NCBI GenBank assembly: GCA_018650645.1 | Contig: JABIFP010000027.1 | Coordinates: 24,379-88,378, forward strand | DNA length: 64,000 nucleotides | Direction of reading: 5' to 3' | DNA from: Candidatus Magasanikiibacteriota bacterium | GTDB taxonomy: Bacteria; Patescibacteriota; Patescibacteriia; Magasanikbacterales; UBA922 | Part shown: piece by piece, positions 1-64,000 of the stretch | Position numbering within the stretch: position 1 is the first letter of the stretch | How the letters are laid out: the number at the start of each line of letters is the position of its first letter | Translations under genes and position numbers: made by a program | Notes under the pieces: generated by a model | Seen by the model: only the letters and a program-made list of their open reading frames with translations | Told to the model about the DNA's origin: nothing | Databases searched by the model: none

Positions 1-243
1 TTAAAAGAAGAAATGGGTGTTATGCGTGAAAAATTGAAGAGTCTTGAGGCTACTATTAAAGATGGATTTTCAGGAGAATTTACACAGATGGATGATTTAA
101 AAATCGATGTAGCAAGTGACATGGAACTGCTTACGGACATTGCCATGACTCAGCTCATGAAGGGGCAAACGGTAGCAGTAACGGATGAATATGATAATGA
201 ATACGAGCCACTGTTTAAAGTGAATTTTAAGAAGGTGAAGTAG
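1..243 (+). CDS. hypothetical protein, C-terminal fragment (ORF open to window edge)
   Basis: Frame is open from position 1 with no stop before 243. AT-rich host-like composition. Followed by a hairpin plus T-run at about 313-336. Confidence 0.4.
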   Translation, partial: LKEEMGVMREKLKSLEATIKDGFSGEFTQMDDLKIDVASDMELLTDIAMTQLMKGQTVAVTDEYDNEYEPLFKVNFKKVK

Positions 244-500
244 AACTACTATGTCATCCTGAATAACCGCGAGCTTTGCTCGTGGCATTGAAGGATCTGA
301 CTGCGTATAAAGGCCGTGCATATGCGCGGTTTTTGTATTGACAAAATCGATTTAGTATGGTACAAGAGTGCTACACCAAGGCGGTGTAACAGTGATGCAT
401 AGCGGGCGCCATAGGTGGCGGACGTGAGCTCTACCGAGCGTACATGACTGACAATTCCTTGCTGGCCGAGACAAGCGGGGCAAGGTGAAAGGTGTGACGG

Positions 501-1364
501 ATGTCACCCGAAGAGAGTAAGAGGGAGCTCAGCCCAGGGGCTGCGTGGGTTGGATACTACCTGTATGATCGGGTTGGAAAGACCTTGGTCATCATCGCAG
601 CGGGCCTGGCGCTCCTTGTGGGTGCGTTCTGGTGCTTGCTGAAGGTGGCGACGCTCGCGGAAGACGCATGGCGGCCGATGGAGTGGCCGACTTTTCTGCA
701 GTTCATGCCGGACGTGCCGAATGGCGTTCCGGCACTCGCAGGTTTCAGCATGGTGATCATCATCATGCTTGTGACTATCATCGCGAAGCTGACTTGGGAC
801 ATTCCGGGTTACAGGCAGCAGATGCGCAGTAATCTGGTGCAGATCAGCATGCTCCGGGGTGAAAAGGGCGTGCTCAAGGAGAAGCTCAAGACTGCCTTTG
901 AGGGTTCCGTGCAGAAGACGCGCAAGCTCCGCGCAGGCGATGTCTCCGATGTCATCGGCACGTTCATGAACTTCATCGCCGACCAGGCGCTGCGGATCAA
1001 GGAGTGCCCGTCTGACGAACTGGATGCCCTGGCGAGGAGGATTCGCAAGGAGAACGCAGGGCTCCTGCATCATCTCTCGAACACGTACGGGAACATTCCC
1101 GCCTGTCGGAATTTCGAGGATTCGGAGAGGCAGCAGGCCCTGGAGAGGGCTGGGGCATACAGTCGCCACTGTACAGCCCACGAAATCAGTGAGCTGACCG
1201 CACTTGTCAATGACGGCATGCTGCGGTACTGGAAGGATGCTGCAGTGGAGGCCGGTCTCGATAAGCATCAGTTTGGTGGAGAGGAGATCTTCGGTAAGGA
1301 CTACACGGTCCCTCGCGCTCCCGCCAACTGGACCATGTTCACCGGGGGCTCCCTCATCACCTAG
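501..1364 (+). CDS. hypothetical membrane-anchored protein (two predicted TM helices, then a soluble domain), GC-rich foreign-looking gene
   Basis: 287-aa ORF. SD-like AAGGTG about 8 nt upstream. Hydrophobic stretches LVIIAAGLALLVGAFWCLL and FSMVIIIMLVTIIAKL. Strong rho-independent terminator at 1431-1458. GC content visibly higher than flanks. The antisense ORF 504..1268 is R/P/H-rich and judged spurious. Confidence 0.55.
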   Translation: MSPEESKRELSPGAAWVGYYLYDRVGKTLVIIAAGLALLVGAFWCLLKVATLAEDAWRPMEWPTFLQFMPDVPNGVPALAGFSMVIIIMLVTIIAKLTWDIPGYRQQMRSNLVQISMLRGEKGVLKEKLKTAFEGSVQKTRKLRAGDVSDVIGTFMNFIADQALRIKECPSDELDALARRIRKENAGLLHHLSNTYGNIPACRNFEDSERQQALERAGAYSRHCTAHEISELTALVNDGMLRYWKDAAVEAGLDKHQFGGEEIFGKDYTVPRAPANWTMFTGGSLIT

Positions 1365-1430
1365 CAGGAACTAGCACACCCTGCGCAATTCCCACCACGT
1401 GCTCAGCTCGCTTCACTGCGGGCTGCTCAA

Positions 1431-1458
1431 GCCGGGCTTCGTGCCCGGCACTTTTTTT
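1431..1458 (+). terminator. rho-independent terminator (GCCGGGC-TTCGT-GCCCGGC followed by T7)
   Basis: Perfect 7-bp GC stem followed by ACTTTTTTT. Confidence 0.7.
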
Positions 1459-1501
1459 ATATAAAACAAAAATCTCCTATTATGGAGATTTTTGCATATT
1501 G

Positions 1502-1574
1502 TGACCCGGGTGGGATTCGAACCCACGACCGTCGGCTTAAAAGGCCGCTGCTCTACCAACTGAGCTACCAGGTC
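1502..1574 (-). tRNA. tRNA-Lys (anticodon UUU), CCA not encoded
   Basis: Reverse complement gives GACCTGGTAGCTCAGTTGGTAGAGCAGCGGCCTTTTAAGCCG...GGTTCGAATCCCACCCGGGTCA. The 7-bp acceptor stem, D, anticodon and T arms all fold. Anticodon loop is CUUUUAA. Confidence 0.85.
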
Positions 1575-1704
1575 ATATCTACCGCAATATAGTACATCAC
1601 TATGTGGGGAATGTCAATATAATACAGGAAAATCTGTGCATATGCAATATCCATTGCAATCAGGCGCATGTTTGCTATACTTAGGTCATTAAATATACAT
1701 CCTT

Positions 1705-2280
1705 ATGATAGATCAACCATACATGCAAACGCTAAAAGCGCACTTGCATAGCTACGCAGAACTCAGACGAGAAGTGATCACTATTTCTGGCGCTGCATTG
1801 CATGTTGCAAAGCGTGCCATCTTTTCTATGCACCGGCTTGATATGAAGGAGGCAGAGAAGAAGATTGCTGAAGCAAAAGAGGGGTTGAAACGCGTACAAA
1901 AACTTGCAAAAAAACAGCCAAAGTTACTTGGTGAAGGGTCATATAAAGCTGCGCTTGAAGAATATGTAGAAGCAGTACTTTTTATGCGGTTTATGAAAAA
2001 GAAACCTATTGGCCCAATCAAAGGCATGCCAATTTCAGAAGAAATATATATTGCGGGGCTTGGTGATGTCCCAGGCGAGTTGTATAGATATGCGATTAGA
2101 TCAGCAACAGAAGGAAATGCAGATGAAGTAAAACGCGCGCATGAGCAGGGAAGTGCCATTATTGAATCGCTTATGGAATGTGATTTAACAAAGTATTTAC
2201 GTACCAAATTTGATCAAGCAAAGAGTGCATTGCAGAAGCTAGAAATTGTCATGTACGAATTGAAAATCAGAGAGAAATAA
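1705..2280 (+). CDS. translin-family-like alpha-helical protein (tentative)
   Basis: 191 aa. The C-terminal pattern E-x-Y-x-GL-x-D-x-x-GEL-x-R ... LRTKFDQAKSALQKLEIVMYELKIR parallels the translin signature EDYLSG...LRKRYDGLKYDVKKVEEVVYDLSIR. Confidence 0.5.
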   Translation: MIDQPYMQTLKAHLHSYAELRREVITISGAALHVAKRAIFSMHRLDMKEAEKKIAEAKEGLKRVQKLAKKQPKLLGEGSYKAALEEYVEAVLFMRFMKKKPIGPIKGMPISEEIYIAGLGDVPGELYRYAIRSATEGNADEVKRAHEQGSAIIESLMECDLTKYLRTKFDQAKSALQKLEIVMYELKIREK

Positions 2281-2329
2281 AAAAATGGCGGCCCCGAAGG
2301 ACCGCCTGGTCGGTGCCAGCACGTGTGTG

Positions 2330-2596
2330 CTAGCCAATCACGAACCCGCACACTCGTCGAGCGTGCATGACAGTTCCGCTGCCGTCGACGCGCAAATTGG
2401 CGTCGATGGCGTAGCTGACATCCCCTCGCACAGCGAGCAAGGCAAAGTGGCACTTAGGGCAATAGACCTGATCGCCGTGAAGACGGAGTCTAGTCAAACC
2501 CTCGGTTTTGCCTTTGCTTGCCAGCTTCTCTCGCGCTTGCTTCGCGAGATCAGCCAGAATGGTTGAACTGCCAGTTGTCGTTGCCTGAACGCCCAT
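2330..2596 (-). CDS. small hypothetical protein in GC-rich islet (contains a CPKC motif)
   Basis: 88-aa ORF with strong SD (GGAGGG 3-4 nt upstream of ATG). GC-rich. The alternative plus-strand ORF 2285..2566 has only a weak SD, so strand choice is uncertain. Confidence 0.3.
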   Translation of the reverse strand: MGVQATTTGSSTILADLAKQAREKLASKGKTEGLTRLRLHGDQVYCPKCHFALLAVRGDVSYAIDANLRVDGSGTVMHARRVCGFVIG

Positions 2597-2648
2597 TAAC
2601 CCTCCCTCTGGAAATTGAGCAGCCTGACTATATCACAATTATCTGAAT

Positions 2649-3995
2649 TTGTCCACTATGATCAAGACATTAGTCAAAAAAATACTCCCAAAGTCAGTCT
2701 GGAACCTTAGGCATCTATTTTATGCTGCATATGGTGCTTTTAAGTATAAGTTTCCGTCAAAAAAACTATTTATTATTGGTGTGACAGGAACAAGTGGAAA
2801 GAGTAGTACAATATACATTTTACATCAGCTCCTAGAAAATGCTGGTTTTACAGTTGGTTCACTCTCAACAATCGAGTTTCATATTGGGCAAGACGCAAAG
2901 CTCAACGATAAAAAGATGACCATGCTTGGCCGCACAGCAATACAGAGATATTTGCGCCGCATGGTAGACGAAGGAATAGATATAGCTATTGTAGAAACAA
3001 CCTCTGAGGGGCGCGTACAGCACAGACATCGCTTTATTGAGTATGATGTCATGATGCTCACAAATTTGTATCCGGAACATATTGAATCGCATGGAAGTTT
3101 TAAGGCATACAAACAAGCAAAGGTTGATATTTTTGATTACGCAGCTTCATTAAAAAGAAAAAATCGATCAGCACTTACTACACGTGTGCAAAAAGTACTA
3201 CAGTCGCCAAAAGTTCAAAAGCAAGCAATTATATGCAAAGACGTTGATCACCACGGTCCGTTTGCAAGCGATGCTTTTGACAGCGTGAAATATTTTGGGC
3301 ACAAGCCAAGTGAATTTCAATTTACAAAAGTAGGACAAAGTGCAGAAGGATTACACTTCTCTATTAATGATACAAAAGTGCAGGCACCATTATTTGCCGC
3401 ATACAATGCACACAACATTACCGCTGCGGTTGCTGCTGCGGCATCGCTTGGCTGCAGCGAGGAGTCATTAAAAGAAGCGCTTACTACATTGAAACCTATT
3501 CCAGGAAGAATAGAGTTTATAACTGCAGCTGAGCAGTACGGGTTTAAAGCAATTGTAGATTACGCATTTGAACCAGTTGCAATCGCGGCATTGTATGAAG
3601 TGGTAAGACTCCTAAAACCCAATAAGATTATTCATGTATTCGGTTCTACTGGTGGAGGAAGAGATGTAGCCAGAAGATTTTCTGTTGGTGAATTTGTTGG
3701 TCTTAACGCAGATTACTGTATTGTTACAGATGAAGACCCATATGATGATGATCCTATGGAAATTATGAACGATGTGGCAAAGGCGCTACGTGATGTAGGG
3801 AAGAAAGAAGGAGTAGATATGATTATTGAGCCAGATAGGTCAAGAGCTATTGCTCTAGCGGTAAAAAGGGCTGCCCCTGGCGATGTTGTGCTCGTCACAG
3901 GGAAAGGTTCTGAGCAGGCAATGTTCGTAAAGGGAGAGCTTCTCCCATGGGACGATAGAGTTGAGCTTCGAAAAGCACTCAGCAGCAAAGCGTAA
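2649..3995 (+). CDS. Mur ligase family protein (MurE/MurF-like UDP-N-acetylmuramoyl peptide ligase)
   Basis: P-loop GVTGTSGKSST, the central Mur ligase domain, and a C-terminal GDVVLVTGKGSE motif. Confidence 0.75.
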   Translation: MSTMIKTLVKKILPKSVWNLRHLFYAAYGAFKYKFPSKKLFIIGVTGTSGKSSTIYILHQLLENAGFTVGSLSTIEFHIGQDAKLNDKKMTMLGRTAIQRYLRRMVDEGIDIAIVETTSEGRVQHRHRFIEYDVMMLTNLYPEHIESHGSFKAYKQAKVDIFDYAASLKRKNRSALTTRVQKVLQSPKVQKQAIICKDVDHHGPFASDAFDSVKYFGHKPSEFQFTKVGQSAEGLHFSINDTKVQAPLFAAYNAHNITAAVAAAASLGCSEESLKEALTTLKPIPGRIEFITAAEQYGFKAIVDYAFEPVAIAALYEVVRLLKPNKIIHVFGSTGGGRDVARRFSVGEFVGLNADYCIVTDEDPYDDDPMEIMNDVAKALRDVGKKEGVDMIIEPDRSRAIALAVKRAAPGDVVLVTGKGSEQAMFVKGELLPWDDRVELRKALSSKA

Positions 3996-4037
3996 TCCAC
4001 CTTGATCTATAGAGATGCTGTGCTATACTAAGCGCAT

Positions 4038-4439
4038 ATGAGAGTTCAAGAACCATCACTCGTGTCACGATTTTTTTCGTCTCGACTCTTTCTTGTTGCC
4101 ACAACAGTGGTTCTTTTAATTACGTCGCTGAGTTTTGCGCGGGCATATTATAGGAACTATCAGGTACAGCAAGAAATCAGAGAGCTTAAGCAAGAGGTGA
4201 CAGCCTTAGAGGGGAAAACGCTTGAATCGATGGATATATTAGAATATGTAAAAAGCGACTCGTTTGTTGAAGAAACAGCTCGTATTGATCAGAATATGAA
4301 GCGGCCTGGTGAAAAGGTTATTGTCATAAAGGAGGTATCTGATGTACAATATGGCAACGCTGCAAGGACAGAAGTTTCTAAGCGTGGATTATTCACCAAT
4401 CCGGTAAAATGGTGGAATTATTTTACAAAACATAAATAG
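4038..4439 (+). CDS. septum formation initiator FtsB/DivIC-like protein
   Basis: 133 aa with an N-terminal TM helix, then a coiled coil (QEIRELKQEVTALEGK). Sits upstream of the PPIase gene and ftsEX. Confidence 0.5.
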   Translation: MRVQEPSLVSRFFSSRLFLVATTVVLLITSLSFARAYYRNYQVQQEIRELKQEVTALEGKTLESMDILEYVKSDSFVEETARIDQNMKRPGEKVIVIKEVSDVQYGNAARTEVSKRGLFTNPVKWWNYFTKHK

Positions 4440-4446
4440 TTGTTGT

Positions 4447-5448
4447 ATGGAAGAACAAACACCGCAAAGCGTTGAGCCAAAAGCAAAGTGCTGCAAAAAA
4501 ATGAAACCCTTGATTGGTGGAATCGTTGTTGCTGCAATTGTTGCCATTGGTGGAATGTATATGTATACACTCTCTGAGGCAAAACAATTACATGATTCTA
4601 ATTTTGTGGTGAAAGCTGCAAAAGTATTTTCAATTGATGTTGCAACAATTAATGGCGAGTCGATTGGGTATGATGAATACCTAAAGAATATTGAGATTCT
4701 GACACACGTGTATAATGCGCAAGCACAAGGTGGAGCTGCACTTCCTGAAGAAACTATTTCTGATCTTGCAATTAGTCAATCGTTTGTAGAAAAACTTACT
4801 GATGACATGCTGGATGAGTATGATTTAGAAATTACGGATGCAGATTTAAATACATATAAAGAAGAACTCGTTGCTGGGCTTGGCGGGCAAGAGGGAGCAG
4901 AAGCAGAAATCTTGGTGCGATTCAATCTTTCTTACGATGATTACATCAAGTTTGTTCTGACACCATATGCAAAAGAAGAAAAAGTAAAAGCTGCATATGC
5001 AGAGCGAGTAGATCCTGTAGCAGAAGAAGACCTACTTGCGCAGGCCGCAGAAATTAGAGAGCAAATTGCTTCAGAAGAAAAGACATTCGAAGAAATTGCT
5101 GGTGAGGTAAATGTTGATGCAACAAAAGCAAAAGGTGGAGATCTTGGGTGGTTTGGAAAGGGAACAATGGTTGCTCAATTTGAAGAAGCGGCATTCTCTC
5201 AAGACATTGGCGTTATCAGCGAACCTGTTATCACTGAATTTGGTCTTCACTTGATTAAAGTAACAGAGAAAAGAACAACCTCAACACCAGACGGAAGTGC
5301 TGAAGAAGTAAAGGCAAGTCATATTCATCTTTCACCATATGCTGACGCTGTTCCGTATGAAGAGTATAGAAGAAATATGCTTTCAGAAAGTGTGATTGAA
5401 TTAGAACTTCCAATTCATGATCCATTTGATGGAATCTTAAAACAATAA
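4447..5448 (+). CDS. membrane-anchored parvulin-type peptidyl-prolyl cis-trans isomerase (PrsA/SurA-like)
   Basis: N-terminal TM helix. C-terminal PpiC domain with SHIHLSPY...GGDLGWFGKG...FGLHLIKV. Confidence 0.75.
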   Translation: MEEQTPQSVEPKAKCCKKMKPLIGGIVVAAIVAIGGMYMYTLSEAKQLHDSNFVVKAAKVFSIDVATINGESIGYDEYLKNIEILTHVYNAQAQGGAALPEETISDLAISQSFVEKLTDDMLDEYDLEITDADLNTYKEELVAGLGGQEGAEAEILVRFNLSYDDYIKFVLTPYAKEEKVKAAYAERVDPVAEEDLLAQAAEIREQIASEEKTFEEIAGEVNVDATKAKGGDLGWFGKGTMVAQFEEAAFSQDIGVISEPVITEFGLHLIKVTEKRTTSTPDGSAEEVKASHIHLSPYADAVPYEEYRRNMLSESVIELELPIHDPFDGILKQ

Positions 5449-5529
5449 TACAGAGTAACAGAGTACACGCGAATATACACATGCACCCGCATGTGTTTTC
5501 GCTTTTCTTTGTGGTATACTTAGCGAAGT

Positions 5530-6210
5530 ATGATCAACTTACAAGGCATTTCAAAATTTTATACACGGGACTCTGTAGGATTACACGATGTTTCACTCTC
5601 CATTGACCATGGTGAGTTTGTTTCTGTTGTGGGGCAAAGTGGTACAGGAAAAACAACGTTAGTAAAACTCCTTATTGCAGAAGAAAGACCAACGCAAGGA
5701 ACTATTTCTATTGGCGATTGGGATATCACAAAAATTTCACAGCGAGATATTCCACTGCTGCGAAGACAAATTGGGGTAATTTTTCAAGACTTTAAGCTAT
5801 TACCTGGTAAAACAGTAGAAGAAAATGTGGCATTTGCTATGCAGGTTGCTGGTGAATCAATTAAGCGAATTAGAAATGTTGTTCCAAAAGTGCTAGACAT
5901 TGTAGGCCTTGCGCATAAGTCGCATAGATATCCAACTCAGCTTTCAGGTGGAGAACAGCAACGAGTTGCAATTGCTCGTTCATTAGTACACAGACCTAAA
6001 ATTTTAGTAGCAGACGAACCGACAGGAAATCTGGATACCGTAAATTCACAAGAAATTATTGAAATTCTCAAAAAGATTAATGAGTTTGGGACAACTATTG
6101 TACTTGTTACACATGACAAAGACATTGTGAATCAATTAAGAAAGCGTGTGATTACTATTGATAACGGAAAAATAATTTCAGACGCAGATCACGCTAAATA
6201 TCGTTTGTAA
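5530..6210 (+). CDS. ftsE: cell division ATP-binding protein FtsE
   Basis: Walker A GQSGTGKTT, ABC signature LSGGEQQR, Walker B ILVADEP. Immediately followed by ftsX. Confidence 0.9.
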   Translation: MINLQGISKFYTRDSVGLHDVSLSIDHGEFVSVVGQSGTGKTTLVKLLIAEERPTQGTISIGDWDITKISQRDIPLLRRQIGVIFQDFKLLPGKTVEENVAFAMQVAGESIKRIRNVVPKVLDIVGLAHKSHRYPTQLSGGEQQRVAIARSLVHRPKILVADEPTGNLDTVNSQEIIEILKKINEFGTTIVLVTHDKDIVNQLRKRVITIDNGKIISDADHAKYRL

Positions 6211-6211
6211 T

Positions 6212-7120
6212 ATGATTTCTTTTTTCAGAGTAATAAAATTTGCATTGCAAGACATGGTACGAAACATGTCACTTTCGCTCATGACAGTAGTGATTTTGGT
6301 GTTGATGCTTCTTTCTGTAAACACCCTTGTTGTGGTAAAAACTATAACAGGAGAAGCGGTGCGAACAGTAAAAGATCAGATTGATGTCAGTTTATATTTT
6401 GCAAGTGATGTAGAGCAAGAGCAGGTTGATGAACTAACATCGTTTATTGAAAGTTTTCCGGAAGTTACTGAAATTGTCTATTTTGATTCAAACGAGGTGT
6501 TGAATGATTTTAAGTCTTCTCACCAGGAGAGAGATTATGTTATTGATGCACTAGACGAAATTGTACAAAATCCGTTTGGACCAACACTGGTTGTAAAAAC
6601 AAGAGAGCCAAACGATTATCAAAAGGTGATTGAAGCGGTATCAATTCCGGAATACGCAGATGTTATTGAAGCAAAAACATTTGGAGACACGCAAGAATAT
6701 ATTAGACGCATTGATGTGATCACACAGCAAGTAGAGGGATTTGTACTCATGCTGACAGGACTGTTTGCAGTGATTGCATTCTTCGTTATTTTCAATACTG
6801 TGCGCGTTGCGATCTATACACAAAGAGAAGAAATTGGCATTAAGAAACTTGTTGGAGCTACTAATTGGTTTGTTCGTGGTCCTTATATTGTTGAATCGAT
6901 TGTATTTTCTGCAGTAGCCGTAGCTATTACTCTTACAGCTGTGTATATGGCAGTTCAGGTGATTGATCCGTATGTTGCCGTTATGCTTGAAACTGAGGGG
7001 CTTCTGACAGCCTTTTATGACCAGAACATGATGCAGCAGGTGCTCATGCAGTTTGGTGTGGTGCTAGCCCTTACTATTACCACAAGTGGCCTTGCTATGA
7101 GGCGCTATCTGCGCCGATAG
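6212..7120 (+). CDS. ftsX: cell division permease-like protein FtsX
   Basis: 302 aa. One N-terminal TM, a large extracytoplasmic loop, and three C-terminal TMs. Directly downstream of ftsE. Confidence 0.85.
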   Translation: MISFFRVIKFALQDMVRNMSLSLMTVVILVLMLLSVNTLVVVKTITGEAVRTVKDQIDVSLYFASDVEQEQVDELTSFIESFPEVTEIVYFDSNEVLNDFKSSHQERDYVIDALDEIVQNPFGPTLVVKTREPNDYQKVIEAVSIPEYADVIEAKTFGDTQEYIRRIDVITQQVEGFVLMLTGLFAVIAFFVIFNTVRVAIYTQREEIGIKKLVGATNWFVRGPYIVESIVFSAVAVAITLTAVYMAVQVIDPYVAVMLETEGLLTAFYDQNMMQQVLMQFGVVLALTITTSGLAMRRYLRR

Positions 7121-7136
7121 TGGGGAAGAAATAGCC

Positions 7137-7165
7137 TTGACAGTGGACGACAATTATTATATACT
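7137..7165 (+). promoter_or_regulatory. sigma70-like promoter TTGACA-N17-TATACT upstream of tRNA-Gln
   Basis: TTGACA at 7137-7142, 17-nt spacer, TATACT at 7160-7165. Confidence 0.5.
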
Positions 7166-7213
7166 TTCGCACGCAGGTTGTTCTCAATCTGCGTGTTTCT
7201 TTCAAGTAAATAT

Positions 7214-7284
7214 TCGGAGATCGTCTAATGGTAGGACTCTAGGTTTTGATCCTAGCTATCGGGGTTCGAATCCCTGTCTCCGAG
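7214..7284 (+). tRNA. tRNA-Gln (anticodon UUG)
   Basis: TCGGAGATCGTCTAATGGTAGGACTCTAGGTTTTGATCCTAGCTATCGGGGTTCGAATCCCTGTCTCCGAG. The cloverleaf folds, with a U1-A72 acceptor pair and anticodon loop UUUUGAU. Confidence 0.8.
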
Positions 7285-7426
7285 CGAATAAAAAAGCTCT
7301 GCTTTTTTATTTGAGAGGTGCAGGAGATGAGAACCTTTAGGTTCGACCGCCTAGTGGAGCGAGTCAAGAGGGTAGTTCTATCCTTTTGTGAGCGAAGTGC
7401 CGGTGGAACGAGGGCGTAGCCCGAGT

Positions 7427-7443
7427 AATCCCTGTCTCCGAGC
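7427..7443 (+). repeat. exact 17-bp direct repeat of the tRNA-Gln 3' end (AATCCCTGTCTCCGAGC), first copy at 7269-7285
   Basis: Identical 17-mer found 158 bp downstream of the tRNA 3' end. A palindromic terminator-like AAAAAAGCTCTGCTTTTTT lies in between. Confidence 0.8.
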
Positions 7444-7510
7444 AAGCAGTATTGATGTGATAAGAATAATCACGTATACTACTGCCAGCGCATATGCGCA
7501 ACCATACCAT

Positions 7511-7931
7511 TCGACGGTAGCTCAGTGGTAGAGCAGTTGGCTGTATCCAACATGTAAGTCGAAGTGAAAACCGTCATGTTTCCACCTTCATCGGTGGGGC
7601 AGGGCAAGCTACGACTGCAAAAATGCAGCCCTCAACAGGAATGTTGAGGTGAATAACGAGGTGAACTGCTGGAAGCCCTCTATTGATGCAAATCAATCGG
7701 GTAATCAGCAGCCAAGCCCCACGCACTTTTTCTTTATTGATGTGTGGGGAAGGTTCAGAGACTATCCCTTGCGGGAGTACTCTCCACATTTGTGGAGGGG
7801 AAGCGCCTCGCACCCGGCCGTCCCTTTCCAAGAGAAGGGTTATGACGAGGGTGATGATATAGTCCACGCTTCAGTGAGAATTGAAGATTGCGTGTAACCA
7901 ATTGGTCGCGAGTTCGAATCTCGCCCGTCGA
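7511..7931 (+). tRNA. tRNA-Asn (anticodon GUU) interrupted by a group I intron in the anticodon loop (exons 7511-7544 and 7895-7931)
   Basis: Joined exons give TCGACGGTAGCTCAGTGGTAGAGCAGTTGGCTGT|TAACCAATTGGTCGCGAGTTCGAATCTCGCCCGTCGAG. This is nearly identical in D-arm and anticodon arm to bacterial tRNA-Asn (e.g. GGCTGTTAACC). The 7-bp acceptor stem is TCGACGG/CCGTCGA. Confidence 0.8.
7545..7894 (+). ncRNA. group I self-splicing intron (tRNA-Leu/IC3-like core) inserted between anticodon positions 35 and 36
   Basis: 5' exon ends in U and the intron ends in G. Conserved R element GGTTCAGAGACTA at 7752-7764 and S element GATATAGTCC at about 7855-7866. CTTGCGGGAG follows R, as in the Anabaena tRNA-Leu intron. 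An 8-bp P2-like hairpin CCTCAACA-GGAA-TGTTGAGG follows a candidate internal guide GCAGCC. Confidence 0.7.
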
Positions 7932-7933
7932 GC

Positions 7934-7970
7934 AAAAAAAACGAAGCCTAGGTTTGGCTTCGTTTTTTTG
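7934..7970 (+). terminator. rho-independent terminator after tRNA-Asn (AACGAAGCC-TAGGTTT-GGCTTCGTT followed by a T-run)
   Basis: Perfect 9-bp stem flanked by an A8 run and a T7 run. Confidence 0.75.
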
Positions 7971-8307
7971 TTTTATTTCAGCCAAAAGTGAGTGGTAATT
8001 ACAGCTTGTATATGATTGCATTTCCATCTATGTATGGTTTTTGTAGGTTTTTTTATGAAAAAAAACCTTACACGAACAGTGGATAACATGATTGACAGAA
8101 CTGCTTTTTTCTGATACATTAGGCCGTTAGTTTGTTTTTTATGTCGAGGATCCCCGCCTTCTTTTGGTTTATTTTAGCGTAAATAACCCGAAAGAAGGCT
8201 GTGAATTTCCTCCAGTCATTGCGGTGTCTGTTTGACAATGGCAGTAATATGCTCGACATGGGGTCGGGTGTAGAGCTGTTTGTCGGCAGATGCAAGGATG
8301 AGAGAAG

Positions 8308-8880
8308 ATGGACAAGCTAATCACGGCCAACCAGATCTTCGAGCTCCTCGGAGAGAACAAGCTCGGGCGCATTACCCGGGATCAACTGCAGGCGTTTTTG
8401 ATGTACCCTCTGGGCTGGAGGAACACCGGCGAGATCATCGAGTACGATCTCAAGCTCGGGCGCGATGCGATTAGTGCGCACGTGGCCGAAGGCAACTACG
8501 AGCACTTCGTCAGCCCTAACATCAGCACATTAGTCCACCACCTCGCCGGGCGGGGCTTTCGCACGGTGAGGTTCAAGCTTGTCCCGGGCAAGCTGTTCCA
8601 GAAACCTGAGCCGCACTTCCACTACTGCGAACGCGAGGACTTCCAGCTGTACTGCCAAGATCACCAACTCCGAGAGCCCAACGCGGCCGAGGCGACGCTG
8701 TACCCCGCCATGGACAGGCAGGTCGGGATCAAGAGCGGACCGCTGTACGCCTTCATCCACGAAGAGGATGCAATGTTCTCCGTGAGTTCTGAAGATGGCA
8801 AACGACAGCTCCTCTGGCAGAAAGCCAGCTGTACTCGTGGCTACTCTAGCGACCGGCTGTTCCTGGCCGTCTGCGTTTAG
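8308..8880 (+). CDS. hypothetical protein in GC-rich islet
   Basis: 190 aa. AGGA SD about 10 nt upstream. Balanced amino-acid composition. The antisense ORF 8530..9084 is R/G/P-rich and judged spurious. Downstream hairpin CCCCCGAC-GTA-GTCGGGGG at about 8936-8955. Confidence 0.5.
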   Translation: MDKLITANQIFELLGENKLGRITRDQLQAFLMYPLGWRNTGEIIEYDLKLGRDAISAHVAEGNYEHFVSPNISTLVHHLAGRGFRTVRFKLVPGKLFQKPEPHFHYCEREDFQLYCQDHQLREPNAAEATLYPAMDRQVGIKSGPLYAFIHEEDAMFSVSSEDGKRQLLWQKASCTRGYSSDRLFLAVCV

Positions 8881-9205
8881 TCGCTTGGGTCCTTGCGGAC
8901 TTTGCCCTCGGGCATTGGTTCCTTGGACACTTGGTTTCTTCCCCCGACGTAGTCGGGGGTCGACGCCGACCGGGCGACTACCTACACCCCGTGTGTGAAA
9001 GTTCGAAAGAACGAGTAACGCGCGGGTTTTTTCATATTCAAAAATTTTGTATAAAGAAAGAATTGTCGCTATCGCAAGCAGCATAATTTCTTTGTCACAT
9101 ATTGCAAAAAATAAAGCTACAATAAATTGCCAGGTTAATTTTCACTTTGCTACGTTAAGCAAAGAATCAAGGATTCTGTTTCGAACTACATCCAGCTGCC
9201 CGAGC

Positions 9206-9240
9206 AAAAAAAAGAAGATGCACTTGCATCTTCTTTTTTG
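9206..9240 (+). terminator. terminator-like hairpin AAGATGCA-CTT-GCATCTT flanked by A8 and T6, next to a degenerate copy of the tRNA-Asn 3' end
   Basis: Region 9165-9245 aligns imperfectly to 7905-7975 (GCCCG-AGCAAAAAAAA-GAAG ... CTTCTTTTTTGTT). Confidence 0.5.
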
Positions 9241-9350
9241 TTACCTTCAATTGCTTCAACGTATTAAAGCGATATTTAGGTAGGGATCTTGCGATCCCTG
9301 ACCTCCTTTCGTCAGTTGTTGTTTGGTTCATTCAGCCAGCGGTGTTGCCG

Positions 9351-9872
9351 CTAGCCCATGCTGATGTGCATGACCAGCACCGACTCGACGTCGAAGCTGT
9401 GCGGGTGCACCAGGGGCAGGTCGGCGGCCAGGGCCGTCTTCATGATGCCGATCGCCGTGGGGATGTCCATGAGGGACTTGCCCACGATATCCACCATAGC
9501 GCTGAGCGTACCGCTGAAGCAGCAGGTGGTGAGCCCACGCTTGTCTTCGTCACGCCGGATCACGAGGCACTGGTCCTCGATCACGGCGGTGAAGCCCTGC
9601 ATGGTGCACGCACCCGGGTAGCTGCGGACGAGCTCCGCAATAGCGGCGGCGTCCTTCGGCAGGTCCTTGCCCACCTTCCGGAGGAAGGGGGCGCCGATCT
9701 CGATGATGTCGAGATCTCGGCTGTCGGCCAGGTGACCGACCTCGGCGTTCAGCATCTGGCGCGTGTAGATCAGCTGCGACTCGTAGTCGTCATGATCCGT
9801 GACGTTGCCCTGCTTGATGCCGAGAGCCTGGAGAAGCGGGTTGTTCCCGCTGGTGAAGGAAACTTCCTTCAT
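9351..9872 (-). CDS. hypothetical protein in GC-rich islet
   Basis: 173 aa with protein-like composition. The overlapping plus-strand ORF 9342..9935 is H/R/G/D-rich and judged spurious. The GC-rich block runs about 9285-9960. Confidence 0.5.
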   Translation of the reverse strand: MKEVSFTSGNNPLLQALGIKQGNVTDHDDYESQLIYTRQMLNAEVGHLADSRDLDIIEIGAPFLRKVGKDLPKDAAAIAELVRSYPGACTMQGFTAVIEDQCLVIRRDEDKRGLTTCCFSGTLSAMVDIVGKSLMDIPTAIGIMKTALAADLPLVHPHSFDVESVLVMHISMG

Positions 9873-10089
9873 GATGCATCCGTTTCTAGAAAACTGACTT
9901 CAGCTCGTTGCTGTCCCCAAGTCGTTCTCTTGTAGTGGTTGTGAGGGGAAGAAAAGCTTGTGATGACCTTTCTTCCTCCCAAAACAGATTGATATAGGAC
10001 TATAGACTATATTCACACTTTTGTCAATGATCGAGTAAAATTGTTATACACATAGGGCATTCACCAGAATTCCTCTATACTGCATATAT

Positions 10090-10446
10090 ATGAAACAACT
10101 TCTCTTTGTCTACAATGCAGATTCGGGTCTCTTTAATGCGCTCACTGATGCTGCGCATAAGGTTCTTTCGCCAAAAACATATTCCTGTGCACTCTGTAAG
10201 TTGACGCACGGCTCTGTAAGTATGAAAAAAGAATGGGCTGATTATATTGCTTCACTGCCAATACAAAGCACGTTTTTGCATAAAGACGAACTGCCAAAAG
10301 ATTTTGCCATTGGAGGATTGGAGCTACCCGCGGTATTACTAAAAGAGGGTAATAGTGCTGATATATTGATTTCTGCTACAGAGCTCGAGCAAACAGCGTC
10401 ATTAGAAAACCTGATTTCATTACTCTCTGATCGTCTGTCTTTATGA
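10090..10446 (+). CDS. hypothetical protein (contains CALC motif; possibly thioredoxin-fold, unverified)
   Basis: 118-aa ORF immediately upstream of a secreted protein and the TlpA/CcdA pair. Host-like composition. Confidence 0.5.
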   Translation: MKQLLFVYNADSGLFNALTDAAHKVLSPKTYSCALCKLTHGSVSMKKEWADYIASLPIQSTFLHKDELPKDFAIGGLELPAVLLKEGNSADILISATELEQTASLENLISLLSDRLSL

Positions 10447-11426
10447 AAAAATTAGAAATTATTATTGCTGTATTGCTACTATTTGGTACGGGATTATATT
10501 TAGTACTGACAAATAGTGGCAAGTCAGAATTGCCTGTTCTCAATCGAGCTGATCAGGTAGCTGAGCAAGAGATTTCAGGCAAGGCACACCCAACGCCGCT
10601 CGTTGATCCTTCAGAGATTATTGGCGGTGGTCCGCCGCAAGATGGTATCCCTTCAATTGATGCCCCTCTCTTTGATGCCGCTTCAGAAGTTGATTATTTA
10701 GATGAAACAGAACCAGGAATTGCGCTTTCAATTGGTGGTACGCATCGATTTTATCCGTATCAAATTTTGGTATGGCATGAAATTGTAAACGATACGATGG
10801 ATGGATCAAGAGTACTTATTACATATTGTCCACTTTGTTTTTCAGGCATTGTATTTGATCCAATTGTAAAAGGAGAAGAAGTGGAATTTGGTACAAGTGG
10901 AAAGCTGTGGCAATCGAATTTGGTGATGTATGACAGAAAAACACGGTCGTATTGGTCACAAATTTTAGGGCAAGCGATTATGGGAGAAGTAGCAGGGCAA
11001 TCACTTAATATTATTCCTTCAGACATCATGACCTTTGGCGAGTGGAGCGAATTGTATCCGAATGGGCAAGTGCTCTCACGTGACACGGGGTTTGTGCGAT
11101 TTTACGGAGCGGATCCATATGGGGACTACTATACAACTCCCGGGACAATTTTTGATGTGCGCGCAAGTGATGACAGACTGCATGAAAAAGAAGTGGTGTT
11201 AGGAGTTGTGGTAGACGGAAGCGCACATGCGTGGAAGACAAGTACAATAGAAGAGATGGGAACTATAGAGGCTGTTGTTGGTGAAAAACAGCTTATAGCT
11301 ACATACAATGAGGAAAAGAAGACTATCAGAATTACAGATGCGCAGTCAGGAGATATAGTAGGTGCATCACCGACATTTTGGTTTGCTTGGGTAGCCGCGT
11401 ATCCAGAAACTGGTTTATCACAGTAA
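10443..11426 (+). CDS. hypothetical secreted protein (N-terminal signal/TM anchor)
   Basis: 327 aa. N-terminal hydrophobic helix followed by a soluble domain. Start overlaps the upstream stop (ATGA). Confidence 0.6.
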   Translation: MKKLEIIIAVLLLFGTGLYLVLTNSGKSELPVLNRADQVAEQEISGKAHPTPLVDPSEIIGGGPPQDGIPSIDAPLFDAASEVDYLDETEPGIALSIGGTHRFYPYQILVWHEIVNDTMDGSRVLITYCPLCFSGIVFDPIVKGEEVEFGTSGKLWQSNLVMYDRKTRSYWSQILGQAIMGEVAGQSLNIIPSDIMTFGEWSELYPNGQVLSRDTGFVRFYGADPYGDYYTTPGTIFDVRASDDRLHEKEVVLGVVVDGSAHAWKTSTIEEMGTIEAVVGEKQLIATYNEEKKTIRITDAQSGDIVGASPTFWFAWVAAYPETGLSQ

Positions 11427-11427
11427 T

Positions 11428-11901
11428 ATGAAATATATTCTTTCAATTGTAGCGGCATTGATACTGTCTGGATGTGGTCATGTATTGCCAGATCAGCATC
11501 CTGTAATGGATGTGCCTTTTGAAAATGATGTGCAAGAGGAAATCACTCTCTCATCATTTGACACACCGCTTGTAGTGAATGCCTGGGCCTCCTGGTGCGA
11601 ATTCTGTAAAAGAGAATTACCAGATTTTATTTCTTTAACCGATCAGTATCCAGACATAACATTTGTTGCCATAAATAGGGGAGAGAGTGCAGAGGCTGCA
11701 AGTGACTACATAGCAACTATTGCTGATAATGAAGCACTTACATGGCTCCGCGATCCCGATGATGACTTTTACAAAGCAATAGGTGGATTCGCCATGCCAG
11801 AAACAATCTTCGTATCAAAGGAAGGAAAAATCCTTCTACATAAACGTGGATTCATGACGAAAGATCAAATGACGGATATAATTAATGAACACCTCAATTA
11901 A
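11428..11901 (+). CDS. TlpA/ResA-family thiol-disulfide oxidoreductase lipoprotein
   Basis: Lipobox LILSGCG. WCEFC active site in a thioredoxin-fold context. Confidence 0.8.
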   Translation: MKYILSIVAALILSGCGHVLPDQHPVMDVPFENDVQEEITLSSFDTPLVVNAWASWCEFCKRELPDFISLTDQYPDITFVAINRGESAEAASDYIATIADNEALTWLRDPDDDFYKAIGGFAMPETIFVSKEGKILLHKRGFMTKDQMTDIINEHLN

Positions 11902-12676
11902 TATGGAAATAGAAGCTATTAGCCTTATCATCCCAGCATTTATTGCCGGATTACTCACGTTTCTTGCGCCATGTACGCTTCCGCTTGTACCCGGCTTCTT
12001 AGGATTTATTGCTGGAGTTTCAGCAAAAGAACTTGCAGGTGAAGGAGTGAAACTTTCTGCAAGAAAACGCGTGCTTAAAAACGGCCTCATGTACGTACTA
12101 GGGTTTTCTGTTGTCTTTATACTCCTTGGGTCGTTATTCGGCGCTGCGGGTGCATTTTTGGCGCCATACAGAGTCTGGTTATCGCGTATTGGTGGTGTAG
12201 TTATCATCTTTTTTGGTCTGTATTTAATGCATGCATTTGATCTCAAGTTTTTGCAATTTCTTAGCAGGCAAAAAAGATTTTCGTTTACAAAAAAACTTAC
12301 TCCAGGTAAGCCATTATCATCATTTGTATTTGGTGCCACGTTTGCTCTTGGATGGACACCTTGTGTTGGGCCAGTGCTTGGAACAGTATTACTGCTCGCT
12401 TCTACCAGCGGACAGGTACTTCAAGGAGCCTTCTTGCTTGCTGTGTTTTCAGCAGGACTCGCGATTCCATTCTTACTACTAGCACTTGGAATTGGACATG
12501 CCCAGGCATATGTCAGAAAGCTTTCTAAAGTACTCAATATTATTTCTATTGTTGGCGGGGTATTCCTCATCTTTATTGGAGTACTCCTTTTGACTGATTC
12601 TTTTGGTGCCTGGATTGGGACATTCTATCAGTACTTTAACTTCTTAAATGCTGATGCACTTCTTAACTATCTATAA
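11885..12676 (+). CDS. ccdA: cytochrome c-type biogenesis protein CcdA (DsbD transmembrane domain)
   Basis: Two conserved cysteines in TM segments (LAPCTLPLVPG and GWTPCVGPVLG). About six TM helices. Confidence 0.85.
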   Translation: MNTSINMEIEAISLIIPAFIAGLLTFLAPCTLPLVPGFLGFIAGVSAKELAGEGVKLSARKRVLKNGLMYVLGFSVVFILLGSLFGAAGAFLAPYRVWLSRIGGVVIIFFGLYLMHAFDLKFLQFLSRQKRFSFTKKLTPGKPLSSFVFGATFALGWTPCVGPVLGTVLLLASTSGQVLQGAFLLAVFSAGLAIPFLLLALGIGHAQAYVRKLSKVLNIISIVGGVFLIFIGVLLLTDSFGAWIGTFYQYFNFLNADALLNYL

Positions 12677-13091
12677 ACTTCTTATAGGCAGCAACACAAT
12701 CAATTATCATATTTTTTGAGCAGTGCTCAGGCAGATCATCGATTGAAAACCACCGTAATTCATCACACTTATGGGGCTCCAAATTTGTTGGGGTTCCTTT
12801 TATTGTTGCGACGTAGTCAATAGATAGCCAATGCTGTTTTTCATCAGGTAAGATATGATCGTATACGCGCAATTCTCTGACCGATGTCATCTCGCAACCA
12901 ATCTCCTCTAAGATCTCTCTTCTGAGAGCTTTCTCTCTTGTCTCACCAAATTCAACGCTTCCACCAGGTTTACTCCAGCAGTTAGGTTCTACTTTTGCCG
13001 TTGCTGGTCTATGCAACAGCAAGACCTCCTTTTTTTCGTTCACAATTAAGGCACCAACGCCAATGCCTATATAATCGATACCCTGTTTCAT
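12663..13091 (-). CDS. NUDIX hydrolase
   Basis: Nudix box GGSVEFGETREKALRREILEEIG. Confidence 0.8.
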   Translation of the reverse strand: MKQGIDYIGIGVGALIVNEKKEVLLLHRPATAKVEPNCWSKPGGSVEFGETREKALRREILEEIGCEMTSVRELRVYDHILPDEKQHWLSIDYVATIKGTPTNLEPHKCDELRWFSIDDLPEHCSKNMIIDCVAAYKKFIDS

Positions 13092-13098
13092 ATGTTCA

Positions 13099-14502
13099 CT
13101 ATAAGAATTTCACAATGATCTGTGAATAGATAGTGTACGCGCTAAACACGGCAAATACAAGGAAAATAGTCAGCATAACGAGCTTGCGGAACATACCCGG
13201 CTGTACTGGCTTTGGAAGGGCTACTCGATTAAGAATTTGTACAAGACCAATATGTACAAACATGGCAAATGCATTGATTACCGCCCCAAGGATGATGAGA
13301 AGCTTAGGCTCCGTGATCCCAATGAGGAATAAGAAAATGCCAAACGCAATTTGCGCCCATAAAAAGGTAAAGTAATATTTTGAAAGATTGACAGTGGTTT
13401 TCTTATGTTTCGCAATTGATCGGAGTGCAGCATTTTCTGCCATGATACGACTTGTAGAATCGAGCACACCAAGCTGTGTTTGGAATAACATTACTGTTAC
13501 TGCAATCAAGAACAGAGCACCTACAAAAGGGGAGAGTGTGCTACTCAGTAGCGTTCCCTGATTCATAACAAACTGAATGCCTTCTAGATTGGTAGGATTA
13601 CCAAAGGTAAGCACATAAGAAAGCAGCATTAAAAGCATCATCGCAAGCGCACCTAAGAACCAGAATACAATACCGTGCTCAATATTAATGCGTCTCCACC
13701 AGACATCAAATCGACTAAGATTTTCTTTTGTGAGCGCAAAGTCATGTCCTTCTAAACGAATCTGCTTATGTCCACCTTTTTTTCTAAAGAGTCCAGAAAT
13801 GCGTTCAGAATATGCACCCATGCCGTAGCCTTTTTCTTTTACATAAATCGATTGTGTCAGATTGAGGTTTCCACCAGCTCCAGAGTAGGCAAATGCGGCA
13901 AAAAAGGCTGCAAACGGAATTCCTGCAGGAAGCCATCTGTATCCATCACCATGCCCACCAATACCCTGAAGGAGCGCTGTCCAATCGGCCTTTGTTGCAA
14001 GGTACAATGCCAACACAAGAATGAACGGTACACAGATAAAAATAACTCGCGTAGTAAGCCACTCCATCATGCCGTACACCGTTTTTCCGAGTGAAAGAAA
14101 GATACCAATTCCAATGAGCATGATAATTGCAAGGAATGCATGCGATTCAAATCCAAGAAGTGAAGCGAATACCTGCGCAGAGGCTGCAATGATACCCGGA
14201 AGCCCAAACCCAACAAAGGTAGAAAAGATGAACCATGCTGGTGCCGCCTTCCACATTTTTGCAAGACCGACAAATACACTTTCTCCCTTAACTAATCCAT
14301 ACCGTTCAATCTCCATGTTCATAAAGAACTGGAACGTAATACCAAGGAGCGCACCCCATGCAATTCCAAGTCCGTAGTTCGAAGCCAAATATGGCCAAAG
14401 GATAACCTCACCAGAACCGAGTCCTAGCGCAAGGATAATAAAACTTGGTCCAATCAGCTTTTTGAGCGGCAGTGGCTTTGGAAACGGTTTCTTATGTGAC
14501 AT
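13099..14502 (-). CDS. polytopic membrane transporter-like protein (NRAMP/APC-like fold suggested; canonical DPGN motif absent)
   Basis: 467 aa with about 11 hydrophobic helices. N-terminal GPSFIILALGLGSG resembles the NRAMP TM1 region but lacks DPGN. Confidence 0.55.
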   Translation of the reverse strand: MSHKKPFPKPLPLKKLIGPSFIILALGLGSGEVILWPYLASNYGLGIAWGALLGITFQFFMNMEIERYGLVKGESVFVGLAKMWKAAPAWFIFSTFVGFGLPGIIAASAQVFASLLGFESHAFLAIIMLIGIGIFLSLGKTVYGMMEWLTTRVIFICVPFILVLALYLATKADWTALLQGIGGHGDGYRWLPAGIPFAAFFAAFAYSGAGGNLNLTQSIYVKEKGYGMGAYSERISGLFRKKGGHKQIRLEGHDFALTKENLSRFDVWWRRINIEHGIVFWFLGALAMMLLMLLSYVLTFGNPTNLEGIQFVMNQGTLLSSTLSPFVGALFLIAVTVMLFQTQLGVLDSTSRIMAENAALRSIAKHKKTTVNLSKYYFTFLWAQIAFGIFLFLIGITEPKLLIILGAVINAFAMFVHIGLVQILNRVALPKPVQPGMFRKLVMLTIFLVFAVFSAYTIYSQIIVKFL

Positions 14503-14535
14503 ACAGGCAATTATAATGCCACTACTATACCATAT

Positions 14536-17500
14536 ATGCGTATAGTTGCCGAGCGCGCGTCTATGCGGTACAATGCACCCACTATGTCAGAATTTGTCCA
14601 TCTACATCAACACACGCACTATTCGCTGCTTAATGGGCTTACAAAAGTAAAGCCTCTTGTGAAGGCCGCAAAGAAGCGTGGATTCAAGGCAGTAGCGCTT
14701 ACAGATTACGGTTCCATGTATGGAGCAATCGAATTTTATAAGGAGTGTAAGAAACAAGAGATCAAACCTCTGATTGGATTTGTGGCCTACATTGCACCGC
14801 GTACCATGCAGGATATGGATCCTGAAAAAGATAAGGATCTGTTTACTCTTGTGTTACATGCAGAAAATACAGAGGGATATAAAAATTTGCTCAAGCTTAC
14901 TTCGGCTGGACATTTAGATGGATTTTATAATGGAAAGCCTCGATTAGATAAAGCGTTACTACGCACATACAGTAGCAGCATTATTGCGCTTTCTGGCGGT
15001 ATTAGTGGAGAAATTCCACAGGCGATTGTTCGTGGTAAATTGGATAAGGCAAGAGAACTCGCAGAAGAGTACAATGATATTTTTGGTCAGGACAATTTCT
15101 ACTTAGAGTTACAAGATCATCCCGCACTGGAGGGACAAATGGCTGTGAATACAGAACTCATCGCCATTTCTAAAGAGCTTAACATTCCAATGGTTGTTAC
15201 GCGTGATATCCATTACCTAAATCCTGATGAAGCAGAGGCACAAGATATTTTGCGCTGTGTTGGAGCCGGATGGAAGGTTGGCTATTCAGATAGAGAGGAT
15301 TTGCGTCATGTGGACCGATCCATGAATAGTGCAGAAGACATTACGTCTCGATTTAGACATGTCCCAGAGGCATTAGAAAATACAGCAAAGATTGCAGCAA
15401 GAATTGATATTAAAATCGAGCTAGATAATTGGCATTTTGCGCCAGTAGAGATTCCAGATGGGACAACGTATGATGAAGTGCTACGTAAAGAAGCGTATAA
15501 ATGCGCACCAGCATTCTATCCAGAAATGGGAGACGTTATTAATGAACGTATTGAATACGAGCTCGATATTATTAAAACAAAAGGATATTCTCCGTACTTT
15601 TTATGTGTAGCAGATTATGTTCGCTATGCAAAATCAAAGGGAATTGTAGAATCTACTCGTGGATCGGCAGCGGGGTCGCTTGTTTCATATGTTATTGGGA
15701 TTACAACTGTAGATCCGATTCGATTTAAATTACCGTTTGAACGATTTTTAAACCCATTCCGTCCGTCTGCTCCTGATGTTGATACAGATTTTGCCGATGA
15801 TAGACGGCAAGAGATGATTGAATACGTAACAGAAAAATACGGAGTAGATAAAGTTGCGCAGATTATTACCTTTGGAACGATGCAGGCGAGAGCTGCGGTG
15901 CGTGATGTTGGACGCGCGCTTGGTCTTTCATACTCGTTTTGTGATCAGGTAGCAAAACTAATTCCAGCAGGGGCACAGGGATTCCCAATGACTTTGGAGC
16001 GCGCAATGGCCGAAGAGCCTGATTTGAAAAAATTGTTTGATACCAATGAAGATGTAAATCGATTGTTAACATTGGCGCAAAAAGTTGAAGGGTGTGCACG
16101 GCATACCTCTATCCATGCCGCCGGTGTGGTTATTTCGCCAACACCACTTACAGACTTTACGCCAGTTCAGAGAGAAACAGGTGGAGATAGATTAGTTACA
16201 CAGTATGAAATGCATTCTGTGGAAGCAGCGGGTGTACTAAAGAATGATTTTTTGGGAATTAGAAATCTTACAATTTTAGGTAAGGCCGTAGAAATTGTAA
16301 AAGCAACAATGAACGAGGATGTTGATATTTATTCGCTTCCACTAGAAGATAAACCAACCTTTGACATGCTTGCACGTGGGGAAACCATGGGAGTATTCCA
16401 AATGGCAAGTTCAGGTATGACACGTTGGTTGAAAGAGCTAGCACCAACAAGTATCGATGACATCATGGCGATGGTAGCCCTGTACCGACCAGGACCGATG
16501 GACTTTATCCCTGAATATATTGAACGAGCGCATGATGCCAGTAAAATTGATTATCCTCATCCGGATTTAGAGGAAATTTTGGAAAAGTCGCTTGGATTAT
16601 TGATTTACCAGGATGACGTGATGCTTACTGCTATTAAGTTAGCAGGATACGATTGGTTAGAAGCGGATAAATTCCGTAAAGCCATGGGAAAAAAGATTCC
16701 TGAGCTGATGAAGGAACAGGAATCGAAGTTTAAGGGTGGTTGTGTAAAGAATGGTATTGCAAAATCAATTGCAGATGAACTTTGGGAACGAATTAAACCG
16801 TTTGCTACGTATGCGTTTAATAAAGCGCATGCTGCGAGTTACGGAATGGTTGCGTACCAAACGGCATACATGAAAGCACATTACCCAGTGCAGTTTATGA
16901 CTGCTATTTTGCATGCAGAAGCCGGTGATATCGAAAAAGTTGCCGCAATTGTTGGCGCTTGTAGGCAAATGAAAATTGAAGTACTTCCACCGGATGTGAA
17001 TGAAAGTTTCAAGAACTTTGCTATGGTAAGTAAAGCGGACGAGAAGCCGGGAAGAATTCGGTTTGGTTTAACAGCAATTAAAAATGTAGGAGAACATATC
17101 TGTGAGGTTATATATAAAGAGAGAAAGGCAAATGGACAATATGCATCGCTTGAAGACCTTTTAGAGAGGGTGCAAGACAAAGACATGAATAAAAGATCAT
17201 TAGATAGTTTGATTAAGGTTGGTGCGCTCGATTGTTTTGGACATGATAGAGGATTACTCATAAGTAACCTTGAGCATTTACAATTTTATAATAAGCAAGT
17301 AAAAGAACACGCTACTTCGCATCAGGATTCACTTTTTGCAGGAACGGCAATTGAATTTGATGAAAAAGTTGTACTTAAGCCAGCAAATGATGCAACCTTA
17401 GATGAAATGCTTACCTGGGAGAAGCAACTCCTTGGGTTATATATCAGTTCGCATCCTGTCATAAAATATGAAAAATATTTTAAAGAATCCCAAACTGCGC

Positions 17501-18093
17501 TTATTGATGTTGAGCATGCTGAGCGAGATGATTGGGTCATAACTCTTGGTGTTATTGAGTACACAAAGAAGAAAATCACCAAAAAAGGAGATGTGATGAT
17601 GTTTGTGACGATTCAGGACACAACAGCAAACATGGAACTTTTGGTATTTCCAAAAACATATGCCAAAACGCAGTCAATTTGGGTAGAAGGAACGGTGGTA
17701 TGCGTAGTTGGTAAAACCCCAAGAGAACATGGGGACAATAAAATATTTGTAGAAAATGCACATGTGCTGGATGAAGCGAATGCAGAAGTGATTGGAAGAC
17801 AGGTTTCAATGGGATCAAGTCACGCCGCTCCAAAGAAGAACTTCCATCAGAGTGCTGAGGCTGTGCCTGAAGAAAAAGAACAATCTCTTACAATTTTTTT
17901 GAGCAAAGCAGATGCGCAGCTCCACGCAGGAAGAATAAAAAGTATTTGCGGTGCGTATCCGGGTGATATGCAGGTAATTATCGATATTGAAGGAGCTAAA
18001 ATAGAGGCAAATTTCACCTGTGATGGCGGATCGGATCTCATCGACGAACTGGAAGATATAGTAGGTCTCTCATCAATTAGCCTTGACAAATAG
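14536..18093 (+). CDS. dnaE: DNA polymerase III alpha subunit DnaE
   Basis: N-terminal PHP domain (FVHLHQHTHYSLLNG). 1185 aa. Polymerase core and OB-fold region. Confidence 0.95.
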   Translation: MRIVAERASMRYNAPTMSEFVHLHQHTHYSLLNGLTKVKPLVKAAKKRGFKAVALTDYGSMYGAIEFYKECKKQEIKPLIGFVAYIAPRTMQDMDPEKDKDLFTLVLHAENTEGYKNLLKLTSAGHLDGFYNGKPRLDKALLRTYSSSIIALSGGISGEIPQAIVRGKLDKARELAEEYNDIFGQDNFYLELQDHPALEGQMAVNTELIAISKELNIPMVVTRDIHYLNPDEAEAQDILRCVGAGWKVGYSDREDLRHVDRSMNSAEDITSRFRHVPEALENTAKIAARIDIKIELDNWHFAPVEIPDGTTYDEVLRKEAYKCAPAFYPEMGDVINERIEYELDIIKTKGYSPYFLCVADYVRYAKSKGIVESTRGSAAGSLVSYVIGITTVDPIRFKLPFERFLNPFRPSAPDVDTDFADDRRQEMIEYVTEKYGVDKVAQIITFGTMQARAAVRDVGRALGLSYSFCDQVAKLIPAGAQGFPMTLERAMAEEPDLKKLFDTNEDVNRLLTLAQKVEGCARHTSIHAAGVVISPTPLTDFTPVQRETGGDRLVTQYEMHSVEAAGVLKNDFLGIRNLTILGKAVEIVKATMNEDVDIYSLPLEDKPTFDMLARGETMGVFQMASSGMTRWLKELAPTSIDDIMAMVALYRPGPMDFIPEYIERAHDASKIDYPHPDLEEILEKSLGLLIYQDDVMLTAIKLAGYDWLEADKFRKAMGKKIPELMKEQESKFKGGCVKNGIAKSIADELWERIKPFATYAFNKAHAASYGMVAYQTAYMKAHYPVQFMTAILHAEAGDIEKVAAIVGACRQMKIEVLPPDVNESFKNFAMVSKADEKPGRIRFGLTAIKNVGEHICEVIYKERKANGQYASLEDLLERVQDKDMNKRSLDSLIKVGALDCFGHDRGLLISNLEHLQFYNKQVKEHATSHQDSLFAGTAIEFDEKVVLKPANDATLDEMLTWEKQLLGLYISSHPVIKYEKYFKESQTALIDVEHAERDDWVITLGVIEYTKKKITKKGDVMMFVTIQDTTANMELLVFPKTYAKTQSIWVEGTVVCVVGKTPREHGDNKIFVENAHVLDEANAEVIGRQVSMGSSHAAPKKNFHQSAEAVPEEKEQSLTIFLSKADAQLHAGRIKSICGAYPGDMQVIIDIEGAKIEANFTCDGGSDLIDELEDIVGLSSISLDK

Positions 18094-18159
18094 GGCTTTT
18101 TAGTGTTTTATACCTTTGGACATAGGGGCCCGTTAGCGCGGGAGAGAGGAAGCGGGGTT

Positions 18160-18297
18160 ATGCCTCGACCGAAGTGTTTCATTTGCAGCAAGAAGAGCGT
18201 CTCCCAAGCGGGACAGGCGTGCAGTGCATGCAAGAGGAAGGCGGAAGCGGAGACGCGTCAAGCTGACTCGGTCCGTCGCGGCAAGCGCCATCGATAG
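18160..18297 (+). CDS. small basic zinc-ribbon protein (CxxC...CxxC), GC-rich islet
   Basis: 45-aa MPRPKCFICSKK...CSACKRK... Strong SD GAGAGAGGAAG 8 nt upstream. Terminator hairpin at 18372-18400. The track ORF 18103..18297 contains this internal start. Confidence 0.4.
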   Translation: MPRPKCFICSKKSVSQAGQACSACKRKAEAETRQADSVRRGKRHR

Positions 18298-18371
18298 AGC
18301 ATAAGCGGCAAAGCACCATCGGTAGAGTATATTTCAACCTCAAGTCCTACAGGAGAAAGGAGGGCTATATA

Positions 18372-18400
18372 AAGGACACCACTAGTTGGTGTCCTTTTGT
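18372..18400 (+). terminator. rho-independent terminator (AAGGACACC-ACTAGT-TGGTGTCCTT followed by TTTG)
   Basis: Perfect 9-10 bp stem followed by a T-rich tail. Immediately followed by TTGACA-N16-TAGTAT, a promoter for the AbrB/efflux operon. Confidence 0.7.
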
Positions 18401-18474
18401 ATTGACATATATTTGCATCGTGGTAGTATACCTGCTCACTTTACCTTTTAATCCTACATGTAGGAAATATACCT

Positions 18475-18717
18475 ATGTCTACCATGTGTCATAATCAGTT
18501 CTTTGGATCAACAACCGTTGGGGAAAAAGGACAAATTGTCATTCCAGCGGAAGCCAGAAAACTGCTCAATCTGGAAAAAGGAGAGAAGCTTCTCGTATTT
18601 GGCCTTAATGGCGATACGCTTGCACTTGCCAAACTATCTCAATTAGAAGAATTTGCTGCTCACTTGGCCAAAAAATCGACCGACTTAAAGAATATCATTA
18701 ATGAATCGAAAGAATAG
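18475..18717 (+). CDS. AbrB/MazE/SpoVT-family DNA-binding protein
   Basis: VGEKGQIVIPAEARKLLNLEKGEKL swapped-hairpin motif. 80 aa. Heads the HlyD/RND operon. Confidence 0.7.
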   Translation: MSTMCHNQFFGSTTVGEKGQIVIPAEARKLLNLEKGEKLLVFGLNGDTLALAKLSQLEEFAAHLAKKSTDLKNIINESKE

Positions 18718-18723
18718 AACGAT

Positions 18724-20544
18724 ATGTTGAACATTTTTCATAGAAATAAACATTGGTGGGAAGACAAGAAAAAACGACCTATTTTAATTATTGGAGTACT
18801 TGTTATTGCGCTACTTCTTTTTCGTGTTGGACAAGGGCTTATTGGTTCAGCGGATACAGCAATTGATAGTTCGACAGCTGAAGTTGAATTAATTGCAGCA
18901 GCAGATACCATTGCTGCACTCAGTACTGTTCAGGCAAGTGGGGAAGTTAAAGCTGAGGCGCAAGTAGAATTACGCAGTGAGGTTTCAGCTCGCGTGGCCA
19001 GAGTAAATGTGTCGCTAGGGCAAGAAGTTTATGCGGGACAAGTGCTTGTTGTATTTAATAATGGAGGAGTAGTTTCACAGAGAAATGACGCTTGGGCACG
19101 CGTACAAGGGGCACAGGCAGGATTGGAGCAATTTGCGGCAAGTGTAGAGGCTCAGGAAGCGAGATTAGATGAGCTAAAGCGTGGACCTCGTCCAGAAGAA
19201 CTCTCTTCTGCTCAATCTGCATTTGCAAACGCAGACACATCTGTTGAAGTTGCAGAAGCGGCGTATGATGCAGCAATAGAAAAGGCTGCTCAAGATTACG
19301 ACAGTTTGCTCAAAAGCTCTGTTGCAAAACTCGCGCAATCAACGCAGTCTGCAAAAGATGCGACATATACCGTAACAAATGCACAATATACCTATTTTAG
19401 ATCAGTTAATAATGAAGATTCTCGTCAGATTGCTGCAGCTAAAGCGCGTGTAAATAGTATTCTTTTTAATAAAGAAGATACCGGCTTATGGACAGTAGAG
19501 GCGCTATCAAGTATTTCGGGTGGTGTAGAAGATACACTTCTTGCAAATCTTCAGGACCCTTCTGAAACAGAGACTAGAGCTGCTGCGCTAGTTGTAGTAC
19601 AGGGATTGCAGCAAGCAGTGTTGATGTATAACGCTGTTCCACTCAAATCAAATATGACAGCTGCAGACATTGCACTGCTGCAAGCTGGTAAGCAAAGCAT
19701 ACAAGCGGCACTTACGTCAGCAACATCAGTCTCAGAATCATTAGATGTACAGAAAGCTGCAAACGATTCAGCCATTCAGGCTGCTGAAGGAGCTCGGCAG
19801 AATGCTGAGTCAGCATACGATGCCGCAAGAGAGAGATTGCAGCTCGTAAAAGCAGGAGCCGCTCCAGAGCAAATTACAGCTCAAGAGGCTTCATTAAGAC
19901 AGGCTGAAGCATCATATAGAGCGCAACTCGCTCAGCTTAGAAGTGCTCAAGCCTCAGTAGGAAGCGCAGCAGACCAAGTACAAAAAACAATTATCACTGC
20001 ACCAATTAGCGGTAAAATTTCTACTTTGCCAGTAAGAGTAGGGGAACTTGCTTCACCTGGTGCAGTTGTTACATCAATAGTAAATACAAATGCTCTTAAA
20101 GTTACCGCATATATTGATAGCAGTCAGCTTTCATATATTCGGCAAGGAGCTGCAGTAACCATTGGGAACAATGCGACAGGAACCGTAACATTTATTTCAC
20201 CTGCTATTGATCCACTGACTAGAAAAGTAGAGGTTGCGATTAGTGTTGCTGAGCAGCAAACAAACGCTCCACTTGTTGTTGGTCAATATGTCGATGTAGC
20301 AATTGATGCAGCAGAGGCGGATAGAACAATGTTGCAAGCAATTTTACCTTTGCAAGCGGTTGAAGTTACTCCAGAAGGAACAGCGGTATTCATCATTGAA
20401 GACAATATGGTAAAGGCCGTGCCAGTAGAACTCGGAAGAGTGCGAGGAAAATCTGTTGAGGTTATTGCAGGACTTGAAGACGCTCACAATGTTATTTCAT
20501 CTGTGCGCGGACTAGAGGTGGGCGAAACGGTTACAGCAAAATAA
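18724..20544 (+). CDS. efflux transporter periplasmic adaptor (HlyD/membrane-fusion family) with extended coiled coil
   Basis: N-terminal TM, long alpha-helical hairpin region, C-terminal beta-barrel/lipoyl-like segments. Immediately upstream of the RND permease. Confidence 0.75.
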   Translation: MLNIFHRNKHWWEDKKKRPILIIGVLVIALLLFRVGQGLIGSADTAIDSSTAEVELIAAADTIAALSTVQASGEVKAEAQVELRSEVSARVARVNVSLGQEVYAGQVLVVFNNGGVVSQRNDAWARVQGAQAGLEQFAASVEAQEARLDELKRGPRPEELSSAQSAFANADTSVEVAEAAYDAAIEKAAQDYDSLLKSSVAKLAQSTQSAKDATYTVTNAQYTYFRSVNNEDSRQIAAAKARVNSILFNKEDTGLWTVEALSSISGGVEDTLLANLQDPSETETRAAALVVVQGLQQAVLMYNAVPLKSNMTAADIALLQAGKQSIQAALTSATSVSESLDVQKAANDSAIQAAEGARQNAESAYDAARERLQLVKAGAAPEQITAQEASLRQAEASYRAQLAQLRSAQASVGSAADQVQKTIITAPISGKISTLPVRVGELASPGAVVTSIVNTNALKVTAYIDSSQLSYIRQGAAVTIGNNATGTVTFISPAIDPLTRKVEVAISVAEQQTNAPLVVGQYVDVAIDAAEADRTMLQAILPLQAVEVTPEGTAVFIIEDNMVKAVPVELGRVRGKSVEVIAGLEDAHNVISSVRGLEVGETVTAK

Positions 20545-20545
20545 T

Positions 20546-23500
20546 ATGTTACAGTTTTGGAATTTCTTCATTAAGAATAGTAAATTTACGCTCCTTCTTG
20601 CTGCTTCAGCAGCCTTATTTGGGCTTGTTGCAGCTGCACAAATGCCAAAAGAATCTCAGCCACAGGTAAACATTCCAATTGGCGTAGTAAATACAGTATT
20701 TCCTGGAGCCAGTGTAGAAGATGTAGAAGAACTTATTACAAATACGATTGAAGATAAGCTCTCTGGTCTTGATCAAGTAGAGGAAATTACTTCGCAGTCA
20801 AAGAGTGGAATCTCTTCGGTTGTTGTCCAGTTTAGTGCTGACGCAGATACAGATGAAATGATTGGCGATCTAAAAGATGCTGTTGATCTCGCTAAAATCG
20901 ACTTACCTGATGAGGCTAATGATCCAATTGTTAGACAAGTGAGTTTAGATGATCAGCCATTTCTTACCCTAGCACTAAGCGGGCCGTTTGATGTGGCACA
21001 GCTAAAAGTGTATGCAGATGAATTGAAATCTGAAATTGAACGAGTTGGAAATATTTCAGCCGTACAAATTTTGGGTGGAAGAGATAGGGAAGTGCAGGTC
21101 GTTGTAAATAAAGAATCATTAGACAACTTCAATCTGTCACTGCCAGCTGTAGTTCAGGCAATCTCACAGGCAAATTCAGACATTCCCATCGGATCGATTA
21201 TTACTGGTGGAGAGGAATTTTCACTTCGATTTGCCGGAAGATTAGCGTCAGCTGATGAAGTAGCTAATGTTGCTATTACTGCAATTGATGGTGTGCCAGT
21301 ATTTGTAAGAGATATTGCTACCGTAAGTGATGGTTATACTGAGCCTGTTAAATCAGTGCAACTAAGTACCGCTGGAGCTTCAGCAGAAGCTGCGGTTTCA
21401 ATTCGAGTATTTAAATCTGACGGCGGGGGAGACGTGACGAAAATCGCAGCAGAGATTATTGAGCTATCAAAAACTGTTTCAGCAGAACGATTTCCTGGCG
21501 CAGTAAGCGTGCAAACAACTGAAAACCTGGCTGATTATATTCAGGAGGACCTTACGGGTCTCATGAGAAATGGAATTGCTACAGTAATAATTGTATCGCT
21601 TCTTCTTGCACTCTTTTTGGGGTGGAGAGAAGCGCTTATGGCTGCAATCGCCATTCCAATGTCGTTTCTGATTACCTTCATTATTCTGTTTTACGCAGGA
21701 TACACAATTAATTTCATGACATTGTTTTCACTTATCCTTTCATTGGGGATTTTGGTGGATAGTACTATTGTGATTAATGAGAGTCTGAACAAAAAAATGC
21801 TAACCGGAAAGCCGGCGCGAGAAGCTGCGTTAGAGAGTGTAAAAGAATTGCAGTTTCCACTCATTACCGGAACACTCACAACAATTTTTGCTTTTTTGCC
21901 TATGCTTTTGACTGGCGGCATGATGGGGCAATTCATTAAAACCATTCCTATTACCGTAACAGCAGTACTTACAGCATCACTATTTGTTGCGTTAGCAATT
22001 TTAACAACACTTACGGTAGTTATTACAGAAAGAAAACGAAAGAAGCTAAAAGTTGCTGACCATCCCGTGCAGGCAGAAAAGACTCGCTTTTCAAAGATTT
22101 TTGACGATGCAAGAACAGCGTACGGAGTACAGTTACGTTCATTTATGAATAGCGCCGCAAAAAGAAAGAACCTCAAGCGTTTGCTTATTGTGCTCTTTAT
22201 TCTTATGTATGCGCTTCCAATGTCTGGGATTTTGCGCACAGAGCTGTTTCCACCAGAAGATGCAGACTCGTTTGCGATCGATTTACAAAAAGATTTTGGA
22301 ACACCACTTGAACAAACCCAGCTATCCATAACAAGCTTGGCTGAAGAGCTATACGCAGACGAGCGAGTTGCATCGCTTGTTATTAATAGCGGATTCAGTG
22401 GAGCGCTCGGAAGTCAGTCTGGCGGCGGTGAGGGATCTCACTTGGCGCACATTATGGTAAACCTTAATAAAGATCGTGATCAAGCGAGCTTTGATGTACT
22501 TGATGAGTATCAGGAAAAGTTTGCATCAGCACCGCAAGGAACGATTTCTGTTACGCAACCCGGATATGGTCCTGGAGCAGCAGCCCCGGTTGAACTTACA
22601 ATCACGGGAGACGATCTAAAAACCCTTGATGAACTCGCAGCTCAAATTACGACGCTGGTGAGTTCTATTGAAGGAACACAAAACGTAAAAAGTTCAGTTA
22701 TTAGTACAAATGGACAGTTTGTGACCTATATTGATCGCGCACGAGCGGCACAATATGGTGTAACCGCATCAGATGTTGCCTTTGTGCTCAGAACAGCGGT
22801 TAATGGCGTATCTGCAACAGAAATCTCTCAAGACGGAGAGGATGTTGATGTAACCGTACGCTATGGACTCTCTAACGCCGCATTTGCTCCTGAGACAGTA
22901 AATAAGCGTTCAGTTGACCTATCTACCATAGAAGGTCTTACTATCTCAACACGGGAAGGCAACGTGCCGCTTTTGGCACTTGCAGATATACGATTAGATA
23001 ATAGCAGATCTGGAATTTCTCATGAAGACACAAATCGTGTGGTAAAGGTAACCAGTTACTTAAGTAGCGCCGTTTCGCCGGCGCAAGTATTTGGAGCTAT
23101 TGATAGTCGACTCAGTGAAATTGAGCTGCCAGAGGGCTATACAGTAGCTGCAGGTGGAGAAGATGAGGAAACACAGGAATCACTTAACGATATGTTCCGT
23201 GCAATGATACTTGCCGCAATTTTGATTGCCGCACTTATGGTCTTGCAGTTCCAATCGTTCAGACAGGCATTCATTATTCTGACAACTATTCCTCTTGCAC
23301 TGATTGGTGTATTCCCAGGATTGCTGCTCGTTGGGCAACCACTGAGTTTCCCGGGAATGATTGGGATTGTTGCGCTTGCAGGTATTGTGGTAAATAATGC
23401 CATTATCCTTATCGATAAAATTAACTTGAGTCAAAAGCAGGGAATGAATGTGCAAGACGCATTAGTGGCTGGAGGACAGGCAAGACTAGAGCCGATTATT

Positions 23501-23665
23501 CTGACAACTATTACAACAGTGTTTGGTATTTTACCACTCGCACTTACACAGCCACTTTGGGCATCGCTTGGATATGCAATTATCTTTGGGCTATTGTTCT
23601 CAACAATGTTGACGCTGTTTGTTGTGCCACTGCTGTATAATCGATTGTATAAAAACAAAAAGTAA
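20546..23665 (+). CDS. RND superfamily efflux permease (AcrB/AcrD/AcrF family)
   Basis: 1039 aa with 12 TM helices and two large periplasmic loops. Conserved AcrB-like TM4/TM10 regions. Confidence 0.9.
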   Translation: MLQFWNFFIKNSKFTLLLAASAALFGLVAAAQMPKESQPQVNIPIGVVNTVFPGASVEDVEELITNTIEDKLSGLDQVEEITSQSKSGISSVVVQFSADADTDEMIGDLKDAVDLAKIDLPDEANDPIVRQVSLDDQPFLTLALSGPFDVAQLKVYADELKSEIERVGNISAVQILGGRDREVQVVVNKESLDNFNLSLPAVVQAISQANSDIPIGSIITGGEEFSLRFAGRLASADEVANVAITAIDGVPVFVRDIATVSDGYTEPVKSVQLSTAGASAEAAVSIRVFKSDGGGDVTKIAAEIIELSKTVSAERFPGAVSVQTTENLADYIQEDLTGLMRNGIATVIIVSLLLALFLGWREALMAAIAIPMSFLITFIILFYAGYTINFMTLFSLILSLGILVDSTIVINESLNKKMLTGKPAREAALESVKELQFPLITGTLTTIFAFLPMLLTGGMMGQFIKTIPITVTAVLTASLFVALAILTTLTVVITERKRKKLKVADHPVQAEKTRFSKIFDDARTAYGVQLRSFMNSAAKRKNLKRLLIVLFILMYALPMSGILRTELFPPEDADSFAIDLQKDFGTPLEQTQLSITSLAEELYADERVASLVINSGFSGALGSQSGGGEGSHLAHIMVNLNKDRDQASFDVLDEYQEKFASAPQGTISVTQPGYGPGAAAPVELTITGDDLKTLDELAAQITTLVSSIEGTQNVKSSVISTNGQFVTYIDRARAAQYGVTASDVAFVLRTAVNGVSATEISQDGEDVDVTVRYGLSNAAFAPETVNKRSVDLSTIEGLTISTREGNVPLLALADIRLDNSRSGISHEDTNRVVKVTSYLSSAVSPAQVFGAIDSRLSEIELPEGYTVAAGGEDEETQESLNDMFRAMILAAILIAALMVLQFQSFRQAFIILTTIPLALIGVFPGLLLVGQPLSFPGMIGIVALAGIVVNNAIILIDKINLSQKQGMNVQDALVAGGQARLEPIILTTITTVFGILPLALTQPLWASLGYAIIFGLLFSTMLTLFVVPLLYNRLYKNKK

Positions 23666-23682
23666 TTTCTAGGACATAATAA

Positions 23683-23712
23683 AAGATGCGCTTTGATGCG
23701 CATCTTTTATTA
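23683..23712 (+). terminator. bidirectional terminator hairpin AAAAGATGCGC-TTTGAT-GCGCATCTTTT
   Basis: Perfect 11-bp palindromic stem with A/T flanks, just after the RND gene stop. Confidence 0.7.
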
Positions 23713-24495
23713 TAGAACCACTAAGAAGGGGAGAGAGAGCCTATTTCAGGAGGATAAACATCTAGTGGCAACAAACTATATGTTCCTTGCCAGAGATGTG
23801 CAGGTTTGTTTGTAACTGAGCAAATATACGTATGAATAGGAATGGCAAAAAATAAAGTTGCAGGCGAAGCAATAATTCTGTGGAAGCGGGGAAGACAGAA
23901 GAAAGTGATGGATGGTTTGATATGTAAGGCTGAGTAGCCAAGATTATATGTCAGGAGAGAATATATGCGGCGTCGCACAATGTATCTTATGCGACACATA
24001 CACACTGGAATAGGTATAATGAACCGTATTAGCGCCGCAGGAATCACTTGTACATTGGTTCCTTTGTTTATTAAAATATATATAAACTCTCGTGTGCAAT
24101 TTCATTTTTTATCAAAAACATATATCTGACTAATCAAATACGTTCGCATTCAAGCCTGCCCATAGGCCTATCATTGGTGTTTACATGAGTTCTACTAGGT
24201 CTTTTCTGTAACTCCTTGCCCTACTTCCCCGTTCTTGTCGTGCGTGCATCAATGTGCGACACAACAGCAAGTCGGTTTAAATACACAAGGTATGGTAGGC
24301 CATCTTTTATTCAAAATAATTGGGCTGAGTGTAGGTAATTATACTCTTTATCCATAGCTCCCCCTGCTCCCCTGTGACAGTTAGATAATAATACCGCTAC
24401 ACAATGTGCGACACCTAATAAACCCTGCGGGTATGCCTGAACAAAAAAAACAGAACATGCTATGCATGCCCTGCTCTTCTTCCCTACGTAGTAGT

Positions 24496-25236
24496 TTATA
24501 GGAACTGTTCAATCATCGGTTTTACATTTTCAAATGGTAGTGCTCCGTTAATCGGTAACTTGTCTCCGTTAGGACCAACAATTACTGAGTATGGAGTTCC
24601 ATTCGCACCAGCTCTTGAACCACTGGCTGTATCGTCAGCAAGTTTTGAGGCAAATGTTTGCTTCTGAACACAGGTTTCATATTTAGCAGTGTTTAGACCA
24701 ACTTCAGCAGCAATCTTCTTTAATCCTGCTGTATCAATACCACTCTGCTGTCGTTCTATTGCAAGGTCTAAGAACTCCCAGAATTTTCCTTGATCACCTG
24801 CGCACTCAGCTGCCAATGCCGCAGGTTTTGCATTCGGGTGAAAGCTCAGTGGAAAATGTCTGTACACCCACCGTACATCACCATCAAATTCATCCATTAC
24901 TTGATTCATTGTTGCGTGGAATTTTGAACAGAATGGGCATTCAATATCTGAGTATTCAACAATTGTGATCTTAGCATCTTTGTCTCCTCTAATGTGGTCT
25001 TTCTTTTCATCTACCTCCGCAAGGTTGATAGCTACTGGTGCAGACGGTGCGTTATTATCTGCTGGAAGAACAACACTCGGTGCATTATCCCGCGCTGGCG
25101 CTGTGTCACCATTTAGGTATCCAGGCAGAAGAATAAAAAAGAAGATTGTACATAGTACGAGGATTCCTTCTACAATACCAAATACAAAAATTTGCATCGG
25201 GCTAAGAGAATCCATAAAAGATTGCTTTTGCTCCAT
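24496..25236 (-). CDS. DsbA-family thiol:disulfide oxidoreductase, membrane-anchored
   Basis: CPFC active site (IECPFCSKFH). N-terminal TM helix. Confidence 0.8.
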   Translation of the reverse strand: MEQKQSFMDSLSPMQIFVFGIVEGILVLCTIFFFILLPGYLNGDTAPARDNAPSVVLPADNNAPSAPVAINLAEVDEKKDHIRGDKDAKITIVEYSDIECPFCSKFHATMNQVMDEFDGDVRWVYRHFPLSFHPNAKPAALAAECAGDQGKFWEFLDLAIERQQSGIDTAGLKKIAAEVGLNTAKYETCVQKQTFASKLADDTASGSRAGANGTPYSVIVGPNGDKLPINGALPFENVKPMIEQFL

Positions 25237-25315
25237 AACATTACGTTTAGTGAATAGTTGCTGTAGTGTATCATGCGGTACCTAACCAAACAAGACAGGT
25301 ATATCTGTGTATAAC

Positions 25316-26587
25316 CTAGTAGTCCTTCATGAGGTATGCAATTGGGTTGACTGGAATACCATCTTTTCTTACTTCAAAGTGCAAATGCGGACCTGTTACA
25401 AATGGTCCCGCTCCTACCGTTCCAGGAGTTCCACCTGAATATCCTATAACATCTCCCCTGGCTACAAATTGATCCTGTGAGACAGTAATGCGGCTCATAT
25501 GACCATATACCGTTGACATTCCATTAGAATGCACGAGCATGACATACGAGTAGCAAGAAGCTGAATCACAATGTCTTGCGCGCCCAACATAGCCTGATGC
25601 AGCAGCCTTTAGCGGTGTGCCATGTGCGGCTCTAATATCAACAGCATTATGTTCAAAAATATGTCTATACGGATAACTCGGGTCTCTAAACCGAGCAGTA
25701 ATATACCGGCTCTGTGTTGGCCAAGATAATATAAAGTCACCATCTTCCTCAATGTTTTTAAACTTGTCTTGCTCTCTGAGCTTCCGTCTTACTTCCTGCT
25801 CAATACCTGTAATATCATTCTCAATGCGTTGGTATTGGCTCTTTAAACTTGAAATAAGCGATTTAAATGTAAGCTCAGACGATCTCGTCTGCGCTAAAAG
25901 ATCTTCTTTTGCAAACTGCTGCTCAACTAAATCTTTTTTCTTTTGCTCAAGTTCTTTAGCAAGCGCAGCGTAGCGAATCTGTCTGTCTTCTCGCTGCTCG
26001 CGTTCTGACTTTAGCTGCAATGAATGCTTCTTCATTGATGCAATTGATCCCCCTAAACTCCTATCAATCGTCTTTAGGTATTGAAGGTTATCGTAAAACT
26101 GCGAAAGGTTGTCATGTGTAAGTGCAACTTCTAAATATGATCGCTGTTCTTGAATGTAGAGCATTCGCAGCAATTGCGACAAAATATCGCGCTGTTTTTC
26201 AATAACCGTTTCTTTTTCTTCAATAGATACATTAAGTGATTCAATTTCGAGTGCAAGCGCTTCGCCCTTTTGCTCAACAAGCTCAACATCAAGCCCTACT
26301 TGCGCAACGTGATTATCTAAAAGACCAATTTGATTTGAAAGTGAAATCGCCTCTACCTTTGTACCTGCAATTCTGCGTTTGTACTCATTAATACTCCTCT
26401 CAATCTGCTTCACCTCTTGCCGTTTTGATTCAATTTTTTTGTTTAATTCAATGAGGTCTTGTTTTGATGAAGCCGTCTCCCCTTCTTGTGAATATGAAAC
26501 TCCTGGTAACCAAATAAGGCTCAGTAAGAGAAATAAAAATGGGACATAGCGCCAGAATCTGCTCATATGTCCCATAGTATACCACAC
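25316..26587 (-). CDS. M23-family peptidoglycan metalloendopeptidase with N-terminal coiled coil (EnvC-like)
   Basis: Signal peptide, long coiled coil, and a C-terminal LytM domain (HNAVDI...GPHLHFEV). Confidence 0.85.
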   Translation of the reverse strand: MWYTMGHMSRFWRYVPFLFLLLSLIWLPGVSYSQEGETASSKQDLIELNKKIESKRQEVKQIERSINEYKRRIAGTKVEAISLSNQIGLLDNHVAQVGLDVELVEQKGEALALEIESLNVSIEEKETVIEKQRDILSQLLRMLYIQEQRSYLEVALTHDNLSQFYDNLQYLKTIDRSLGGSIASMKKHSLQLKSEREQREDRQIRYAALAKELEQKKKDLVEQQFAKEDLLAQTRSSELTFKSLISSLKSQYQRIENDITGIEQEVRRKLREQDKFKNIEEDGDFILSWPTQSRYITARFRDPSYPYRHIFEHNAVDIRAAHGTPLKAAASGYVGRARHCDSASCYSYVMLVHSNGMSTVYGHMSRITVSQDQFVARGDVIGYSGGTPGTVGAGPFVTGPHLHFEVRKDGIPVNPIAYLMKDY

Positions 26588-26604
26588 GATTGTGTGTCCT
26601 GGAA

Positions 26605-28086
26605 TTATAGTTGTGCAATAGCTTCCTCAATTCTGCCTTTAGTCTTACCCTTCCCTATTGCTGCGGCTATTTCAAATGGACTTGGTGAATTTTTTTGCCC
26701 TGATAGAGAAATTCGTAACGGCCAAAGGACATTACCTGCGCCATATCCCTTTTCGGTTATCCATCCGCGTAATGACGATTCAATGTTCTCAAGTGTCCAT
26801 TCGCTTATTCCCTCTAAAAGCGCCTTAGCCTCTGTTAACATGTGCTTTGCCTCTGCTGCATCTGCTTTCTTCCAAACAAGAAGAGAAGGTTCATAACTAA
26901 GTGAGTCTGCAAACACAAACCCAAGCGCTTCAGGAAGCTCCTGTAGCGCACTTACGCGTGAACGCTCCATATCAATCGCCTGTAAATACATGCTATCTGA
27001 TGCAGTAAGATCAGAAACATCTATTCCCGAATTTACAAAATGCGGCCACGCACGTTTTCCAATTTCCTCAAGTGGCAAACTCATTAGATACTGCTTATTC
27101 ATCCACGCTAGTTTTTCTCTATTAAACACTGACGCCGAATTTCCTACTCCACTCAGACTGAACGCTTCTTCAAGTTCTGCAACGGTAAACAATTCTCGCT
27201 CATCGCCTGGATTCCAACCTAGTAGTGCAACAAAATTTACTAATGCTTCCGGCAAAATACCGTTTTCTTTAAAGTCCTCAATGCTTACATCACCATGTCT
27301 CTTGCTAAGCTTTTGCTTTTGCTCATTTATTAAGAGTGAAAGATGCCCATAAGAAGGCACGTCCCATCCAAATGCTTCAAATAAAAGCACATGTTTTGGT
27401 GTAGATGGTAACCATTCTTCCCCACGAATTACATGGGTCACTTCCATAAGATGATCATCAACCACATGCGCTAAATGGTATGTTGGGAACCCATCAGCTT
27501 TCTGCAATACTTGATCATCAATTTCTTTTGTACTAAACGAAATTTCTCCTCGTACCAAATCAGTAAAGGCTACTCGTCCGTCTTCTGGAACAGCAAAACG
27601 CACAACATGCGGTTCTTTGGCATCAAGTTTAGTTTGCAACTCCTCAGCACTAAGCGTAAAGCTGTTTTTCATTGCATGACGCTCATATCTGGTTGGCTGT
27701 TTGTTGAGCATCTGTCGATTTCTCATTTCTTCTAATTCTTCTGATGTATCAAAAGCGTAATATGCCTTTTTTGCATCTACAAGTTCTTGTGTATATTTAC
27801 TATATAGTTCTAAACGCTCTGACTGAATATAAGGACCAAGCGTTCCTTTCTGTACAACTGAATCACTTTCTAAATCTACTCCCTCATCAATTGTGATTCC
27901 TGCCCATTGTAAGGCTCGTACCATGTTTTCAACGGCACCATCGACTAGTCGAGTTCTGTCGGTGTCTTCAACGCGAAGCATAAATGTTCCACCCTGTTTT
28001 CGCGCATAAAGATATGCAAAGAGAGCCGTTCTGAGGCCTCCTACATGGAGAAATCCGGTTGGACTTGGGGCAAATCGAGTTTTCAT
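26605..28086 (-). CDS. gltX: glutamate--tRNA ligase
   Basis: Class I HIGH motif (PSPTGFLHVGG) and KMSKS-type KLSKR. Confidence 0.9.
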   Translation of the reverse strand: MKTRFAPSPTGFLHVGGLRTALFAYLYARKQGGTFMLRVEDTDRTRLVDGAVENMVRALQWAGITIDEGVDLESDSVVQKGTLGPYIQSERLELYSKYTQELVDAKKAYYAFDTSEELEEMRNRQMLNKQPTRYERHAMKNSFTLSAEELQTKLDAKEPHVVRFAVPEDGRVAFTDLVRGEISFSTKEIDDQVLQKADGFPTYHLAHVVDDHLMEVTHVIRGEEWLPSTPKHVLLFEAFGWDVPSYGHLSLLINEQKQKLSKRHGDVSIEDFKENGILPEALVNFVALLGWNPGDERELFTVAELEEAFSLSGVGNSASVFNREKLAWMNKQYLMSLPLEEIGKRAWPHFVNSGIDVSDLTASDSMYLQAIDMERSRVSALQELPEALGFVFADSLSYEPSLLVWKKADAAEAKHMLTEAKALLEGISEWTLENIESSLRGWITEKGYGAGNVLWPLRISLSGQKNSPSPFEIAAAIGKGKTKGRIEEAIAQL

Positions 28087-28811
28087 ACAGTTAATCTTGA
28101 AAATACTATAGCTGCTGCAATGGCAGCGTTGAGCGATTCTGTTTCATTTCCTCCGGCAATAGTGTAACGATTATCAAGAGCAGTTTCAAGTTCAGGAGAT
28201 ATGCCATGTGACTCACTTCCAACAACAAGTACAACATTCCCCTCAAGAAGAGAAGCATCATCGCTTCCCTGCATATCAAGTCCTGTAATCGTATACCCAT
28301 CTTGTTTCAGTATTTCAATAAGAGCTGGGTCGCCAACACGCGGTACTATTCTAAAGAGTGATCCCATAGATGCACGGAGCGCCTTCTCATTATATGGATC
28401 GCTACAGCCAGGCCCCAATACTATCTGTGTAATACCAAACCATTCAGCTGTTCTAAATATTGTTCCAAGATTACCTGGGTCTGCAATACCATCAAGATAC
28501 ACAATTGGTCCCTTTCGCACGAGCTCTTTAGCCTGTGGAATAGCAACCACTGCTAAAATGCCAGAAAAAGTTACTGTTGATGTCAGTTTTTTTGCTTCAT
28601 CATCAAAAATATCGAAAATTTCAATCTCATGCTCGGCAGGAATCGGTGCCCCTCTATATGAATCCGCGAGTACAATAAACGCTACCTGTGCTCCTGAACG
28701 AATCGCTTCAAATACTCCCTTCTCGCCTTCAATAATACACTTCTGCATTTCTGTGCGATGCTTTTTGTTTTGGAGTTTACGTATCAATGTTTTTTTTGCG
28801 TCTGAAAGCAT
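28083..28811 (-). CDS. TrmH/SpoU-family RNA 2'-O-methyltransferase
   Basis: SPOUT motifs LDGIADPGNLGTIFRTAEWFG and a C-terminal knot region. Confidence 0.8.
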   Translation of the reverse strand: MLSDAKKTLIRKLQNKKHRTEMQKCIIEGEKGVFEAIRSGAQVAFIVLADSYRGAPIPAEHEIEIFDIFDDEAKKLTSTVTFSGILAVVAIPQAKELVRKGPIVYLDGIADPGNLGTIFRTAEWFGITQIVLGPGCSDPYNEKALRASMGSLFRIVPRVGDPALIEILKQDGYTITGLDMQGSDDASLLEGNVVLVVGSESHGISPELETALDNRYTIAGGNETESLNAAIAAAIVFSRLTV

Positions 28812-29565
28812 ATGACCAAATTAGTAATAAGGGGAATGTAATGAGAGCTTTATACACGCGAGCAATTCTTCTAGGCTCCCGGCAGAGACGATACAGCGAT
28901 TCAGCTCTCAGAATTCGCATAAGTTTGGGTGCGCGCTTCACTTTGCCTGAGATAAAATCAAGTGAACCGCCAACTCCCATTGCAAGAGTAACACTTGTGA
29001 GCTCATTTTGAAACTGATGGATCCAGGCTTCCTGCTTTTTGTGCCCAAGCGCCACAAGTAGAACTGATGCACCCGAGGTCTGTATGTGTTTAATAATTTG
29101 CCTGTGTAATGCCAGATCATCAGCAAATACAGTACCTTTGTGATATGTATACTGTGGTCCAACAGCCATTCCAGAGACTGCATCCTTCCCAAGGGCCAAT
29201 GAAGCGCGTTCTAGCACCTCATGCGATTGTGTGCCCAGTAAAAACACACGTTGCTCCTTCTGTTTTGCAATAGCAACCACATCTTTCACAAAATCTACAC
29301 CCGGTATACGAGTTAATTTTCTGAATGTTAACATTTCAGGCCCCGAAGAGTCGCAAATATTGAGGTCTCCACTATTGAGAATGTCTCTAAATGCTGCATC
29401 TCTGTATGCATCAACAAGCATCTCAGAATTTGGAGTGAACAAAGAGTGCTGTCTGCGCGTTGGCAGCTGCAAAACCCAGTCTCTTGCCTCAGCCCTGGTT
29501 ACCTGATCAATTCGGGTGCCTAATAGTTCCACAATATTTTGCTTAGTATGGTACAATTTAACCAC
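28777..29565 (-). CDS. WecB/TagA/CpsF-family glycosyltransferase (tentative)
   Basis: 262 aa. DILNSGDLNICDSSG resembles the TagA family motif. Size is typical of the family. Confidence 0.5.
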   Translation of the reverse strand: MVKLYHTKQNIVELLGTRIDQVTRAEARDWVLQLPTRRQHSLFTPNSEMLVDAYRDAAFRDILNSGDLNICDSSGPEMLTFRKLTRIPGVDFVKDVVAIAKQKEQRVFLLGTQSHEVLERASLALGKDAVSGMAVGPQYTYHKGTVFADDLALHRQIIKHIQTSGASVLLVALGHKKQEAWIHQFQNELTSVTLAMGVGGSLDFISGKVKRAPKLMRILRAESLYRLCREPRRIARVYKALITFPLLLIWSYAFRRKKNIDT

Positions 29566-29633
29566 AGTTGACAGTTTTTTTCAATATTGTATACTCGAAT
29601 TAGCACTCGTATATATGGAGTGATAATATTTCT

Positions 29634-32282
29634 ATGTTACATCCTCAGAATTTTACAAATAAATCTCAGGAGGCTCTGCAAAGAGCTTCTCAAATTGCTC
29701 ATGATCACGGACAACCGCAAATAGAACCGCCTCACCTTTTTATGGCTCTCATTAGCCAAGAAGAGGGTGTTGTTGTGTCTGTTCTTTCCAAATTGCAGGT
29801 AGACAAGAATCATCTGAAGGGACATATCCAAACGATGATTAATGCCATGCCAAAACAGTTTGGGTCACATGCGCAGGCAGGGCTTGGTCAAATTATGATG
29901 GGTCAGGCAATGATGTTTGTGTTACAGCGTGCGCAAGAGGAAGCAACGCAAATGGGTGACGAATATATTTCTGTTGAGCATTTACTGCTCGCGTATTTAA
30001 AAAATAAGAATCCCGTCTCAGATTTACTTCTAGCAAATGGAGTTCGTCATGAAGATGCGATGAAAGTACTCGCTCAAGTTCGCGGATCACAAAAAGTAGA
30101 CTCCCCTACTCCAGAAAGTAAATATAATGCACTCGAAAAATACGGGCAAAACTTTACGCAGCGCGCAAGAGAAGAAAAACTCGATCCAGTAATTGGCAGA
30201 GACGAAGAAATTCGTCGCGTTATGCAGGTGATTACCCGAAGAACAAAAAATAATCCTGTGCTTATTGGAGAACCGGGCGTTGGTAAGACAGCTATTGCTG
30301 AGGGACTTGCGCAGCGCATAGTGAATGGCGACGTGCCTGAATCGCTCGCTAATAAAGAACTTATTGCATTAGATATTGGTGCGCTTATTGCCGGAACAAA
30401 GTTCCGTGGTGAATTTGAGGAGCGATTTAAAGCGGTGCTCCGAGAAGTAAAAGATGCCGCGGGCCAAGTTATTCTGTTTATTGATGAGCTTCACACCATG
30501 GTTGGCGCAGGAGCGAGCGATGGAGCTGTTGATGCGTCTAACATGCTGAAACCTGCACTTGCTCGCGGAGAAATTCATACAATTGGTGCCACAACAATTA
30601 AAGAATATCAAAAGCATATAGAGAAGGATGCAGCTTTTGAGCGTCGGTTTCAGCCTATTACAGTGAAAGAACCGAATAAGTCAGATGCTATTGCTATTTT
30701 ACGTGGTATTAAAGAGAAGTATGAAGTACATCATGGTGTACGTATTACTGATCCTGCAGTTGTTGCCGCAGTTGAGCTGTCTAGTCGCTATATTTCAGAC
30801 CGATTTTTGCCAGATAAGGCTATTGATCTTATTGATGAAGCAACATCGGCACTGCGCATGGAAATTGATTCTATGCCAGACGATTTAGACCGAATGAAAC
30901 GAAAGATCATGAAGTTTGAGATTGAAATTGAGGCGCTTAAAAAAGAATCGGATGAAGATTCTGCTGCGCGTATGACAAAGCTAAAAGAAGAGCTTGAAAA
31001 TTTACGAGAGAAAAGTAATGAACTTGAAGTTCACTGGAAAAATGAGAAGGATATCATCATGCAAATCCGTGACGCAAAGAAACAAATTGATAGCTATAAA
31101 CAAGAAGCTGAAATTACAGAGCGCCGCGGTGACTTGCAAAAGGTTGCTGAAATCCGCTATGACAGAATTCCACAGAAGGAACGTCAGATTACAGACCTTG
31201 AAAAGCAGCTTTCTGAAGTACAAAAAGGTCATGCTATTTTGAAAGAGGAAGTGACAGAAGAAGATATCGCTACTGTGGTATCAAAGTGGACAGGCATTCC
31301 TGTATCGAAAATGCTTGAGGATGAAGTAAAAAAACTCGCACATATTGAAAAAGAGCTTGCAAAACAAGTTATTGGTCAAGAAGAAGCTATTCTAGCTGTT
31401 TCAAATGCCATTCGCCGATCACGTGCGGGTGTATCTGAAGAAACAAAACCAATAGGATCCTTTATATTTATGGGGCCTACTGGTGTTGGAAAAACAGAAC
31501 TTGCAAAGGCCCTGGCCACCTTCCTATTCAACTCAGAAGAATCCATGGTACGCGTTGACATGAGTGAATACATGGAAAAACAATCGGTGAGCAAAATGAT
31601 TGGTTCTGCCCCCGGGTATGTTGGATATGAGGAAGGCGGACAGCTCACTGAGCAAATCAGACGACGTCCCTACTCCGTTATTCTTTTTGATGAAATTGAA
31701 AAAGCACACCCGGATGTATTTAATATGATGCTCCAGATTCTTGATGACGGGCAACTTACTGATGCAAAGGGTCGCAAAGTCAATTTTAAGAACACCGTTA
31801 TTATCATGACAAGCAATGTTGGCTCAGAAATGATTATGCAAATGAGTAAACAAGGTGAACTCGGATTTGGTGAATCTCAATCAGTAGGAATTAAAGAAAA
31901 CGAAGATAATATTAGAGTGCGCGTACTAGAAAAACTGCGTGATCACTTTAAACCTGAATTCCTTAATAGGATTGATGAAATCATTATGTTCCATCCGCTA
32001 GAAGAGGATCAAGTTCGTAAAATTGTTGATATTCAACTCAGTATTATTCAAAAGCGCCTGGATGAAAAGAAAATCATTCTTGATGTGAGTACACTTGCAA
32101 GAGACTGGCTCGGTAAAAAAGGATTTGATCCTGATTATGGCGCACGGCCGTTAAAGCGAGTATTACAGACGAAGCTACTTGATCTACTGGCCATGGATAT
32201 TATTGAAGGCAAGGTTGGAAATGGTATCACTATAGATGTGGGTGTAAAAGAAGATGCACTTGTACTCTCTGGTCGCACATAA
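29634..32282 (+). CDS. clpB: ATP-dependent chaperone ClpB
   Basis: Two AAA+ modules (GEPGVGKTA and GPTGVGKTE), a middle coiled-coil domain, and the N-terminal Clp repeat. Confidence 0.95.
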
Positions 32283-32318
32283 AAAAAAGAAGAGCAATAC
32301 GCTCTTCTTTTTTTTACA
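32281..32318 (+). terminator. bidirectional terminator AAAAAAAAGAAGAGC-AATAC-GCTCTTCTTTTTTTT
   Basis: Perfect palindrome between convergent clpB and the ferredoxin gene. Confidence 0.75.
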
Positions 32319-32664
32319 TATCTGGAAAAAGTTTATTTCCACCCTTGTCATATAAGTGAATGGCAAGTACCGGGCAAGACTCTGCAGAGAGCCGGACGGT
32401 CTCGTCATCATAGCTGTCTGGATCAACAACAAAAGCGAGGTTGTCGTCATCAAGTTGAAAAAGCTCGTCTGTAAATACAACACATGATCCCGCTCCGATA
32501 CATCCCTGTCTATCTACAACGACTCGAGCAATCTCAGTCCCCTCTTTTTTACGCACTCCCTGAGAAATATCATCCATTAAATCATCTGGCACGGTTACAT
32601 CAGTTGCCGCATCTGCTGCGGCATTGTTTTTTTGCATGAACTGCATTGCTTGTGCTTGATCCAT
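32314..32664 (-). CDS. ferredoxin-like Fe-S protein
   Basis: Cys cluster CIGAGSC...C. Adjacent to the suf genes. Confidence 0.55.
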   Translation of the reverse strand: MDQAQAMQFMQKNNAAADAATDVTVPDDLMDDISQGVRKKEGTEIARVVVDRQGCIGAGSCVVFTDELFQLDDDNLAFVVDPDSYDDETVRLSAESCPVLAIHLYDKGGNKLFPDM

Positions 32665-32666
32665 AT

Positions 32667-32975
32667 TTATATATCACCTAAAAAATCATCTTTGATGGGT
32701 ACTGCTGTAATTTCTGACGCACTCATATCAGTTCCCTCTCCATTATCAATTCGTTGTACCACAGAGTCAGTTTCACAATCCATTATAATTTTTGTGTTGT
32801 CCACCTCAACATTCGGCGCATTTGAGCACCAACCCAAGCATCCGCAATAGTCTAAATCATACTCTTCAGTCTTATCGCCCACCTCAAGACCAATTCCCTT
32901 CTTAATTGACTGCATGATATCATCAGCACCAAAGGAACTGCAAGCGCGACTGTTACAAACTCGAATAGTCTTCAT
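32667..32975 (-). CDS. thioredoxin-like [2Fe-2S] ferredoxin
   Basis: Cys pattern C-x4-C ... CGC-x3-C, typical of NuoE-like 2Fe-2S ferredoxins. Confidence 0.55.
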   Translation of the reverse strand: MKTIRVCNSRACSSFGADDIMQSIKKGIGLEVGDKTEEYDLDYCGCLGWCSNAPNVEVDNTKIIMDCETDSVVQRIDNGEGTDMSASEITAVPIKDDFLGDI

Positions 32976-32976
32976 A

Positions 32977-33309
32977 CTAAATACCTAATATATCCCTCAG
33001 TTCAGCGGGCGGCTCCCATGAGGGTTTAAACGTTAGCTCAATTTCTACTTCCGCAAAACCAATAGCCTTAAGCGCATCCTCCACCTCCTGTTTTAACTGC
33101 CCACCAAATGGACAAAGCGGCGTAGTAAATGTCATGAGCACATGCACTTTTTTCGGAGTGGGTGTTGTGACATGATAAATAAGACCGAGCGTCCATACAT
33201 CGATTCCGATTTCAGGATCAATGACAGTTTCTAAGGCTTCAATAATTTTTTGTTGCTGTTTGTCTTTATCCATATGATTCAAATCCTTCAGTTTCAATAG
33301 TTTCCGCAA
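32977..33309 (-). CDS. Fe-S cluster assembly protein SufT/DUF59 (MIP18 family)
   Basis: DPEIGIDVWTLGLIY ... TTPLCPFGG, characteristic of the DUF59 family. Confidence 0.7.
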   Translation of the reverse strand: MRKLLKLKDLNHMDKDKQQQKIIEALETVIDPEIGIDVWTLGLIYHVTTPTPKKVHVLMTFTTPLCPFGGQLKQEVEDALKAIGFAEVEIELTFKPSWEPPAELRDILGI

Positions 33310-33994
33310 GAGAAATATCTCCTTCTTTCACAATCTTTCCTGATGCCATTATATATACGTTATCTGGTGTCATCTCTTTTAAAAAAGCGATGTGGTGAGT
33401 AATAAGTAATACTCCCTTTCCAGCTTTTCTCATCGCTTGAATTTTTGCAGCAATAAGCTTCAGTGCGTCTACATCAAGTCCGGAATCTGTTTCATCGAGT
33501 ATGGCATAGCTAGGATCAAACAATTCGAGCTGCATCATTTCAAGTCGCTTCTTTTCTCCACCAGAAAACCCGACGCCAACGTGACGCTTTAATACATCAT
33601 GAGGAAGTTTTACTCCATCACAGAGTTCCTTCAGCTGTCTATAAAACTTTGCAGGATTTACCTTCGTCTCAAATCGAGCATTGTATGCTGTACGCAAAAA
33701 ATTCGTTACTGTTAACCCTTCAATTGCTGGAATGTGCTGCATTGAAAGCATAAGTCCAGCCTTTGCACGTTCTTCTGGCTTTGAAAATGTAATATCTGTT
33801 TTATCAAGAACAATGGAGCCTGACTCAACGGTGTAATTTGGGTGTCCGCCAAGTGCATTTGCGAGTGTTGACTTCCCTGCGCCATTTGGTCCCATGACAA
33901 TATGTAACTCCCCCGGATTAACCGTAATAGAAACATCTGTATCAATAACAGCATCTTCTGCGCTAATTGTGAGGTCTGTAATTACTAAACTCAT
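33266..33994 (-). CDS. sufC: Fe-S cluster assembly ATPase SufC
   Basis: Walker A GPNGAGKST, ABC signature FSGGEKKR, Walker B LDETDSGLD. Confidence 0.9.
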   Translation of the reverse strand: MSLVITDLTISAEDAVIDTDVSITVNPGELHIVMGPNGAGKSTLANALGGHPNYTVESGSIVLDKTDITFSKPEERAKAGLMLSMQHIPAIEGLTVTNFLRTAYNARFETKVNPAKFYRQLKELCDGVKLPHDVLKRHVGVGFSGGEKKRLEMMQLELFDPSYAILDETDSGLDVDALKLIAAKIQAMRKAGKGVLLITHHIAFLKEMTPDNVYIMASGKIVKEGDISLAETIETEGFESYG

Positions 33995-33995
33995 A

Positions 33996-34394
33996 TTATT
34001 GTATTGCTTGTTTAAGCGCCTTCACTCCAATCATGGCGCATTTATGGCGCGTATGTGATATTGGGATCCCTAGCAGCTCCTTGACTGTCTCAAAGGTGAT
34101 CTGCTGCAGATCCTCAACCTGTTTCCCTATATACTCATCGAGTACAAGCGATGTAGCAGCTTTTGAAATTGCACAGCCATGTCCGGAATGTGCAGCATTT
34201 TGCAAGACGCCACTAGCCACCAATACATCCATCTGCACAATATCGCCACAACTCTGATTATGCGAGGTTGCGCTACCGGTCTTCTCTTTCAATGAACCTG
34301 CATGAAGCGGTTCATGATACAGTTCTAACATGTATGCGCGTTGCATGTCCATTAATACTTGATCCATACTATGCGATATTTCTATAGTGAGCAT
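33996..34394 (-). CDS. sufU: Fe-S cluster scaffold SufU/NifU-like
   Basis: Conserved Cys residues (NQSCGD, GHGCAISKA) and SUF-type scaffold length. Confidence 0.8.
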   Translation of the reverse strand: MLTIEISHSMDQVLMDMQRAYMLELYHEPLHAGSLKEKTGSATSHNQSCGDIVQMDVLVASGVLQNAAHSGHGCAISKAATSLVLDEYIGKQVEDLQQITFETVKELLGIPISHTRHKCAMIGVKALKQAIQ

Positions 34395-35577
34395 CGAGTC
34401 CTGACGTTCTTGCTACGGCAGCTGCTTTTGCTTGATTATTGATCTTTACCGTTTTTTCTAGTGCCTTCCCTAATGTATCAGCATCTTCTGCCTTTGAATA
34501 CATACCAAGAGATACACGAACCACACCTTCTTTTGAAATGTATTGCATAAGAGGCATTGCGCAATGATGACCAGCTCTGACTGCGATATTCTGTACAGCA
34601 AGAAGCTGAGCAATATCGTGCGGATGCATGTCAGTCATGGTAAAACTGATTATTGGTCCGCGATCTGTATGATGTGCTGATTCAATAATACTTGCATGTT
34701 TTGCAATAGCTTCTGCATACACTGCGCGAACTGTGTCGAGTTCAACTTGCTGTGTTGTCATCATTTGTAATGCTGCAGCCATACCAATCGCACCAGAAAT
34801 ATTTGGCGTACCAGCTTCAAATTTGCCAGATCCTTCTGCCCATGTTGCACGTTCATATGTTACGGAATCTACCATATCGCCTCCAAATACCACCGGTTGT
34901 AATTGTTGTTGTAGTTCTTTTGAAATAAACAGTGCCCCAATTCCAGTAGGACCGTACACTTTATGCCCAGAGAATGCCAGAACATCAATACCAAACTCCT
35001 GAACGTCTATCTTGTAATGCGCAATGAACTGCGCGCCATCAGCAACTACAATTGCGCCAACTTCCTTTGCTCTTGCAATAATTTGCTTATATGGCGTAAC
35101 CGTTCCCGTTACATTAGACATAAGCGTGAATGCAACCACATCGGTTTGCTGTGTAATAATTGTTTCTAGTTCATCAATAACAACATCTGTATTCATGTCG
35201 ACAGGAATAACCGCAACCCGCGCGGCATGCTGCTGCCAAGGAATCATATTTGCATGATGTTCAAGAGCGGTAATGGCAACCTGCATATCAGGCTTTGCTG
35301 CAGCGAGCATTTGCGCAATCATGTTGAGTGACTGCGTTGTACCGCTGGTGAAGATGATTTCATCAGTATGTGCACCAATATATGTAGCCACTACCTTGCG
35401 TGCAGCGTTAAACGCTTCATCTGCCTGCTCTGCCTGTTTATACATGCCGCGGTGTACATTTACAGGATACTGCGTGTTGTACGCGTGCACGGCATCTATA
35501 GCCTCCTGACACATGAGTGCTGAAGAAGCGCTATCCAGATAGAGCTGAGCAGCATTGTTGGCTGGAAAATTATTCAT
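34369..35577 (-). CDS. sufS: cysteine desulfurase SufS (class V aminotransferase)
   Basis: PLP lysine context FSGHKVYGPTGIGAL. Conserved C-terminal Cys loop. Confidence 0.85.
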   Translation of the reverse strand: MNNFPANNAAQLYLDSASSALMCQEAIDAVHAYNTQYPVNVHRGMYKQAEQADEAFNAARKVVATYIGAHTDEIIFTSGTTQSLNMIAQMLAAAKPDMQVAITALEHHANMIPWQQHAARVAVIPVDMNTDVVIDELETIITQQTDVVAFTLMSNVTGTVTPYKQIIARAKEVGAIVVADGAQFIAHYKIDVQEFGIDVLAFSGHKVYGPTGIGALFISKELQQQLQPVVFGGDMVDSVTYERATWAEGSGKFEAGTPNISGAIGMAAALQMMTTQQVELDTVRAVYAEAIAKHASIIESAHHTDRGPIISFTMTDMHPHDIAQLLAVQNIAVRAGHHCAMPLMQYISKEGVVRVSLGMYSKAEDADTLGKALEKTVKINNQAKAAAVARTSGLDAHYRNIA

Positions 35578-36292
35578 ATGATAAAAAATGTGTAGCTATA
35601 GCTTGCTCAGCTTCTGTGGCACTAAGCCCTCGGCTTTGCAAGTAAAAAATTTCTTCTTCTTTAGGTTTTGCAATGGTAACAGCATGTGAACAAGCAACTT
35701 CCTTACATGCAATATCGAGCATCGGAATCGCATCAATTCTTGCACGCTTATCTAATAGTAACACACGCGCTTCTTGATGTGCAGTGCAATGCATTGCGGT
35801 ACTTGGAATACTCATTGACGCGCGGTAGATTTCCCGCGCATTTCCTTTTAGTGCACTGCGATGATTAATCTGACATGTTGAGTTTGATCCTACATGCTGC
35901 ACCTCGTCCAAAATATCTACCACACCACCTGCATTTGATAACGCACCTTTAATATTCACTTGGGCTCCCTCTTCTAATAGTACTGATGTATGAGAAAGTA
36001 GTTCATCGCAGAGATCAATGCGCATATGCAATTGCAGCGAAGCACCTTTCCCTAATCTGAATGTTCTCATGGTCGCCGATGTTGAAATTTGATTCGCACT
36101 AACGGCATATGATGCGGTTGCACCAGGCTGGACTTGGATATCAATGTTACTTTGGGTATCTGATTGCATCTGCTCGTCATACCATTCTCCATCTTTTAAG
36201 ATAATGCTTGTATTCGAAACATCCACAGGCTTTTCAAGCCCCACAATTCCTGGTCCGTATTGTTGTTTGCTTAATACTGACATATTATCCAA
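35570..36292 (-). CDS. sufD: SufD-like Fe-S assembly protein (short form)
   Basis: Beta-helix SufB/SufD family C-terminal region. Positioned between sufB and sufS. Confidence 0.6.
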   Translation of the reverse strand: MDNMSVLSKQQYGPGIVGLEKPVDVSNTSIILKDGEWYDEQMQSDTQSNIDIQVQPGATASYAVSANQISTSATMRTFRLGKGASLQLHMRIDLCDELLSHTSVLLEEGAQVNIKGALSNAGGVVDILDEVQHVGSNSTCQINHRSALKGNAREIYRASMSIPSTAMHCTAHQEARVLLLDKRARIDAIPMLDIACKEVACSHAVTIAKPKEEEIFYLQSRGLSATEAEQAIATHFLSYE

Positions 36293-37730
36293 CGGATCCT
36301 TCCATCTCTAACTGAATAAGTCGATTCAATTCTACTGCATATTCAAGCGGCAGCGCTTTTACGACTGGTTCAACAAAGCCGGCAACAACTGCGCGTTGTG
36401 CTTCATCGGCTGTTAATCCTCTCGATTGCAGATAAAACAATTCATCATCGCCAATTCTACCAACAGTTGCTTCATGTGCAATAGTTGCAGAATCATTTTT
36501 TACAGACATAACAGGAATCGTAATCGATCGGCTTAGTTCGTTCATGAGTAGCGCGTCGCATTCCACAGTGGTTTTTACTCCGGTTGCATTAGGAAGGACA
36601 TTCACATACCCACGATAACTCGCAACGCCATCTCCTTTTGAAATTGATTTAGCGCGAATCGTTGAATACGTATTTGGTGCTGCATGAATCGCTTTTGCAC
36701 CGGTGTCTTGATATTGTCCTGGCCCAGCAAACGCAATCCCTAAGCTGTCACTTTTTGCTCCTTCTCCCCTCAGCACTGAAGAGGGATAGAGCATAGTTAC
36801 TCCTGACCCCATATTTCCATTAATCCATTCGATTGAGCCATGTGCATCCACAAGCGCTCGTTTCGTATTTAAATTAAAGGTATTCTTTGACCAATTTTCA
36901 ATCGAGTAATATTTCACTGATGCATTTTTATGGACAAAGATTTCTACACATCCTGCGTGAAGTGAATTTGTTGTATAGCGCGGTGCACTACATCCTTCAA
37001 TATACGAAACACTTGATCCCTCATCTGCAATAATAAGTGTATGTTCAAACTGCCCACCATTTTGCGTGTTCATGCGGAAATAGGCTTGCAGTGGCAGATC
37101 TACCTGTACACCCTTTGGTACATATATAAACGTCCCACCAGACCAAACAGCTGCGTGAATCATGGCAAAATAATGATCAGTCATTGGTACACACTGCGTC
37201 ATGAAGTATTTTTTGATAAGTTCTTCATGTTCAAGGAGAGCGGCATCCATGTTCATGAAAATAACGCCCTGCTTTGCAAGATCTTCTTGGATACTATGAT
37301 ACACCACATCAGAATCGTACTGCGCTCCCACTCCTGCAAGTGCAGCACGCTCAGCCTCTGGAATTCCTAATCTTTCAAACGTAGAACGAATCTCTTCAGG
37401 AACATCTTCCCATGCATGCTGCTCACCAGTTCCTGGTGGCATGTAATACACAATTGTTTCAAGGTCGAGATCAGATAATACTGGTCCCCAATTCGGAACA
37501 CTTGTTTCTTGCAATGCAAATAGCGCTTTCTTTCTGCGCGCCCGCATCCAATCAGGTTCACCTTTTGTATCAGAAATCAGATCAACGACATCTTCTCGAA
37601 TACCAGGTTTCACAATAATGGCAGCTGTTACATCATCTGCTTTATCTAAATCCATTCGTTTTCTTGCAAGATCTTGATCCATATTATTTGCTGCGAAGTA
37701 CCTCTTTAATTGCTTGAAGTACAGCATCAA
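36285..37730 (-). CDS. sufB: Fe-S cluster assembly protein SufB
   Basis: ADEGSSVSYIEGCSAP motif. 481 aa. Confidence 0.9.
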   Translation of the reverse strand: MMLYFKQLKRYFAANNMDQDLARKRMDLDKADDVTAAIIVKPGIREDVVDLISDTKGEPDWMRARRKKALFALQETSVPNWGPVLSDLDLETIVYYMPPGTGEQHAWEDVPEEIRSTFERLGIPEAERAALAGVGAQYDSDVVYHSIQEDLAKQGVIFMNMDAALLEHEELIKKYFMTQCVPMTDHYFAMIHAAVWSGGTFIYVPKGVQVDLPLQAYFRMNTQNGGQFEHTLIIADEGSSVSYIEGCSAPRYTTNSLHAGCVEIFVHKNASVKYYSIENWSKNTFNLNTKRALVDAHGSIEWINGNMGSGVTMLYPSSVLRGEGAKSDSLGIAFAGPGQYQDTGAKAIHAAPNTYSTIRAKSISKGDGVASYRGYVNVLPNATGVKTTVECDALLMNELSRSITIPVMSVKNDSATIAHEATVGRIGDDELFYLQSRGLTADEAQRAVVAGFVEPVVKALPLEYAVELNRLIQLEMEGSVG

Positions 37731-38820
37731 CTTCTTCTTTTGTTACTGAAGGCAGAAATGAAAATCGAATAGCTCCTTCTTCTCTAAGCCCCATGGCCTT
37801 AAGAACATGACTTCCCGATTTCTTTTGAGAATCACACGCTGCGCCAGTGCCGACTGCAATTCCTCGTGCATCCATATATAATACAAATGCCTCCGCATCA
37901 ATATCATTAAACTGTACATAGTGCATACCAGATTTTTTATGCGGTCCTGGCATACCACCCACAACGTATGCATCCGGTGCAAGTTGCTTTAGCTTATCTA
38001 TAAAATACGTATCAACATCAGTATCAACATGTTGAAATTTCATAGCAGCTGCAAAGGCAGCAGCACCTGCCACCCGCTCTGTTCCAGACCGCATACCAAA
38101 TTCTTGTCCTCCACCATGTATAATTGGTGTAAAGGCGATATCGTCTTTCATGATAAGCGCACCTACTCCTTTTGGACCACCAACTTTTCCTGCTGATAAT
38201 ACTAAAAAATCCGTATGCAGCTGCCGAACATCTAATGCAATACTGCCGAGTGCTTGAGACGCATCACACATAAATAGTACTGTGCTATCTAAACGCTGTA
38301 ATCCTTTCCCAAGTACCGTTACTTCCTGATGTACGCCAGTTTCATTATTCGTTGCCATTAATATAACGAGTACAGTGTCATCAGTAATCGCCTTTAGCAT
38401 GTCATTTGCTGAAACAACACCCTCTGCGCTAGGTGATACATAGGTAACTGCTACACCTGCAGCTTGTAGTGATGCTAAAACCGCACTATGTTCAATTGCG
38501 CTACACACTACGTGTGCTTTCTTATGTGGGTTTAATTTTTTATAGGTTTCCAACACACCTGTAATTGCCATATTGCAACTCTCTGTTCCACCTGATGTGA
38601 AGATAGTTTTATATCCGCTTGCAGCACCAACAGTATCTGCAATTGCTTTTCTTGAAGACTCTAAAAGTTTTTTTGCGGCAACCCCTTCTTTATGGAGAGA
38701 TCCCGGATTGCCAAACAAAGCCAGCGCCTCAATCATAGCTTTTTTTGCTTCCAAAGAAAGCGGTCTTGCTGCCGCTGCATCTGCGTAAATTCGAGTTGTT
38801 TCAGTCATTGTATTTAACAT
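37684..38820 (-). CDS. second cysteine desulfurase (NifS/IscS-like, class V)
   Basis: PLP-lysine motif SAGKVGGPKGVGAL. 378 aa. Confidence 0.8.
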   Translation of the reverse strand: MLNTMTETTRIYADAAAARPLSLEAKKAMIEALALFGNPGSLHKEGVAAKKLLESSRKAIADTVGAASGYKTIFTSGGTESCNMAITGVLETYKKLNPHKKAHVVCSAIEHSAVLASLQAAGVAVTYVSPSAEGVVSANDMLKAITDDTVLVILMATNNETGVHQEVTVLGKGLQRLDSTVLFMCDASQALGSIALDVRQLHTDFLVLSAGKVGGPKGVGALIMKDDIAFTPIIHGGGQEFGMRSGTERVAGAAAFAAAMKFQHVDTDVDTYFIDKLKQLAPDAYVVGGMPGPHKKSGMHYVQFNDIDAEAFVLYMDARGIAVGTGAACDSQKKSGSHVLKAMGLREEGAIRFSFLPSVTKEEVDAVLQAIKEVLRSK

Positions 38821-39209
38821 ACGCCTTCTTTCATTGTTGCTATAGAAAAATGTAATGCATCATGCACACGTTTTTCAATCATTTGCATAGCACCTTTTCC
38901 CTTGCAGCTATCTGCCACCTTGCAACCAGATGCGCAGGCTGACACAAATTCTGGCTCTACCGCTCTAATGATATCGATCACCTGCAATTCGCTAATACTT
39001 GCGCGCAAATAGTATCCACCGTTTGCTCCGCGTACAGAATCAACAATACCCGCAATTCTGAGGGAACGAACAATTCGCTGCATAAAGGCAAAAGAGAGGT
39101 TGCGAGAGTCACAAAAATCACGTATACTCAGCACCGTTCCTGCATGCTTATCTGGAAGATCCATGACAAGCTGCAACGCGTAATCAGATTGTTTTGAGAG
39201 GAGTTTCAT
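38814..39209 (-). CDS. Rrf2-family transcriptional regulator (IscR/SufR-like)
   Basis: N-terminal wHTH (SDYALQLVMDL...) and a three-Cys cluster in the C-terminal half. Confidence 0.8.
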   Translation of the reverse strand: MKLLSKQSDYALQLVMDLPDKHAGTVLSIRDFCDSRNLSFAFMQRIVRSLRIAGIVDSVRGANGGYYLRASISELQVIDIIRAVEPEFVSACASGCKVADSCKGKGAMQMIEKRVHDALHFSIATMKEGVC

Positions 39210-39252
39210 AGTAATTCATACTGAAACAGTATATTATAGATTTTTACCTAGG

Positions 39253-39951
39253 TTGTCAATAGATATGGCTTTACACATGCATAGCTCACACATCATCCGC
39301 AAGTACTTCATGACAGAGGACATGCTCGTCCTGAAGCTTCAGAAACCAGATGGATTTACCTTCAAAGCGGGTCAATTTGTTCAAGTTCAGGTACCTGATC
39401 CAGAAAAACCTGTATTTAGGGCCTATTCTATCTGCTCTACCCCAACAGACCCGACACTTGATTTGTGCATTAAAATTGTTCCTGGAGGAAAAGCTTCTAT
39501 GATGTTTGCAGCAGCAAGTGAGGGAGATACCATATCATTCCGAGGTCCGCTTGGGCACTTTACCGTTCCTGAAGGAATTGCTGGAGCACATTTCATTGCA
39601 ACGGGTGCAGGTATTTCTCCAATTTTAAGCATGATTCGCGAGAGAGCAGCTAGCACATTGCCAATGACGCTATTATTTGGTATTCGTAGTCTGCAAGATG
39701 TATGTCTGCATGAAGAATTCCTTTCTCTTCAAAAAGATTACCCATCGCTGCAACTTACCTATTGTCTTTCAAGAGAACCAAACCCACCTGAGTCATGGCA
39801 GAAGCCGGGACGAGTCACGACCCATTTACCAAAAATTCTGCCTCAGGAACATGTCTTTATCTGCGGTTCTCCAGAAATGGTAAAAGAAGTTCGTGCATTT
39901 TATATGAATCAGGGCATTGATAAGCAACAAATCCATTTAGAAATTTTCTAA
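39253..39951 (+). CDS. FNR-like FAD/NAD(P)-binding oxidoreductase
   Basis: FRAYSICS (RxYS FAD-binding motif). GAGISP nucleotide-binding motif. Confidence 0.7.
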   Translation: MSIDMALHMHSSHIIRKYFMTEDMLVLKLQKPDGFTFKAGQFVQVQVPDPEKPVFRAYSICSTPTDPTLDLCIKIVPGGKASMMFAAASEGDTISFRGPLGHFTVPEGIAGAHFIATGAGISPILSMIRERAASTLPMTLLFGIRSLQDVCLHEEFLSLQKDYPSLQLTYCLSREPNPPESWQKPGRVTTHLPKILPQEHVFICGSPEMVKEVRAFYMNQGIDKQQIHLEIF

Positions 39952-39988
39952 ACAAAAGAAGAGCCTCACAGCTCTTCTTTTGTTTCTT

Positions 39989-40582
39989 CTAAAAAGGAAG
40001 TGTCATGTTTATTCCTCCGGCTGATGGAGAACCAGGTACCCCTGCCCCACCGGCAGATTCAAATGCAGAAAAGTCTACACTAAACGGCATAATTTCTCCT
40101 GTAATTGTTGGGTAATAGAGCATCTTATTCTTTAGCCCATATTCGTAGAGCTCCATAGTTACTTTTACATCTTGCTCGCAATATTCTTTAATCTGATCGA
40201 TTTTTCCTTCTTTATACCACTCCATTGCTTGAAGCCCATCAGCACTTTTACTGATCTGTAATGTCGCCTTTGCAACGTCATCAAGCTTAAACCGTTTTCC
40301 CATTGTTTCCTTTATCACCTTCAGCATATCGAGGTGCGGAATAGCAGCGAGGTCACCGGTGTAATACTTATTCAGAATTGGAACATCAAAATGAATACTA
40401 TTATATCCAATGAGCCGCGTCGCCTTTTCAAAAAAGGGCCACATCGATGAAAGCTGATGTTCATCAAAGGAATAGTATGATGCGGTGTCGTAATCATATA
40501 GCGAAACAACCGTTACCTCCATTGTAGACATGTTCCTGATATCTCCATATGTTTCGATATCAAACACGATTTCTCCTTGCAT
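39989..40582 (-). CDS. DEDD-family 3'-5' exonuclease (RNase H-like fold)
   Basis: Exo I motif FDIETYG, Exo II HFDVPIL, Exo III YCEQDV. Confidence 0.6.
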   Translation of the reverse strand: MQGEIVFDIETYGDIRNMSTMEVTVVSLYDYDTASYYSFDEHQLSSMWPFFEKATRLIGYNSIHFDVPILNKYYTGDLAAIPHLDMLKVIKETMGKRFKLDDVAKATLQISKSADGLQAMEWYKEGKIDQIKEYCEQDVKVTMELYEYGLKNKMLYYPTITGEIMPFSVDFSAFESAGGAGVPGSPSAGGINMTLPF

Positions 40583-40641
40583 AGATGCGTAGTATTAAAA
40601 AAGCGTGAGGCTATTGTATCACGCTTTTTTTGACCTCGCAA

Positions 40642-41016
40642 TTATCCGATGTGTGGTTCTCCGCTATATTCAGCTCTAATGAATCCGTTATGCTCTTTGA
40701 GGGATTTCAGTACGGCCTCGCTATCATGCTCCCAATCAGCAATTTCTGCAGCTAATACTTTCGTACCAGTCGCAACATGCCACGTGTTGGCGATAGTAAT
40801 GGCGATGCGAGTGTCTGTAAACGACCCCTTAGATCCAAATACTATGATTCCGTCTATATCATCTTTCTTTACTGAACTACTCTTAAGTAACGAAATAATA
40901 TCTCTTAGGAGGTGACGTGACGCATCAGAGACTGCATCTGATATACGTTTTCCTGCAGCATCTACAACCTTCACCTGAATAGCGGAACGCTCCGCAACAT
41001 CAATCGTAATAATCAT
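40642..41016 (-). CDS. tsaB: TsaB/YeaZ-like protein, N-terminal domain only
   Basis: GSKGSFTDTRIAITIANTW aligns to the TsaB GPGSFTGLRIG motif. 124 aa versus about 220 in canonical TsaB. Confidence 0.5.
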   Translation of the reverse strand: MIITIDVAERSAIQVKVVDAAGKRISDAVSDASRHLLRDIISLLKSSSVKKDDIDGIIVFGSKGSFTDTRIAITIANTWHVATGTKVLAAEIADWEHDSEAVLKSLKEHNGFIRAEYSGEPHIG

Positions 41017-41018
41017 AT

Positions 41019-41612
41019 CTAAACACCAAGCTCATTAACTACTTTTAGGTGGTTCGTCTCAAAAAAATCGAAGATAAATTTATCCATCACATGTCGTCTG
41101 TCTAAAAATTCTACCTTTGTCATGAAGGTATACCGAATGCCATGACCAAATTCCTTTTCATATTCTGCAATCAATTTTTCGGCAACACGATTTTTTAAGT
41201 TTCCAACAACCAACATGTCTGTGACTGCTTCTACGTCTCCTGTAAAACACCCGCCGAGCATAAGAAGCTGTACGTCACCACATTTATCTTTAAACATGTC
41301 AATAAACTCTTGCTCTCCCATTACCTTGGCCTTCATTAAGAGAGCCTGCAGTTCTGGATACATGAGAGACCCCATGTTGAGCTTATAGTATTTTCTTAGC
41401 TTTCCTCCTGGATTATCCCCAACTCCTTCTGGGGATTCAGCTTCACTCACAATACTCGACTTGAGTAATAATGATAATTCTCTTCTCACTGCGTTAATTT
41501 GTGTGTCTAATTCTCTGGTAAGTTCTCTAACAAAAAAAGCTCGTTCAGGGTGTCTGAACATAAGTCTGAGGAGCTTAAGTCTTGTCTTTGAACCAAATAA
41601 ATGTTCAAGCAT
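41019..41612 (-). CDS. winged-helix transcriptional-regulator-like protein
   Basis: N-terminal wHTH-like segment (KTRLKLLRLMFRHPERAFFVRELTRELD). C-terminal alpha/beta domain of unknown function. Confidence 0.4.
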   Translation of the reverse strand: MLEHLFGSKTRLKLLRLMFRHPERAFFVRELTRELDTQINAVRRELSLLLKSSIVSEAESPEGVGDNPGGKLRKYYKLNMGSLMYPELQALLMKAKVMGEQEFIDMFKDKCGDVQLLMLGGCFTGDVEAVTDMLVVGNLKNRVAEKLIAEYEKEFGHGIRYTFMTKVEFLDRRHVMDKFIFDFFETNHLKVVNELGV

Positions 41613-41686
41613 GCGATACTGGTAAAAATTCTTTGTTTATTTTGCTGTGTATAGTATAATGCCTACATGCAAGATGGTCAATCGTT

Positions 41687-43846
41687 ATGATACTTCCATA
41701 CATCCACGAGTACTATACAAAACGCTCTGGAGCAAAGGACCATATCCTTCTTCATATAGCAGAGCCTGATGCAAATGACACCGATCATGGGCTGTTTTTT
41801 GCTATTATCTCATTACCCTCAGAGGCTCCTCATACAATTGTTGAAGATGCACAGGATGTGGTTGGACTAATGGAACGATTATATTTTTCTACTCAGAGGA
41901 CCGACGATAAGCGTCCATTTGAAATAGCTACTGAGGTAACGAATGCAAAACATGCAACACTTGTAAAAACATTACTTGAGAATACCAGCTGTGCGATTGG
42001 TGTTATCCACAAAAAGAATATTGCTTTTGTTGCTCAAGGAGAGGATGTATATATTGACCTACTCACAACGAATGATGATGGTGATTCATCTACCCCACTC
42101 GCTCCAACAGCAAAGCAGCACACTGACAGATTCAGCGCTGTTACAGAAGGAACGTTGAACACAAAAAGTTATCTTCACATCAGTACATTTCATGCAAGAG
42201 ACATATTTACACCTGAGCGAATGCTTAAGCTTCTTAAGCAACTTTCCGCAAAAGAGCTTGCTGCACACGTGCAGAAATCGCTTGATGCTGTAAAACACGC
42301 TGCAGCCGGAGGTTGTATTTTACAAATAGAAAAAACGACCGAGAAGCCTCCTGCTCACCCAGTTCGAAGTGAAAAATCACTCAACTCTCTAAAAGCGCGT
42401 GAGCAACAAACAGCAGAGACGCTACGCCCTTCAATATTTCAAACACTCTCTAAAACCCTCGCAACAGACGATAAAAAGGCAAACACGAGAACGACGCGGG
42501 CACGGAAACGAGATGGTGATGGCACGAGCTATGCTGCTGAGCGTGGTACTGCATATGCCAAACTTGTATTTAGAGCAGTGCTTCTAGCGCTCGGTGGCAT
42601 AGCGCTCATACTTCGTCATATATTCTTTGCCATTATTTCTGGTATAAAAATTTTGTACTACTTGCTCACTAATGCAAAAGGAAAACGATCAATCATGCAG
42701 CAGCAGTTCAAAGAGCAACTTCGCAGAAAAAGAAATTGGTTTGCGGCTATGCCAATGCTCAGTAAGCTCCTACTTGTAGCAGCAACTTCGTTTACACTGA
42801 TTTTTGTCTCTAGTATTGGCTACCTTAGGTATAATGCTAACAAAGTCGTTGCACTCAAACAATCACAAACCACATTAATCGCGGCTCAGGAACATCTAGC
42901 AAGTGCAAAAAGCGCCTCCATTTATGGTAATGATACAGATGCTCTAAATGAACTGCACCAAGCGCAGGCTCAGTTTTCTTCAATCTCAGAGCGCGACGCT
43001 GATGAGTTGTCCTCATATGGTTCAACACAAACAGCCATTTCAGAATTACTTCAATCACTTAGAAAGGAACACATAATTGAGTCTACGGTTCTCCTTGCAG
43101 ATTCAGCACTTTCATCGTTTACCGAGCTGACAGCCGCTGACGATAGAATGTATGTATTCGGTGAGCAAGAATCCTCATATGCATGGTTTACACCGTTTAA
43201 GGATGCGGCGCTTCAAAACGTACCATTTGAAGCTATCAGTGATCTTACATTTTCTTCTGCCGATGAGACCTATGTACTTGCAGGAAGCGCAGCTGGAGAA
43301 ATTGCAAGAATAGAGTCCTCTGAGTCAGGACTCACAGCGCAGCAGATTTCATTTCCTGATGAAGGTGTAGTACTCGCTTCAATGGCTCAATATGGTGGAA
43401 GGCTCTATACACTAGCAAAACCTTTTGCTATCTACAAGCATGCAAAAACGCAGCTTGGATTTGATAGAGGGCTGTCCTGGATTAGTGCGCAATCAGATAC
43501 CATTAATGAACCCGTAGATCTCACAATCGATGGCAGTGTGTATGTACTCTCTCCTACGGAGGTGTTCGTATTTATGAAAGGAGCACAGCAAAGCTTCAGA
43601 CTTGAATCGGTTGATCCTGCAATGACTGGTGCGAGCAGTATTTACTCATCGCCTGAATCGGAGTATCTCTTTATTCTTGAGCCTGATCTAAAGCGCGTAT
43701 TAGTTTTCTCAAAATCTGGTTCATTTATTGCGCAATTCACTTCTCCTGAGTGGAATCACCCAACGGCTATGAGCATTAATGAAGAAGAACGAACGATTAC
43801 TGTTCTTGATGGTTCGTCTGTCTTTCAAATTTCCTTTCTTCTATAA
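41687..43846 (+). CDS. large hypothetical protein with central TM segments
   Basis: 719-aa ORF. Two hydrophobic helices around residues 290-370. No recognizable catalytic motifs. Confidence 0.6.
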   Translation: MILPYIHEYYTKRSGAKDHILLHIAEPDANDTDHGLFFAIISLPSEAPHTIVEDAQDVVGLMERLYFSTQRTDDKRPFEIATEVTNAKHATLVKTLLENTSCAIGVIHKKNIAFVAQGEDVYIDLLTTNDDGDSSTPLAPTAKQHTDRFSAVTEGTLNTKSYLHISTFHARDIFTPERMLKLLKQLSAKELAAHVQKSLDAVKHAAAGGCILQIEKTTEKPPAHPVRSEKSLNSLKAREQQTAETLRPSIFQTLSKTLATDDKKANTRTTRARKRDGDGTSYAAERGTAYAKLVFRAVLLALGGIALILRHIFFAIISGIKILYYLLTNAKGKRSIMQQQFKEQLRRKRNWFAAMPMLSKLLLVAATSFTLIFVSSIGYLRYNANKVVALKQSQTTLIAAQEHLASAKSASIYGNDTDALNELHQAQAQFSSISERDADELSSYGSTQTAISELLQSLRKEHIIESTVLLADSALSSFTELTAADDRMYVFGEQESSYAWFTPFKDAALQNVPFEAISDLTFSSADETYVLAGSAAGEIARIESSESGLTAQQISFPDEGVVLASMAQYGGRLYTLAKPFAIYKHAKTQLGFDRGLSWISAQSDTINEPVDLTIDGSVYVLSPTEVFVFMKGAQQSFRLESVDPAMTGASSIYSSPESEYLFILEPDLKRVLVFSKSGSFIAQFTSPEWNHPTAMSINEEERTITVLDGSSVFQISFLL

Positions 43847-43855
43847 TTACGTAAA

Positions 43856-43884
43856 CAAAAAAAGAGCACAAGGCTCTTTTTTTG
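43856..43884 (+). terminator. bidirectional terminator AAAAAAAGAGC-ACAAG-GCTCTTTTTTT
   Basis: Perfect palindrome between convergent ORF 41687..43846 and rplL. Confidence 0.75.
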
Positions 43885-43899
43885 TTTTGTAGTAATGAA

Positions 43900-44304
43900 T
43901 TACTTCAAAGTTACAGTAGCTCCAGCTTCCTCAAGAGATTTCTTGAGTTCTTCAGCTTCAGCTTTTGCAATTCCTTCTTTAATAGCAGTTGGCGCACCAT
44001 CTACCATTCCTTTTGCTTCAGCAAGACCAAGTCCTGTTGCCGCTTTTACTGCTTTGATAACACCAATTTTGTTGTCACCGATTGCAGTAAGTTCTACAGT
44101 AAATTCAGTTTGTTCTTCTGCAGCAGCTTCTCCGCCAGCAGCAGGAGCCGCCATCATCATAGCTGGAGCTGCAGCGCTCACACCAAACTTGTCTTCAAGG
44201 ATTGAAACAAGTTCAGAAAGATCAAGAACACTCATCTTTTCGATTTGCTCTACAAGAGCAGTGAACTTTTCAGGTACTACTACCTCTGTTTTTTCTTCTG
44301 ACAT
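43900..44304 (-). CDS. rplL: 50S ribosomal protein L7/L12
   Basis: N-terminal dimerization domain, Ala/Pro-rich hinge, and C-terminal domain [27 protein letters not shown]. Confidence 0.95.
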
Positions 44305-44313
44305 ATATATAGG

Positions 44314-44838
44314 TTATGCTTTTTTGTCCTTAATAGCATTCAAAACGGTAACTAAACCGCGTGTGTTGCCTGAAAGTACTTGAACGAATCCAGAAATAGG
44401 AGCATTCAACGTTCCAACGAGCTGACCGAGAAGCTGATGCTTGCTTGGAAGTGCTGAAAGTTGTGTTACTTTATCTTCTGTGATGTATCCACCTTCTAGG
44501 ATTCCTCCAAAGATAGTGATTACGTCATGATCCTTTGCGTACTTAGCAACGATTTGTGCTGGAGCAACTTCATCTTCGTCTGCGAAGAATGCAGCTACAC
44601 CACCTTCAAATAACTTTGTATCAACATCGCCGATACCAGCATCTGTAAGTGCACGTTTTACGAGTGTTTTCTTTGCTGCGATACAAGTAACTCCCTGTTC
44701 GCGACAAAGTCCACGAAGCTCTTCCATTTCTGAAACCTTCAAACCTTGAAAGTTAGCAAATACGGTAGCTTTTTTGCTTTTCATGAGCTCAGAAAGCTCA
44801 CTAATAGCAGTAAGTTTATGTTGTCTGGTTTTTGCCAT
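44314..44838 (-). CDS. rplJ: 50S ribosomal protein L10
   Basis: MAKTRQHK... start chosen. The track ORF extends 35 codons further upstream (to 44943), but that extension is probably leader sequence. Conserved L10 core. Confidence 0.85.
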   Translation of the reverse strand: MAKTRQHKLTAISELSELMKSKKATVFANFQGLKVSEMEELRGLCREQGVTCIAAKKTLVKRALTDAGIGDVDTKLFEGGVAAFFADEDEVAPAQIVAKYAKDHDVITIFGGILEGGYITEDKVTQLSALPSKHQLLGQLVGTLNAPISGFVQVLSGNTRGLVTVLNAIKDKKA

Positions 44839-45000
44839 AGTCTTTGTTTTTTTGTCTTGCTCATCGCAATGCGACAAACAAAAAACTGTGGAAAACCACA
44901 GACCTTCAGAGTGTTGCATCGACCTTTGAGAAATAATTCTCATGTTGCACCTCGGTAGCCTATTTAATCCCGAAGGAAGCTACTGTCTATGGTTGGCGAT

Positions 45001-45029
45001 ATTATATAGAAATTCCCCATAAATGTCAA
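45001..45029 (-). promoter_or_regulatory. consensus sigma70 promoter (TTGACA-N17-TATAAT) for the rplJ-rplL operon
   Basis: Reverse complement of 45001-45029 reads TTGACATTTATGGGGAATTTCTATATAAT. A perfect 8-bp hairpin (45032-45050) lies immediately upstream. Confidence 0.6.
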
Positions 45030-45078
45030 GAGCCGGCCCTGGGGGCCGGCTGTGGTGAGCACATTGCTCTGGCGCTGC

Positions 45079-45297
45079 CTAGCAGCAGACTTTCAAAATC
45101 CGCACCTGAGGACTCGCGAGGTGCTCGTGGACTCCTCGAGTACCGCTGATCTGGACGCGTGTTCCCGTGGACAGGTCACAGGGCTTCTGCGTCACGACCC
45201 GCGCGTTGAAAACGAGGCCGCTCTCGGTGGGGCTCACAACCTGGACCTCCGCCCACTTCCCCTTCGAACCAACCACTTGTCCATTGTAAAAGCTCAT
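45079..45297 (-). CDS. small hypothetical protein in GC-rich islet
   Basis: 72 aa. G-rich SD (AGGGGGG) upstream. Preceded by its own consensus promoter (45321-45349). Followed by hairpin GCCGGCCC-TGG-GGGCCGGC. The plus-strand overlapping ORF is judged spurious. Confidence 0.35.
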   Translation of the reverse strand: MSFYNGQVVGSKGKWAEVQVVSPTESGLVFNARVVTQKPCDLSTGTRVQISGTRGVHEHLASPQVRILKVCC

Positions 45298-45320
45298 GAA
45301 TTTCCCCCCTAGTGATGTGA

Positions 45321-45349
45321 TCTGGGCGCATTATATAGATAATTGCACC
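45321..45349 (-). promoter_or_regulatory. consensus sigma70 promoter (TTGACA-N17-TATAAT), near-duplicate of the rplJ promoter
   Basis: Reverse complement reads TTGACATGAGGTGCAATTATCTATATAAT. About 22 of 29 positions match the 45001-45029 copy. Confidence 0.5.
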
Positions 45350-45376
45350 TCATGTCAACCCCTCTGGATAAATCTA

Positions 45377-45405
45377 TTGACAGCTTCACTAAACCTCTAT
45401 ATAAT
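45377..45405 (+). promoter_or_regulatory. consensus sigma70 promoter (TTGACA-N17-TATAAT) for tRNA-Glu
   Basis: TTGACAGCTTCACTAAACCTCTATATAAT, ending 9 nt before the tRNA start. Confidence 0.6.
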
Positions 45406-45414
45406 AATGCACAT

Positions 45415-45486
45415 GTCGCCATCGTCTAGTGGTTAGGACTCCGGGTTTTCATCCCGGCAACAGGAGTTCGATTCTCCTTGGCGATA
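45415..45486 (+). tRNA. tRNA-Glu (anticodon UUC)
   Basis: GTCGCCATCGTCTAGTGGTTAGGACTCCGGGTTTTCATCCCGGCAACAGGAGTTCGATTCTCCTTGGCGATA. Cloverleaf folds with a G1-U72 wobble. Resembles bacterial tRNA-Glu. Confidence 0.8.
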
Positions 45487-45604
45487 CTACAAGGGGTGTT
45501 TACAAGAGGAATCGAACCAGGGTTGGTAAGGGACAGCGTCCCTTACATCTGGTGGAAAGGTTGGGAAAACATGAAGTGTTCCCAAAGCGCGCAGACGCGT
45601 GTGA

Positions 45605-45622
45605 GATTCTCCTTGGCGATAC
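45605..45622 (+). repeat. exact 18-bp direct repeat of the tRNA-Glu 3' end (GATTCTCCTTGGCGATAC), first copy at 45470-45487
   Basis: Identical 18-mer 135 bp downstream. The intervening segment contains a reverse-oriented T-loop-like GGTTCGATTCC fragment. Confidence 0.8.
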
Positions 45623-45680
45623 CAATAGAGTGAAATCAAAATAGTGGCCAACGGGCCACTATTTTGTTAGGATAAATTAT

Positions 45681-46697
45681 ATGAGTAAAAAATATACAAT
45701 TTTGGGTATTGAGTCATCATGTGACGATACCGGCGTTTCTATCATTTCTACTGACGGAAACTCGTTTAAAATCCTCTTTGAGAAAACAGCAAGCCAGATT
45801 GATATTCACAAACAATATGGCGGTGTTATTCCTGAAGTTGCGGGAAGACTCCACTGTGAGGCAATCGCACCGCTTCTTGAAGAAGCACTTAGTAGTGTGG
45901 CAAATATTGATGCAATTGCAGTAACTGCAATGCCTGGGCTCATTACCGGACTACACGTTGGGGTTGAAGCTGCAAAAACACTTTCTTATACAAAGGATAT
46001 TCCTCTTGTGGGTGTTCATCATATTGAAGGACACATCATGAGTCCGCTTCTTAACAAAGGGGCTGCTATTGATGCTGTCTCATTTCCACTTCTGGCACTT
46101 GTTGTAAGTGGTGGCCATACGCAGCTTGTCCATGTCCATGAGTTTGGATCTTACTCTGTTATTGGGGATACTAGAGATGATGCAGCCGGAGAATGTTTTG
46201 ATAAAGTAGGAAAGCTCATGGGATTCATCTATCCTGGAGGGCCAAAAGTTTCAAAAGCAGCAATTGGGCATGAAGACAACATTCCCTTGCCGCGACCAAT
46301 GATGCACCATGATTCACTCGACTTTAGCTTTTCTGGATTGAAAACCGCTGCAAGATATTATCTCAGAGATAATCCAAATGCTGATGTTGGAGATGTATCA
46401 GCATCATTGGAAGCAGCAATTGTAGAAACACTTGCATATAAAACAAAAAAGGCGGCCATGCAAATTGGCGCCAAAACAGTTTTTGTTGTAGGCGGCGTGA
46501 GTGCAAACAGCGCACTCCGTGAATCGCTAGCAACATCGCTTGAAACGCAACATATTGCGCTTATTGCCCCAGAACTTGCGCATTGTACTGATAACGCAGC
46601 AATGATCGCTTGCGCCGCTACAAGGAGAGTTATGCATGGATCATTTGATTCAGTCAGTGAGCTTACTGCTAGCCCCGTTGGCATGCTCCCTCAATAA
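45681..46697 (+). CDS. tsaD: tRNA N6-adenosine threonylcarbamoyltransferase TsaD
   Basis: Kae1/TsaD family: ILGIESSCDDTGVSI, HxEGH metal site (HHIEGH), C-terminal GGVSANSALR. Confidence 0.9.
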   Translation: MSKKYTILGIESSCDDTGVSIISTDGNSFKILFEKTASQIDIHKQYGGVIPEVAGRLHCEAIAPLLEEALSSVANIDAIAVTAMPGLITGLHVGVEAAKTLSYTKDIPLVGVHHIEGHIMSPLLNKGAAIDAVSFPLLALVVSGGHTQLVHVHEFGSYSVIGDTRDDAAGECFDKVGKLMGFIYPGGPKVSKAAIGHEDNIPLPRPMMHHDSLDFSFSGLKTAARYYLRDNPNADVGDVSASLEAAIVETLAYKTKKAAMQIGAKTVFVVGGVSANSALRESLATSLETQHIALIAPELAHCTDNAAMIACAATRRVMHGSFDSVSELTASPVGMLPQ

Positions 46698-47660
46698 CTA
46701 CTGCGCATATACGCGCTCAACAAACCGAACATCAATGTATCTCGCGTCTTCAAGTGAGATACTTTGTTTTAGCGCCTCATCAAATCGCATCATTTGCTGG
46801 TCATCAACAGGAAGTACTCGTGTAAGCACCTGCTGACCTGATGTCAGATGCACGGTCAAATCTCTGCCATTATTCTCAAAAATCATATACGCAACCGGTG
46901 ACTGATGCTGCCCTTGCAAATGTTTATACCACTCCACGGCATGCACAATCACTCTTCCATCAATAATTTGCTCATTGTGAATCACCTCTGGCACACTCGA
47001 ATCATGCACAACCGGAAACTGTCCATAATTTGCTGCGATGTATGCTGTATCTGGAGTATGCCATCTATTTAATACATCAACGGTTGTTCGTACCGTGCCA
47101 TCTGCGAGCGTCGTCGTTGTTATTTCACTTTCTTCAAACCACTCATGCTCCCCTACTTTTCCAAGTTGCTCAATCACCACACCATCTAAATCAACCGTCA
47201 CATACTCTTCTCCTGTATCAAAAATCACGGTTGATATTTTTTCAGCAATATCGATCTGTATTTTATTTGGAAACAACTTTGTAACAGATAACTCATCTAG
47301 TGGGTATTTACTATTAAGCGCCTCGTAAATAGTATCTTCACTTACTAAAAAGAAATTCCTTTCTGGCAAAATTAATAATCGATTATATTCAATAGCAGCA
47401 TTTGCCGTAGAGTGAAATTCTGTTCGGTCGAGCCGTACAAGACCAGACACGTCGATAACGGAAATACGAAAAAATGGATGGTACAGTAATAGACCAATCG
47501 ATGCGCAAAAACACAGTAGTGCAAACAATAATTTTATTCGCTGTCCTTTTGCAATAACACCACGTTCAGGTGCTCTCCTAATGGTTCGTGATACCGGTGT
47601 ACCATAAACGGGACGCATGACATGCGCCCTTTGTTTCTGCTTTCTTCTTTTATTCCACAT
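46698..47660 (-). CDS. cell division protein FtsQ/DivIB-like (POTRA domain)
   Basis: N-terminal basic region, TM helix, then POTRA-like FRISVIDVSG. Confidence 0.6.
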   Translation of the reverse strand: MWNKRRKQKQRAHVMRPVYGTPVSRTIRRAPERGVIAKGQRIKLLFALLCFCASIGLLLYHPFFRISVIDVSGLVRLDRTEFHSTANAAIEYNRLLILPERNFFLVSEDTIYEALNSKYPLDELSVTKLFPNKIQIDIAEKISTVIFDTGEEYVTVDLDGVVIEQLGKVGEHEWFEESEITTTTLADGTVRTTVDVLNRWHTPDTAYIAANYGQFPVVHDSSVPEVIHNEQIIDGRVIVHAVEWYKHLQGQHQSPVAYMIFENNGRDLTVHLTSGQQVLTRVLPVDDQQMMRFDEALKQSISLEDARYIDVRFVERVYAQ

Positions 47661-47669
47661 AACTGCAGA

Positions 47670-48719
47670 TTAAAATCCTCGGCGCAACTTTCTATACAAA
47701 TCGATAAGACTGCTCAGTCGATATCGTAATGGTGAGATAATCAAATCGTGACAATGAATTAGTTTTAGATATGATCCACCAAATCCTTTTTTAAAATGTG
47801 TAATGCCGTAAAATGGATGAGATGCTGAAGCTCCCTCTGGAGCAATTCCCCAGAAATTATACCATTTCATACCACGCTTTTTAGCTTCTTGAATAGCACG
47901 CCATTGAATAAGGTACGCTGAAGGTAACCGTTTATCTAACTGCATTGATGCACTATGTCTATAACACGCCATGTTTCCGTAAAAAATGATGATTGCAGAG
48001 CCGTCTATTCTTCCATCCGGCAATACCGCTTCAAATATTATCGCCTCACCCTTTTCTGCAAATGCCTTAAACTCTGCATCAACAAATGATCTTGGAAATC
48101 GCACAAAATTGTGTCGCTTCCCAATCTCATCGTGCATATCATTTAGTCTACTGAGCGCTTCATCATCAGTAAGCATATTAATCTCTACACCGTCTCGCTC
48201 ACAACGGCGCACTAAATTCCGATGATTTTTTTTCATTCCTTTTAGGAGTTCTTCTTCTGAAAGAGAAATATCAAGAAGCCAGGTATCTTCCGCAAGAATA
48301 TGTAGGGGGGCTTGTTTCATGCCAACAGCTTTCATCCACTTTTCAGTATCAGTTCCCTGCTCTTTAAATGGTGAAATTTTAATGTGCACATATCCTTCCT
48401 GCTTTGCATGTGCGTGTAACGCATCAAAAAGGATGTGCATGTCTTTTTCTGATGTTACTACAGGTCCATATGGAAGAAGTAAAAAAGACCCACGTTTTGC
48501 ATGTACTCCAACGGCAACAGCGCCCCCCACAATCTGATCGCCTGAAAAAAGACCCATAATTACAGAAGGTTCACCAATATCATTATATACCGCAGTATTT
48601 GTTGATGATTGCGTGAAGAGCGTATATGGCTGCGTTTTATAAAATGTATCCCACGTAGCAGCATTTGTAATAATTTTAGCTTCAGTCTTCATGTATATAT
48701 GGCTTAATGAGCGAAACAA
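47670..48719 (-). CDS. FemAB-family peptidoglycan interpeptide-bridge transferase-like protein (tentative)
   Basis: 349 aa with a GNAT-like duplicated-fold architecture. Local cell-wall context. Confidence 0.45.
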   Translation of the reverse strand: MFRSLSHIYMKTEAKIITNAATWDTFYKTQPYTLFTQSSTNTAVYNDIGEPSVIMGLFSGDQIVGGAVAVGVHAKRGSFLLLPYGPVVTSEKDMHILFDALHAHAKQEGYVHIKISPFKEQGTDTEKWMKAVGMKQAPLHILAEDTWLLDISLSEEELLKGMKKNHRNLVRRCERDGVEINMLTDDEALSRLNDMHDEIGKRHNFVRFPRSFVDAEFKAFAEKGEAIIFEAVLPDGRIDGSAIIIFYGNMACYRHSASMQLDKRLPSAYLIQWRAIQEAKKRGMKWYNFWGIAPEGASASHPFYGITHFKKGFGGSYLKLIHCHDLIISPLRYRLSSLIDLYRKLRRGF

Positions 48720-49965
48720 TGCGCTGAGCTTTTCGCTCGGTGATTTTTTTATGTGTGGGAAGATTTACAATATGTGATGCAAAAAATTCTGCTTGCGGAC
48801 AACTGCCTGCCACATACATCATCTGCTGCGCATCGATATCTTTTGGTCCGATTGGCGTACTATACCAATCGCCTAAAAGTACGCCCCGAAACTTGATCTG
48901 TGTAATAGCTGTAACACTATCAGCAACAAGTAAGGGATACCGACAAAATACAGCACCTGAAATCAAATCATCCTCAAACGCATCTTTATATATTCTTCCT
49001 ATCTTTTTTCTGTGCCAAGCCAGACGATCTGCTCGTTTTAATTCAGGTAGCAGCATATATGCAATAATATTATTCATCTTTGCTGGCGCATACGTTGCAA
49101 GTTCACCACTTTTTTCTGACTGCTCAATAAATTTGTGCAATACCTGCAGTTTACGAAGCGCACCAAGAATATATCTACCACCAAATGAATACATAGGCTT
49201 GAAACACCAAAACATGAGTATAGTAAACAGATGCAGTGAAACGATGCCTGTTGGCAAATATGGAAGCTCACTAAGACGTGTAAAGATATCTTTCTGATAC
49301 ATCGAATTATTAATAACAAGCGCTCCTCCTCTTCCGCATGAAATAGCTTTGTCTGAACCAAAACTGAGAACGGCAAGATCACCGAGCGTTCCTAGTAACG
49401 TTCCCTCTAGTGTAGAAGAATATGTATGCGCGCAATCTTCAATGATAGCAATATCGTGTTTTTTCACGCAATCTTTTATACCCGGTATGTCTGCGGGAAT
49501 ACCAAAGGTATGCTGCACAACAATTGCCCTTGTGCGGTCAGAAATAGCGCTCTCTAGCGCTGAAACATCAATACTGTAGCGTTTATCAACATCCACATAC
49601 ACAACTGCTGCACCTGCAGCACGAACAGCATTTACAACAACTGCACAGGTAAATGCCTGCAAGATTACTTCATCGCCCTTTTTGAGTGATAGTGTTTGTA
49701 ATGCAAGAAGTAATGCAGACCTTCCTGAATCTACAGCTACTGTTTTTGCTCCGTATCGACTCGTTAATGCGCTCTCCACTTTGTCTACGTATGATCCTTT
49801 TTTCCAGCGGAACCAAAAGAACGGCGAATATGCAAATTTTGCACGGAGCGCCTGTCGCCAACATACATGTGGACCCATGCCAGTAAATATCATACGATTA
49901 CTTATCCTTACGGATTTCTTTAAGCGTAAGTGGATATAGCCGATTTTCAAGTAGTACAACAACAT
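48682..49965 (-). CDS. DegT/DnrJ/EryC1/StrS-family PLP-dependent aminotransferase
   Basis: GDEVILQAFTCAVVVNAV and SFGSDKAISCGRGGAL (PLP-lysine motif). The true start may be internal. Confidence 0.7.
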   Translation of the reverse strand: MLLYYLKIGYIHLRLKKSVRISNRMIFTGMGPHVCWRQALRAKFAYSPFFWFRWKKGSYVDKVESALTSRYGAKTVAVDSGRSALLLALQTLSLKKGDEVILQAFTCAVVVNAVRAAGAAVVYVDVDKRYSIDVSALESAISDRTRAIVVQHTFGIPADIPGIKDCVKKHDIAIIEDCAHTYSSTLEGTLLGTLGDLAVLSFGSDKAISCGRGGALVINNSMYQKDIFTRLSELPYLPTGIVSLHLFTILMFWCFKPMYSFGGRYILGALRKLQVLHKFIEQSEKSGELATYAPAKMNNIIAYMLLPELKRADRLAWHRKKIGRIYKDAFEDDLISGAVFCRYPLLVADSVTAITQIKFRGVLLGDWYSTPIGPKDIDAQQMMYVAGSCPQAEFFASHIVNLPTHKKITERKAQRIVSLIKPYIHED

Positions 49966-51490
49966 CCTTTGAGTACAGTGATTTTACGTATGTCATAAGT
50001 GTAAGGTCTGTATCGATCACCTGCATTTCAGTGTTATATTTTCCTACCAGCCCGCGCTTCATAGGTTCTTCATATTCATTCTTTATCAAAATGAGCTCGT
50101 CTGCACTAAATGCGATTGCACCGGCAACTTCTTCATGTAACTCATCAGAGCGATCACCAAGCTCAAGCATACCTCTTGTAATGACAATTCTATGCTTGCT
50201 TGATGGATACGAAGAAAGAATAGTAAGTGCTGCCTTAAATCCATCTGGATTACTATTGTATGAATCATCCAATATAATGGCACTTCCATACATATAAGTA
50301 GTCAGCACAATTTCAGGAATAGAGAGCTCTGAAACTGCCTGCGTAATCTCCTGCTGACTCATACCAAGATGATCTGCTACAATCACACATGGTGCAATAT
50401 TCATTGCAATATGCTCTCCCATCACAGGAGCTGCAAGAATATGTGATTCTTTATATAGCGTATATTGAAATTTCAACTCTTGGTCTTTTACTTTAATATC
50501 AACTATATGAAGCCGTGGATCGTGATCGGAATCAAACCCAAACAGCGCTTTTTTTGCCTTCACCGAATCTATAAGCGACATGCAGTGCGGATTATCTGCA
50601 TTTACCACCGCTAATCCATCCTCAGGCAATGATTGCAGCAATTCATACTTTGTCTTTGTTGTGTTTTCTACAGTCTTAAAGAGTGCAAGGTGCTGTTCAT
50701 TAATTGCCGTTAAAACACCAATCTCTGGGCCAACCATATCAGAGATGATTTTTATTTCTCCCATTCTGTATGCACCCATTTCGACCACAAAAATATCCGC
50801 ATCAGCAAATGATGTTCGCAAAATAAATAGTGCAATACCAATATCCGCATTGATATTTTTTGGTGTCTTAATTACCTTAAAATTTTTCCCTAATATCTCT
50901 GAAAGAAACTCTTTCGTCGTTGTTTTTCCGTAGCTTCCTGTAATACCAATTACTCGCAATTGAGAGGCTCTCTTAATTTTTTTTGTTGCGAGCTTTACTA
51001 TCGCCCATTTGGTAATTTTAGAGGGTACACCAATCACCGCTAGCGCAGCAAAGGCAATCAGAAATCGAGCTGATAGAAGTGGTGCAATTGTCGTATCACT
51101 AACCGATAATAAGATAATGCTTCCCTCAAACAGGAGAGCAAGCAATAGCAGTAATGTTACCTTCATGGTAAATACTGGTCTACTTAACCCCCTTCTCTGC
51201 TTACGCATAACAAGCGCAAGTAGATCTGTTAGCACAACAATGGCAATAATTACCTCCAGAGAAAACCAATGTGATAAAAATCCATACACAATAATAATCC
51301 AAATCACGCGCCACAAATAGGTATATTCTAATAGCTTTGCATGCCCTTCGTGAGAATGAAAATAGTCACTTAATCTATCCCATCTATATTCCTTTAGCTG
51401 AAGCGCATAGAGATGCTCGATATATTCGAGTGCTGCCGTTGCAAGCCACACGGCCCCAAGAGCAACTAACATTGGAGTAGAAAAAATCAT
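49898..51490 (-). CDS. Mur ligase (MurF-like) with N-terminal transmembrane extension
   Basis: P-loop VIGITGSYGKTTTKEF. About 140 N-terminal residues are hydrophobic helices. Confidence 0.75.
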   Translation of the reverse strand: MIFSTPMLVALGAVWLATAALEYIEHLYALQLKEYRWDRLSDYFHSHEGHAKLLEYTYLWRVIWIIIVYGFLSHWFSLEVIIAIVVLTDLLALVMRKQRRGLSRPVFTMKVTLLLLLALLFEGSIILLSVSDTTIAPLLSARFLIAFAALAVIGVPSKITKWAIVKLATKKIKRASQLRVIGITGSYGKTTTKEFLSEILGKNFKVIKTPKNINADIGIALFILRTSFADADIFVVEMGAYRMGEIKIISDMVGPEIGVLTAINEQHLALFKTVENTTKTKYELLQSLPEDGLAVVNADNPHCMSLIDSVKAKKALFGFDSDHDPRLHIVDIKVKDQELKFQYTLYKESHILAAPVMGEHIAMNIAPCVIVADHLGMSQQEITQAVSELSIPEIVLTTYMYGSAIILDDSYNSNPDGFKAALTILSSYPSSKHRIVITRGMLELGDRSDELHEEVAGAIAFSADELILIKNEYEEPMKRGLVGKYNTEMQVIDTDLTLMTYVKSLYSKDVVVLLENRLYPLTLKEIRKDK

Positions 51491-52236
51491 AGAGTTCGTA
51501 AAAATTGCTGAATACGCTCATGTAGCTCCTGCGGCATTTTTATATGTATTCCATGCGTTGCGCCATCAAAAATGTGCATGGTAGCGTCCTTAATTTTGCT
51601 GTGAATGCGCTTTCCATGTCTAAGTGGCGTATATCTATCAGCACTACCCCACACAACAAGTGTAGGAAGGGTGATTTGTGCAAGCATATGCTGCACATCA
51701 AATCTGATAACACGCAAAAAAATCTTTTGCTTCATTCCCTTTGCATTTGTATAGTCTGGTGATCCAATGACTCTATATAGTTTGTATCGTATGTTGTTAG
51801 CAATCTTTTTTGACGTAAATGATAAAAGTACTTTTGCAAAGAATGAAGCGGCCTTTCCAAGCGCACGTCGAACAAATTTCTTCGGCCGAATAATTGCAGC
51901 GCCACTTAATACGACAGCATCAACTCCAGCCTGCCCATTATGCCCCAGCATATACGTAAGCACTTGCCCACCAAAACTATGACCAAGAACAACAATCTTT
52001 GCATGCGCATGCTTATTCTTTATTCGATGAATTTCTTGCTGAACATATGTTGCATATTCAGGAACATCCCAAACGCTTTCCGGACACGATTTTGCACCAA
52101 AACAAGGCAATTCAATCACCTCCACATCTACATACTCACCGCTTTTTTGCGCTCTATCAGTAAATTTCTTCCAACTAGAAGCATCACCTCCCCAGCCGGG
52201 AATGATTACTAATACACGTTGCGCAAAAGAAGCCAT
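51487..52236 (-). CDS. alpha/beta-fold hydrolase
   Basis: GHSFGG nucleophile elbow. Catalytic His near the C-terminus. Confidence 0.7.
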   Translation of the reverse strand: MASFAQRVLVIIPGWGGDASSWKKFTDRAQKSGEYVDVEVIELPCFGAKSCPESVWDVPEYATYVQQEIHRIKNKHAHAKIVVLGHSFGGQVLTYMLGHNGQAGVDAVVLSGAAIIRPKKFVRRALGKAASFFAKVLLSFTSKKIANNIRYKLYRVIGSPDYTNAKGMKQKIFLRVIRFDVQHMLAQITLPTLVVWGSADRYTPLRHGKRIHSKIKDATMHIFDGATHGIHIKMPQELHERIQQFLRTL

Positions 52237-52238
52237 AG

Positions 52239-53495
52239 TTATCCAATATATTCTTTACCAACGTACTTAGCGAGTACCGCTGGAAGTTTAATACGACCAT
52301 CTTCTTGCTGAAAGTTTTCTACTAATGCAATTGGGAATCTTGATAAAACGATTGCTGTTCCATTAAGTGTATGTACAAACTCCGTTTTCCCCTCGTCATT
52401 CTTATGGCGGATTTGTAATCTTCTTGCTTGGTAATCTGTGCAATTACTTGTTGATGTGATTTCTCCGTACCCCGCCACATTGTTTTCGTCTCCATTCATC
52501 ACCATGAGCGCTTCAATATCATACTTTCTGTACGCTGGCGCTCCAAGGTCCGCAGAAGGAATATCAATCACGCGGTATGGAAATTCAAGCCCATCACAAA
52601 TCTCTTTTTCAATGGCAAGAAGCTCCCGATGCATTGCTTCAGACTCTTCTTTTTTACAAAATACGAACAGCTCTAGTTTTGTAAATTGATGTACTCTGTA
52701 GAGTCCCTTACTCGTTCTTCCATATGCGCCACTTTCTTTTCTGTAGCAATGACTGATTGCAGCATATTTAACAGGACCATTTGAGAGATCCATGATCTCA
52801 TTCGCATGCAAACCAAGAGTTGTAATCTCTGCTGTTCCTATTAAAGCAAGATCCGTATTTTCTACCGTATAAATCTGATCCTCTTCTCCTCTTGGGTTAA
52901 ATCCAGCTCCCATCAATATTGATTCCTTTGCCATGTCTGGTGTCTCGATTGGCAAAAATCCATGTTTTTCTGCAATATCTAATCCATATTGCAGCAGTCC
53001 CATGTTCAGTCGTACCAAATCACCCTTTGCAAAATAAAATTTTGATCCAGTAACCTTTGCACCGCGCTCAAAATCGAGCATATCACTGGCAGAAAGTAAT
53101 TCCTCATGATCTTTTGGCGTAAAACTGAATGCCGGCATCTCTCCCTTTGTAGAAACAACAACATATGCATCTTCCTCACCAACTGGTGAATCGGGATGCA
53201 TGCGATTTGGTACACTTGCAAGAAGAGCTGTGTAGGTGTTCATTATCTCGCGCAAGGTTCCCTCTTTTTCAGAAATATTTGAACTAAGCGCCTTCATTTG
53301 TTCTAGCGCATCAGGAGATGGTTTTCCTTTTGGTTGCGCTTTTTGCTGTGCACGAAGTCCATCGAGCTCTTGCTGCATGGCTCGTCTTTGCTCATCGCTT
53401 GCAAGAAGCGCTTCAATATCACAAGAAACGTTGCGTGCTTTGCAGTTTGCCTGTACTTCCTCCACGTTTTCACGAATGTATGCAATGTCTAACAT
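52239..53495 (-). CDS. serS: serine--tRNA ligase
   Basis: N-terminal coiled-coil arm and class II motifs 1-3 (FRKESGAYGRTSKGLYRVHQF). Confidence 0.9.
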   Translation of the reverse strand: MLDIAYIRENVEEVQANCKARNVSCDIEALLASDEQRRAMQQELDGLRAQQKAQPKGKPSPDALEQMKALSSNISEKEGTLREIMNTYTALLASVPNRMHPDSPVGEEDAYVVVSTKGEMPAFSFTPKDHEELLSASDMLDFERGAKVTGSKFYFAKGDLVRLNMGLLQYGLDIAEKHGFLPIETPDMAKESILMGAGFNPRGEEDQIYTVENTDLALIGTAEITTLGLHANEIMDLSNGPVKYAAISHCYRKESGAYGRTSKGLYRVHQFTKLELFVFCKKEESEAMHRELLAIEKEICDGLEFPYRVIDIPSADLGAPAYRKYDIEALMVMNGDENNVAGYGEITSTSNCTDYQARRLQIRHKNDEGKTEFVHTLNGTAIVLSRFPIALVENFQQEDGRIKLPAVLAKYVGKEYIG

Positions 53496-54082
53496 ATGGT
53501 TGTTTCAAGATAGGTGATAATTTTTTGTAATGCCTTTCCTCTATGCGAATAACTGTTTTTTTCTGATTTACTCATCTCTGCAAATGTTTTTTCAGCCTCA
53601 TCGACATAAAACACGTGATTAAATCCCCATTTCATATGAGATGACTCATATGGTTCATCCGTTATATGACCGCTACATGAACCATATGCCGCATACAATT
53701 CCTTGCATCGTGGGTCATAGTACGCTAGCCAACCCTGAAACGTTGCCGTCCGCTTACTTGTCTCTACACCGTCAAGCTCTTTCAGAATCAACGCAAGTTT
53801 TGTTTCATGTGTTGGAGCAACTCTGGCGCTTCGTACTCCCGGCCACCCATCAAGCGCGTCACAAAACAATCCCCCATCATCAGCGAGCGTCGGTAAACCT
53901 GTTTGCTCTGCGTAGTATTGCGCTTTAAGCACAGCATTTTCTAACAGTGTCTCTCCTGTTTCTTCAGGTTCAATTATGTCTGGAAAATCTTTTAGTGTTA
54001 CTAATTCAATATCAAGATCAGCAAACGGTAAACGAAGCTCTTCAATTTTACCAGCGTTTCCTGTACCAAGAAGAAGTTTCAT
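53489..54082 (-). CDS. RdgB/HAM1-family non-canonical purine NTP pyrophosphatase
   Basis: GTGNAGKIEE N-terminal motif and SHRG C-terminal motif. Confidence 0.85.
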   Translation of the reverse strand: MKLLLGTGNAGKIEELRLPFADLDIELVTLKDFPDIIEPEETGETLLENAVLKAQYYAEQTGLPTLADDGGLFCDALDGWPGVRSARVAPTHETKLALILKELDGVETSKRTATFQGWLAYYDPRCKELYAAYGSCSGHITDEPYESSHMKWGFNHVFYVDEAEKTFAEMSKSEKNSYSHRGKALQKIITYLETTIC

Positions 54083-54083
54083 A

Positions 54084-54503
54084 CTAGACCATGTTGCTTA
54101 TATACGACTTGATTAATCCGCTTTTGTGTTGCTCTGGTTTATATGCAGTCATTCTTTTAACTTCAATCTGCAACGATTCATTGGCAATCATTTCTTGCAA
54201 TTTTTCTACGTACGCCTCCTGATCGTACCCCAGACAAATAATATCTGGCTGTAATTCTCTAACGACCTTATATACATCAGCGCTGTCACCTATAACTGCT
54301 TCATCAATAAGATCTATATGAGCTATCAGTGCTCTCCGCTCATTTTGCGTATGCACAGGTGCTTGTCCTTTTACTTTTTGCGCATTTGCATCAGTTGCAA
54401 CGACTACAATGAGTCTATCAGCAGCAGCCTTTGCTTGCTTCAGCAAATCGACATGTCCTAGGTGCAACACATCAAATGTGCCAAATACCATGGCTGTTTT
54501 CAT
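54084..54503 (-). CDS. cytidylyltransferase-family nucleotidyltransferase
   Basis: FGTFDVLHLGH (HxGH) motif. 139 aa. Confidence 0.65.
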   Translation of the reverse strand: MKTAMVFGTFDVLHLGHVDLLKQAKAAADRLIVVVATDANAQKVKGQAPVHTQNERRALIAHIDLIDEAVIGDSADVYKVVRELQPDIICLGYDQEAYVEKLQEMIANESLQIEVKRMTAYKPEQHKSGLIKSYISNMV

Positions 54504-54505
54504 AT

Positions 54506-55972
54506 CTATTCTTTTGGTTTTACAAGTGGGAACGTTGTTACCTCTCTAAGCGTATGCGATCCAGTAATAAGAGCAGCAAATCGATCAATCCCGATTCCTG
54601 TTCCCGTTGCTGGCGGCATAGCATGTTCAAGCGCCTCAACATAATCATGATCGTACTGCATTGCTTCATCATCACCATCAGCTCTGTCTTGCGCCTGCTT
54701 TTCAAATCTCTCACGCTGATCAATCGGATCATTAAGTTCAGTATAACTGTTACTTAACTCAAATCCATTCACAATTAGCTGGAACATCTCTGTATACCGT
54801 GGATCCTCTGCTTTTTTGGCAAGTGGTTTTAATTCCGCTGGGTAATTGAGAACAAATGTTGGCTGAATAATGCTTGGCCGAGCAGTTTGTTTATACAAAT
54901 TATCAACGAGCTTTCCTCGTGAAGCACTTGGATCAACGTCGTATCCTTTTTCTTTCATGATTGCTCCAAGCGATTGCTTATCAGCATAATCATTAATATC
55001 GATTCCAGAATGTTCAAGTACAACATCATGGAATGTTACTCGTGGATATGGACCAGCAAAATCAATCTTGTGCCCATCATGTTCAACAATAAGAGATCCA
55101 ACTGCTTCTTTTACAATATATGGAAGCATTCTTTCGTGAAGCACCATATTGTCTTCATAATCTGCGTATGCCCAATAGAATTCAATCATGGTGAATTCAG
55201 GATTATGCTGTCTATCTACTCCTTCGTTTCTAAAAGCTCTTCCAATTTCAAATGTTTTTTCAAACCCACCCACAAGCAGCCGCTTCTGCCACAACTCACC
55301 AATACAAATGCGTAAATGCACATCTAAATCAAATGCATTTAAATGTGTATCGAATGTTTTTGCCATGGCACCAGATGCAATCGTTTCAAGCATAGGCGTT
55401 TCAACTTCCATAAACCCTTCACCATGCAAAAAGTCTCGCATTGCACGCACCAGTCGTGAACGTACTTCAATTTTTTCTTTTTCTTCAGGATTCACCAAAA
55501 AATCGATATATCTTTTTCTATATCGAAGCTCTTCATCATTCATGCCGTGAAATTTGTCTGGAAGTGGTAATAGCGCCTTTGAAAGAAGCGTCCAACTAGC
55601 AATCATTACTGATTGTTCTCCTTTATGCGTTACAAATCTCTCACCAGTAATTTGTAAGATGTCTCCAACGTCAAGTTTTTTTACAAATACTTTATACGAT
55701 TCTTTTCCGATGTCATCTTGCTTTAATGCAATTTGCACTTGCCCAGAGGCATCACGAAGCTGACAAAATGCAAGTTTCCCCATATCTCTTTTGAGCATGA
55801 GTCTTCCGGTAATTGTAACTGTACTTCCCTCTGCTTCTTCAAGTGCCTGCTTTGCTGTATGTGTCCGCGACACACGCGCAGGATACGGATTAATACCCAA
55901 TTCTTTTAAATCCTCCAATTTCTGTAGTCGAGCTTTGCGCTCGTCGTTTACGTTGCTGTTTTCTTGTGACAT
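54506..55972 (-). CDS. lysS: lysine--tRNA ligase (class II)
   Basis: N-terminal OB anticodon-binding domain and class II motifs (FRNEG...). Confidence 0.9.
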   Translation of the reverse strand: MSQENSNVNDERKARLQKLEDLKELGINPYPARVSRTHTAKQALEEAEGSTVTITGRLMLKRDMGKLAFCQLRDASGQVQIALKQDDIGKESYKVFVKKLDVGDILQITGERFVTHKGEQSVMIASWTLLSKALLPLPDKFHGMNDEELRYRKRYIDFLVNPEEKEKIEVRSRLVRAMRDFLHGEGFMEVETPMLETIASGAMAKTFDTHLNAFDLDVHLRICIGELWQKRLLVGGFEKTFEIGRAFRNEGVDRQHNPEFTMIEFYWAYADYEDNMVLHERMLPYIVKEAVGSLIVEHDGHKIDFAGPYPRVTFHDVVLEHSGIDINDYADKQSLGAIMKEKGYDVDPSASRGKLVDNLYKQTARPSIIQPTFVLNYPAELKPLAKKAEDPRYTEMFQLIVNGFELSNSYTELNDPIDQRERFEKQAQDRADGDDEAMQYDHDYVEALEHAMPPATGTGIGIDRFAALITGSHTLREVTTFPLVKPKE

Positions 55973-56056
55973 ATATTTCTGAATAGATGAGGTCGATTTT
56001 TCCCTCAGTATAGCAAAGTTAGCAGATAAATCAAACGCCCCATGTGGGGCGCTCAG

Positions 56057-56515
56057 CTATGAAATGTTTAGAATTTCGTACTCTTGCTTTCCCGCCGGAA
56101 TCTCTACTTCCACGGTATCTCCCTTGCGCTTGCCAAAAAAGGCTTCACCTAGCGGAGATTCGTTTGAAATCTTGCCCACAAGAGGCTCAGCTTCCTGCGC
56201 GCCAACAAGCATATAGGTCTTCTCTTTACCCTTTACTCTTACCGTTACTGATGATCCAAGAGAGACTGTATCAGTCTTTCCGCCAGTAATAATCTGCGCA
56301 TTATCAATAACTGCCTGAACTTCCAAACTTCTTGCTTTTTGCCACCCAAGCTGCTCCCTCGCCGCATGATATTCTGCATTTTCAGATAAATCACCCATCT
56401 GACGAGCCTCATCAATACGTACAGCCGTTGTCGGCATACCCACTTCAATGAGATCCTTTAATTCTACTTTTAATGCCTCGAGTTTTTCTTTTGAAACGTA
56501 TTGTATATCTGCCAT
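56057..56515 (-). CDS. greA: transcription elongation factor GreA
   Basis: Coiled-coil N-domain with the conserved DLSENAEY acidic tip. FKBP-like C-domain. Confidence 0.9.
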   Translation of the reverse strand: MADIQYVSKEKLEALKVELKDLIEVGMPTTAVRIDEARQMGDLSENAEYHAAREQLGWQKARSLEVQAVIDNAQIITGGKTDTVSLGSSVTVRVKGKEKTYMLVGAQEAEPLVGKISNESPLGEAFFGKRKGDTVEVEIPAGKQEYEILNIS

Positions 56516-56581
56516 ATCAAGTGCTTATGAACCAAACACATCCGCTTGCTGCGGATGCTCAGTTAGTATAGCAAACTCTGC

Positions 56582-58681
56582 CTACTCGTCAAGCAATCTA
56601 TAGGCTGCCCACCACCGGTAAAATCGATCACCAATAGGCACCGCAGAAATTGATCCTCCCTCTCCTTCTTCAACCAAAATAGCAATGGCAATCTCAGGAT
56701 TATCAAACGGAGCAAACGATGTAAACCAGGCATGATTTTCTTTATTCCTATTCCACTGTGCTGTCCCTGTTTTCCCTGCTACAGGAATCGCCACGCTATT
56801 TAGTCGCCTACATGAACCATATGTAACACAATCTCTCATACCGAGTCGAACTGTCTGCAAATGCTCATCATGTATTGGCACTGTTCTTTTGACTTCAGCT
56901 ACCATTGGGTATTCGTCTCCCGTGACTGGATTAACAAGCGCCTCTAAAACTTGTGGAGCATACACCGTGCCACCGTTCGCAATGCTCGCGGTAACAGAAG
57001 CCATCTGCAAAGGTGTCACTAGCAAATCACCCTGCCCAATGGACAAATTATATGTATCCCCTACATACCAGCGCTCTCCTTTTTTCTCTTCTTTCCACGC
57101 TTTAGACGGCACATTTCCAGATCGTTCTCCTGGCAAATCAATGCCAAGCTCCTCAGCTAATCCAAAAGCTTCTATATATATTTTGATTTTTGCAACTCCC
57201 ATTCCTACAAAATCGCCATACCCGCCACCAATCATGTAATAAAACGTGTTAACAGAGTTTGCAATTGATTTTCTCACATCAGTTCTGCCGTGACCACCTG
57301 GTTGCCAGTCCGGAAAAAACCACTGACCAATCGCCAACCCACCAGTACTTATAAAAGTAGTCGAGCGAGTAATTATGTTCTCTTGTAGTGCGCCAGCAGC
57401 AATTGCAGGCTTTATAACTGAACCTGAAGGATACGTTCCACCAATCGCTCTATGAAAAAGTGGCCGATTTTCGTCCTCAATATATTGTTTGTATGTATCT
57501 CTATCAATTCCACCAGAAAATTCATTATTGTCGTACGTTGGAAGCGAAACAAGAGCGCGGATTTTTCCGTCTCTTGGATCAATCGCAACAGCGGCAGCTC
57601 GTGCAAGCCCTCTTCTATCGAGTTCTTCTTGCATAAAACGCTGTAAGGCAGCCTGAATCTGCAGGTCAATAGCTAAGCGCATTTGCAAGCCCGGCACAGG
57701 TGCTTCTTCTGAAAGCACGAGCTGTTTTCTTCCCATAGAATCCACCTCAACTCGGCGACGCCCATAGGTACCGCGCAGTTGCTGCTCGTATTGATACTCC
57801 ACTCCTGTTTTTCCTAAAGAGTCTGACGGAAGATATCCCTTATCATAGAGCTCATCGAGTTCCTCACGATTTAGTTTTCCCATATATCCAAGCATATGAG
57901 AAATTGAATCTACTGATGAAGTAACTCCCGTAATCACATCTTCAACCTCGTGCAAATATAAACGTTTTGAACCTTGCGCAATGGTAATTCCCGGTAAATC
58001 AGCGGCATCAATGTGAATTCTGAGCGCCTGATCATAATCAATATCTTCACGAAGGGTGATCGATTCGTAACTATACGCACCAAATTCATCAAGCGTATCG
58101 CTGAGTGACTCGGTGTCCTGTAATGTAATCTCTGAAAGCCTCGTAATTACTTCATCTCTGCTTGGCCCTACAGTATTACGAGATGTTTTTCTTGGCAGAT
58201 CTTGCGGCACAAGAGTAAGAGAAAAGTTTGGTACATTTTGCGTCAAAAGTTCTCCATTTCTGTCATAAATAAGCCCACGCTCTGCAACAATTGGAATTGT
58301 TCTCTGGCGATTTCTTTCTGCTCTTGCAAAATACCAATCACCTTCAACTATTTGCACCTGTGTAAGTCGACCTAGAATGCCTACAAAACAAAGAATAATT
58401 ATGATAAAAAAGATTCGTGCACGAGAAGATGAAAAACTTGAATCAATATACGATTTACGCTCTGCTTTTGCGCTTCCGCCACCAAAAAGAATCTCCTGAT
58501 CAACAGAATATCTATCCTCAGAAGAAATATCTTCAGAGAATAGCGCTCCCCCATCCAGTTGTGAAAATGGATCATTCATATGTGGAATACAATCGTTTTG
58601 TCGTATAAAGCGGTGTTTTTGCCATAAGCCACTGAAGGCCCAGTGAAATACCGCTCGCACCAACAATACTATACCCCACAA
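56582..58681 (-). CDS. penicillin-binding protein 2 (peptidoglycan D,D-transpeptidase, MrdA/FtsI family)
   Basis: SVIKP (SxxK), SGS, KTGTAQ motifs. Directly downstream of mreBCD. The true start may be internal. Confidence 0.85.
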   Translation of the reverse strand: MWGIVLLVRAVFHWAFSGLWQKHRFIRQNDCIPHMNDPFSQLDGGALFSEDISSEDRYSVDQEILFGGGSAKAERKSYIDSSFSSSRARIFFIIIILCFVGILGRLTQVQIVEGDWYFARAERNRQRTIPIVAERGLIYDRNGELLTQNVPNFSLTLVPQDLPRKTSRNTVGPSRDEVITRLSEITLQDTESLSDTLDEFGAYSYESITLREDIDYDQALRIHIDAADLPGITIAQGSKRLYLHEVEDVITGVTSSVDSISHMLGYMGKLNREELDELYDKGYLPSDSLGKTGVEYQYEQQLRGTYGRRRVEVDSMGRKQLVLSEEAPVPGLQMRLAIDLQIQAALQRFMQEELDRRGLARAAAVAIDPRDGKIRALVSLPTYDNNEFSGGIDRDTYKQYIEDENRPLFHRAIGGTYPSGSVIKPAIAAGALQENIITRSTTFISTGGLAIGQWFFPDWQPGGHGRTDVRKSIANSVNTFYYMIGGGYGDFVGMGVAKIKIYIEAFGLAEELGIDLPGERSGNVPSKAWKEEKKGERWYVGDTYNLSIGQGDLLVTPLQMASVTASIANGGTVYAPQVLEALVNPVTGDEYPMVAEVKRTVPIHDEHLQTVRLGMRDCVTYGSCRRLNSVAIPVAGKTGTAQWNRNKENHAWFTSFAPFDNPEIAIAILVEEGEGGSISAVPIGDRFYRWWAAYRLLDE

Positions 58682-59099
58682 AGCTAAATAATCGGCTTAC
58701 ATCGGGAAACAAGACCTCTCCGAGTAGTGCTGACGTAATAAGCAGAAGTGCAAATTTACTCACTGTAATAACCGTGGCTACCAGGATAACTCCATGCCAC
58801 ACTTGATTTGTTACCACATATGCATGTAACCAGTATCCGAGTAAAATAGAAAGGGTTCCCGCAAGCAGGTAGACGCCAAATGTTCCTCCTGAAATTGCTT
58901 CCAGTAAAAAATACCCTATAGCTCCATACCAAACAACAGCACCGCGCTCTGCCGACACAATATATACCACTGCAGCAATCGTAAAGACATCGATTGTTAC
59001 CAATGGATACGGCAGCGTATACTGAAAAAACAAATGCAAAAGCAATAGTCCTATAGTAAGCACAAGTGCAACAGAGGTTCTAATGAGTAGTGCAATCAT
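58572..59099 (-). CDS. mreD: rod shape-determining protein MreD-like membrane protein
   Basis: 175 aa. Five hydrophobic helices. Lies between mreC and the PBP2 gene. Confidence 0.6.
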   Translation of the reverse strand: MIALLIRTSVALVLTIGLLLLHLFFQYTLPYPLVTIDVFTIAAVVYIVSAERGAVVWYGAIGYFLLEAISGGTFGVYLLAGTLSILLGYWLHAYVVTNQVWHGVILVATVITVSKFALLLITSALLGEVLFPDVSRLFSFVGYSIVGASGISLGLQWLMAKTPLYTTKRLYSTYE

Positions 59100-59100
59100 A

Positions 59101-59907
59101 CTATGGAATTAACACAGATACGATGCGCAATTTATCAAGATTTACAAGCGAAGTAATTTGCGCAACTTGAAACGGCTGATAGGGCTCACGCTCAATTTGA
59201 GAAACGGTACCTATTGGTAATCCATATGGAATTGATTCTTGTAACCCGCTCGTTATCATGATGTCACCGATATCAACTCGCTCATTCTGCGGAATAAAAT
59301 TCATCTGCATACTAATACCATGCTGTCCCTCCAAAATTCCGATACTCTTATCTTGGGAATGGAGCGTGGCCGCAATTCTACTTTGATTATCATTAAGAAG
59401 ACGCACAACAGCACTTCCCCTTCTACTCTCTGCAACAGTACCAATAAATACTCCCTCGCCAGAAATTACAGGGTATCCTATTCGCACACCATGCTCATCT
59501 CCAACATTCACCACAACCGTGCTTCCAAGAGGATCAACTCGCTTACCAACAACTTCTGCACCGATATATACAGCAGTGGAACTTGCCGTAAATTTCAACT
59601 GGCTGCGAAGGGTTCTATTTTCTTCTTGCAATGATAAAAGCTGGGATCTATCAACCATGAGCGCCAGATGCCGCTTTCGTAAATCTGCATATGCCTGTTC
59701 AAGCGACTCGACTGATTCAAATTTTTCTACATTGTCTTCCGCCCCTACTGACCAGCTATACAATGTATCACTTGCAGGAATAAACAGTCCGCGAACATGT
59801 TGTTCAATCGAAGAAAGCCAACCGAGGCCATGAAAAATAATCACGAGGACAAGTACCGCCGTGATTGAGAGAAATATCTTTTTTTTGGGTTTACCTCGCA
59901 TAGGCAC
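59101..59907 (-). CDS. mreC: rod shape-determining protein MreC
   Basis: N-terminal TM, coiled coil, and C-terminal beta domains. Follows mreB. Confidence 0.8.
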   Translation of the reverse strand: MPMRGKPKKKIFLSITAVLVLVIIFHGLGWLSSIEQHVRGLFIPASDTLYSWSVGAEDNVEKFESVESLEQAYADLRKRHLALMVDRSQLLSLQEENRTLRSQLKFTASSTAVYIGAEVVGKRVDPLGSTVVVNVGDEHGVRIGYPVISGEGVFIGTVAESRRGSAVVRLLNDNQSRIAATLHSQDKSIGILEGQHGISMQMNFIPQNERVDIGDIMITSGLQESIPYGLPIGTVSQIEREPYQPFQVAQITSLVNLDKLRIVSVLIP

Positions 59908-59909
59908 TA

Positions 59910-60953
59910 CTATCTAGAACGTGCTGAAGGAAGCTTTACTTCGTGTAATAGCGCATCATCTTCTAGCAAAATACCTGTACCACGCACAACAGCAGTAAGC
60001 GGATCGTCAGCAATACGAACTGGAATTTCTGCTGCCTCTGAAATAACTTGATCTAAACCACGCAGTAGTGATCCACCACCTGTAAGTAATACTCCCCGTT
60101 CGTGAATATCACCAGTGAGTTCTGGCGGGGTAATTTCTAATGTCATTTTCACCAAATTGATAATCGAGCGAACAGTACGCTCAAGCGCCTCTCTAATATG
60201 CTGATCACTCACCATAATTTCTTTTGGTAAGCCCGTAATCACATCTCTTCCACGCATAGGAAATTCCATCGGCGTTCCCATATCAATCGCAGAACCAACA
60301 CGAAGTTTTATTTGCTCAGCATGACTTTCCCCAACAAGAAGATTAAATACCTCACGTGCATACTGAATAATATTTTTATTCATCTCGTCACCAGCAAAAT
60401 GAGAAGTTTTCCATGTTACTACTCCACTAAGCGAAATAACTGCTACTTGTGTTGTACCACCACCGATATCTACAATCATATTTCCAATTGGCTCTTGAAT
60501 TGGCATTCTTGCACCGATTGCAGCCGCCATTGGTTCTTGCACAACAAGCACTTCTCTTGCTCCAGCCGCAATGACACCATCTTCAACTGCCTTCGCTTCT
60601 ACTTCTGTTACACCAAGCGGAACAGACACCACAACGCGTGGTCTTGTTACAAATGACACTCCTCCTTCGTGTACTTTTTCAATAAAATATTTGATCATTT
60701 TTTCTGCAACCTCGTAATCTGAAATAATCCCGTTCGTAAGCGGACGAGATACAAGAATATGCGGTGGTGTTTTCCCAAGCATGTGTTTTGCTTCTGAACC
60801 AACAGCAATAATTTGACCGGATCGTTTGTTGATAGCAACCACCGTAGGTTCATCAATCACAATCCCTTTTTCAGGTACGTACACCAAAGTATTGGCGGTA
60901 CCAAGATCCATACCCATGTCTTTGCTGAATTTCTTGAAAACTGATTTTAGCAT
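59910..60953 (-). CDS. mreB: rod shape-determining protein MreB
   Basis: Actin-fold ATPase motifs (DLGTANT, DIGGGTT). Confidence 0.95.
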   Translation of the reverse strand: MLKSVFKKFSKDMGMDLGTANTLVYVPEKGIVIDEPTVVAINKRSGQIIAVGSEAKHMLGKTPPHILVSRPLTNGIISDYEVAEKMIKYFIEKVHEGGVSFVTRPRVVVSVPLGVTEVEAKAVEDGVIAAGAREVLVVQEPMAAAIGARMPIQEPIGNMIVDIGGGTTQVAVISLSGVVTWKTSHFAGDEMNKNIIQYAREVFNLLVGESHAEQIKLRVGSAIDMGTPMEFPMRGRDVITGLPKEIMVSDQHIREALERTVRSIINLVKMTLEITPPELTGDIHERGVLLTGGGSLLRGLDQVISEAAEIPVRIADDPLTAVVRGTGILLEDDALLHEVKLPSARSR

Positions 60954-60956
60954 AGC

Positions 60957-62207
60957 CTATTCCGTGAGAGCGCTAATAAGTGCTGACAGGCTTACCATGG
61001 TTGCTTCTTCTGCTGTACGTGCTTTAAGCTCAACTTCTTCATTTTTGAGTGTCCGTCCACTGATAACAACTCTCTGCGGAATCCCAATCAAATCAGCATC
61101 TGCAAATTTTTGCCCCGCTCGCGCATCTCTATCATCATATAGTACTTCGATTCCTGCAGCCTTCAGCTCTTTATATAAGGCATCTGCTTTTGCTGCATCT
61201 GCTTCATCAGAACACAAAGAAACGAGGTGAACATCGTATGGAGCAATTGATTTTGGCCATACCATACCCTTTTCATCAGAAAAGTGCTCTACAGCAACTC
61301 CCATGAGCCTCGTAATTCCAATTCCATATGATCCTAAATGCACTGGCACTTGATTTCCTTCTGCATCTGTAAAAAAGAGACCGAGTTCCTCACATTTTTT
61401 TGTTCCAAAGTTGAAAATATTTCCTACCTCTGCAGTTTTTACTTTTTCTAGTTCATCTGCAGTAACACCTAACTCTGTAAGTGTTTTTTCATTCATCACT
61501 TCTTCATTAATCGCAATATTTTTTTCTCTATTGATATAAATCACGTCTTCTCCGGCATCTGTAATTGTCTGAAATTCATGACTGAATTCAGTAAATGCTC
61601 CACCAGAAGCAAACGTGACAAATGTGTCGTCACCAAGCCCGACTCGCTCAAACACTCTGTTGTATGCCGCAATCGTTTCATCATAAAACGCCTGATGCTG
61701 CACTGGATCAATGGTATACGAATACATGTCTTTCATGACAAATTCGCGTCCTCGCATAATACCACTTTTAGCACGTAACTCATTTCTCAGTTTTGTTTGG
61801 AATTGATATACAAATGCAGGCAAATCTTTGTAGCTATGGATATATTCTTTCATCATCTGCGTAATCGGCTCTTCATGAGACCAACCAAAACCTACCTCTG
61901 TTCCATTTTTTAGCTCTGACTTAAACCAGACATCAACATTCTCATCACTCCATCTATCTGTCACTTCCCAGAGCTCTTTTTTTTGCAGCGATGTCATAAT
62001 AAGCTCTTGCCCACCAACAGCATCCATTTCTTCTCTTACGATTTGCTTAATCCGCTCAATAACTCTAAGCCCTAATGGTAAGTAACTATATACACCTGCC
62101 ATTTCCTTATTAATAAATCCGGCTTGCAATAACAGTCGTGCATTATTTGCAACTTCATCTTTTGGCGCAGTTTTCTTTGTCTTGGTAAATAATAGTGATT
62201 GTCTCAT
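60957..62207 (-). CDS. proS: proline--tRNA ligase (short form without INS editing domain)
   Basis: Aligns to ProRS motifs 1-2 (MRGREFVMKDMYSY). The C-terminal anticodon-binding domain is present. 416 aa. Confidence 0.85.
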   Translation of the reverse strand: MRQSLLFTKTKKTAPKDEVANNARLLLQAGFINKEMAGVYSYLPLGLRVIERIKQIVREEMDAVGGQELIMTSLQKKELWEVTDRWSDENVDVWFKSELKNGTEVGFGWSHEEPITQMMKEYIHSYKDLPAFVYQFQTKLRNELRAKSGIMRGREFVMKDMYSYTIDPVQHQAFYDETIAAYNRVFERVGLGDDTFVTFASGGAFTEFSHEFQTITDAGEDVIYINREKNIAINEEVMNEKTLTELGVTADELEKVKTAEVGNIFNFGTKKCEELGLFFTDAEGNQVPVHLGSYGIGITRLMGVAVEHFSDEKGMVWPKSIAPYDVHLVSLCSDEADAAKADALYKELKAAGIEVLYDDRDARAGQKFADADLIGIPQRVVISGRTLKNEEVELKARTAEEATMVSLSALISALTE

Positions 62208-62222
62208 ACATGCATTATTTCA

Positions 62223-62648
62223 TTATCTATTCGTTTTCCCCTTTGTTCCAAGTCGAAGTGATAATCGAAACAGAACAAAAAAGACAACTATCGCAAGGAA
62301 AATAGTGAAGTTCCAAATATGAAGGATTCCTTTTGCGAATAAGAGAAGGAGCAGAACTATCAGCACAGATATTCCCGTTGATAACGCAACAGAACGCTGC
62401 ACTATTCTAAAGATTGGCTCTTTGGGGTGCATCCTAGACTGAATAAAGAACATTAATAGAGATCCGAGTCCAACTAGGAACATGAGCAGACTCGTGTAAA
62501 AAAACACAAACCCAAGGCCCGTATCGGTTGTAGGGTCTACATTGAACAAAATAAATAACCAGGCAATAAAACAGAACCCTGTCCCAAGAGAAATAATTGT
62601 AAGAAATTGTCTTACGGTCATACTATGCAAGATATCGAATGCGATCAA
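62223..62648 (-). CDS. hypothetical membrane protein
   Basis: 141 aa with four hydrophobic helices. Confidence 0.5.
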   Translation of the reverse strand: MIAFDILHSMTVRQFLTIISLGTGFCFIAWLFILFNVDPTTDTGLGFVFFYTSLLMFLVGLGSLLMFFIQSRMHPKEPIFRIVQRSVALSTGISVLIVLLLLLFAKGILHIWNFTIFLAIVVFFVLFRLSLRLGTKGKTNR

Positions 62649-62931
62649 CTTCCGCTTTCCCTAGCGCTTTATTGATCTTCTTTACGATAGAACTTTGATT
62701 CAAACGAATCTCTTGTGCCACTGCTGAGCTTGAACATGTCACAGTAAGCGTTCTATTTTTGAGAAATAGTGGCTTAATGTGCATACGCATCTTTTCGTCA
62801 AAGATACTATCAAACACTGCTTGAGCAGCATCAAGAACCTCTTGGGACTCTAATTGTCCCGCAAGGGTACTGTCCTTTTGCATTTTTCCGTGGAGTGTAT
62901 CTCCAATTGGCGTAAATGAGCCCATAGGCAC
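62623..62931 (-). CDS. DUF721/DciA-like protein (tentative)
   Basis: 102 aa. The segment RTLTVTCSSSAVAQEIRLNQSSIVKKIN resembles the DciA family pattern. Confidence 0.5.
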   Translation of the reverse strand: MPMGSFTPIGDTLHGKMQKDSTLAGQLESQEVLDAAQAVFDSIFDEKMRMHIKPLFLKNRTLTVTCSSSAVAQEIRLNQSSIVKKINKALGKAEVDRIRYLA

Positions 62932-62980
62932 GAAGGGTTAATACATATATATGCTATCACGGCGAGCGTCATTTGCCTAG

Positions 62981-63934
62981 TCAGGCTGCGCGAAATGAGC
63001 AAATATCTCTAAAATCACAAAATCCACAATTCCTTTGGCTAGGTGTAGCTGAGAATTCTCTTCCTTGAATTCCGCCAAGCACTTCCCCAATATTATCTCT
63101 CATTTTCTCAAGCTCTGTATCCTTTCCAAGAAAAGATACCTTTGTATTATCATTTAAATAATAGAACGTAAGTTTTGACACAGGGCCGACATGCCGGAAC
63201 TCTGGAAGCGACTGTGCCGCATGCTGATACAAGAGTAACTGTAACTTATCGTCAGCCGAAAGCTTTTCTTTTGGTGTTCCCGTTTTATAATCAATTATTT
63301 CAAGTGATCCATCCGGCAATTGATCAATCCTATCGATTCTTCCGTGCATAGTATTTCCCTGAACATCGACGCTAAACCAGGCTTCTATTGCAAGAGGAAC
63401 TTGCCAGTCATCTTTATGCGATTCGTAAAATGCCTTTATACTTGCAAGTCCAAGCGCATAGTACTCCTTTTTATTTGCTGCCGATTCATACCAGTCATGA
63501 ATAAAACATCTCTTATATAATTCGAGGAGTTTATCAAGCGACATAACAATTAGCCCATCCGTTTCCTTCTTGACCGGCGCCTCAAATAAACTGCCCTGTG
63601 CCGCACTATTCGCTTCCAGCATGTGCTCGTAAAACTTTTGCAGCGTAAGATGCATTGACTGACCATAGCTAAACCGTGCATTTCCGCGAGTAGGAATTTT
63701 TAATATACTCCCAAGCTTATATTGATACGGACACGACTGATATGACCGTACTTGCGAAAATGAAAATTTCTTTGGGAGCTGATATAACACCTCTTGAGCT
63801 GGCTGCGTAAACGATGATTCCTGATTCTCTGTAAAGTTTTTCACAGAAACAGCCTCTTCATCAGTAAAGCCAATCTCTGAAAGAAATCTACTGAGTTTCT
63901 TCTTCCTTTTTCCTCCATAGTCTGATGAACTCAC
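62981..63934 (-). CDS. PD-(D/E)XK-family nuclease with C-terminal Fe-S Cys cluster (Cas4/AddB nuclease-domain-like)
   Basis: IIDYKTG (D-x-K) nuclease motif and C-terminal CGFCDFRDIC. An upstream partner (e.g. a helicase) may lie beyond the window. Confidence 0.6.
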   Translation of the reverse strand: MSSSDYGGKRKKKLSRFLSEIGFTDEEAVSVKNFTENQESSFTQPAQEVLYQLPKKFSFSQVRSYQSCPYQYKLGSILKIPTRGNARFSYGQSMHLTLQKFYEHMLEANSAAQGSLFEAPVKKETDGLIVMSLDKLLELYKRCFIHDWYESAANKKEYYALGLASIKAFYESHKDDWQVPLAIEAWFSVDVQGNTMHGRIDRIDQLPDGSLEIIDYKTGTPKEKLSADDKLQLLLYQHAAQSLPEFRHVGPVSKLTFYYLNDNTKVSFLGKDTELEKMRDNIGEVLGGIQGREFSATPSQRNCGFCDFRDICSFRAA

Positions 63935-64000
63935 AAAATACAGTCGTTTTTTTGCGCGTGTACACCCAACATAAAAAAGTCTACGTTCTTCTTCAATATG

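Follow-up and report, generated by a model that had tools for sequence, protein, structure and literature searches.

Layout and composition of the locus

Near the left end of the window, by which we mean the whole 64,000-nt stretch of DNA analysed here, two short islets of GC-rich DNA are separated by a native translin-family gene, and an intact tRNA-Lys(UUU) gene lies between the first islet and translin (Table 1). Islet 1 contains an open reading frame (ORF) of 287 codons and islet 2 a smaller one of 88. In each GC-rich core an ORF is preceded by a ribosome-binding site and followed by a short, GC-rich terminator hairpin whose loop is of the UUCG type, a style that differs from the long AT-rich hairpins of the host. 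A sigma-70-type promoter match, in both cases to the consensus only, lies in the AT-rich DNA that borders each core.

Table 1. Features of the two islets and of the genes between them, in window positions
Feature	Position	Strand	Remarks
Promoter-like site, islet 1	340-368	+	TTGACA-17 nt-TG-n-TACAAG; perfect -35, extended -10, weak -10 hexamer; read by eye
GC-rich core, islet 1	402-1449		1048 nt, GC 0.597; score 74.2 (shuffle maximum 15.7); spans 5' UTR, ORF and terminator hairpin
287-aa ORF	501-1364	+	GC by codon position 0.587/0.427/0.753, a coding signature
Intrinsic terminator, islet 1 gene	1431-1458	+	GCCGGGCTTCGTGCCCGGC and T-run; 7-bp all-GC stem, UUCG-type loop
AT-rich host-type terminator hairpin of tRNA-Lys	1466-1495	-	12 pairs, 4 of them GC, then T-run; between tRNA and islet 1
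tRNA-Lys(UUU), intact	1501-1574	-	promoter TTGACA-17-TACTAT at 1617-1589
Translin-family gene, native	1705-2280	+	GC 0.41; Pfam PF01997, E = 1.1e-18; separates the islets
Putative terminator, minus-strand unit	2278-2306	-	GGCGGTCC-TTCG-GGGCCGCC then ATTTTTTTAT; stem 2306-2287; U-tract runs into translin stop codon
Alternative 93-aa ORF	2285-2566	+	starts 5 nt past translin stop, no Shine-Dalgarno sequence; called by JGI and ENA on long contigs
GC-rich core, islet 2	2287-2611		325 nt, GC 0.597; score 22.9 (shuffle maximum 15.7)
88-aa ORF, favoured reading	2330-2596	-	N-terminal helix, beta-rich C-terminal part with CPKC...H...C
Putative promoter, minus-strand unit	2627-2655	-	TGGACA-17-TATAGT with upstream TG; 10/12 matches; AT-rich DNA, 3 nt from Mur ligase ATG (2658)

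The GC content of the window averages 0.426 (150-nt windows, sd 0.056), the host background being about 42%, and the islet borders were placed by log-odds maximal-segment analysis with 200 shuffles as control. Both segments outscored every shuffle, which bears out the abrupt changes from AT-rich to GC-rich DNA reported in a preliminary description of this sequence. The borders given there (about 340-1460 and 2281-2600) were accurate to within about 10 nt except at the left edge of islet 1, which was about 60 nt off: the promoter-like site at 340-368 has a GC content of 0.44 vs 0.60 from position 402 on. The right edge of this islet is sharp, with GC falling from 0.70 to 0.20 between adjacent 50-nt bins at 1450. 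Uniform values were found neither for sliding-window GC (0.597 in the islets vs 0.42) nor for codon usage, and in RSCU the 287-aa ORF is negatively correlated with the genes of the host (r = -0.47), its GC3 being 0.75 vs 0.32-0.35 in the latter.

The ORF of islet 1 is a real coding gene, as evidenced by its three-base periodicity and by a leave-one-out codon model in which the sense frame scored +0.23 vs -0.10 for the in-register antisense frame. The NCBI annotation has a 259-aa version that starts with TTG at 585. The 287-aa ORF has an SD-like AAAGGTG at 488-494, 6 nt 5' of its ATG, and a strong GC-stem terminator, both of which had been recognized before. The candidate promoter of this gene is missing from the listing of the consensus promoter scan because its -10 hexamer is without the final T, and the leader (365-505) folds no better than shuffled sequences (z = 0.32). 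Hydropathy reveals two hydrophobic segments (approximately residues 24-54 and 72-103) that fit two transmembrane helices, and the C-terminal part of about 185 aa is positively charged and predicted to be all-helical in a low-confidence AlphaFold2 model, run without an alignment (pLDDT 46.7, and 45.8 for the 88-aa protein). The two helices and soluble domain first proposed would be in keeping with these predictions. From the positive-inside rule we infer a membrane-anchored protein in which a helical hairpin places the N and C termini, and with them the helical domain, in the cytoplasm; an accessory envelope or defence-type role would be a guess.

No function was recognizable in the 287-aa product at the outset, and searches have not altered this. 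Neither islet product matched Pfam, NCBIfam or PHROGs, and PDB sequence searches returned nothing below E = 0.1. The PADLOC defence profiles, run on six proteins (five ORFs of GC-rich cassettes and the native 146-aa gene upstream), gave no match at E up to 0.1. In word-indexed HMMER searches of 5.8 billion clusters the sole match of the 287-aa protein was itself and the 88-aa protein retrieved identical copies only, so that homology searches with both products yielded no relatives. When 1.84 billion representatives were scanned exhaustively with phmmer, no true homologue of the 287-aa protein emerged, only two weak multi-stretch matches to its hydrophobic transmembrane region. Phage and plasmid databases (tblastn and blastn) and IMG/VR held no relatives of the islet genes.

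Relatives, other cassettes and the tRNA-Lys gene

Seven relatives were examined (L004, L005, L020, L021, L022, L023 and L024) and neither islet is present in any of them, which answers the question of whether these genes occupy the locus in all relatives. These genomes are distant, with a translin identity to the present genome of 62% or less, and the time of gain is thus unconstrained. The neighbourhood in relatives consists of a large membrane protein, tRNA-Lys, a P-type ATPase and translin, with no homologue of the 287-aa protein, and the 671 translin homologues retrieved are mostly from Magasanikbacteria. In four relatives (L005, L020, L022 and L024) tRNA-Lys(UUU) is found upstream of the ATPase-translin cluster, on either strand, and the association is therefore ancestral. 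Translin and the Mur ligase gene are spaced by 6 bp in L004, 27 in L020, 40 in L005, 52 in L024 and 137 in L022. Islet 2 is located on the far side of the native translin gene, inside this ancestrally tight junction, which argues for two separate insertions and not for one cassette flanking the tRNA. Another species, L020, has a GC-rich cassette of its own between the Mur ligase gene and DivIC.

The window contains at least six GC-rich one-gene cassettes, both islets included, and most are near tRNA genes. Near-consensus or perfect promoters were detected by the scanner in the AT-rich borders of the cassettes at 8251-9050, 9259-9949 and 45032-45320, and a promoter-like site was read by eye at the one at 18125-18322. 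Codon usage correlates among the 287-, 190- and 173-aa cassette ORFs (r = 0.64-0.80); an all-against-all BLASTP found no similarity among the cassette proteins. A reading as integron cassettes was rejected on layout, there being no array, a promoter for each cassette and no integron integrase. Beside tRNA-Thr there is a small zinc-ribbon gene that is homologous and syntenic in L004 (104 aa), L024 (121 aa) and L005 (196 aa). The L004 and L024 proteins share 44% identity (E = 1e-24) and the gene is GC-enriched in three species (0.61, 0.52 and 0.50), so GC-rich small genes can be long-term residents of the clade.

The ORF of islet 1 stops 137 nt from the 3' end of tRNA-Lys, in agreement with the distance of about 140 bp first given, and its GC-rich DNA begins 52 nt from that end. 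Islet 1 could consequently be viewed as the eroded remnant of an island or prophage that entered by integrase at the tRNA-Lys 3' end and whose integrase and distal att have since been deleted. In favour of this view, tRNA-Gln of this genome has a real 17-nt att-like repeat (AATCCCTGTCTCCGAGC at 7269-7285 and 7427-7443), and GC-rich segments are situated beside tRNA-Thr in the relatives too. Four of five GC-rich segments are within 750 nt of a tRNA gene, for which naive placement gives a probability of 1.5e-4 under a null that is not restricted to intergenic sites; a compact genome has few of these, the flanks of tRNA genes among them. At tRNA-Lys itself, however, the expected traces were not encountered. 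The last 16-21 nt of the tRNA occur only once in the 64 kb when up to 3 mismatches are allowed, no direct repeat flanking islet 1 emerged from the repeat search, and no integrase or recombinase Pfam family is represented among the genes called between 9.5 kb upstream and 11 kb downstream, in line with the earlier remark that no integrase is present. The host-type AT-rich terminator, which may be native or may have arrived with an element, intervenes between the tRNA and the GC-rich DNA, and both islet 2 and the L020 islet occupy junctions that do not involve a tRNA. We therefore find the remnant rather unlikely, and the integration at a tRNA 3' end suggested in the preliminary description is unsupported. 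An inverted repeat around islet 1 and tRNA-Lys (317-334 and 1629-1646, 15/18 matches) was also considered and attributed to chance, being 1 of 35 comparable pairs in 10.5 kb.

Coding content of islet 2

Islet 2 is most simply read as a minus-strand unit in which the putative promoter is followed by the SD sequence GGGAGGG (2606-2600, 3 nt 5' of the ATG), the 88-aa ORF and the terminator. The product would be a small protein with a possible zinc knuckle. The ORF has its lowest GC content at codon position 2 (0.48 vs 0.61-0.66 at the others), which is indicative of coding periodicity. It is overlapped by the 93-aa ORF of the plus strand, and the codon model does not tell the two apart (0.015 and 0.021, respectively); of the block of small ORFs originally placed at 2281-2600, the 88-aa ORF is confirmed as present, the minus strand being the favoured reading of its coding strand. 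Membership of the 88-aa protein in the zinc-ribbon family by tRNA-Thr was tried and rejected as not significant: in BLASTP the match is confined to 14 residues around CPxC, and a three-sequence HMM showed no kinship beyond CPxC (5.1 bits, E = 0.88, rank 2 among the 702 ORFs of the window).

Alternatively, islet 2 may be non-coding and specify a structured GC-rich RNA of about 330 nt, transcribed on the minus strand from the promoter at 2655-2627 to the terminator at 2306-2287, the two signals that bracket the segment. Its minimum free energy of -142 kcal/mol is well below the shuffle mean of -125.6 (z = -3.38, with 0/100 shuffles folding as well), and a high GC content is typical of structured RNAs where the genome is AT-rich. 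At 58% GC, moreover, about 90 codons without a stop are no rarity, with an estimated chance of about 4% per frame, and the codon model cannot pick the coding strand. This explanation is nevertheless unlikely in view of the strong SD directly before the ATG of the longest minus-strand ORF, the three-base periodicity described above and the lack of any Rfam match to the islet even at E = 1. When islet 2 and the islet 1 leader were searched against Rfam 15, tRNA alone exceeded its gathering threshold. The sub-threshold matches to anti-hemB (27.9 bits, threshold 49.5) and SorX (24.4, threshold 46.6) rest mostly on the islet 1 terminator hairpin and the stem-loops upstream of it.

Origin of the islets

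We interpret the islets as two independent cassettes of one gene each, specific to this lineage and of foreign, GC-rich origin, which occupy spacers between the genes of a Candidatus Magasanikbacteria chromosome, and assign this reading a probability of about 0.6. Lineage-specific acquisition is the best reading of the atypical composition, the expression signals of their own, the missing integrase and the absence from relatives taken together. The minimal acquired cassette of the preliminary description is in this respect retained, while its link to the tRNA 3' end and its status as one cassette are not. Foreign origin is probable, composition being what points to it, and neither a donor nor a homologue was found. 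Judged by the predicted signals, each cassette could be an independent transcription unit, much like a phage moron. As the route of entry we infer, at best guess, an illegitimate or microhomology-mediated insertion of taken-up or phage-delivered DNA at tolerated sites, in preference to integrase-mediated recombination at the tRNA. Loss in other lineages may formally account for the distribution, given that the closest relative is at 62% translin identity, and acquisition by itself does not predict the proximity of GC-rich segments to tRNA genes.

Magasanikbacteria might carry mini-cassettes of a distinct class, GC-rich, with one gene and no integrase, that repeatedly settle in tRNA-flanking and other intergenic slots under strong host-type promoters, their DNA having come from a GC-rich partner organism or from viruses of that partner, for instance by way of DNA uptake by the epibiont. 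We regard this as a speculative and quite improbable extension. Should it be true, the composition and sequences of the cassettes would constitute a record of whom the uncultured CPR cell lives on.

The islets could also be old resident genes and not recent imports, with high GC retained or maintained and orphan status caused by poor sampling of the lineage. The zinc-ribbon gene by tRNA-Thr, GC-enriched and syntenic in L004, L005 and L024, sets a precedent; near-consensus host-type promoters are found on all cassettes, the population is clonal with both islets fixed (no variation over 4 kb among assemblies), and the nearest sampled relative is no closer than 62% in translin. A GC3 of 0.75-0.90 is, however, hard to keep in a genome with a GC3 of about 0.33 unless arrival was recent, and the terminators are unlike those of the host. 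Long residence is likewise at odds with the seven relatives that are without islets, five of them with tight ancestral junctions, and with the failure to find even remote homologues in the 1.84 billion representatives, and we hold it to be distinctly improbable.

Assembly or binning artefacts in which reads of a GC-rich organism were joined to this genome, a concern since the source is a metagenome-assembled genome, are excluded for practical purposes by the identity of both junctions of both islets across pipelines and samples: all islet junctions are 100% identical in more than 20 independent assemblies, from JGI (5 samples), ENA (MEGAHIT and SPAdes) and Logan and including one 206-kb contig, and over positions 1-4000 of the window 10 full-length and 7 partial loci show 100% identity.

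The preferred reading, foreign one-gene cassettes, brings several known systems to mind. Morons of lambdoid phages are autonomous single-gene units that carry a promoter and a terminator of their own and are atypical in composition, and they often encode small proteins or membrane proteins without a known function. Both islets resemble them in having one ORF between a predicted promoter (read by eye in islet 1) and an intrinsic terminator, in the sharp contrast of composition with their neighbours and in their insertion between contiguous genes. They differ in that their neighbours are translin, the Mur ligase, tRNA-Lys and a conserved membrane protein with no prophage genes nearby, the islets showing no phage context in PHROGs, phage or IMG/VR searches, and in that their promoters are placed beyond the GC-rich core, in AT-rich DNA resembling that of the host. 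With tRNA-associated integrative islands the islets share a base composition atypical for the host, found in both, the position of islet 1 on the 3' side of a tRNA and accessory cargo. Unlike such islands they lack an integrase and a duplicated tRNA 3' end, a host-type terminator stands in between, their sizes are about 1 kb and 0.3 kb as opposed to several kb or more, and islet 2 is not by a tRNA. The locus is best described as two orphan genes, neither a mobile element nor a tRNA-integrated island.

Horizontal gene transfer and genomic islands are reported to be common in Patescibacteria, and competence, phage or conjugation have been proposed as routes of acquisition (PMC12455944). The islets conform to this picture as compositionally distinct, lineage-specific DNA in a CPR genome. 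The islands of that study, however, are IslandViewer-type predictions with mostly annotated functions, in contrast to the sub-kilobase to 1-kb single ORFans described here, and tools of this type would probably miss such units.

Our reading, if correct, would mean that a streamlined CPR genome, about 1 Mb in size, tolerates several tiny foreign genes and probably expresses them, although about 15 billion known proteins include no relative of theirs, and such acquisitions escape island predictors tuned to multi-kilobase regions. A GC-rich ORF that has a consensus promoter in AT-rich DNA before it and a GC-hairpin terminator behind it, often by tRNA genes, provides a search pattern for other Patescibacteria, and the donors of the cassettes, if ever identified, could point to the hosts of uncultured epibionts.

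The islet genes also resemble ORFans of probable phage origin in being short, without homologues, unlike the host in composition and located in intergenic slots. Classical ORFans are usually AT-richer than their host, whereas the islet genes are much GC-richer.

Composition and coding content of the islets

The two GC-rich islets are best read as independent, lineage-specific and compositionally foreign one-gene cassettes encoding orphan proteins. In a log-odds maximal-segment analysis islet 1 spans 402-1449 (GC 0.597, score 74.2) and islet 2 spans 2287-2611 (GC 0.597, score 22.9), compared with a window mean of 42.6% GC and a top score of 15.7 in 200 shuffles. Sliding windows agree on the two segments, and the extents given in the preliminary description proved essentially correct. 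Codon usage is also non-uniform: the 287-aa ORF of islet 1 and the 190-aa and 173-aa ORFs of two further cassettes correlate with one another (r = 0.64-0.80) and are anticorrelated with host genes. The islet layout is moron-like, a moron being an autonomous single-gene phage unit with its own promoter and terminator.

The 287-aa ORF has GC1/GC2/GC3 of 0.587/0.427/0.753 versus 0.53/0.33-0.38/0.32-0.35 in host genes, and a codon model trained on the other GC-rich cassette ORFs gives a score of +0.23 to its sense frame, compared with -0.10 for the antisense frame in the same register. It is a genuine coding sequence out of a GC-rich codon regime. The Shine-Dalgarno (SD) sequence, GC-stem terminator, tRNA spacing and two transmembrane helices described earlier were all recovered, AAAGGTG lying 6 nt 5' of the ATG and hydropathy giving two transmembrane segments. 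By charge distribution and the positive-inside rule, both termini and the C-terminal ~185 aa would be cytoplasmic, and the C-terminal part is predicted to be all-helical. The 5' leader (365-505) showed no unusual structure when its folding was compared with shuffles (z = 0.32).

Among database entries, the 287-aa ORF matches only a hypothetical protein of a 'Candidatus Magasanikbacteria bacterium' MAG. Searched against 5.8 billion clusters, the 287-aa and 88-aa products returned only themselves, and phmmer with the 287-aa protein over all 1.84 billion representatives yielded just two matches, weak and multi-stretch, in the hydrophobic region. Nothing was found for the two products in Pfam, PHROGs, NCBIfam, PADLOC, PDB sequences, phage and plasmid genomes or IMG/VR, and their AlphaFold2 single-sequence models were of low confidence.

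Features of the islets, the other cassettes and the relatives (window positions unless a relative is named)
Feature	Position	Strand	Remarks
Promoter, islet 1 (predicted)	340-368	+	perfect -35 TTGACA; weak, TG-extended -10; outside GC-rich core
287-aa ORF	501-1364	+	stop 137 nt from tRNA-Lys 3' end
Terminator, islet 1 gene	1431-1458	+	strong GC hairpin, T-run
Host-style terminator, predicted for tRNA-Lys	1466-1495	-	long AT-rich hairpin, T-run; between tRNA and islet 1
tRNA-Lys(UUU)	1501-1574	-	
Terminator, islet 2	2306-2278	-	hairpin GGCGGTCC-TTCG-GGGCCGCC; U-run reaches into translin stop codon
88-codon ORF	starts 2596	-	downstream of promoter and SD
SD, islet 2		-	GGGAGGG, 3 nt before ATG at 2596
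Promoter, islet 2 (predicted)	2655-2627	-	TGGACA-17-TATAGT, TG upstream
Cassette, 190-aa ORF	8251-9050; ORF 8308-8880	+	GC3 0.79; predicted promoter 8092-8120
Cassette, 173-aa ORF	9259-9949; ORF 9872-9351	-	GC3 0.90; predicted promoter 10027-9999
Cassette, 45-aa basic CxxC...CxxC peptide	18125-18322; ATG 18160	+	GC 0.62; directly after dnaE stop
Mini-cassette, 72-aa ORF	45032-45320; ORF 45297-45079	-	between L10 leader and tRNA-Glu
L020 islet, 234-aa ORF	7125-8150	-	GC 0.6-0.7, GC3 0.89; between Mur ligase and DivIC
L021 junction ORF	1132-1455		107-aa protein resembling EF-Tu domain 2; native composition
L023 junction ORF	3333-3863		176-aa ORF; native composition
L004 zinc-ribbon gene	4893-5207	-	GC 0.61 (genome backgrounds 0.39-0.44)
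L005 zinc-ribbon gene	6814-7404	-	GC 0.52 (genome backgrounds 0.39-0.44)
L024 zinc-ribbon gene	8129-8494	-	GC 0.50 (genome backgrounds 0.39-0.44)

The locus in relatives and the role of tRNA genes

The translin-family gene beside the islets has hundreds of homologues, most from Magasanikbacteria, and the nearest is only 62% identical, so that only distant relatives were available for comparison (seven: L004, L005, L020, L021, L022, L023 and L024). None of the seven carries a homologue of the 287-aa protein. In five the Mur ligase gene directly follows translin, with gaps of 6, 27, 40, 52 and 137 bp, whereas the window has 377 bp, 325 of them GC-rich, which argues for islet 2 as an insertion into a junction ancestrally tight yet variable in evolution. 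The other two (L021 and L023) hold unrelated ORFs there, and the junction repeatedly accommodates small, lineage-specific genes.

Upstream, the order in relatives is tRNA-Lys(UUU), P-type ATPase, translin. The cation ATPase (~890 aa) lies immediately 5' of translin in L005, L020, L022, L023 and L024, and tRNA-Lys precedes it in L005, L020, L022 and L024; the L023 contig shows no tRNA. This order makes tRNA-Lys an ancestral part of the neighbourhood. The ATPase is absent from the tRNA-Lys/translin interval in the window (1575-1704), and has been lost in this lineage. The large membrane protein encoded upstream in the window lineage is also present in L020 (35% identity, E = 2e-24).

An acquired cassette at a tRNA 3' end had been proposed earlier, with no integrase present. 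Of this, a reading as compositionally foreign, lineage-specific one-gene units is upheld. The classical integration mechanism at tRNA-Lys is not supported, because the tRNA 3' end has no second copy in the window with up to 3 mismatches, no direct repeats flank the islets, the genes called between -9.5 and +11 kb include no integrase, a hairpin in the style of other host terminators stands between tRNA and islet 1, and islet 2 is on the far side of a native gene. It nevertheless stays a live rival for islet 1, on the following grounds. A real att-like repeat is found at tRNA-Gln(UUG) (7214-7285), whose last 17 nt, AATCCCTGTCTCCGAGC at 7269-7285, recur exactly at 7427-7443, 158 nt downstream. 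The copies enclose ~140 nt of GC-richer filler, and the arrangement resembles what a tRNA-targeted element, decayed or excised, would leave behind as attL/attR. Furthermore, of five GC-rich segments in the window, four have a tRNA gene within 750 nt (naive P = 1.5e-4; still ~0.01, by our own estimate, under a fairer null limited to intergenic slots), and the tRNA proximity of GC-rich cassettes in this genome looks non-random.

A tRNA gene at 7511-7935 is split in its anticodon loop by a group I intron at ~7545-7894 (Rfam RF00028, 83.7 bits, match 7609-7886). ARAGORN misses this gene on the genomic sequence, and in-silico splicing yields a valid tRNA, either Asn(GUU) with junction 7544/7895 or Thr(UGU) with junction 7542/7893.

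Coding strand of islet 2 and authenticity of both islets

Islet 2 shows three-base periodicity with GC2 lowest. A rival plus-strand ORF of 93 codons, starting 5 nt past the translin stop, is preferred by JGI gene calling, and neither GC3 nor the codon model tells it from the 88-codon ORF. The minus-strand 88-aa protein is favoured on account of its promoter, SD and terminator signals. A non-coding RNA is kept as a rival, since the islet 2 RNA is predicted to fold more stably than shuffled sequences (z = -3.4), but it matched no Rfam family even at E = 1.

Chimeric assembly is excluded: exact-sequence look-up of the 88-aa, translin and 287-aa proteins in public assemblies found copies on contigs of five JGI samples, several ENA assemblies and Logan assemblies, and every locus overlapping window 1-4000 is 100% identical, all four islet junctions included. 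Across the other assemblies of the locus (L001-L003 and L006-L019), from many samples and pipelines, there are zero nucleotide differences over these 4 kb. The population is remarkably clonal, so much so that it offers no polymorphism for selection tests. A metagenome contig scan with the exact 28-nt translin 3' end gave no match although JGI contigs carry it, and the collection evidently covers other samples.

Further cassettes in the window and the clade

Horizontal gene transfer and islands are already documented in Patescibacteria (PMC12455944), and the islets are therefore a further example of a known phenomenon. The modest twist is that very small, GC-rich orphan cassettes with predicted promoters recur in this clade. 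The further window cassettes have no family match, the 190-aa and 173-aa ORFs no phage or plasmid match either, and no cassette product resembles any other. L020, a different Magasanikbacteria species, has an islet of its own, whose 234-aa ORF likewise matched nothing in Pfam or among plasmids.

L004, L005 and L024 share a homologous, syntenic small zinc-ribbon gene just downstream of tRNA-Thr(CGU), its promoter and SD region being conserved between L004 and L024. The gene is GC-enriched in each of the three species; such cassettes can therefore persist through speciation, which tempers a reading of them as recent imports. The PpiC-FtsE interval of the window is without the whole block (139/149-aa gene, tRNA-Thr and zinc-ribbon gene), and the 88-aa protein has only a CPxC motif in common with the zinc-ribbon family.

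For most of the further window cassettes, the AT-rich DNA just beyond the GC-rich core holds a predicted sigma-70 promoter that is perfect or close to consensus; the promoter-like TTGACA of the 18125-18322 segment overlaps the end of dnaE. At 45001-45405, three perfect 12-of-12 sigma-70 consensus promoters (mini-cassette, L10 operon and tRNA-Glu) occur within ~400 bp, and both minus-strand promoters there have extra common bases around their hexamers.

Follow-up and report, generated by a model that had tools for sequence, protein, structure and literature searches.

Duplicated 3′ ends of tRNA-Gln and tRNA-Glu in a Candidatus Magasanikbacteria bacterium mark probable tRNA-linked repeats

The window analyzed here is a 64-kb stretch of DNA from a Candidatus Magasanikbacteria (CPR) bacterium. 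It includes an operon in which tRNA-Gln(UUG) is followed by a hairpin-rich segment that ends in a copy of the 3′ end of that tRNA and then by tRNA-Asn(GUU), which is the last gene of the operon. The features of this locus are listed below.

7137-7165, + strand: promoter-like site of the tRNA-Gln operon, TTGACA-17-TATACT, matching 11 of 12 consensus positions
7214-7285 (7214-7284 in Rfam), + strand: tRNA-Gln(UUG), found by ARAGORN and by Rfam RF00005 (60.4 bits)
7269-7285, + strand: tail copy 1, AATCCCTGTCTCCGAGC, from T-loop A58 to the tRNA-Gln 3′ end plus one base (exact repeat)
7287-7311, + strand: perfect AT-rich palindrome AATAAAAAAGC-tct-GCTTTTTTATT with 11-nt arms and a 3-nt loop (from the sequence; a hairpin in the minimum free energy [MFE] fold)
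7306-7444, + strand: span aligning over its full length with Rfam RF00391 (RtT RNA), below threshold at 19.6 bits
7313-7335, + strand: candidate degenerate reverse complement of the tRNA-Gln 3′ region, GAGAGGTG-CAGGaGAT-GAGAACC (local alignment, p = 0.16)
7336-7426, + strand: hairpin-rich core with stems at 7366-7387 and 7412-7422 (MFE -55.3 kcal/mol, z = -2.9 versus shuffles)
7427-7443, + strand: tail copy 2 of tRNA-Gln, followed by AAGC (exact repeat; sister comparison)
7452-7480, + strand: weak promoter-like site between the Gln element and tRNA-Asn, matching 9 of 12 positions
7511-7933, + strand: tRNA-Asn(GUU) with a 350-nt group I intron (ARAGORN intron detection)
7935-7969, + strand: intrinsic terminator of the tRNA-Gln operon (terminator scan)

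As the initial annotation had reported, an exact 17-bp copy of the tRNA-Gln 3′ end lies downstream of the gene. The sequence AATCCCTGTCTCCGAGC is present twice in the window, at 7269-7285 and 7427-7443, on the plus strand with no mismatches and a spacing of 158 nt, and two matches were obtained in 0 of 100 dinucleotide shuffles. The first copy covers the 3′-most 16 nt of tRNA-Gln(UUG), beginning with T-loop A58 and ending with the discriminator, and adds one C; the gene encodes no CCA, and its discriminator G7284 is followed by C7285. The parallel that had been drawn with tRNA-Glu also holds, with the 18-nt GATTCTCCTTGGCGATAC at 45470-45487 and again at 45605-45622 (spacing 135). Only four pairs of 14-mers are repeated at most 600 nt apart in the whole window, and two of these four are the Gln and Glu tRNA tails. 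The exact tails begin at T-loop position 58 (17 nt, Gln) and position 57 (18 nt, Glu), and the inserts between the copies are 141 nt (Gln) and 117 nt (Glu). The Gln duplication is not an assembly artefact, because the identical structure is found in independent assemblies of this species from ENA and JGI (L002, L003, L004, and L114). The species is present in the marine samples JGI 3300024259 and 3300028706.

The corresponding features of the tRNA-Glu locus are as follows.

45377-45405, + strand: promoter-like site of tRNA-Glu, TTGACA-17-TATAAT, matching 12 of 12 positions
45415-45487, + strand: tRNA-Glu(UUC), with tail copy 1 at 45470-45487 (ARAGORN; Rfam; repeat search)
45503-45517, + strand: reverse complement of the tRNA-Glu T-arm, CAAGAGGAATCGAAC versus GTTCGATTCTCCTTG (inverted-repeat search)
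45518-45604, + strand: core with three hairpins, at 45526-45546, 45561-45585, and about 45590-45603 (fold)
45605-45622, + strand: tail copy 2 of tRNA-Glu; the ancestral flank (CCAA...) and then the conserved terminator come next (repeat; sister comparison)
45638-45667, + strand: terminator hairpin ATAGTGGCC-aacg-GGCCACTAT-TTT (from the sequence; conserved in L117)

Several of these parts have counterparts elsewhere. The palindrome at 7287-7311 sits where other tRNA-linked repeats (TLRs, compared below) have terminator T1, and strong bidirectional terminator palindromes occupy the equivalent place at L030, L115, and L116. This element had been described as palindromic and terminator-like; the palindrome is real, but it has only two G-C pairs and was not called as a terminator in our scan of the Gln locus. 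The adjacent segment at 7313-7335 is homologous to L115/L116 (z about 5) and holds a GAUGAGAAC block that also appears in E. coli RtT in the Rfam RtT alignment. The Gln core has AGAGGG..CCUUUUGUGAG..GCGAAG motifs in common with the element behind tRNA-Thr at L032, and it terminates in ...CCCGAGU immediately 5′ of tail copy 2. Further downstream, the intron in tRNA-Asn matches the group I family (Rfam RF00028, 83.7 bits, 7609-7886). At the Glu locus, a consensus terminator scan made no call, and the hairpin at 45638-45667 lies directly 3′ of tRNA-Glu in the sister genome (L117).

In a comparison of orthologous loci, as suggested in the initial annotation, the sister MAG GCA_041294365.1 keeps both tRNAs and has neither element. 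In that genome, tRNA-Gln is followed by 24 nt and then tRNA-Asn, whereas tRNA-Glu is followed at once by its terminator. A sequence related to the promoter-like site of the tRNA-Gln operon is kept at the sister locus (L109), and the weak promoter-like site at 7452-7480 falls within the spacer that is specific to the window. At Glu, the limits of the insertion or deletion relative to the sister coincide exactly with the tail repeat. The boundary at Gln is less certain, with an ancestral flank in common of just 4 nt, namely the AAGC that follows tail copy 2 in the window and tRNA-Gln in the sister. The ancestral flank in the window thus stands 3′ of the second tail. [quoted passage not shown]

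The repeat-flanked DNA at both window loci is absent from relatives. No element was found at L110, L120, or L122-L124, nor at most of about 60 loci with the FtsX-tRNA-Gln arrangement. The same architecture does recur in other CPR lineages (L030, L032, L068, L115, and L116), where it is patchy and is found at tRNA-Gln and tRNA-Thr genes.

Most element bodies open with a reverse complement of the local T-arm, which creates a direct-inverted-direct layout. The inverted copy is significant relative to shuffles for the window Glu element, L030, L032, L068, and E. coli (p 0.000-0.006), and it is not significant at Gln, where local alignment yields p = 0.16. For Glu, the copy spans 15 nt with 87% complementarity (p = 0.006), and at L068 it follows the unusual T-loop of that locus’s own tRNA. 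The sequences of the E. coli tyrT and rrnB loci, when inspected, have the same layout as the window elements.

Folding of the Gln spacer gave the MFE and z score listed above, and the Glu element has an MFE of -55.4 kcal/mol (z = -5.2). When RtT and the CPR Gln-type elements are aligned, a helix predicted to close the element has 92.9% of its cells paired and includes two compensatory pairs between the E. coli Tyr and CPR Gln types, compared to at most 58% paired in slid controls. The Gln helix by itself has mismatches at 4 of 10 positions and a duplex energy equal to that of composition-matched shuffles (p = 0.46). Relative to shuffles, the closing-helix energy is significant in Glu, L115, and E. 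coli and is not significant in Gln, L030, L032, and L068. Equilibrium folding of the whole precursor predicts competition between the inverted copy and the tRNA itself, whether or not the second tail is present. The idea that the downstream tail acts as an insulator, serving as a decoy that spares the tRNA from the inverted copy, was therefore dropped, as the tail gives no gain in tRNA pair probabilities. We also rejected a hammerhead-like GAUGA-stem-GAC arrangement, which is missing the invariant C3, U4, and A14; the window elements have no Rfam ribozyme match.

The initial annotation had named two identities of the spacer that would count against its reading, a second, degenerate tRNA gene or a known structured RNA. 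Neither ARAGORN nor Rfam finds a second tRNA in either spacer. The other identity is half borne out: RtT (RF00391) is the sole Rfam family that aligns with the Gln element over its full length (model positions 1-130 of 130), yet the score of 19.6 bits does not reach the gathering threshold of 45 bits. The corresponding E-value is 0.095 when 175 nt are searched and 0.6 when 1.1 kb are searched. An independent CPR element, L116, gives a full-length RtT alignment at 17.0 bits among many hairpin-driven matches, and the Glu, L032, and L068 elements have no RtT match. The GAUGAGAAC motif is common to the Gln element and RtT, and the full GGAUGAGAA block is found in L115 and L116. Overall, GGAUGAGAA is carried by E. 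coli elements and by those of three CPR lineages, and the window Gln element has a close variant of it.

Relationships among the bodies extend across tRNA identities and CPR classes. Body similarity is significant among CPR elements (z = 7.6 for L032 Thr versus L068 Gln, and z = 4.2 for window Glu versus L032 Thr), although the two window bodies, Gln and Glu, are not similar to each other (p = 0.82). In E. coli, the cores of rrB (5S) and tyrT-tyrV RtT are nearly identical and their tails are different. A covariance model, termed R1, was built from E. coli RtT, the window Gln element, L115, and L116. Among unseen sequences, R1 placed the L030 element at the top, at an E-value of only 0.07, and it did not recover the Glu, L032, or L068 elements. 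Because R1 misses GGAAUCGAACC-type elements, the family consists of at least two sequence subfamilies. The same misses, combined with the lack of RtT matches for Glu, L032, and L068, mean that a single homologous family is not proven.

The element has no blastn match among 5,426 complete E. coli genomes or among phages. The pattern GAGAASCTT..AGGTTCGA..AGTAATCCV has 0 matches in 185,579 species genomes, where the pattern is too strict and the host species lies outside the representatives. The 5′ motif matched viral contigs 22 times, either in coding sequence, in genuine tRNA T-arms, or in E. coli RtT within a contig labeled as prophage.

Taken together, we judge it probable (roughly 60%) that the segment at 7286-7443 and its twin at 45488-45622 are tRNA-linked repeats of the kind known from E. 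coli, co-transcribed as a trailer or spacer and made by duplicative insertion. The initial annotation had offered as its alternative a small mobile element or structured RNA associated with the tRNA, and this is nearer to the evidence than its first choice. A TLR is a short non-coding module that stands directly behind a stable-RNA gene in the same transcription unit and ends in a copy of the final 17-19 nt of that gene. In the window, the parts of the module, in order, are a palindrome in the position of terminator T1 (Gln only); a degenerate reverse complement of the T-arm and acceptor 3′ strand, which is clear at Glu and a candidate at Gln; two or three G+C-rich hairpins; and a tRNA segment repeated in direct orientation, which begins at T-loop A58 and closes with the base that follows the discriminator.

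Judging from the positions of promoters and terminators, the module would be transcribed by read-through, either as a tRNA trailer or as a spacer between tRNAs. The inverted copy could then pair with the downstream tail to form a terminal helix resembling a T-stem and acceptor that uses the tRNA’s own 3′ strand. Given such a helix, nucleases that mature tRNA ends would presumably trim the module, thereby freeing a separate, structured RNA some 110-140 nt long from the neighboring genes. This predicted RNA may be a tolerated by-product. Regarding origin, a direct-inverted-direct arrangement around a palindrome would be the expected trace of two template switches during replication, one folding back and one returning.

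A more far-reaching proposal is that TLRs are a widespread and old class, ranging from E. coli to CPR bacteria, whose members attach 3′ to the stable-RNA gene that precedes them and build a direct-inverted-direct copy of its terminal helix. We regard this proposal as less likely than not. The copying might involve an RNA-guided or RNA-templated insertion, or else a template switch at the palindrome of the terminator or T-arm. If the proposal is true, then the recurrent GGAUGAGAA variant of the reversed T-loop would be a functional signature. The presence/absence pairs in CPR bacteria would then allow the origin and function of TLRs to be tested directly.

The elements might instead be decayed tandem duplicates of tRNA-Gln and tRNA-Glu, with identity preserved only at the 3′ end, through gene conversion or selection for processing signals. 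Some CPR loci do resemble younger stages of such a process. For example, L112 has a second tRNA-Gln that lacks only its first 5 nt and is broken by two G+C hairpin insertions, and L059, L041, L043, and L060 retain the 5′ strand of the T-stem or more (direct-similarity p 0.000-0.009). Similarly, the RtT unit in E. coli tyrT-tyrV lies between two real tRNA-Tyr genes. However, in direct orientation the window bodies do not resemble the 5′-most 55 nt of their tRNAs (p = 0.37 for Gln and p = 0.36 for Glu, relative to shuffles), and the only similarity seen for these bodies is inverted. Tails with 17 of 17 and 18 of 18 identities beside an unrecognizable body are not the product of neutral decay, and bodies behind different tRNAs have motifs in common. 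We therefore consider decay of duplicates unlikely.

Another option is an active small mobile element, in which a conserved, hairpin-rich body inserts at stable-RNA gene 3′ ends and in doing so duplicates about 17-19 nt of its target. The patchy distribution among orthologous loci, including the sister that is without both window elements, would fit with this option, as would the similarity of bodies across tRNA identities and CPR classes, the near-identical rrB and RtT cores with unlike tails, and the recurrence of GGAUGAGAA. Nevertheless, precise loss by slippage between the repeats accounts equally well for the patchiness, no near-identical copies indicate a recent burst (the Gln and Glu bodies being dissimilar, as noted above), and no candidate transposase is apparent. 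Moreover, the base after C74 is unlike between the two copies in four of five elements, so a simple duplication of a fixed-length target site does not fit, and a fixed 19-nt duplication was rejected on these grounds. An active mobile element is accordingly quite unlikely.

The initial annotation had favored an integrase footprint. Under this reading, the tails would be attL/attR cores of a tRNA-targeting integrative element whose interior has since been deleted, or of a miniature, non-autonomous element mobilized in trans. Parts of the claim stand. The duplication is non-random, the difference from the sister is bounded by the repeat, and a repeat that runs from the T-loop to the gene 3′ end is the usual identity block of integrases that cross over in the T-loop, as many tRNA-targeting integrases reportedly do. 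In addition, at L122/L123 from a related lineage, tRNA-Glu adjoins genes for a large serine recombinase, Zot, and a replication initiator, and thus tRNA-Glu serves as an integration site in the clade.

Other observations speak against a footprint. The cores would enclose just 141 and 117 nt, the body has no phage similarity, and neighboring ORFs and Pfam calls reveal no recombinase within about 10 kb on each side of the Gln locus. The T-arm of the local tRNA is present in inverted form within the Glu body, and motifs of the Gln body reappear in E. coli RtT and in elements that follow other tRNAs. Two tRNAs in one genome would require two specificities, the sites are empty in the sister and other relatives, and the end of the L122 element is unlike the Glu body in sequence. 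Finally, E. coli TLRs also reside behind 5S rRNA (PMC8144298), which has no T-loop. On balance, an integrase footprint is improbable, and annotators should be cautious because a duplicated tRNA 3′ end alone is no evidence of an integrated element. Stable hairpins are the only support for reading the repeat as chance or the spacer as a known ribozyme or riboswitch. These readings are already refuted by the shuffles, by recurrence of the architecture behind another tRNA and in further genomes, and by Rfam E-value scans that list no ribozyme or riboswitch for either window element.

Under the preferred reading as tRNA-linked repeats, the occurrence of the same architecture in a CPR bacterium argues for a general phenomenon rather than a quirk of one bacterial order. 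The window elements combine weak sequence echoes of RtT with linkage to two different tRNAs and absence from the sister, and they therefore provide natural with/without pairs for the study of TLR origin.

These elements can be compared with known systems. Like attL/attR cores, they have a direct repeat of the 3′ part of a tRNA, beginning in the T-loop, around DNA that relatives lack. Unlike such cores, they enclose only about 120-140 nt that encode nothing, Glu has an inverted tRNA copy, and no integrase is encoded near the Gln locus.

TLRs were first described in 1978 (Egan and Landy 1978; see also Rudd 1999), as summarized by Stenum et al. 2021 (PMC8144298). In that article, they are defined in E. 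coli by a stretch of 18-19 bp that matches the 3′ terminus of the preceding tRNA or 5S gene exactly, and 22 copies are counted at 10 loci, with 5S-linked copies located between terminators T1 and T2. The literature consulted reports TLRs from E. coli and its relatives only and gives no established function for those linked to tRNAs. The window elements likewise lie directly 3′ of a stable-RNA gene in the same operon: the Gln element is between tRNA-Gln and tRNA-Asn, with the promoter-like site at 7137-7165 and the terminator at 7935-7969, and the Glu element is between tRNA-Glu and its terminator. Their 3′ ends are identical to the gene end (17/17 for Gln and 18/18 for Glu), and the tails are 1-2 nt shorter than those of E. 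coli because CCA is not encoded in these genes. Both groups are about 100-180 nt long and hairpin-rich, with a frequent position between a first and a second terminator. They differ in that the host is a CPR bacterium (Magasanikbacteria) and not a member of Enterobacterales, there is no blastn-level similarity, and single units occur here compared to arrays of one to five in E. coli. Presence/absence relative to a sister and a reverse-complement T-arm copy are not stated for TLRs in the sections of PMC8144298 consulted.

Among individual TLRs, RrA, RrB, and RrF are sRNAs 3′ of 5S rRNA in rrnA, rrnB, and rrnD that are made by read-through, trimmed right after the repeat, and bind Hfq and CsrA via GGA motifs (PMC8144298). 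They stand behind 5S rRNA rather than a tRNA, but they have the same order of T1, body, 18-nt copy of the upstream gene 3′ end, and T2. The best-known TLR is RtT (Rfam RF00391; rttR) of the tyrT-tyrV operon. The Gln element differs from RtT in its central hairpins and in a tail that derives from tRNA-Gln instead of tRNA-Tyr. Nonetheless, it carries the RtT motifs GAUGAGAAC, AGGUUCGAC, GAGCGAAG, and GAGU-AAUCC, and like RtT it has a small G+C hairpin just 5′ of the tail and a 5′ strand that is a candidate for pairing with the tail.

The window contains exactly two copies of the 17-mer AATCCCTGTCTCCGAGC (7269-7285 and 7427-7443, spacing 158 nt), as the initial annotation had described, and two matches arose in none of 100 dinucleotide shuffles. 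The first copy lies in tRNA-Gln(UUG) (7214-7285, ARAGORN; Rfam tRNA score 60.4 bits) and extends from T-loop A58 across the 3' strands of the T-stem and acceptor and the discriminator to one further C. We refer to such a direct copy of a tRNA 3' end as a tail and to the DNA between the two copies as the body. The parallel drawn with tRNA-Glu also holds, with GATTCTCCTTGGCGATAC present at the gene end (45470-45487) and again at 45605-45622. Only four pairs of 14-mers are repeated within 600 nt in the window, and two of these are the tRNA tails. Independent assemblies of this species (L002-L004 and L114) show the arrangement without change, and the duplication is therefore not an assembly artefact; it is real and non-random. 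A further exact 18-nt direct repeat, ATTATTCTGACAACTATT (23273-23290 and 23495-23512, 222 nt apart), has no relation to any tRNA.

The gene upstream of tRNA-Gln is ftsX, public records of whose product are from Candidatus Magasanikbacteria (CPR/Patescibacteria), and the contigs derive from environmental, apparently marine, metagenomes. The Gln locus runs from a promoter-like site through tRNA-Gln, a 141-nt body, tail copy 2, a 67-nt spacer, and tRNA-Asn(GUU) to a terminator. The Glu locus runs from a perfect promoter-like site through tRNA-Glu, a 117-nt body, tail copy 2, and a terminator hairpin to tsaD.

Features of the two tRNA loci in the window.
7137-7165: promoter-like site of the Gln locus, 11/12 positions matched
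7286-7443: Gln element (body and tail copy 2)
7452-7480: weak promoter-like site, TTGATG-17-TATACT, in the 67-nt window-specific spacer just past the Gln element
7511-7933: tRNA-Asn(GUU), split at anticodon bases 2/3 by a 350-nt group I intron (Rfam RF00028, 83.7 bits)
7935-7969: terminator of the Gln locus
44868-45010, minus strand: ribosomal protein L10 leader (Rfam RF00557, 54.3 bits), upstream of rplJ/rplL and divergent from the tRNA-Glu promoter
45330-45358, minus strand, and 45377-45405, plus strand: back-to-back perfect promoter-like sites
45488-45622: Glu element (body and tail copy 2)

The four tRNA genes of the window (1501-1574, 7214-7285, 7511-7933, and 45415-45487) all end with the discriminator followed by C and lack an encoded CCA. 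The same ending is seen in many CPR tRNA genes of the loci that we fetched. Over ~10 kb to each side of the Gln locus, where this search was made, no recombinase gene was found.

The closest available relative is the metagenome-assembled genome GCA_041294365.1 (FtsX 81% identical, TsaD 69% identical), which has the same operons and neither element. There, tRNA-Gln is followed after 24 nt by the intron-containing tRNA-Asn (locus L109), and tRNA-Glu is followed directly by CCAAACGAAATAGTGGCC... and a terminator (locus L117). At both loci of the window, the ancestral flank stands after tail copy 2. The Glu flank matches the relative over CCAA and the entire conserved terminator, and the Glu element is convincingly a 135-nt difference bounded by the tail repeat. 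The case for the Gln element, a 158-nt difference bounded in the same way, is less convincing, as its flank matches at AAGC only and the further 67-nt spacer also differs. Given that this longer, window-specific spacer carries a promoter-like site, tRNA-Asn may have gained its own promoter together with the insertion. The tRNA-Asn of the relative has the same split arrangement, with a 307-nt intron (L109, 4083-4462).

Empty tRNA-Gln and tRNA-Glu sites were also found in more distant relatives (L110 for Gln; L120, L122/L123, and L124 for Glu), and the element is absent from most of the ~60 FtsX-tRNA-Gln loci across CPR. Gain in the lineage of the window is the more parsimonious reading. The same distribution would result if the element had been lost precisely through slippage between the 17-18-nt direct repeats, and therefore presence and absence do not separate gain from loss. 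Separately, in L122 (969-5132) and L123 (1465-3028), from a related Magasanikbacteria-like lineage, the 3' end of tRNA-Glu and the end of a gene for a large serine recombinase overlap. This gene adjoins Zot and a replication-initiator gene, and the arrangement resembles an inovirus-like element that has integrated at tRNA-Glu.

At gathering thresholds, no Rfam family was detected in either spacer. In a permissive scan, RtT RNA (RF00391) was the only family to align end to end with 7306-7444, at 19.6 bits (below the cut-off of 45; E = 0.095 on 175 nt), with GAUGAGAAC and CGAGUAAUCC as the common blocks. In E. coli, RtT forms the repeats of the tyrT operon, where each unit ends with AAUCCUUCCCCCACCACCA, the last 19 nt of tRNA-Tyr, starting at T-loop A58 just as the Gln tail does. 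In blastn searches that covered all complete E. coli genomes and all phage records, the element had no match. Stenum et al. (2021, PMC8144298) assign RtT to a broader class, the tRNA-linked repeats (TLRs), count 22 TLR copies across ten E. coli K-12 loci, and describe those linked to tRNAs as without known function. Both structural hallmarks of TLRs, a position directly behind a stable-RNA gene and a terminus identical to the 3' end of that gene, are present in the Gln and Glu elements, and by architecture the element is a TLR.

For each tRNA of the fetched loci, the downstream sequence was scanned for a copy of its tail, and one metagenome scan sought tail pairs for this tRNA-Gln tail. Window-like cases (class A) follow tRNA-Gln in L030, tRNA-Thr in L032, and tRNA-Gln CUG in L068, L115, and L116, with the repeat starting at or next to T-loop position 58. 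Several CPR lineages have this architecture, and the stable-RNA genes that precede it, E. coli included, are of at least four kinds. In a second group (class B: L112, L059, L041, L043, and L060) the repeat reaches further into the tRNA, and a recognisable direct partial tRNA copy is interrupted by short G+C hairpins. The copy in L112 (5129-5284) lacks only the first 5 nt and has insertions in the D loop and anticodon loop. Across class B, the hairpins have the form NCGCC-loop-GGCGN and sit in the D loop, anticodon loop, or T-loop.

The opening portion of class A bodies repeats the T-arm and acceptor 3' strand of the local tRNA in reverse complement, which is clear in most examples when local alignments are compared with shuffles. 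In the window Glu element, CAAGAGGAATCGAAC matches the tRNA reverse complement CAAGGAGAATCGAAC (p=0.006; 87% over 15 nt in a repeat search). Matches are likewise clear in L030 (p=0.001), L032 (p=0.001), L068 (p=0.002), where the copy mirrors the unusual TCCGAT T-loop of its own tRNA, and E. coli RtT (GGGGAAGGATGAGAAGCTTCG versus GGGGAAGGATTCGAACCTTCG, p<0.001). The match is weaker in the window Gln element, L115, and L116 (p=0.07-0.16) because the reversed T-loop AUUCGAA reads AUGAGAA there, the same two-base change as in RtT. The block GGAUGAGAA, the reverse complement of T-arm GGUUCGAAUCC with UC changed to GA, occurs in E. coli tyrT (L006) and three CPR lineages (L115, L116, and L059, the last at ~4008 beside a third, degenerate tail). 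The window Gln element has a near variant, GGAGAUGAGAA, at 7324-7333. The UGAGA inside GGAUGAGAA resembles a general T-loop motif consensus. In L115, a single long, imperfect palindrome spans the tail, terminator, and inverted copy, with matches at ~78% of 46 positions by eye.

Resemblance among bodies is only partial. The window Gln body resembles L115 and L116 (z ~5), and the window Glu body resembles that of L032 (z=4.2). The L032 and L068 bodies resemble each other (z=7.6) through to a common hairpin, GGGAA(A/C)CGGGAG(G/T)TTCCC, derived from neither tRNA. The two window bodies show no resemblance to one another (p=0.82). With E. coli RtT, the window Gln element, L115, and L116 as input, a covariance model ranked the unseen L030 first, at E=0.07 only, and did not find the Glu, L032, and L068 elements. 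These comparisons point to two or more sequence subfamilies, one of GAUGAGAA type and one of GGAAUCGAACC type, with one architecture whose ends match the local tRNA.

Both window elements are more stable than shuffles (Gln z = -2.9, Glu z = -5.2), and each is predicted to fold into three hairpins and a closing stem that joins its 5' part to the tail. In an alignment of E. coli and CPR Gln-type elements, 92.9% of closing-helix cells are paired, against 58% at most in slid controls, and two pairs are compensatory. The closing duplex alone beats composition-matched shuffles for Glu (p=0.03), L115 (p=0.01), and E. coli (p=0.01-0.02), and does no better than them for Gln (p=0.46). The equilibrium fold of the whole precursor pairs the inverted copy with the 3' strand of the tRNA itself. 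Since this pairing is predicted with or without the second tail, we rejected a role for the second tail in protecting the tRNA.

That the elements are decayed tandem tRNA copies is improbable: class B loci fit such an origin, but the window bodies lack direct tRNA similarity beside perfectly conserved tails. Class A bodies show no direct similarity to the 5' part of the tRNA (p 0.36-0.99 against shuffles), and the E. coli body gives a weak signal (p=0.018). Decayed copies may nevertheless be how TLRs start, and class B loci may be young stages of TLRs or a separate kind of tiny palindromic insertion. The integrase footprint proposed in the initial annotation is less probable still. The repeat-bounded difference from the relative stands, but the insert size, inverted tRNA copy, common body motifs, and E. 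coli 5S cases all misfit such a scar.

Compared with close relatives, the element is an indel. It would be co-transcribed with its tRNA, and the inverted copy and tail would form a terminal helix presenting the 3' strand of the tRNA itself, so that tRNA end-maturation enzymes could release the element as a discrete RNA. Two replication template switches around a palindrome would leave the direct-inverted-direct layout.

An analogous release is proposed for E. coli RrB in PMC8144298, which also describes three 5S rRNA-linked TLRs as read-through products between terminators T1 and T2, trimmed just past the repeat. The E. coli rrnB sequence has exactly this T1-TLR-T2 layout, mirrored in L030, L115, and L116, where the tRNA is followed by a strong bidirectional terminator palindrome, body, tail, and second terminator. 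The rrB core GAACGTTGCGAAGCAACGGCCCGGAGGGTG (L118, ~400-527) is nearly identical to the RtT core GAACGTTGCCACAGGCAACGGCCCGAAGGGTG (L006, tyrT-tyrV spacer) despite their different tails (5S and tRNA-Tyr). The analysis adds two modest points that may help with the old TLR question, namely clean pairs of loci with and without the element and the inverted copy of the T-arm; the kind of element is already named in E. coli, and the window case extends it to a very distant lineage.

Follow-up and report, generated by a model that had tools for sequence, protein, structure and literature searches.

The number of intron classes known from tRNA genes was raised from the four classical ones to 21 (Williams, 2020, bioRxiv 10.1101/2020.01.27.920355), and the class with its insertion at 35/36 of tRNA-Asn is the 'Asn.4Ug' of that work, as it is cited by Nakagawa et al. 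(2026, mSystems, PMC13011429). Of 95 complete Patescibacterial genomes, 15 had tRNA-Asn(GUU) introns at 35/36 in the work of the latter authors, who also demonstrated in vitro that Patescibacterial tRNA-Asn introns self-splice at precisely this site (Nakagawa et al., 2026, PMC13011429). Among 28 introns at 35/36 in that work, 19 were from Patescibacteria and 25 were classed as IA, and four tRNA-Asn introns carried HNH genes; IC introns, which dominate in other phyla, were absent from Patescibacterial tRNA genes (Nakagawa et al., 2026, PMC13011429).

A locus of this kind was analyzed in a stretch of 64,000 nucleotides, the whole of which is called the window here. Positions 7511-7932 (+) of the window are a tRNA-Asn(GUU) gene that is split after U35 by a 350-nt group I intron (Table 1). 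Default ARAGORN reported tRNA-Lys, tRNA-Gln and tRNA-Glu only in the window and missed tRNA-Asn. The preliminary description of this DNA had proposed a tRNA search with intron detection; ARAGORN, run with introns allowed, placed tRNA-Asn(gtt) at 7511-7933 and a 350-nt intron following position 35 of the anticodon loop. The joined exons formed a perfect cloverleaf in ARAGORN, with U1-A72 and discriminator G73, and so rebuilt the bacterial tRNA-Asn that had been described. The gene end given earlier, 7931, is the last base of the acceptor stem but not the end of the gene, as the discriminator G is 7932. The 3' exon has no encoded CCA.

Table 1. Features of the split tRNA-Asn gene and its flanks (window coordinates)
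Feature	Position	Strand	Remarks and evidence
Promoter-like site, TTGATG, 17 nt, TATACT	7452-7480	+	Consensus scan, 9/12 matches; pattern match only, putative function
tRNA-Asn 5' exon	7511-7544	+	Acceptor 5' strand, D arm, anticodon stem 5' strand, C32 U33 G34 U35; ARAGORN
P1 5' strand, CUGU/AU (slash, splice site)	7541-7546	+	Pairs with 7623-7628; contains 5' splice site after U7544
Group I intron, 350 nt, without ORF, IA-type architecture as judged from structure	7545-7894	+	Rfam, homologues, covariation
P1 extension	7547-7622	+	Long imperfect hairpin, cap CCACC-UUCAUC-GGUGG
Internal guide sequence (AU GCAGC), P1 3' strand	7623-7629	+	G115 C116 A117 G118 (7625-7628) invariant in 48
P2, 8-bp hairpin, GNRA loop (GGAA)	7630-7649	+	8/8 pairs with compensatory changes; loop G and A invariant
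P3 5' strand, CGAGGUG	7657-7663	+	Pairs with 7804-7810
P4-P5-P5a-P6-P6a domain	7666-7753	+	All standard pairs
P4	7666-7671 with 7706-7711	+	Covaries in homologues
P5	7675-7678 with 7699-7702	+	Covaries in homologues
P5a, GCAA loop	7682-7697	+	Standard pairs
P6 and P6a	7712-7753	+	P6a covaries in homologues
P7 5' strand in R element (G, bulged A7759, GACUA)	7758-7764	+	Pairs with 7860-7865; pseudoknot with P3
P7.1, UCCC-UUGC-GGGA	7765-7776	+	Insertion relative to Rfam consensus
P7.2	7780-7799	+	7/7 counted pairs with compensatory changes
P3 3' strand, CGCCUCG	7804-7810	+	Standard pairs, covariation
P8 with inner hairpin	7811-7853	+	Base: 4/5 pairs changed on both sides, 95% of cells pair
S element GAUAUAGUCC, J8/7 and P7 3' strand (7860-7865)	7856-7865	+	Sequence, Rfam, pair counts
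P9.0	7866-7867 with 7892-7893	+	CG to UA, AU to GC; pairs in 100% of cells
P9 hairpin, GAGA loop	7869-7886	+	Standard pairs
Omega-G	7894	+	Terminal intron base, invariant
tRNA-Asn 3' exon	7895-7932	+	U36 A37 A38, anticodon stem 3' strand, variable loop, T arm, acceptor 3' strand; ARAGORN
Terminator-like hairpin, 14-bp stem, then T run	7935-7969	+	Putative function

The gene order at the locus was Mur-ligase-family (folC-like), divIC, PPIase, ftsE, ftsX, tRNA-Gln and tRNA-Asn, followed further along by DUF3179, thioredoxin, dsbD and dnaE, and identical DNA (100%) was found in five other marine metagenome samples (JGI, ENA, Logan). When GTDB species representatives were searched with FtsX, 38 loci were obtained, every one of them in Patescibacterial MAGs or in MAGs syntenic with them, and the best FtsX match, 59% identical, was from a Candidatus Magasanikbacteria MAG. 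Judged from these comparisons, the host is a marine, uncultured Patescibacterium close to Candidatus Magasanikbacteria. Several of the MAGs (L018, L025-L028, L032, L037, L042, L045 and L046) are titled 'uncultured Gammaproteobacteria bacterium', with FtsX proteins 43-58% identical to that of the window, and most of them share the tRNA order of the Magasanikbacteria loci; these titles look like taxonomic mislabels of Patescibacteria bins.

In most of the related loci ftsX was followed by tRNA-Gln, with tRNA-Asn downstream, as in the window. A homologous split tRNA-Asn gene was present in 7 of the 38 loci (L019, L020, L022, L035, L039, L045 and L033, the last cut by a contig end) and an intron-less tRNA-Asn gene in 4 of the 38 (L031, L032, L041 and L043), so that, within the lineage, this locus exists in alleles with and without the intron. 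Compared with the tRNA-Asn genes that lack the intron in L032 and L043, both of which adjoin tRNA-Gln, the joined exons of the window were identical at 65 of 72 positions (90%), and the first 35 nt, from the 5' exon on, showed 100% or 97% identity to the exons of the homologues. An nhmmer profile made from the window and six relatives matched all seven (E 1e-88 to 1e-108) and also the contig-cut relative (E 4e-40). The homologous introns aligned throughout the core, and the nearest relatives found were about 68-76% identical, over the core only.

These exon comparisons also bear on a different origin of the locus, in which two unrelated tRNA fragments would flank a free-standing ribozyme or a mobile element, for example an IStron-like insertion. 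A duplicated tRNA end does exist nearby, the 3' end of tRNA-Gln being repeated at 7427-7443. However, the two halves together make up an acceptor stem of seven perfect pairs and an anticodon stem of five; the exons are homologous to intact tRNA-Asn genes, where unrelated halves had been named beforehand as grounds for giving up the split-gene reading; the same split gene with the same boundaries was found in at least 80 related sequences; and no TnpB or other family-matching ORF was present in or adjoining the intron. We consider such an origin next to impossible, and treat the two exons as parts of one tRNA-Asn gene.

The split gene is bracketed by the promoter-like element, about 30 nt upstream, and the terminator-like element, both of which would serve its transcription. 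The repeat of tRNA-Gln comprises its last 17 nt (AATCCCTGTCTCCGAG and one base; 7269-7285), which recur exactly 158 nt downstream, within the 225-nt spacer that precedes tRNA-Asn. The spacer and the tRNA-Gln duplication are missing from the related Magasanikbacteria loci, and the repeat resembles an att-type scar, as left by an integrated element that was small or has decayed. The duplicate may also account for a weak match to Rfam RtT at 7306-7444, which, with 19.6 bits against a gathering score of 45, was not significant. No duplicate of the tRNA-Asn 3' end, as would be expected of an island att site, was found in the 64-kb window. Directly downstream of the tRNA-Asn terminator lie two islands of 58-67% G+C (8300-9000 and 9300-9850) in a genome of about 42% G+C. 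Each island holds an orphan protein-like ORF (8308-8880 + and 9351-9872 -, respectively) together with an opposite-strand shadow ORF, and the strand chosen by public gene calls varies between assemblies. Searches of the islands against Pfam and Rfam gave no match, and they contained no tRNA-Asn att repeat; their ORFs may be horizontally acquired genes.

The group I covariance model of Rfam, Intron_gpI (RF00028), a search likewise proposed beforehand, gave a significant match at 7609-7886 (+), scoring 83.7 bits where the gathering score is 50 (E 7.8e-20). The alignment spanned the full model (1-253), and this was the sole Intron_gpI match in the window at the gathering threshold. The U before the 5' splice site (U-1, 7544) and the terminal G of the intron (omega-G, 7894; alignment column G384), to which the preliminary description had drawn attention, were both present and invariant in 48 of 48 aligned sequences. 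The R, S, guide and P2 landmarks it had named could be located as well: the R element GGTTCAGAGACTA stood exactly at 7752-7764, the S element GATATAGTCC, placed earlier at about 7855-7866, was read at 7856-7865 and thus differed by one base at most, the internal guide GCAGCC was at 7625-7630, and the 8-bp P2 hairpin was present with its GGAA loop.

The intron had been described as free of a homing endonuclease ORF, and the mechanical ORFs that overlap it (7649-7897 +, 7574-7867 - and 7755-8027 -) indeed had no Pfam match. Public gene calls on the same DNA (e.g. L007 1313-1585) place a 90-aa ORF without a family match at window 7755-8027 (-), where it overlies the 3' half of the intron, the 3' exon and the terminator; this ORF is almost certainly spurious. 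Several independent metagenome contigs of this organism (L002-L006) end at the equivalents of window positions 7240, 7353, 7731 and 7767, that is, within tRNA-Gln or within the intron beside the conserved P7 core. These ends are consistent with assembly-graph breaks at sequence common to other Patescibacteria in the same samples; an example of a co-occurring relative is L238 from sample 3300024259, which has a 566-nt tRNA-Asn intron.

The secondary structure of the precursor was drawn from the Rfam alignment, the window sequence and the homologues. It comprised 20 helices, and all 107 proposed base pairs, those of the tRNA stems included, were standard pairs. A failure of P3-P7 to fold around the R and S elements had been considered in advance as evidence against a group I intron; all core helices formed from standard pairs. 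P7 is the presumed guanosine-binding helix. Tetraloop-receptor contacts are known from solved group I structures, and the conserved GNRA loops L2 and L9 probably form them here too.

Subgroup IA is defined by additional helices located between P7 and the P3 3' strand, and phage IA introns, such as T4 td and those of Staphylococcus phage Twort, carry P7.1 and P7.2 at this place. In the window intron, this place is taken by 39 nt (7765-7803) with two hairpins, and the Rfam consensus treats a 43-nt stretch holding P7.1 and P7.2 as an insertion. The segment after the R element had been likened to that of the cyanobacterial IC3 intron. This likeness has to be abandoned, as the segment is the P7.1 hairpin followed by P7.2, and the compact arrangement of IC3 is not seen. 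The presence of both P7.1 and P7.2 therefore points to an IA-type intron and not to IC3, an assignment made from the structure.

We analyzed covariation in a MAFFT alignment of 48 non-redundant ORF-less members, onto which the window structure was mapped with explicit pair counts. The data showed standard pairs in 89.4% of cells across the 48 homologues, compared with 36.9-45.1% when partners were slid. Cells changed on both sides numbered 847 (173-283 in the slid controls), the covariation score was 0.404 (at most 0.113 in the slid controls), and none of 500 shuffles reached any of the observed covariation measures. Many compensatory changes were seen in P2, P3, P6a, P7.2, P8, P9.0 and the tRNA stems, and others in P4. 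In P3, 4 of 7 pairs were changed on both sides and 98.8% of cells paired, while the tRNA stems paired in 99-100% of cells across the 48 homologues.

P1 (CUGU/GCAG), P7 and P7.1 were without variation in the 48 sequences. P7 has no covariation support of its own because it never varies, and the invariance of P7 and P7.1 in the metagenome rows arises partly by construction, since the search pattern contained that motif. The GTDB rows, which were found through FtsX, showed the same P7/P7.1 sequences, and the 7 GTDB and window rows are independent of the pattern. As a whole, the predicted group I helices are supported by covariation across the 48 homologous introns. Rfam, ARAGORN, pairing and covariation thus agree with the central reading of the preliminary description, an ORF-less group I intron in tRNA-Asn(GUU) at 35/36, and we think it very probable that the tRNA-Asn(GUU) gene of this Patescibacterium is split at 35/36 by an ORF-less 350-nt intron of IA type.

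The boundaries of the intron can also be set two bases upstream. The gene would then be tRNA-Thr(UGU), interrupted at 33/34 by the same intron, with U7542 as the last base of the 5' exon and G7892 as that of the intron; this placement, too, has a U before the 5' splice site and a G at the end of the intron, its cloverleaf was accepted by ARAGORN as Thr(tgt), and many homologues were labelled Thr(tgt) by the same program. The structure of P1 speaks against it. The pairing of CUGU (7541-7544) with GCAG (7625-7628) was invariant in 48 of 48 sequences, with a Watson-Crick pair at U33-A7627 and the wobble at U35.G7625 (U7544.G7625). The exons point the same way, as they are 90% identical to the relatives' intron-less tRNA-Asn genes adjoining tRNA-Gln, whereas only 46-52 of 72 positions matched the relatives' tRNA-Thr(CGU), which begins GCC. 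The pattern of bacterial tRNA-Asn is U1-A72 with G73, which also argues against Thr. Moreover, the ligated product of a homologous intron, when sequenced, had the 35/36 junction, and the Thr call is a known two-base misannotation (Nakagawa et al., 2026, PMC13011429). The Thr(UGU) boundaries at 33/34 were rejected on the grounds of the P1 wobble, the exon homology and the published assay, and we regard them as extremely unlikely. The two-base misannotation of Asn as Thr was seen in L022, L035, L045 and about 43 metagenome loci; the window itself was called correctly.

With the boundaries at 35/36, a route of splicing can be proposed. Transcription of the precursor would probably start at the gene's own promoter and stop at the terminator (7935-7969), and the intron would fold into the group I core. 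The guide GCAG (7625-7628) would pair with C32 U33 G34 U35, placing U35 at the 5' splice site in a U.G wobble; recognition of C32-U35 by the guide is proposed because the P1 pairing is invariant. Free guanosine bound in P7 would then attack after U7544, after which the terminal G7894 would replace the guanosine and the freed 3'-OH of U35 would join U36 (7895). This guanosine-initiated two-step transesterification is assumed because it is the established chemistry of group I introns. The products would be a mature 72-nt tRNA-Asn, with the junction ...GGCUGUUAACC..., and the free intron. No convincing P10 pairing was found in the structure, and the anticodon stem, rather than a P10 helix, would probably hold the exons together. 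Splicing at 35/36 is proposed because homologues splice there in vitro (Nakagawa et al., 2026, PMC13011429), and on this analogy we infer that the window intron is spliced.

A minimum-energy fold of the 5' part of the precursor (7536-7660) recovered P1 (-41.3 kcal/mol, z -3.4), and in this structure the P1 extension folded as a long hairpin. The extension, which is the only local peculiarity of this intron, puts 80 nt between the 5' splice site and the guide, the second-longest distance among the 52 ORF-less homologues in the matches listed. An alternative fold that hides the guide in a local hairpin (7615-7619 with 7624-7628) was about 1.1 kcal/mol less stable than the P1 fold; misfolding is conceivable because the two folds are nearly equal in stability. 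The Rfam alignment itself used a GACUGC/GCAGCC hairpin at this place. As a candidate for the true P1, this local mimic (GACUGC with GCAGCC) was rejected, being 1.1 kcal/mol worse, and it is the exon-guide P1 that appears in the minimum-energy fold.

The unusually long P1 extension and the near-isoenergetic competing hairpin would also fit a decayed intron that no longer splices, in which case the split gene would be a tRNA pseudogene and another tRNA-Asn gene would serve the cell; the genome in view is the 64-kb window only. However, every core helix is intact, the family-invariant U-1, GCAG, R, S and omega-G are all kept, the tRNA exons are without defect, and genomes rarely hold intron-bearing and intron-less copies for the same anticodon (Nakagawa et al., 2026, PMC13011429). 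Decay of this kind is in our view very unlikely, and a functional intron in a functional tRNA-Asn gene is the reading that we retain.

The family of this intron was followed in metagenomes with the invariant P7/P7.1 core motif, a scan that returned at least 120 stretches. Among the matches listed, 74 of 120 were tRNA genes of the same class, with the junctions CTGT/...G/TAA (slashes, splice sites), and most of these 74 were labelled Thr(tgt) at 33/34 by ARAGORN. The tRNA-Asn gene and its 35/36 site had been called an uncommon host and site in the preliminary description. In view of these numbers and of the published class, that judgement does not stand; it failed because it was based on the old list of four classes. 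A group of long members (27 of the 74, among the matches listed) measured 549-677 nt, with the 5' splice site and the guide 305-348 nt apart. Of these 27, 25 had as their longest ORF, in the P1 loop, a recognisable member of one protein family of about 100 aa; when three such ORFs were checked against Pfam, two passed the HNH cut-off (PF01844) and one was just below it. In the three long loci examined (L187 153-461, L238 11599-11904 and L203 2065-2394), the last codons of the ORF extend into the guide and P2, and in these three members, as far as the sequences tell, coding and ribozyme functions overlap. A scan of viral contigs with the P7/P7.1 motif GGTTCAGAGACTATCCC...GGGAGTA also gave at least 120 matches. 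The blastn comparison detected no similarity to annotated phage records or introns.

The P1 extension of the window intron occupies the position at which these relatives hold the HNH endonuclease ORF. A decayed HNH gene was rejected as its origin, as tblastn with 27 ORFs from the relatives' long introns against the precursor gave matches at chance level, the best of which (E 0.008) came from a spurious ORF. A repeated mini-element was rejected too, no second copy being present in the 64-kb window, and blastn found no similarity to the extension in relatives. Loss of an endonuclease may have left the extension behind as a scar, or the hairpin may be peripheral and neutral; a regulatory function, though possible, is unsupported. 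On a structural model in which the extension, through the competing fold that hides the guide, makes splicing conditional, it would gate the supply of what is probably the sole tRNA-Asn in an organism with few protein regulators, an idea to which we give an outside chance.

The main value of the locus is for annotation. Default tRNA finders overlook the gene, public calls set a spurious 90-aa ORF in its place, and intron-aware finders often label its relatives tRNA-Thr(UGU). Because the gene is missed or mislabelled, a genome bin would seem to be without tRNA-Asn. The locus adds one marine Magasanikbacteria-like lineage to the published pattern of IA introns at 35/36 in Patescibacteria; the arrangement has already been described and shown to splice in this phylum, and the present example opens no new question.

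The described systems differ in how closely they resemble the window intron. The cyanobacterial and plastid tRNA-Leu(UAA) intron (IC3) is also small, ORF-less and self-splicing, is also located in a tRNA anticodon loop, and has the same core elements recognized by the Rfam model, R (GGUUCAGAGACUA-like) and S (GAUAUAGUC). However, it is inserted in a different tRNA at 34/35, whereas the window intron is at 35/36, and IC3 introns, as described, are set apart by the lack of P7.1 and P7.2, both of which the window intron has. Phage IA introns have P7.1 and P7.2 in common with the window intron, and the P7/P7.1 motif is frequent in viral contigs, but its bearers there are mostly outside tRNA genes (116 of 119 among the matches listed), whereas the motif of the window is inside tRNA-Asn. 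The Patescibacterial tRNA-Asn 35/36 class is like the window intron in host gene, anticodon, insertion point, phylum, U-1 and omega-G. It has the same IA-type core with P7.1, most of its members are without an ORF, the longer ones carrying an HNH endonuclease, and it shows the same two-base Asn/Thr ambiguity in gene finders. The window intron differs from the published members in not being among the published examples, in its 80-nt structured P1 extension, and in its marine lineage, in which FtsX reaches no more than 59% identity to that of any GTDB representative. In every feature of the published tRNA-Asn(GUU) 35/36 class of Patescibacteria that could be compared at the level of sequence, the window intron agrees with that class, to which we assign it.

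Follow-up and report, generated by a model that had tools for sequence, protein, structure and literature searches.

The region between the tRNA-Glu (UUC) gene and rplJ was analysed within a 64-kb window, by which we mean the whole stretch of 64,000 nucleotides of DNA. On the minus strand this region contains, in order, a perfect consensus promoter (P1), a 299-bp GC-rich segment (hereafter the cargo), a second perfect promoter (P2), the L10 leader, and the ribosomal protein genes rplJ and rplL (Table 1). The tRNA-Glu promoter lies on the opposite strand, back to back with P1 and 18 bp away from it. The 328 bp from 45358 to 45031, which we call the islet, comprise P1, a 26-nt leader with an SD-like G-run, a 72-codon ORF and a G+C hairpin. 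The edges of the cargo coincide with the end of the P1 -10 element, at 45330, and the start of the P2 -35 element, at 45029, and the two promoters, which form a direct repeat, frame the cargo exactly. GC content is 58-65% across 45050-45300, against 42.6% for the whole window. Flanking ORFs encode tsaD, an FtsQ-type POTRA protein, a 349-aa product and the rplJ/rplL pair; the counterpart of the 349-aa ORF in one relative's locus (L001) has FemAB-family Pfam matches. A sequence-only reading had proposed that a perfect promoter at 45001-45029 precedes the L10 leader and rplJ-rplL, which is borne out by promoter scan, Rfam and Pfam (the leader scores 54.3 bits over its full length, 1-138, for an Rfam gathering score of 44). 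The GC-rich small ORF, G-rich SD and perfect hairpin that it described are likewise all present, the hairpin at 45051-45031.

Table 1. Features of the tRNA-Glu/rplJ region, with positions counted from the first nucleotide of the 64-kb window
Feature	Position	Strand	Basis or remark
tRNA-Glu promoter	45377..45405	+	perfect sigma-70-type TTGACA-N17-TATAAT, TCTA before -10
tRNA-Glu (UUC)	45415..45487	+	ARAGORN; Rfam tRNA 61.7 bits
P1, perfect consensus promoter	45330..45358	-	AT-rich left edge of inserted segment
GC-rich cargo, 299 bp, 61% GC	45031..45329	-	composition; one long gap in seven relatives
SD-like AGGGGGG	45304..45310	-	6 nt 5' of the ATG of the ORF
72-aa orphan ORF	45079..45297	-	coding signal; predicted five-strand beta-barrel, OB-like
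Perfect G+C hairpin	45031..45051	-	9 bp, 3-nt loop, 27 nt after ORF stop, no U-tract
P2, perfect consensus promoter	45001..45029	-	positional orthologue of the single rplJ promoter of relatives
L10 leader RF00557	44868..45010	-	includes attenuator hairpin 44901-44886 and T-run
rplJ, ribosomal protein L10, 174 aa	44314..44838	-	Pfam Ribosomal_L10 6e-21
rplL, L7/L12, 134 aa	43900..44304	-	
Exact 18-nt repeat of tRNA-Glu 3' end (45470-45487)	45605..45622	+	CCA follows; att-like, resembles a scar

The concentration of consensus promoters at this locus is far from random expectation. Perfect TTGACA-N17-TATAAT sites occur only three times in the 64 kb, all of them here (P1, P2 and the tRNA-Glu promoter, each matching the consensus hexamers at 12 of 12 positions with a 17-nt spacer); in shuffled sequence the mean is 0.01 per 64 kb, and none of 100 shuffles has as many as three. 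The 10-mer TCTATATAAT is also found within the window only at these three promoters. The sequence-only reading had missed the third, that of tRNA-Glu.

The history of the locus is best read from related genomes that retain the shorter arrangement. We compared 4 genome loci and 80 metagenome loci with an L10 relative; the nearest relatives at species level share 65-73% L10 identity and likewise belong to the Magasanikbacteria. In about half of these loci tRNA-Glu(UUC) adjoins rplJ, in either orientation. The tRNA stands 236-341 bp from rplJ in approximately 26 loci; the locus studied here measures 577 bp, and about a dozen others, which represent filled sites, measure 500-1400 bp. The empty site is seen when the window is aligned with seven short-distance relatives whose tRNA-Glu is oriented as here: in all seven, the tRNA-Glu and rplJ promoters stand back to back, and one rplJ promoter directly precedes the L10 leader. 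That only promoter corresponds to P2 in the alignment, its spacing to the conserved leader start GACAGTAGC being short and fixed (13 nt from P2, as in the relatives), and P1 together with the GC-rich segment forms one long gap, P1 being absent from all seven. P1 itself sits 18 bp from the tRNA promoter, where the relatives have their rplJ promoter. Because the single promoter of the relatives aligns with P2 and because P1 and the cargo fall in the gap, the alignment identifies P2 as the ancestral rplJ promoter and 45358-45031 as inserted DNA. The single upstream promoter that the sequence-only reading had suggested looking for in related genomes is thus found in seven of them. The same ORF in relatives would have spoken against an insertion, and no relative carries it, several having different GC-rich cargo instead; the cargo is absent from the 80 metagenome loci except L062, from an identical strain.

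These observations, together with the codon usage described below, support the earlier proposal of an insertion that placed a foreign small gene under a consensus promoter. We consider it probable (roughly 60%) that 45358-45031 is a strain-specific, horizontally acquired and self-contained moron-like unit, located in a chromosomal intergenic hot spot between the ancestrally back-to-back promoters of tRNA-Glu and rplJ. Neither an insertion signature, nor a flanking repeat that would explain the insertion, nor a donor was identified; searches of phage, plasmid and viral-contig DNA with the segment returned no match; and no integrase domain was present in six ORFs scanned with Pfam or in the Pfam annotations of the locus.

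Part of the evidence that the cargo encodes a protein comes from its codon positions. The length of the 72-aa ORF is not significant, given that 17% of shuffles of the 299-bp segment yield at least 72 codons, and three overlapping ORFs are present in the segment. The GC contents of its first, second and third codon positions are 0.59, 0.45 and 0.74, and the corresponding ranges in six native genes are 0.51-0.65, 0.35-0.43 and 0.22-0.34. A GC3-GC2 difference as large as that of the ORF (0.28) is reached in 0.08% of shuffles. The same pattern is found in three ORFs of the other GC-rich islands in the window (287, 190 and 173 aa), which have GC3 values of 0.75-0.90. When a codon table trained on these three island ORFs is used to score coding potential, only the 72-aa frame, out of six, scores above zero. 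Its log2(island/native codon usage) is +0.66 per codon, and native genes have values of -0.86 to -1.19. The ORF is moreover intact, running from an ATG with an SD-like run to its stop, and fits exactly between the predicted transcription start and the hairpin. An SD-like motif is missing in 41 of 47 long native ORFs of the window (a rough count); because native genes here rarely have one, the G-rich SD may be another foreign trait, and it may not function in this host. We conclude with moderate confidence that the 72-aa frame is, or was until recently, a genuine coding sequence shaped by a GC-rich codon regime. Since the available copies of the locus are identical, they offer no synonymous or non-synonymous substitutions for comparison.

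No gene caller on record had selected this frame. The JGI annotation instead calls a 51-aa ORF that starts at 45331, inside the P1 -10 element and upstream of any P1 transcript, while ENA and Logan call an antisense 86-aa ORF that starts inside the hairpin and has no signals. Both recorded calls are implausible. The practical lesson for annotation is that every pipeline on record miscalled the locus, either by starting a 51-aa ORF within a promoter or by choosing the antisense 86-aa frame.

The 72-aa protein, whose sequence is basic and includes the peptide MSFYNGQVVGSK, is an orphan. A k-mer/HMMER search of 5.8 billion proteins found no homologues, and an exhaustive phmmer search against 1.84 billion representative proteins returned only two long tandem-repeat proteins, which we rejected as artefacts of their repetitive nature. 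The only Pfam hit was SH3_TNRC18 at 16.4 bits, below the cut-off of 27; PHROGs, PADLOC, PDB sequences and viral contigs gave no match; and no contig with the exact 72-aa product was found on record. Predicted from the single sequence without an alignment, the AlphaFold model has five strands and is of medium confidence (pLDDT 68.3, pTM 0.57), and a control prediction for the antisense 86-aa ORF reached pLDDT 42.3 and pTM 0.30. The best structural neighbours in Foldseek are the S1 domain of DHX8, eIF1A, the OB domain of RsgA and OB-class ribosomal proteins, at TM-scores of 0.5-0.64 that are not significant (E >= 0.02); uncharacterised phage proteins of 68-78 aa also appear among the neighbours, again without significance. 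For the OB/S1 domains at the head of the list, TM-scores are 0.5-0.6 and E >= 0.046. The model suggests that the protein is a small OB-like beta-barrel, and a role in binding nucleic acids would be a guess. Small OB proteins such as S1 domains, cold-shock proteins and IF1/eIF1A, of about 70 aa, are similar to it in size (72 aa), in the predicted all-beta topology with five strands and in net basic charge, and S1/OB domains are the best, if not significant, structural neighbours of the model; unlike them, the 72-aa protein has no Pfam or PDB sequence match.

A rather less probable explanation, though one to be taken seriously, is that the GC-rich segment, though foreign, is no gene or has ceased to be one. 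It would then be a fragment in decay or the template of a non-coding P1 transcript, and the ORF would be what is left, or a by-product, of a former coding sequence. The protein is an orphan in every search, ORFs of this length arise by chance in GC-rich DNA and overlap one another here, no gene caller picked the frame, and a dead gene fragment would keep its codon periodicity for a while. The same slot in two relatives' loci (L040/L046) holds a GC-rich and clearly non-coding unit that is strongly structured (z = -5.36), and the cargo of another, L010, has flat codon-position GC. By contrast, the P1 transcript folds no more stably than shuffled sequence (z = -0.99), and an Rfam scan of 43800-46000 gave no match in the segment even at E <= 1. 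The intact reading frame between the predicted start and the hairpin, the positive coding score confined to that frame and an AlphaFold model far better than that of the antisense control also argue for a gene. A known non-coding RNA in the segment was considered as well and rejected: a scan of the window at Rfam gathering scores finds tRNAs, the L10 leader and, elsewhere, a group I intron, and nothing else.

If the moron-like unit is a gene, its expression can be outlined from its signals. P1 would fire near 45323, the predicted start, and give a short mRNA for the 72-aa ORF; this mRNA would most likely encode a small basic beta-barrel protein of OB/S1-like shape, possibly one that binds nucleic acids. 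The hairpin that follows (A-GCCGGCCC / GGGCCGGC-T) has G-C pairs at all but one position and a predicted stability of -19.2 kcal/mol. Its tail, CUCUUGACAUUUAU, contains no U-tract, and a terminator scan did not call it, whereas native terminators nearby have T-runs (44901-44886, which the scan called, and 45637-45666, which ends in UAUUUUG). The possibility that the hairpin is a repeated REP-like element was rejected, as the window contains a single copy. The probable role of the hairpin is to stabilise the 3' end of the transcript or to terminate only partly, and because it lacks a U-tract, part of the transcription from P1 probably reads through into P2, the leader and rplJ-rplL. The latter genes retain P2 as a promoter of their own, with the L10 leader intact, and for this reason L10-dependent autoregulation should be unaffected.

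The sequence-only reading had gone further and proposed that the insertion itself duplicated the rplJ promoter. On that view P1 and P2 would be the copies on either side of the insert, arisen as a target duplication or by Campbell-type recombination through the promoter. In its favour, they are direct repeats bracketing the cargo exactly, are both perfect matches to the consensus with the same spacer length, both carry TCTATATAAT, elsewhere in the 64 kb found only at the tRNA promoter, and each occupy the position of the relatives' rplJ promoter when measured from one side, P1 from the tRNA promoter and P2 from GACAGTAGC. The second promoter does exist and is perfect, but it lies at 45330-45358, 9 nt from the position 45321-45349 that had been given, and the identity between the two copies, put at about 22 of 29 positions, measures 20 of 29 ungapped (24 of 30 with two 1-nt gaps). 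Spacer identity is 8/17 between P1 and P2, compared with 6/17 between P1 and the tRNA promoter and 7/17 between P2 and the tRNA promoter. The part of the spacer that P1 and P2 have in common is TCTA beside the -10 element, and the tRNA-Glu promoter on the opposite strand has TCTA too. The earlier reading had named a likeness limited to the consensus hexamers as evidence against duplication; the sharing extends slightly further, to TCTA, and stops at the promoter edges, comparison of the flanks revealing no similarity beyond them on either side. Because TCTA is common to all three promoters, and because there is no similarity outside them, P1 does not appear to be specifically a copy of P2; as judged from the alignments, it resembles P2 no more than either resembles the tRNA promoter. 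The L010 locus, furthermore, has a two-promoter layout with dissimilar promoters (7/17 in the spacer). The restriction of TCTATATAAT to the three sites hints at some local copying or homogenisation among all three promoters, and does not support a P1/P2 duplication made by the insertion. We regard such a duplication as unlikely.

The moron-like unit occupies a slot that is filled differently in other lineages. In L010, L035 and L036 the layout is as here, with 460 bp of DNA at 60% GC between a perfect promoter and a second rplJ promoter; the order in L010 is tRNA promoter, P1', cargo, P2' and leader. The slot of L012 holds a Cys-rich ORF of 105-117 aa on the opposite strand, those of L043, L048 and L049 hold GC3-rich ORFs, and L050, L051 and L058 also have GC-rich segments in it. 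Comparison of the cargos of 23 loci by blastn and tblastx found no shared sequence except between identical strains and in parts of tRNAs. Among the best ten ORFs in GC-rich segments upstream of relatives' rplJ, not all of which adjoin a tRNA-Glu, nine have no Pfam family. Since unrelated GC-rich cargo is present in several lineages, the tRNA-Glu/rplJ slot is a hot spot in which orphan cargo turns over fast.

Another explanation would be that the ORF is no insertion but a small gene native to the rplJ neighbourhood and conserved in the lineage, such as one for a ribosome-associated protein. The ORF does lie directly upstream of rplJ-rplL under a promoter of ribosomal strength, an OB-like fold such as the one predicted for it is frequent in ribosomal proteins and translation factors, and L010 has a 72-aa ORF at the same place. 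We rejected the L010 ORF as a homologue of the one in the window (BLASTP E = 8.7; Smith-Waterman scores no better than shuffles, with z of -0.5 local and 1.6 global), the ORF is missing from the seven empty-site relatives and from the metagenome loci other than that of the identical strain, and its GC3 of 0.74 is far outside the native range. This explanation is therefore very improbable and largely refuted.

The abrupt change of composition within a metagenome-assembled genome might suggest an assembly chimera or contamination, with the GC-rich piece foreign to the genome, but this is excluded by the sequence identity of contigs across the junctions: 22 contigs of JGI, ENA and Logan assemblies encode the L7/L12 protein, and among the loci listed seven contigs are 100% identical over 1401 nt spanning the junctions, an eighth differs by 1 base and a ninth covers only the last 219 nt, the first eight of these coming from three assembly sources and eight samples and including contigs of 206 kb and 36 kb. 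The L062 locus, from the JGI scan, is a further identical-strain copy.

Among known systems, phage morons offer the closest analogue. Morons are autonomous promoter-gene-terminator units with deviant base composition that are inserted between genes, a concept introduced by Hendrix and colleagues. Like them, the islet consists of one small gene that has a strong promoter of its own and is followed by a hairpin, its composition differs sharply from that of its neighbours (61% vs 42.6% GC; GC3 0.74 vs 0.22-0.34), and it lies between two functional units, neither of which is disrupted, in one lineage only. Unlike them, it neighbours housekeeping genes, with no prophage context recognised and no PHROG match, its hairpin lacks the U-tract of a true terminator, and it is GC-richer than its host. 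Mobile DNA is usually AT-richer than the host. A second point of comparison is the tandem promoter arrangement of the E. coli rplKAJL-rpoBC operon (PL11 and PL10), where two serial promoters likewise lie upstream of rplJ and the L10 leader follows the proximal one. That likeness is superficial: P1 serves an orphan ORF rather than rplK-rplA, and the relatives have one promoter.

The islet also invites comparison with tRNA-linked genomic islands. It adjoins a tRNA gene, the slot is variable between relatives, the tRNA-Glu has an exact 18-nt repeat of its 3' end 135 bp downstream, and the other GC-rich orphan islands of the window are beside tRNA genes as well. It differs from such islands in lying on the 5' (promoter) side of tRNA-Glu, in having no tRNA-derived flanking repeats and no integrase in view, and in measuring only 328 bp. 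Exact repeats of the 3' ends of tRNA-Glu and tRNA-Gln stand 135 and 158 bp downstream, respectively, and look like integration scars; a similar tRNA 3'-end repeat is present in L012. The 18-nt tRNA-Glu repeat brackets a different stretch, of 117 bp, on the other side of the tRNA from the cargo. We looked for tRNA-derived att repeats around the cargo and found none, nor any tRNA fragment near it. Given the position of the cargo 5' of tRNA-Glu and the lack of bracketing repeats, a tRNA-targeting integrase is no direct explanation for it.

Considered singly, the locus matters little, being a strain-specific orphan gene in a permissive slot that leaves the regulation of rplJ-rplL intact, and the moron-like unit is a horizontally acquired orphan islet of an ordinary kind in a variable hot spot. 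It does provide a clean example of an empty site and a filled site in an uncultured CPR lineage. It also points to a wider pattern: orphan islets that are GC-richer than the host stand beside tRNA genes and recur in relatives, the opposite of the usual AT bias. The other GC-rich segments of the window, at approximately 350-1400, 8280-9000 and 9320-9880, encode orphans and lie near tRNA-Lys, tRNA-Gln and an intron-containing tRNA. With the islet there are four GC-rich segments in the window, all close to tRNA genes, and unrelated GC-rich cargo occupies the slot in relatives. On this basis one might speculate that Magasanikbacteria repeatedly capture GC3-rich orphan genes of a common foreign codon style at tRNA-linked, promoter-rich slots, under consensus host promoters, and that the islet is one instance of this; we consider so general a process unlikely. 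Candidate donors would be a GC-rich host or partner organism or the viruses of such an organism, with the DNA-uptake lifestyle of CPR bacteria as the route. If that were true, the islets would be a molecular trace of the organisms on which these episymbionts live. An alternative speculation, likewise improbable, is that the 72-aa OB-like protein is a new translation-associated factor produced along with L10/L12. We found nothing specific on GC-rich islands in Magasanikbacteria or CPR in the literature. An attempt to trace a donor through the other island proteins (173, 287 and 190 aa) gave only self matches in the NCBI MAG and none in phages or plasmids. Two other proteins of the window have NCBI records, HOE53_04350 and HOE53_04400, both annotated as hypothetical and both from a Candidatus Magasanikbacteria MAG.

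In two places in the window the 3' end of a tRNA gene is repeated exactly a short distance away. The last 18 nt of tRNA-Glu (45470-45487) recur 135 bp downstream at 45605-45622, and the last 17 nt of tRNA-Gln (7269-7285) recur 158 bp downstream at 7427-7443. For tRNA-Glu, CCA comes after the distal copy but is missing after the one in the gene; between the two, the opposite strand carries a degenerate T-arm like that of a tRNA. A comparable repeat of 16 nt is found in L012, a metagenome locus of a relative. These tRNA-Glu, tRNA-Gln and L012 repeats are probably scars of integration into tRNA 3' ends.

Linkage of tRNA-Glu(UUC) to rplJ is found in many Magasanikbacteria relatives (loci L010-L112), and since the tRNA occurs in both orientations among them, it must have been inverted during evolution. 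In the window and its closest relatives, rplK-rplA does not lie upstream of rplJ-rplL. The intergenic slot between tRNA-Glu and rplJ holds two ORFs in L012, one Cys-rich and one coiled-coil, neither with a Pfam match above threshold.

In two other such loci, L040 and L046, a unit of about 530 nt is a candidate for an uncharacterised structured RNA. It has a promoter matching the consensus at 11 of 12 positions and directing transcription away from rplJ, a T-run terminator, flat codon-position GC, an MFE z-score of -5.36 and conserved blocks (GGCGCTACGGGCAGAGCCCG; ACGGGAGGGGGGA...CCCCCTCCCAAGAC). A search of Rfam returned nothing, even at E <= 5, and tmRNA identity was ruled out. Two more promoter-plus-terminator mini-units adjoin the unit in L040.

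Features of the window and of related loci
Feature	Location	Strand	Remarks
Cys-rich ORF, 105-117 aa	L012 3325-3678	-	GC-rich; multiple CxxC; SD AGGAG
Coiled-coil ORF, 78 aa	L012 2991-3227	-	AT-rich
~530-nt unit between tRNA-Glu and rplJ	L046 2700-3232; L040 2715-3245	- (of each locus)	
Public call, 51-aa ORF	45176-45331	-	starts within the -10 of P1, the perfect consensus promoter upstream of the 72-aa ORF
Public call, 86-aa ORF	45052-45312	+	antisense to the likely gene (72-aa ORF)
Public call, 71-aa ORF	45429-45644	+	crosses tRNA-Glu
tRNA gene split by group I intron	~7509-7935	+	Rfam Intron_gpI
Three further GC-rich islands (59-67% GC)	~350-1400, 8280-9000, 9320-9880		ORFs of 287, 190, 173 aa

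We regard the three public gene calls around the slot as implausible. Across the whole window, no SD-like motif lies 20 nt or less from the first ATG in 41 of 47 long ORFs of native composition, a count that is only rough because start codons were uncurated; it suggests that initiation in this lineage is largely SD-independent.

The group I intron (7609-7886, plus strand) scores 83.7 bits against its Rfam model and is flanked on both sides by exon ends resembling tRNA halves; ARAGORN makes no call for the split tRNA.

All three further islands lie close to tRNA genes, and their ORFs have GC3 values of 0.75-0.90. Against 5.8 billion proteins, the 287- and 173-aa ORFs match only their own NCBI MAG entries (HOE53_04350, HOE53_04400); the 190-aa ORF has no family in Pfam, PHROGs or PADLOC and no plasmid match. 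At the AT-rich edge of one island is another 11/12 consensus promoter (10027-9999).
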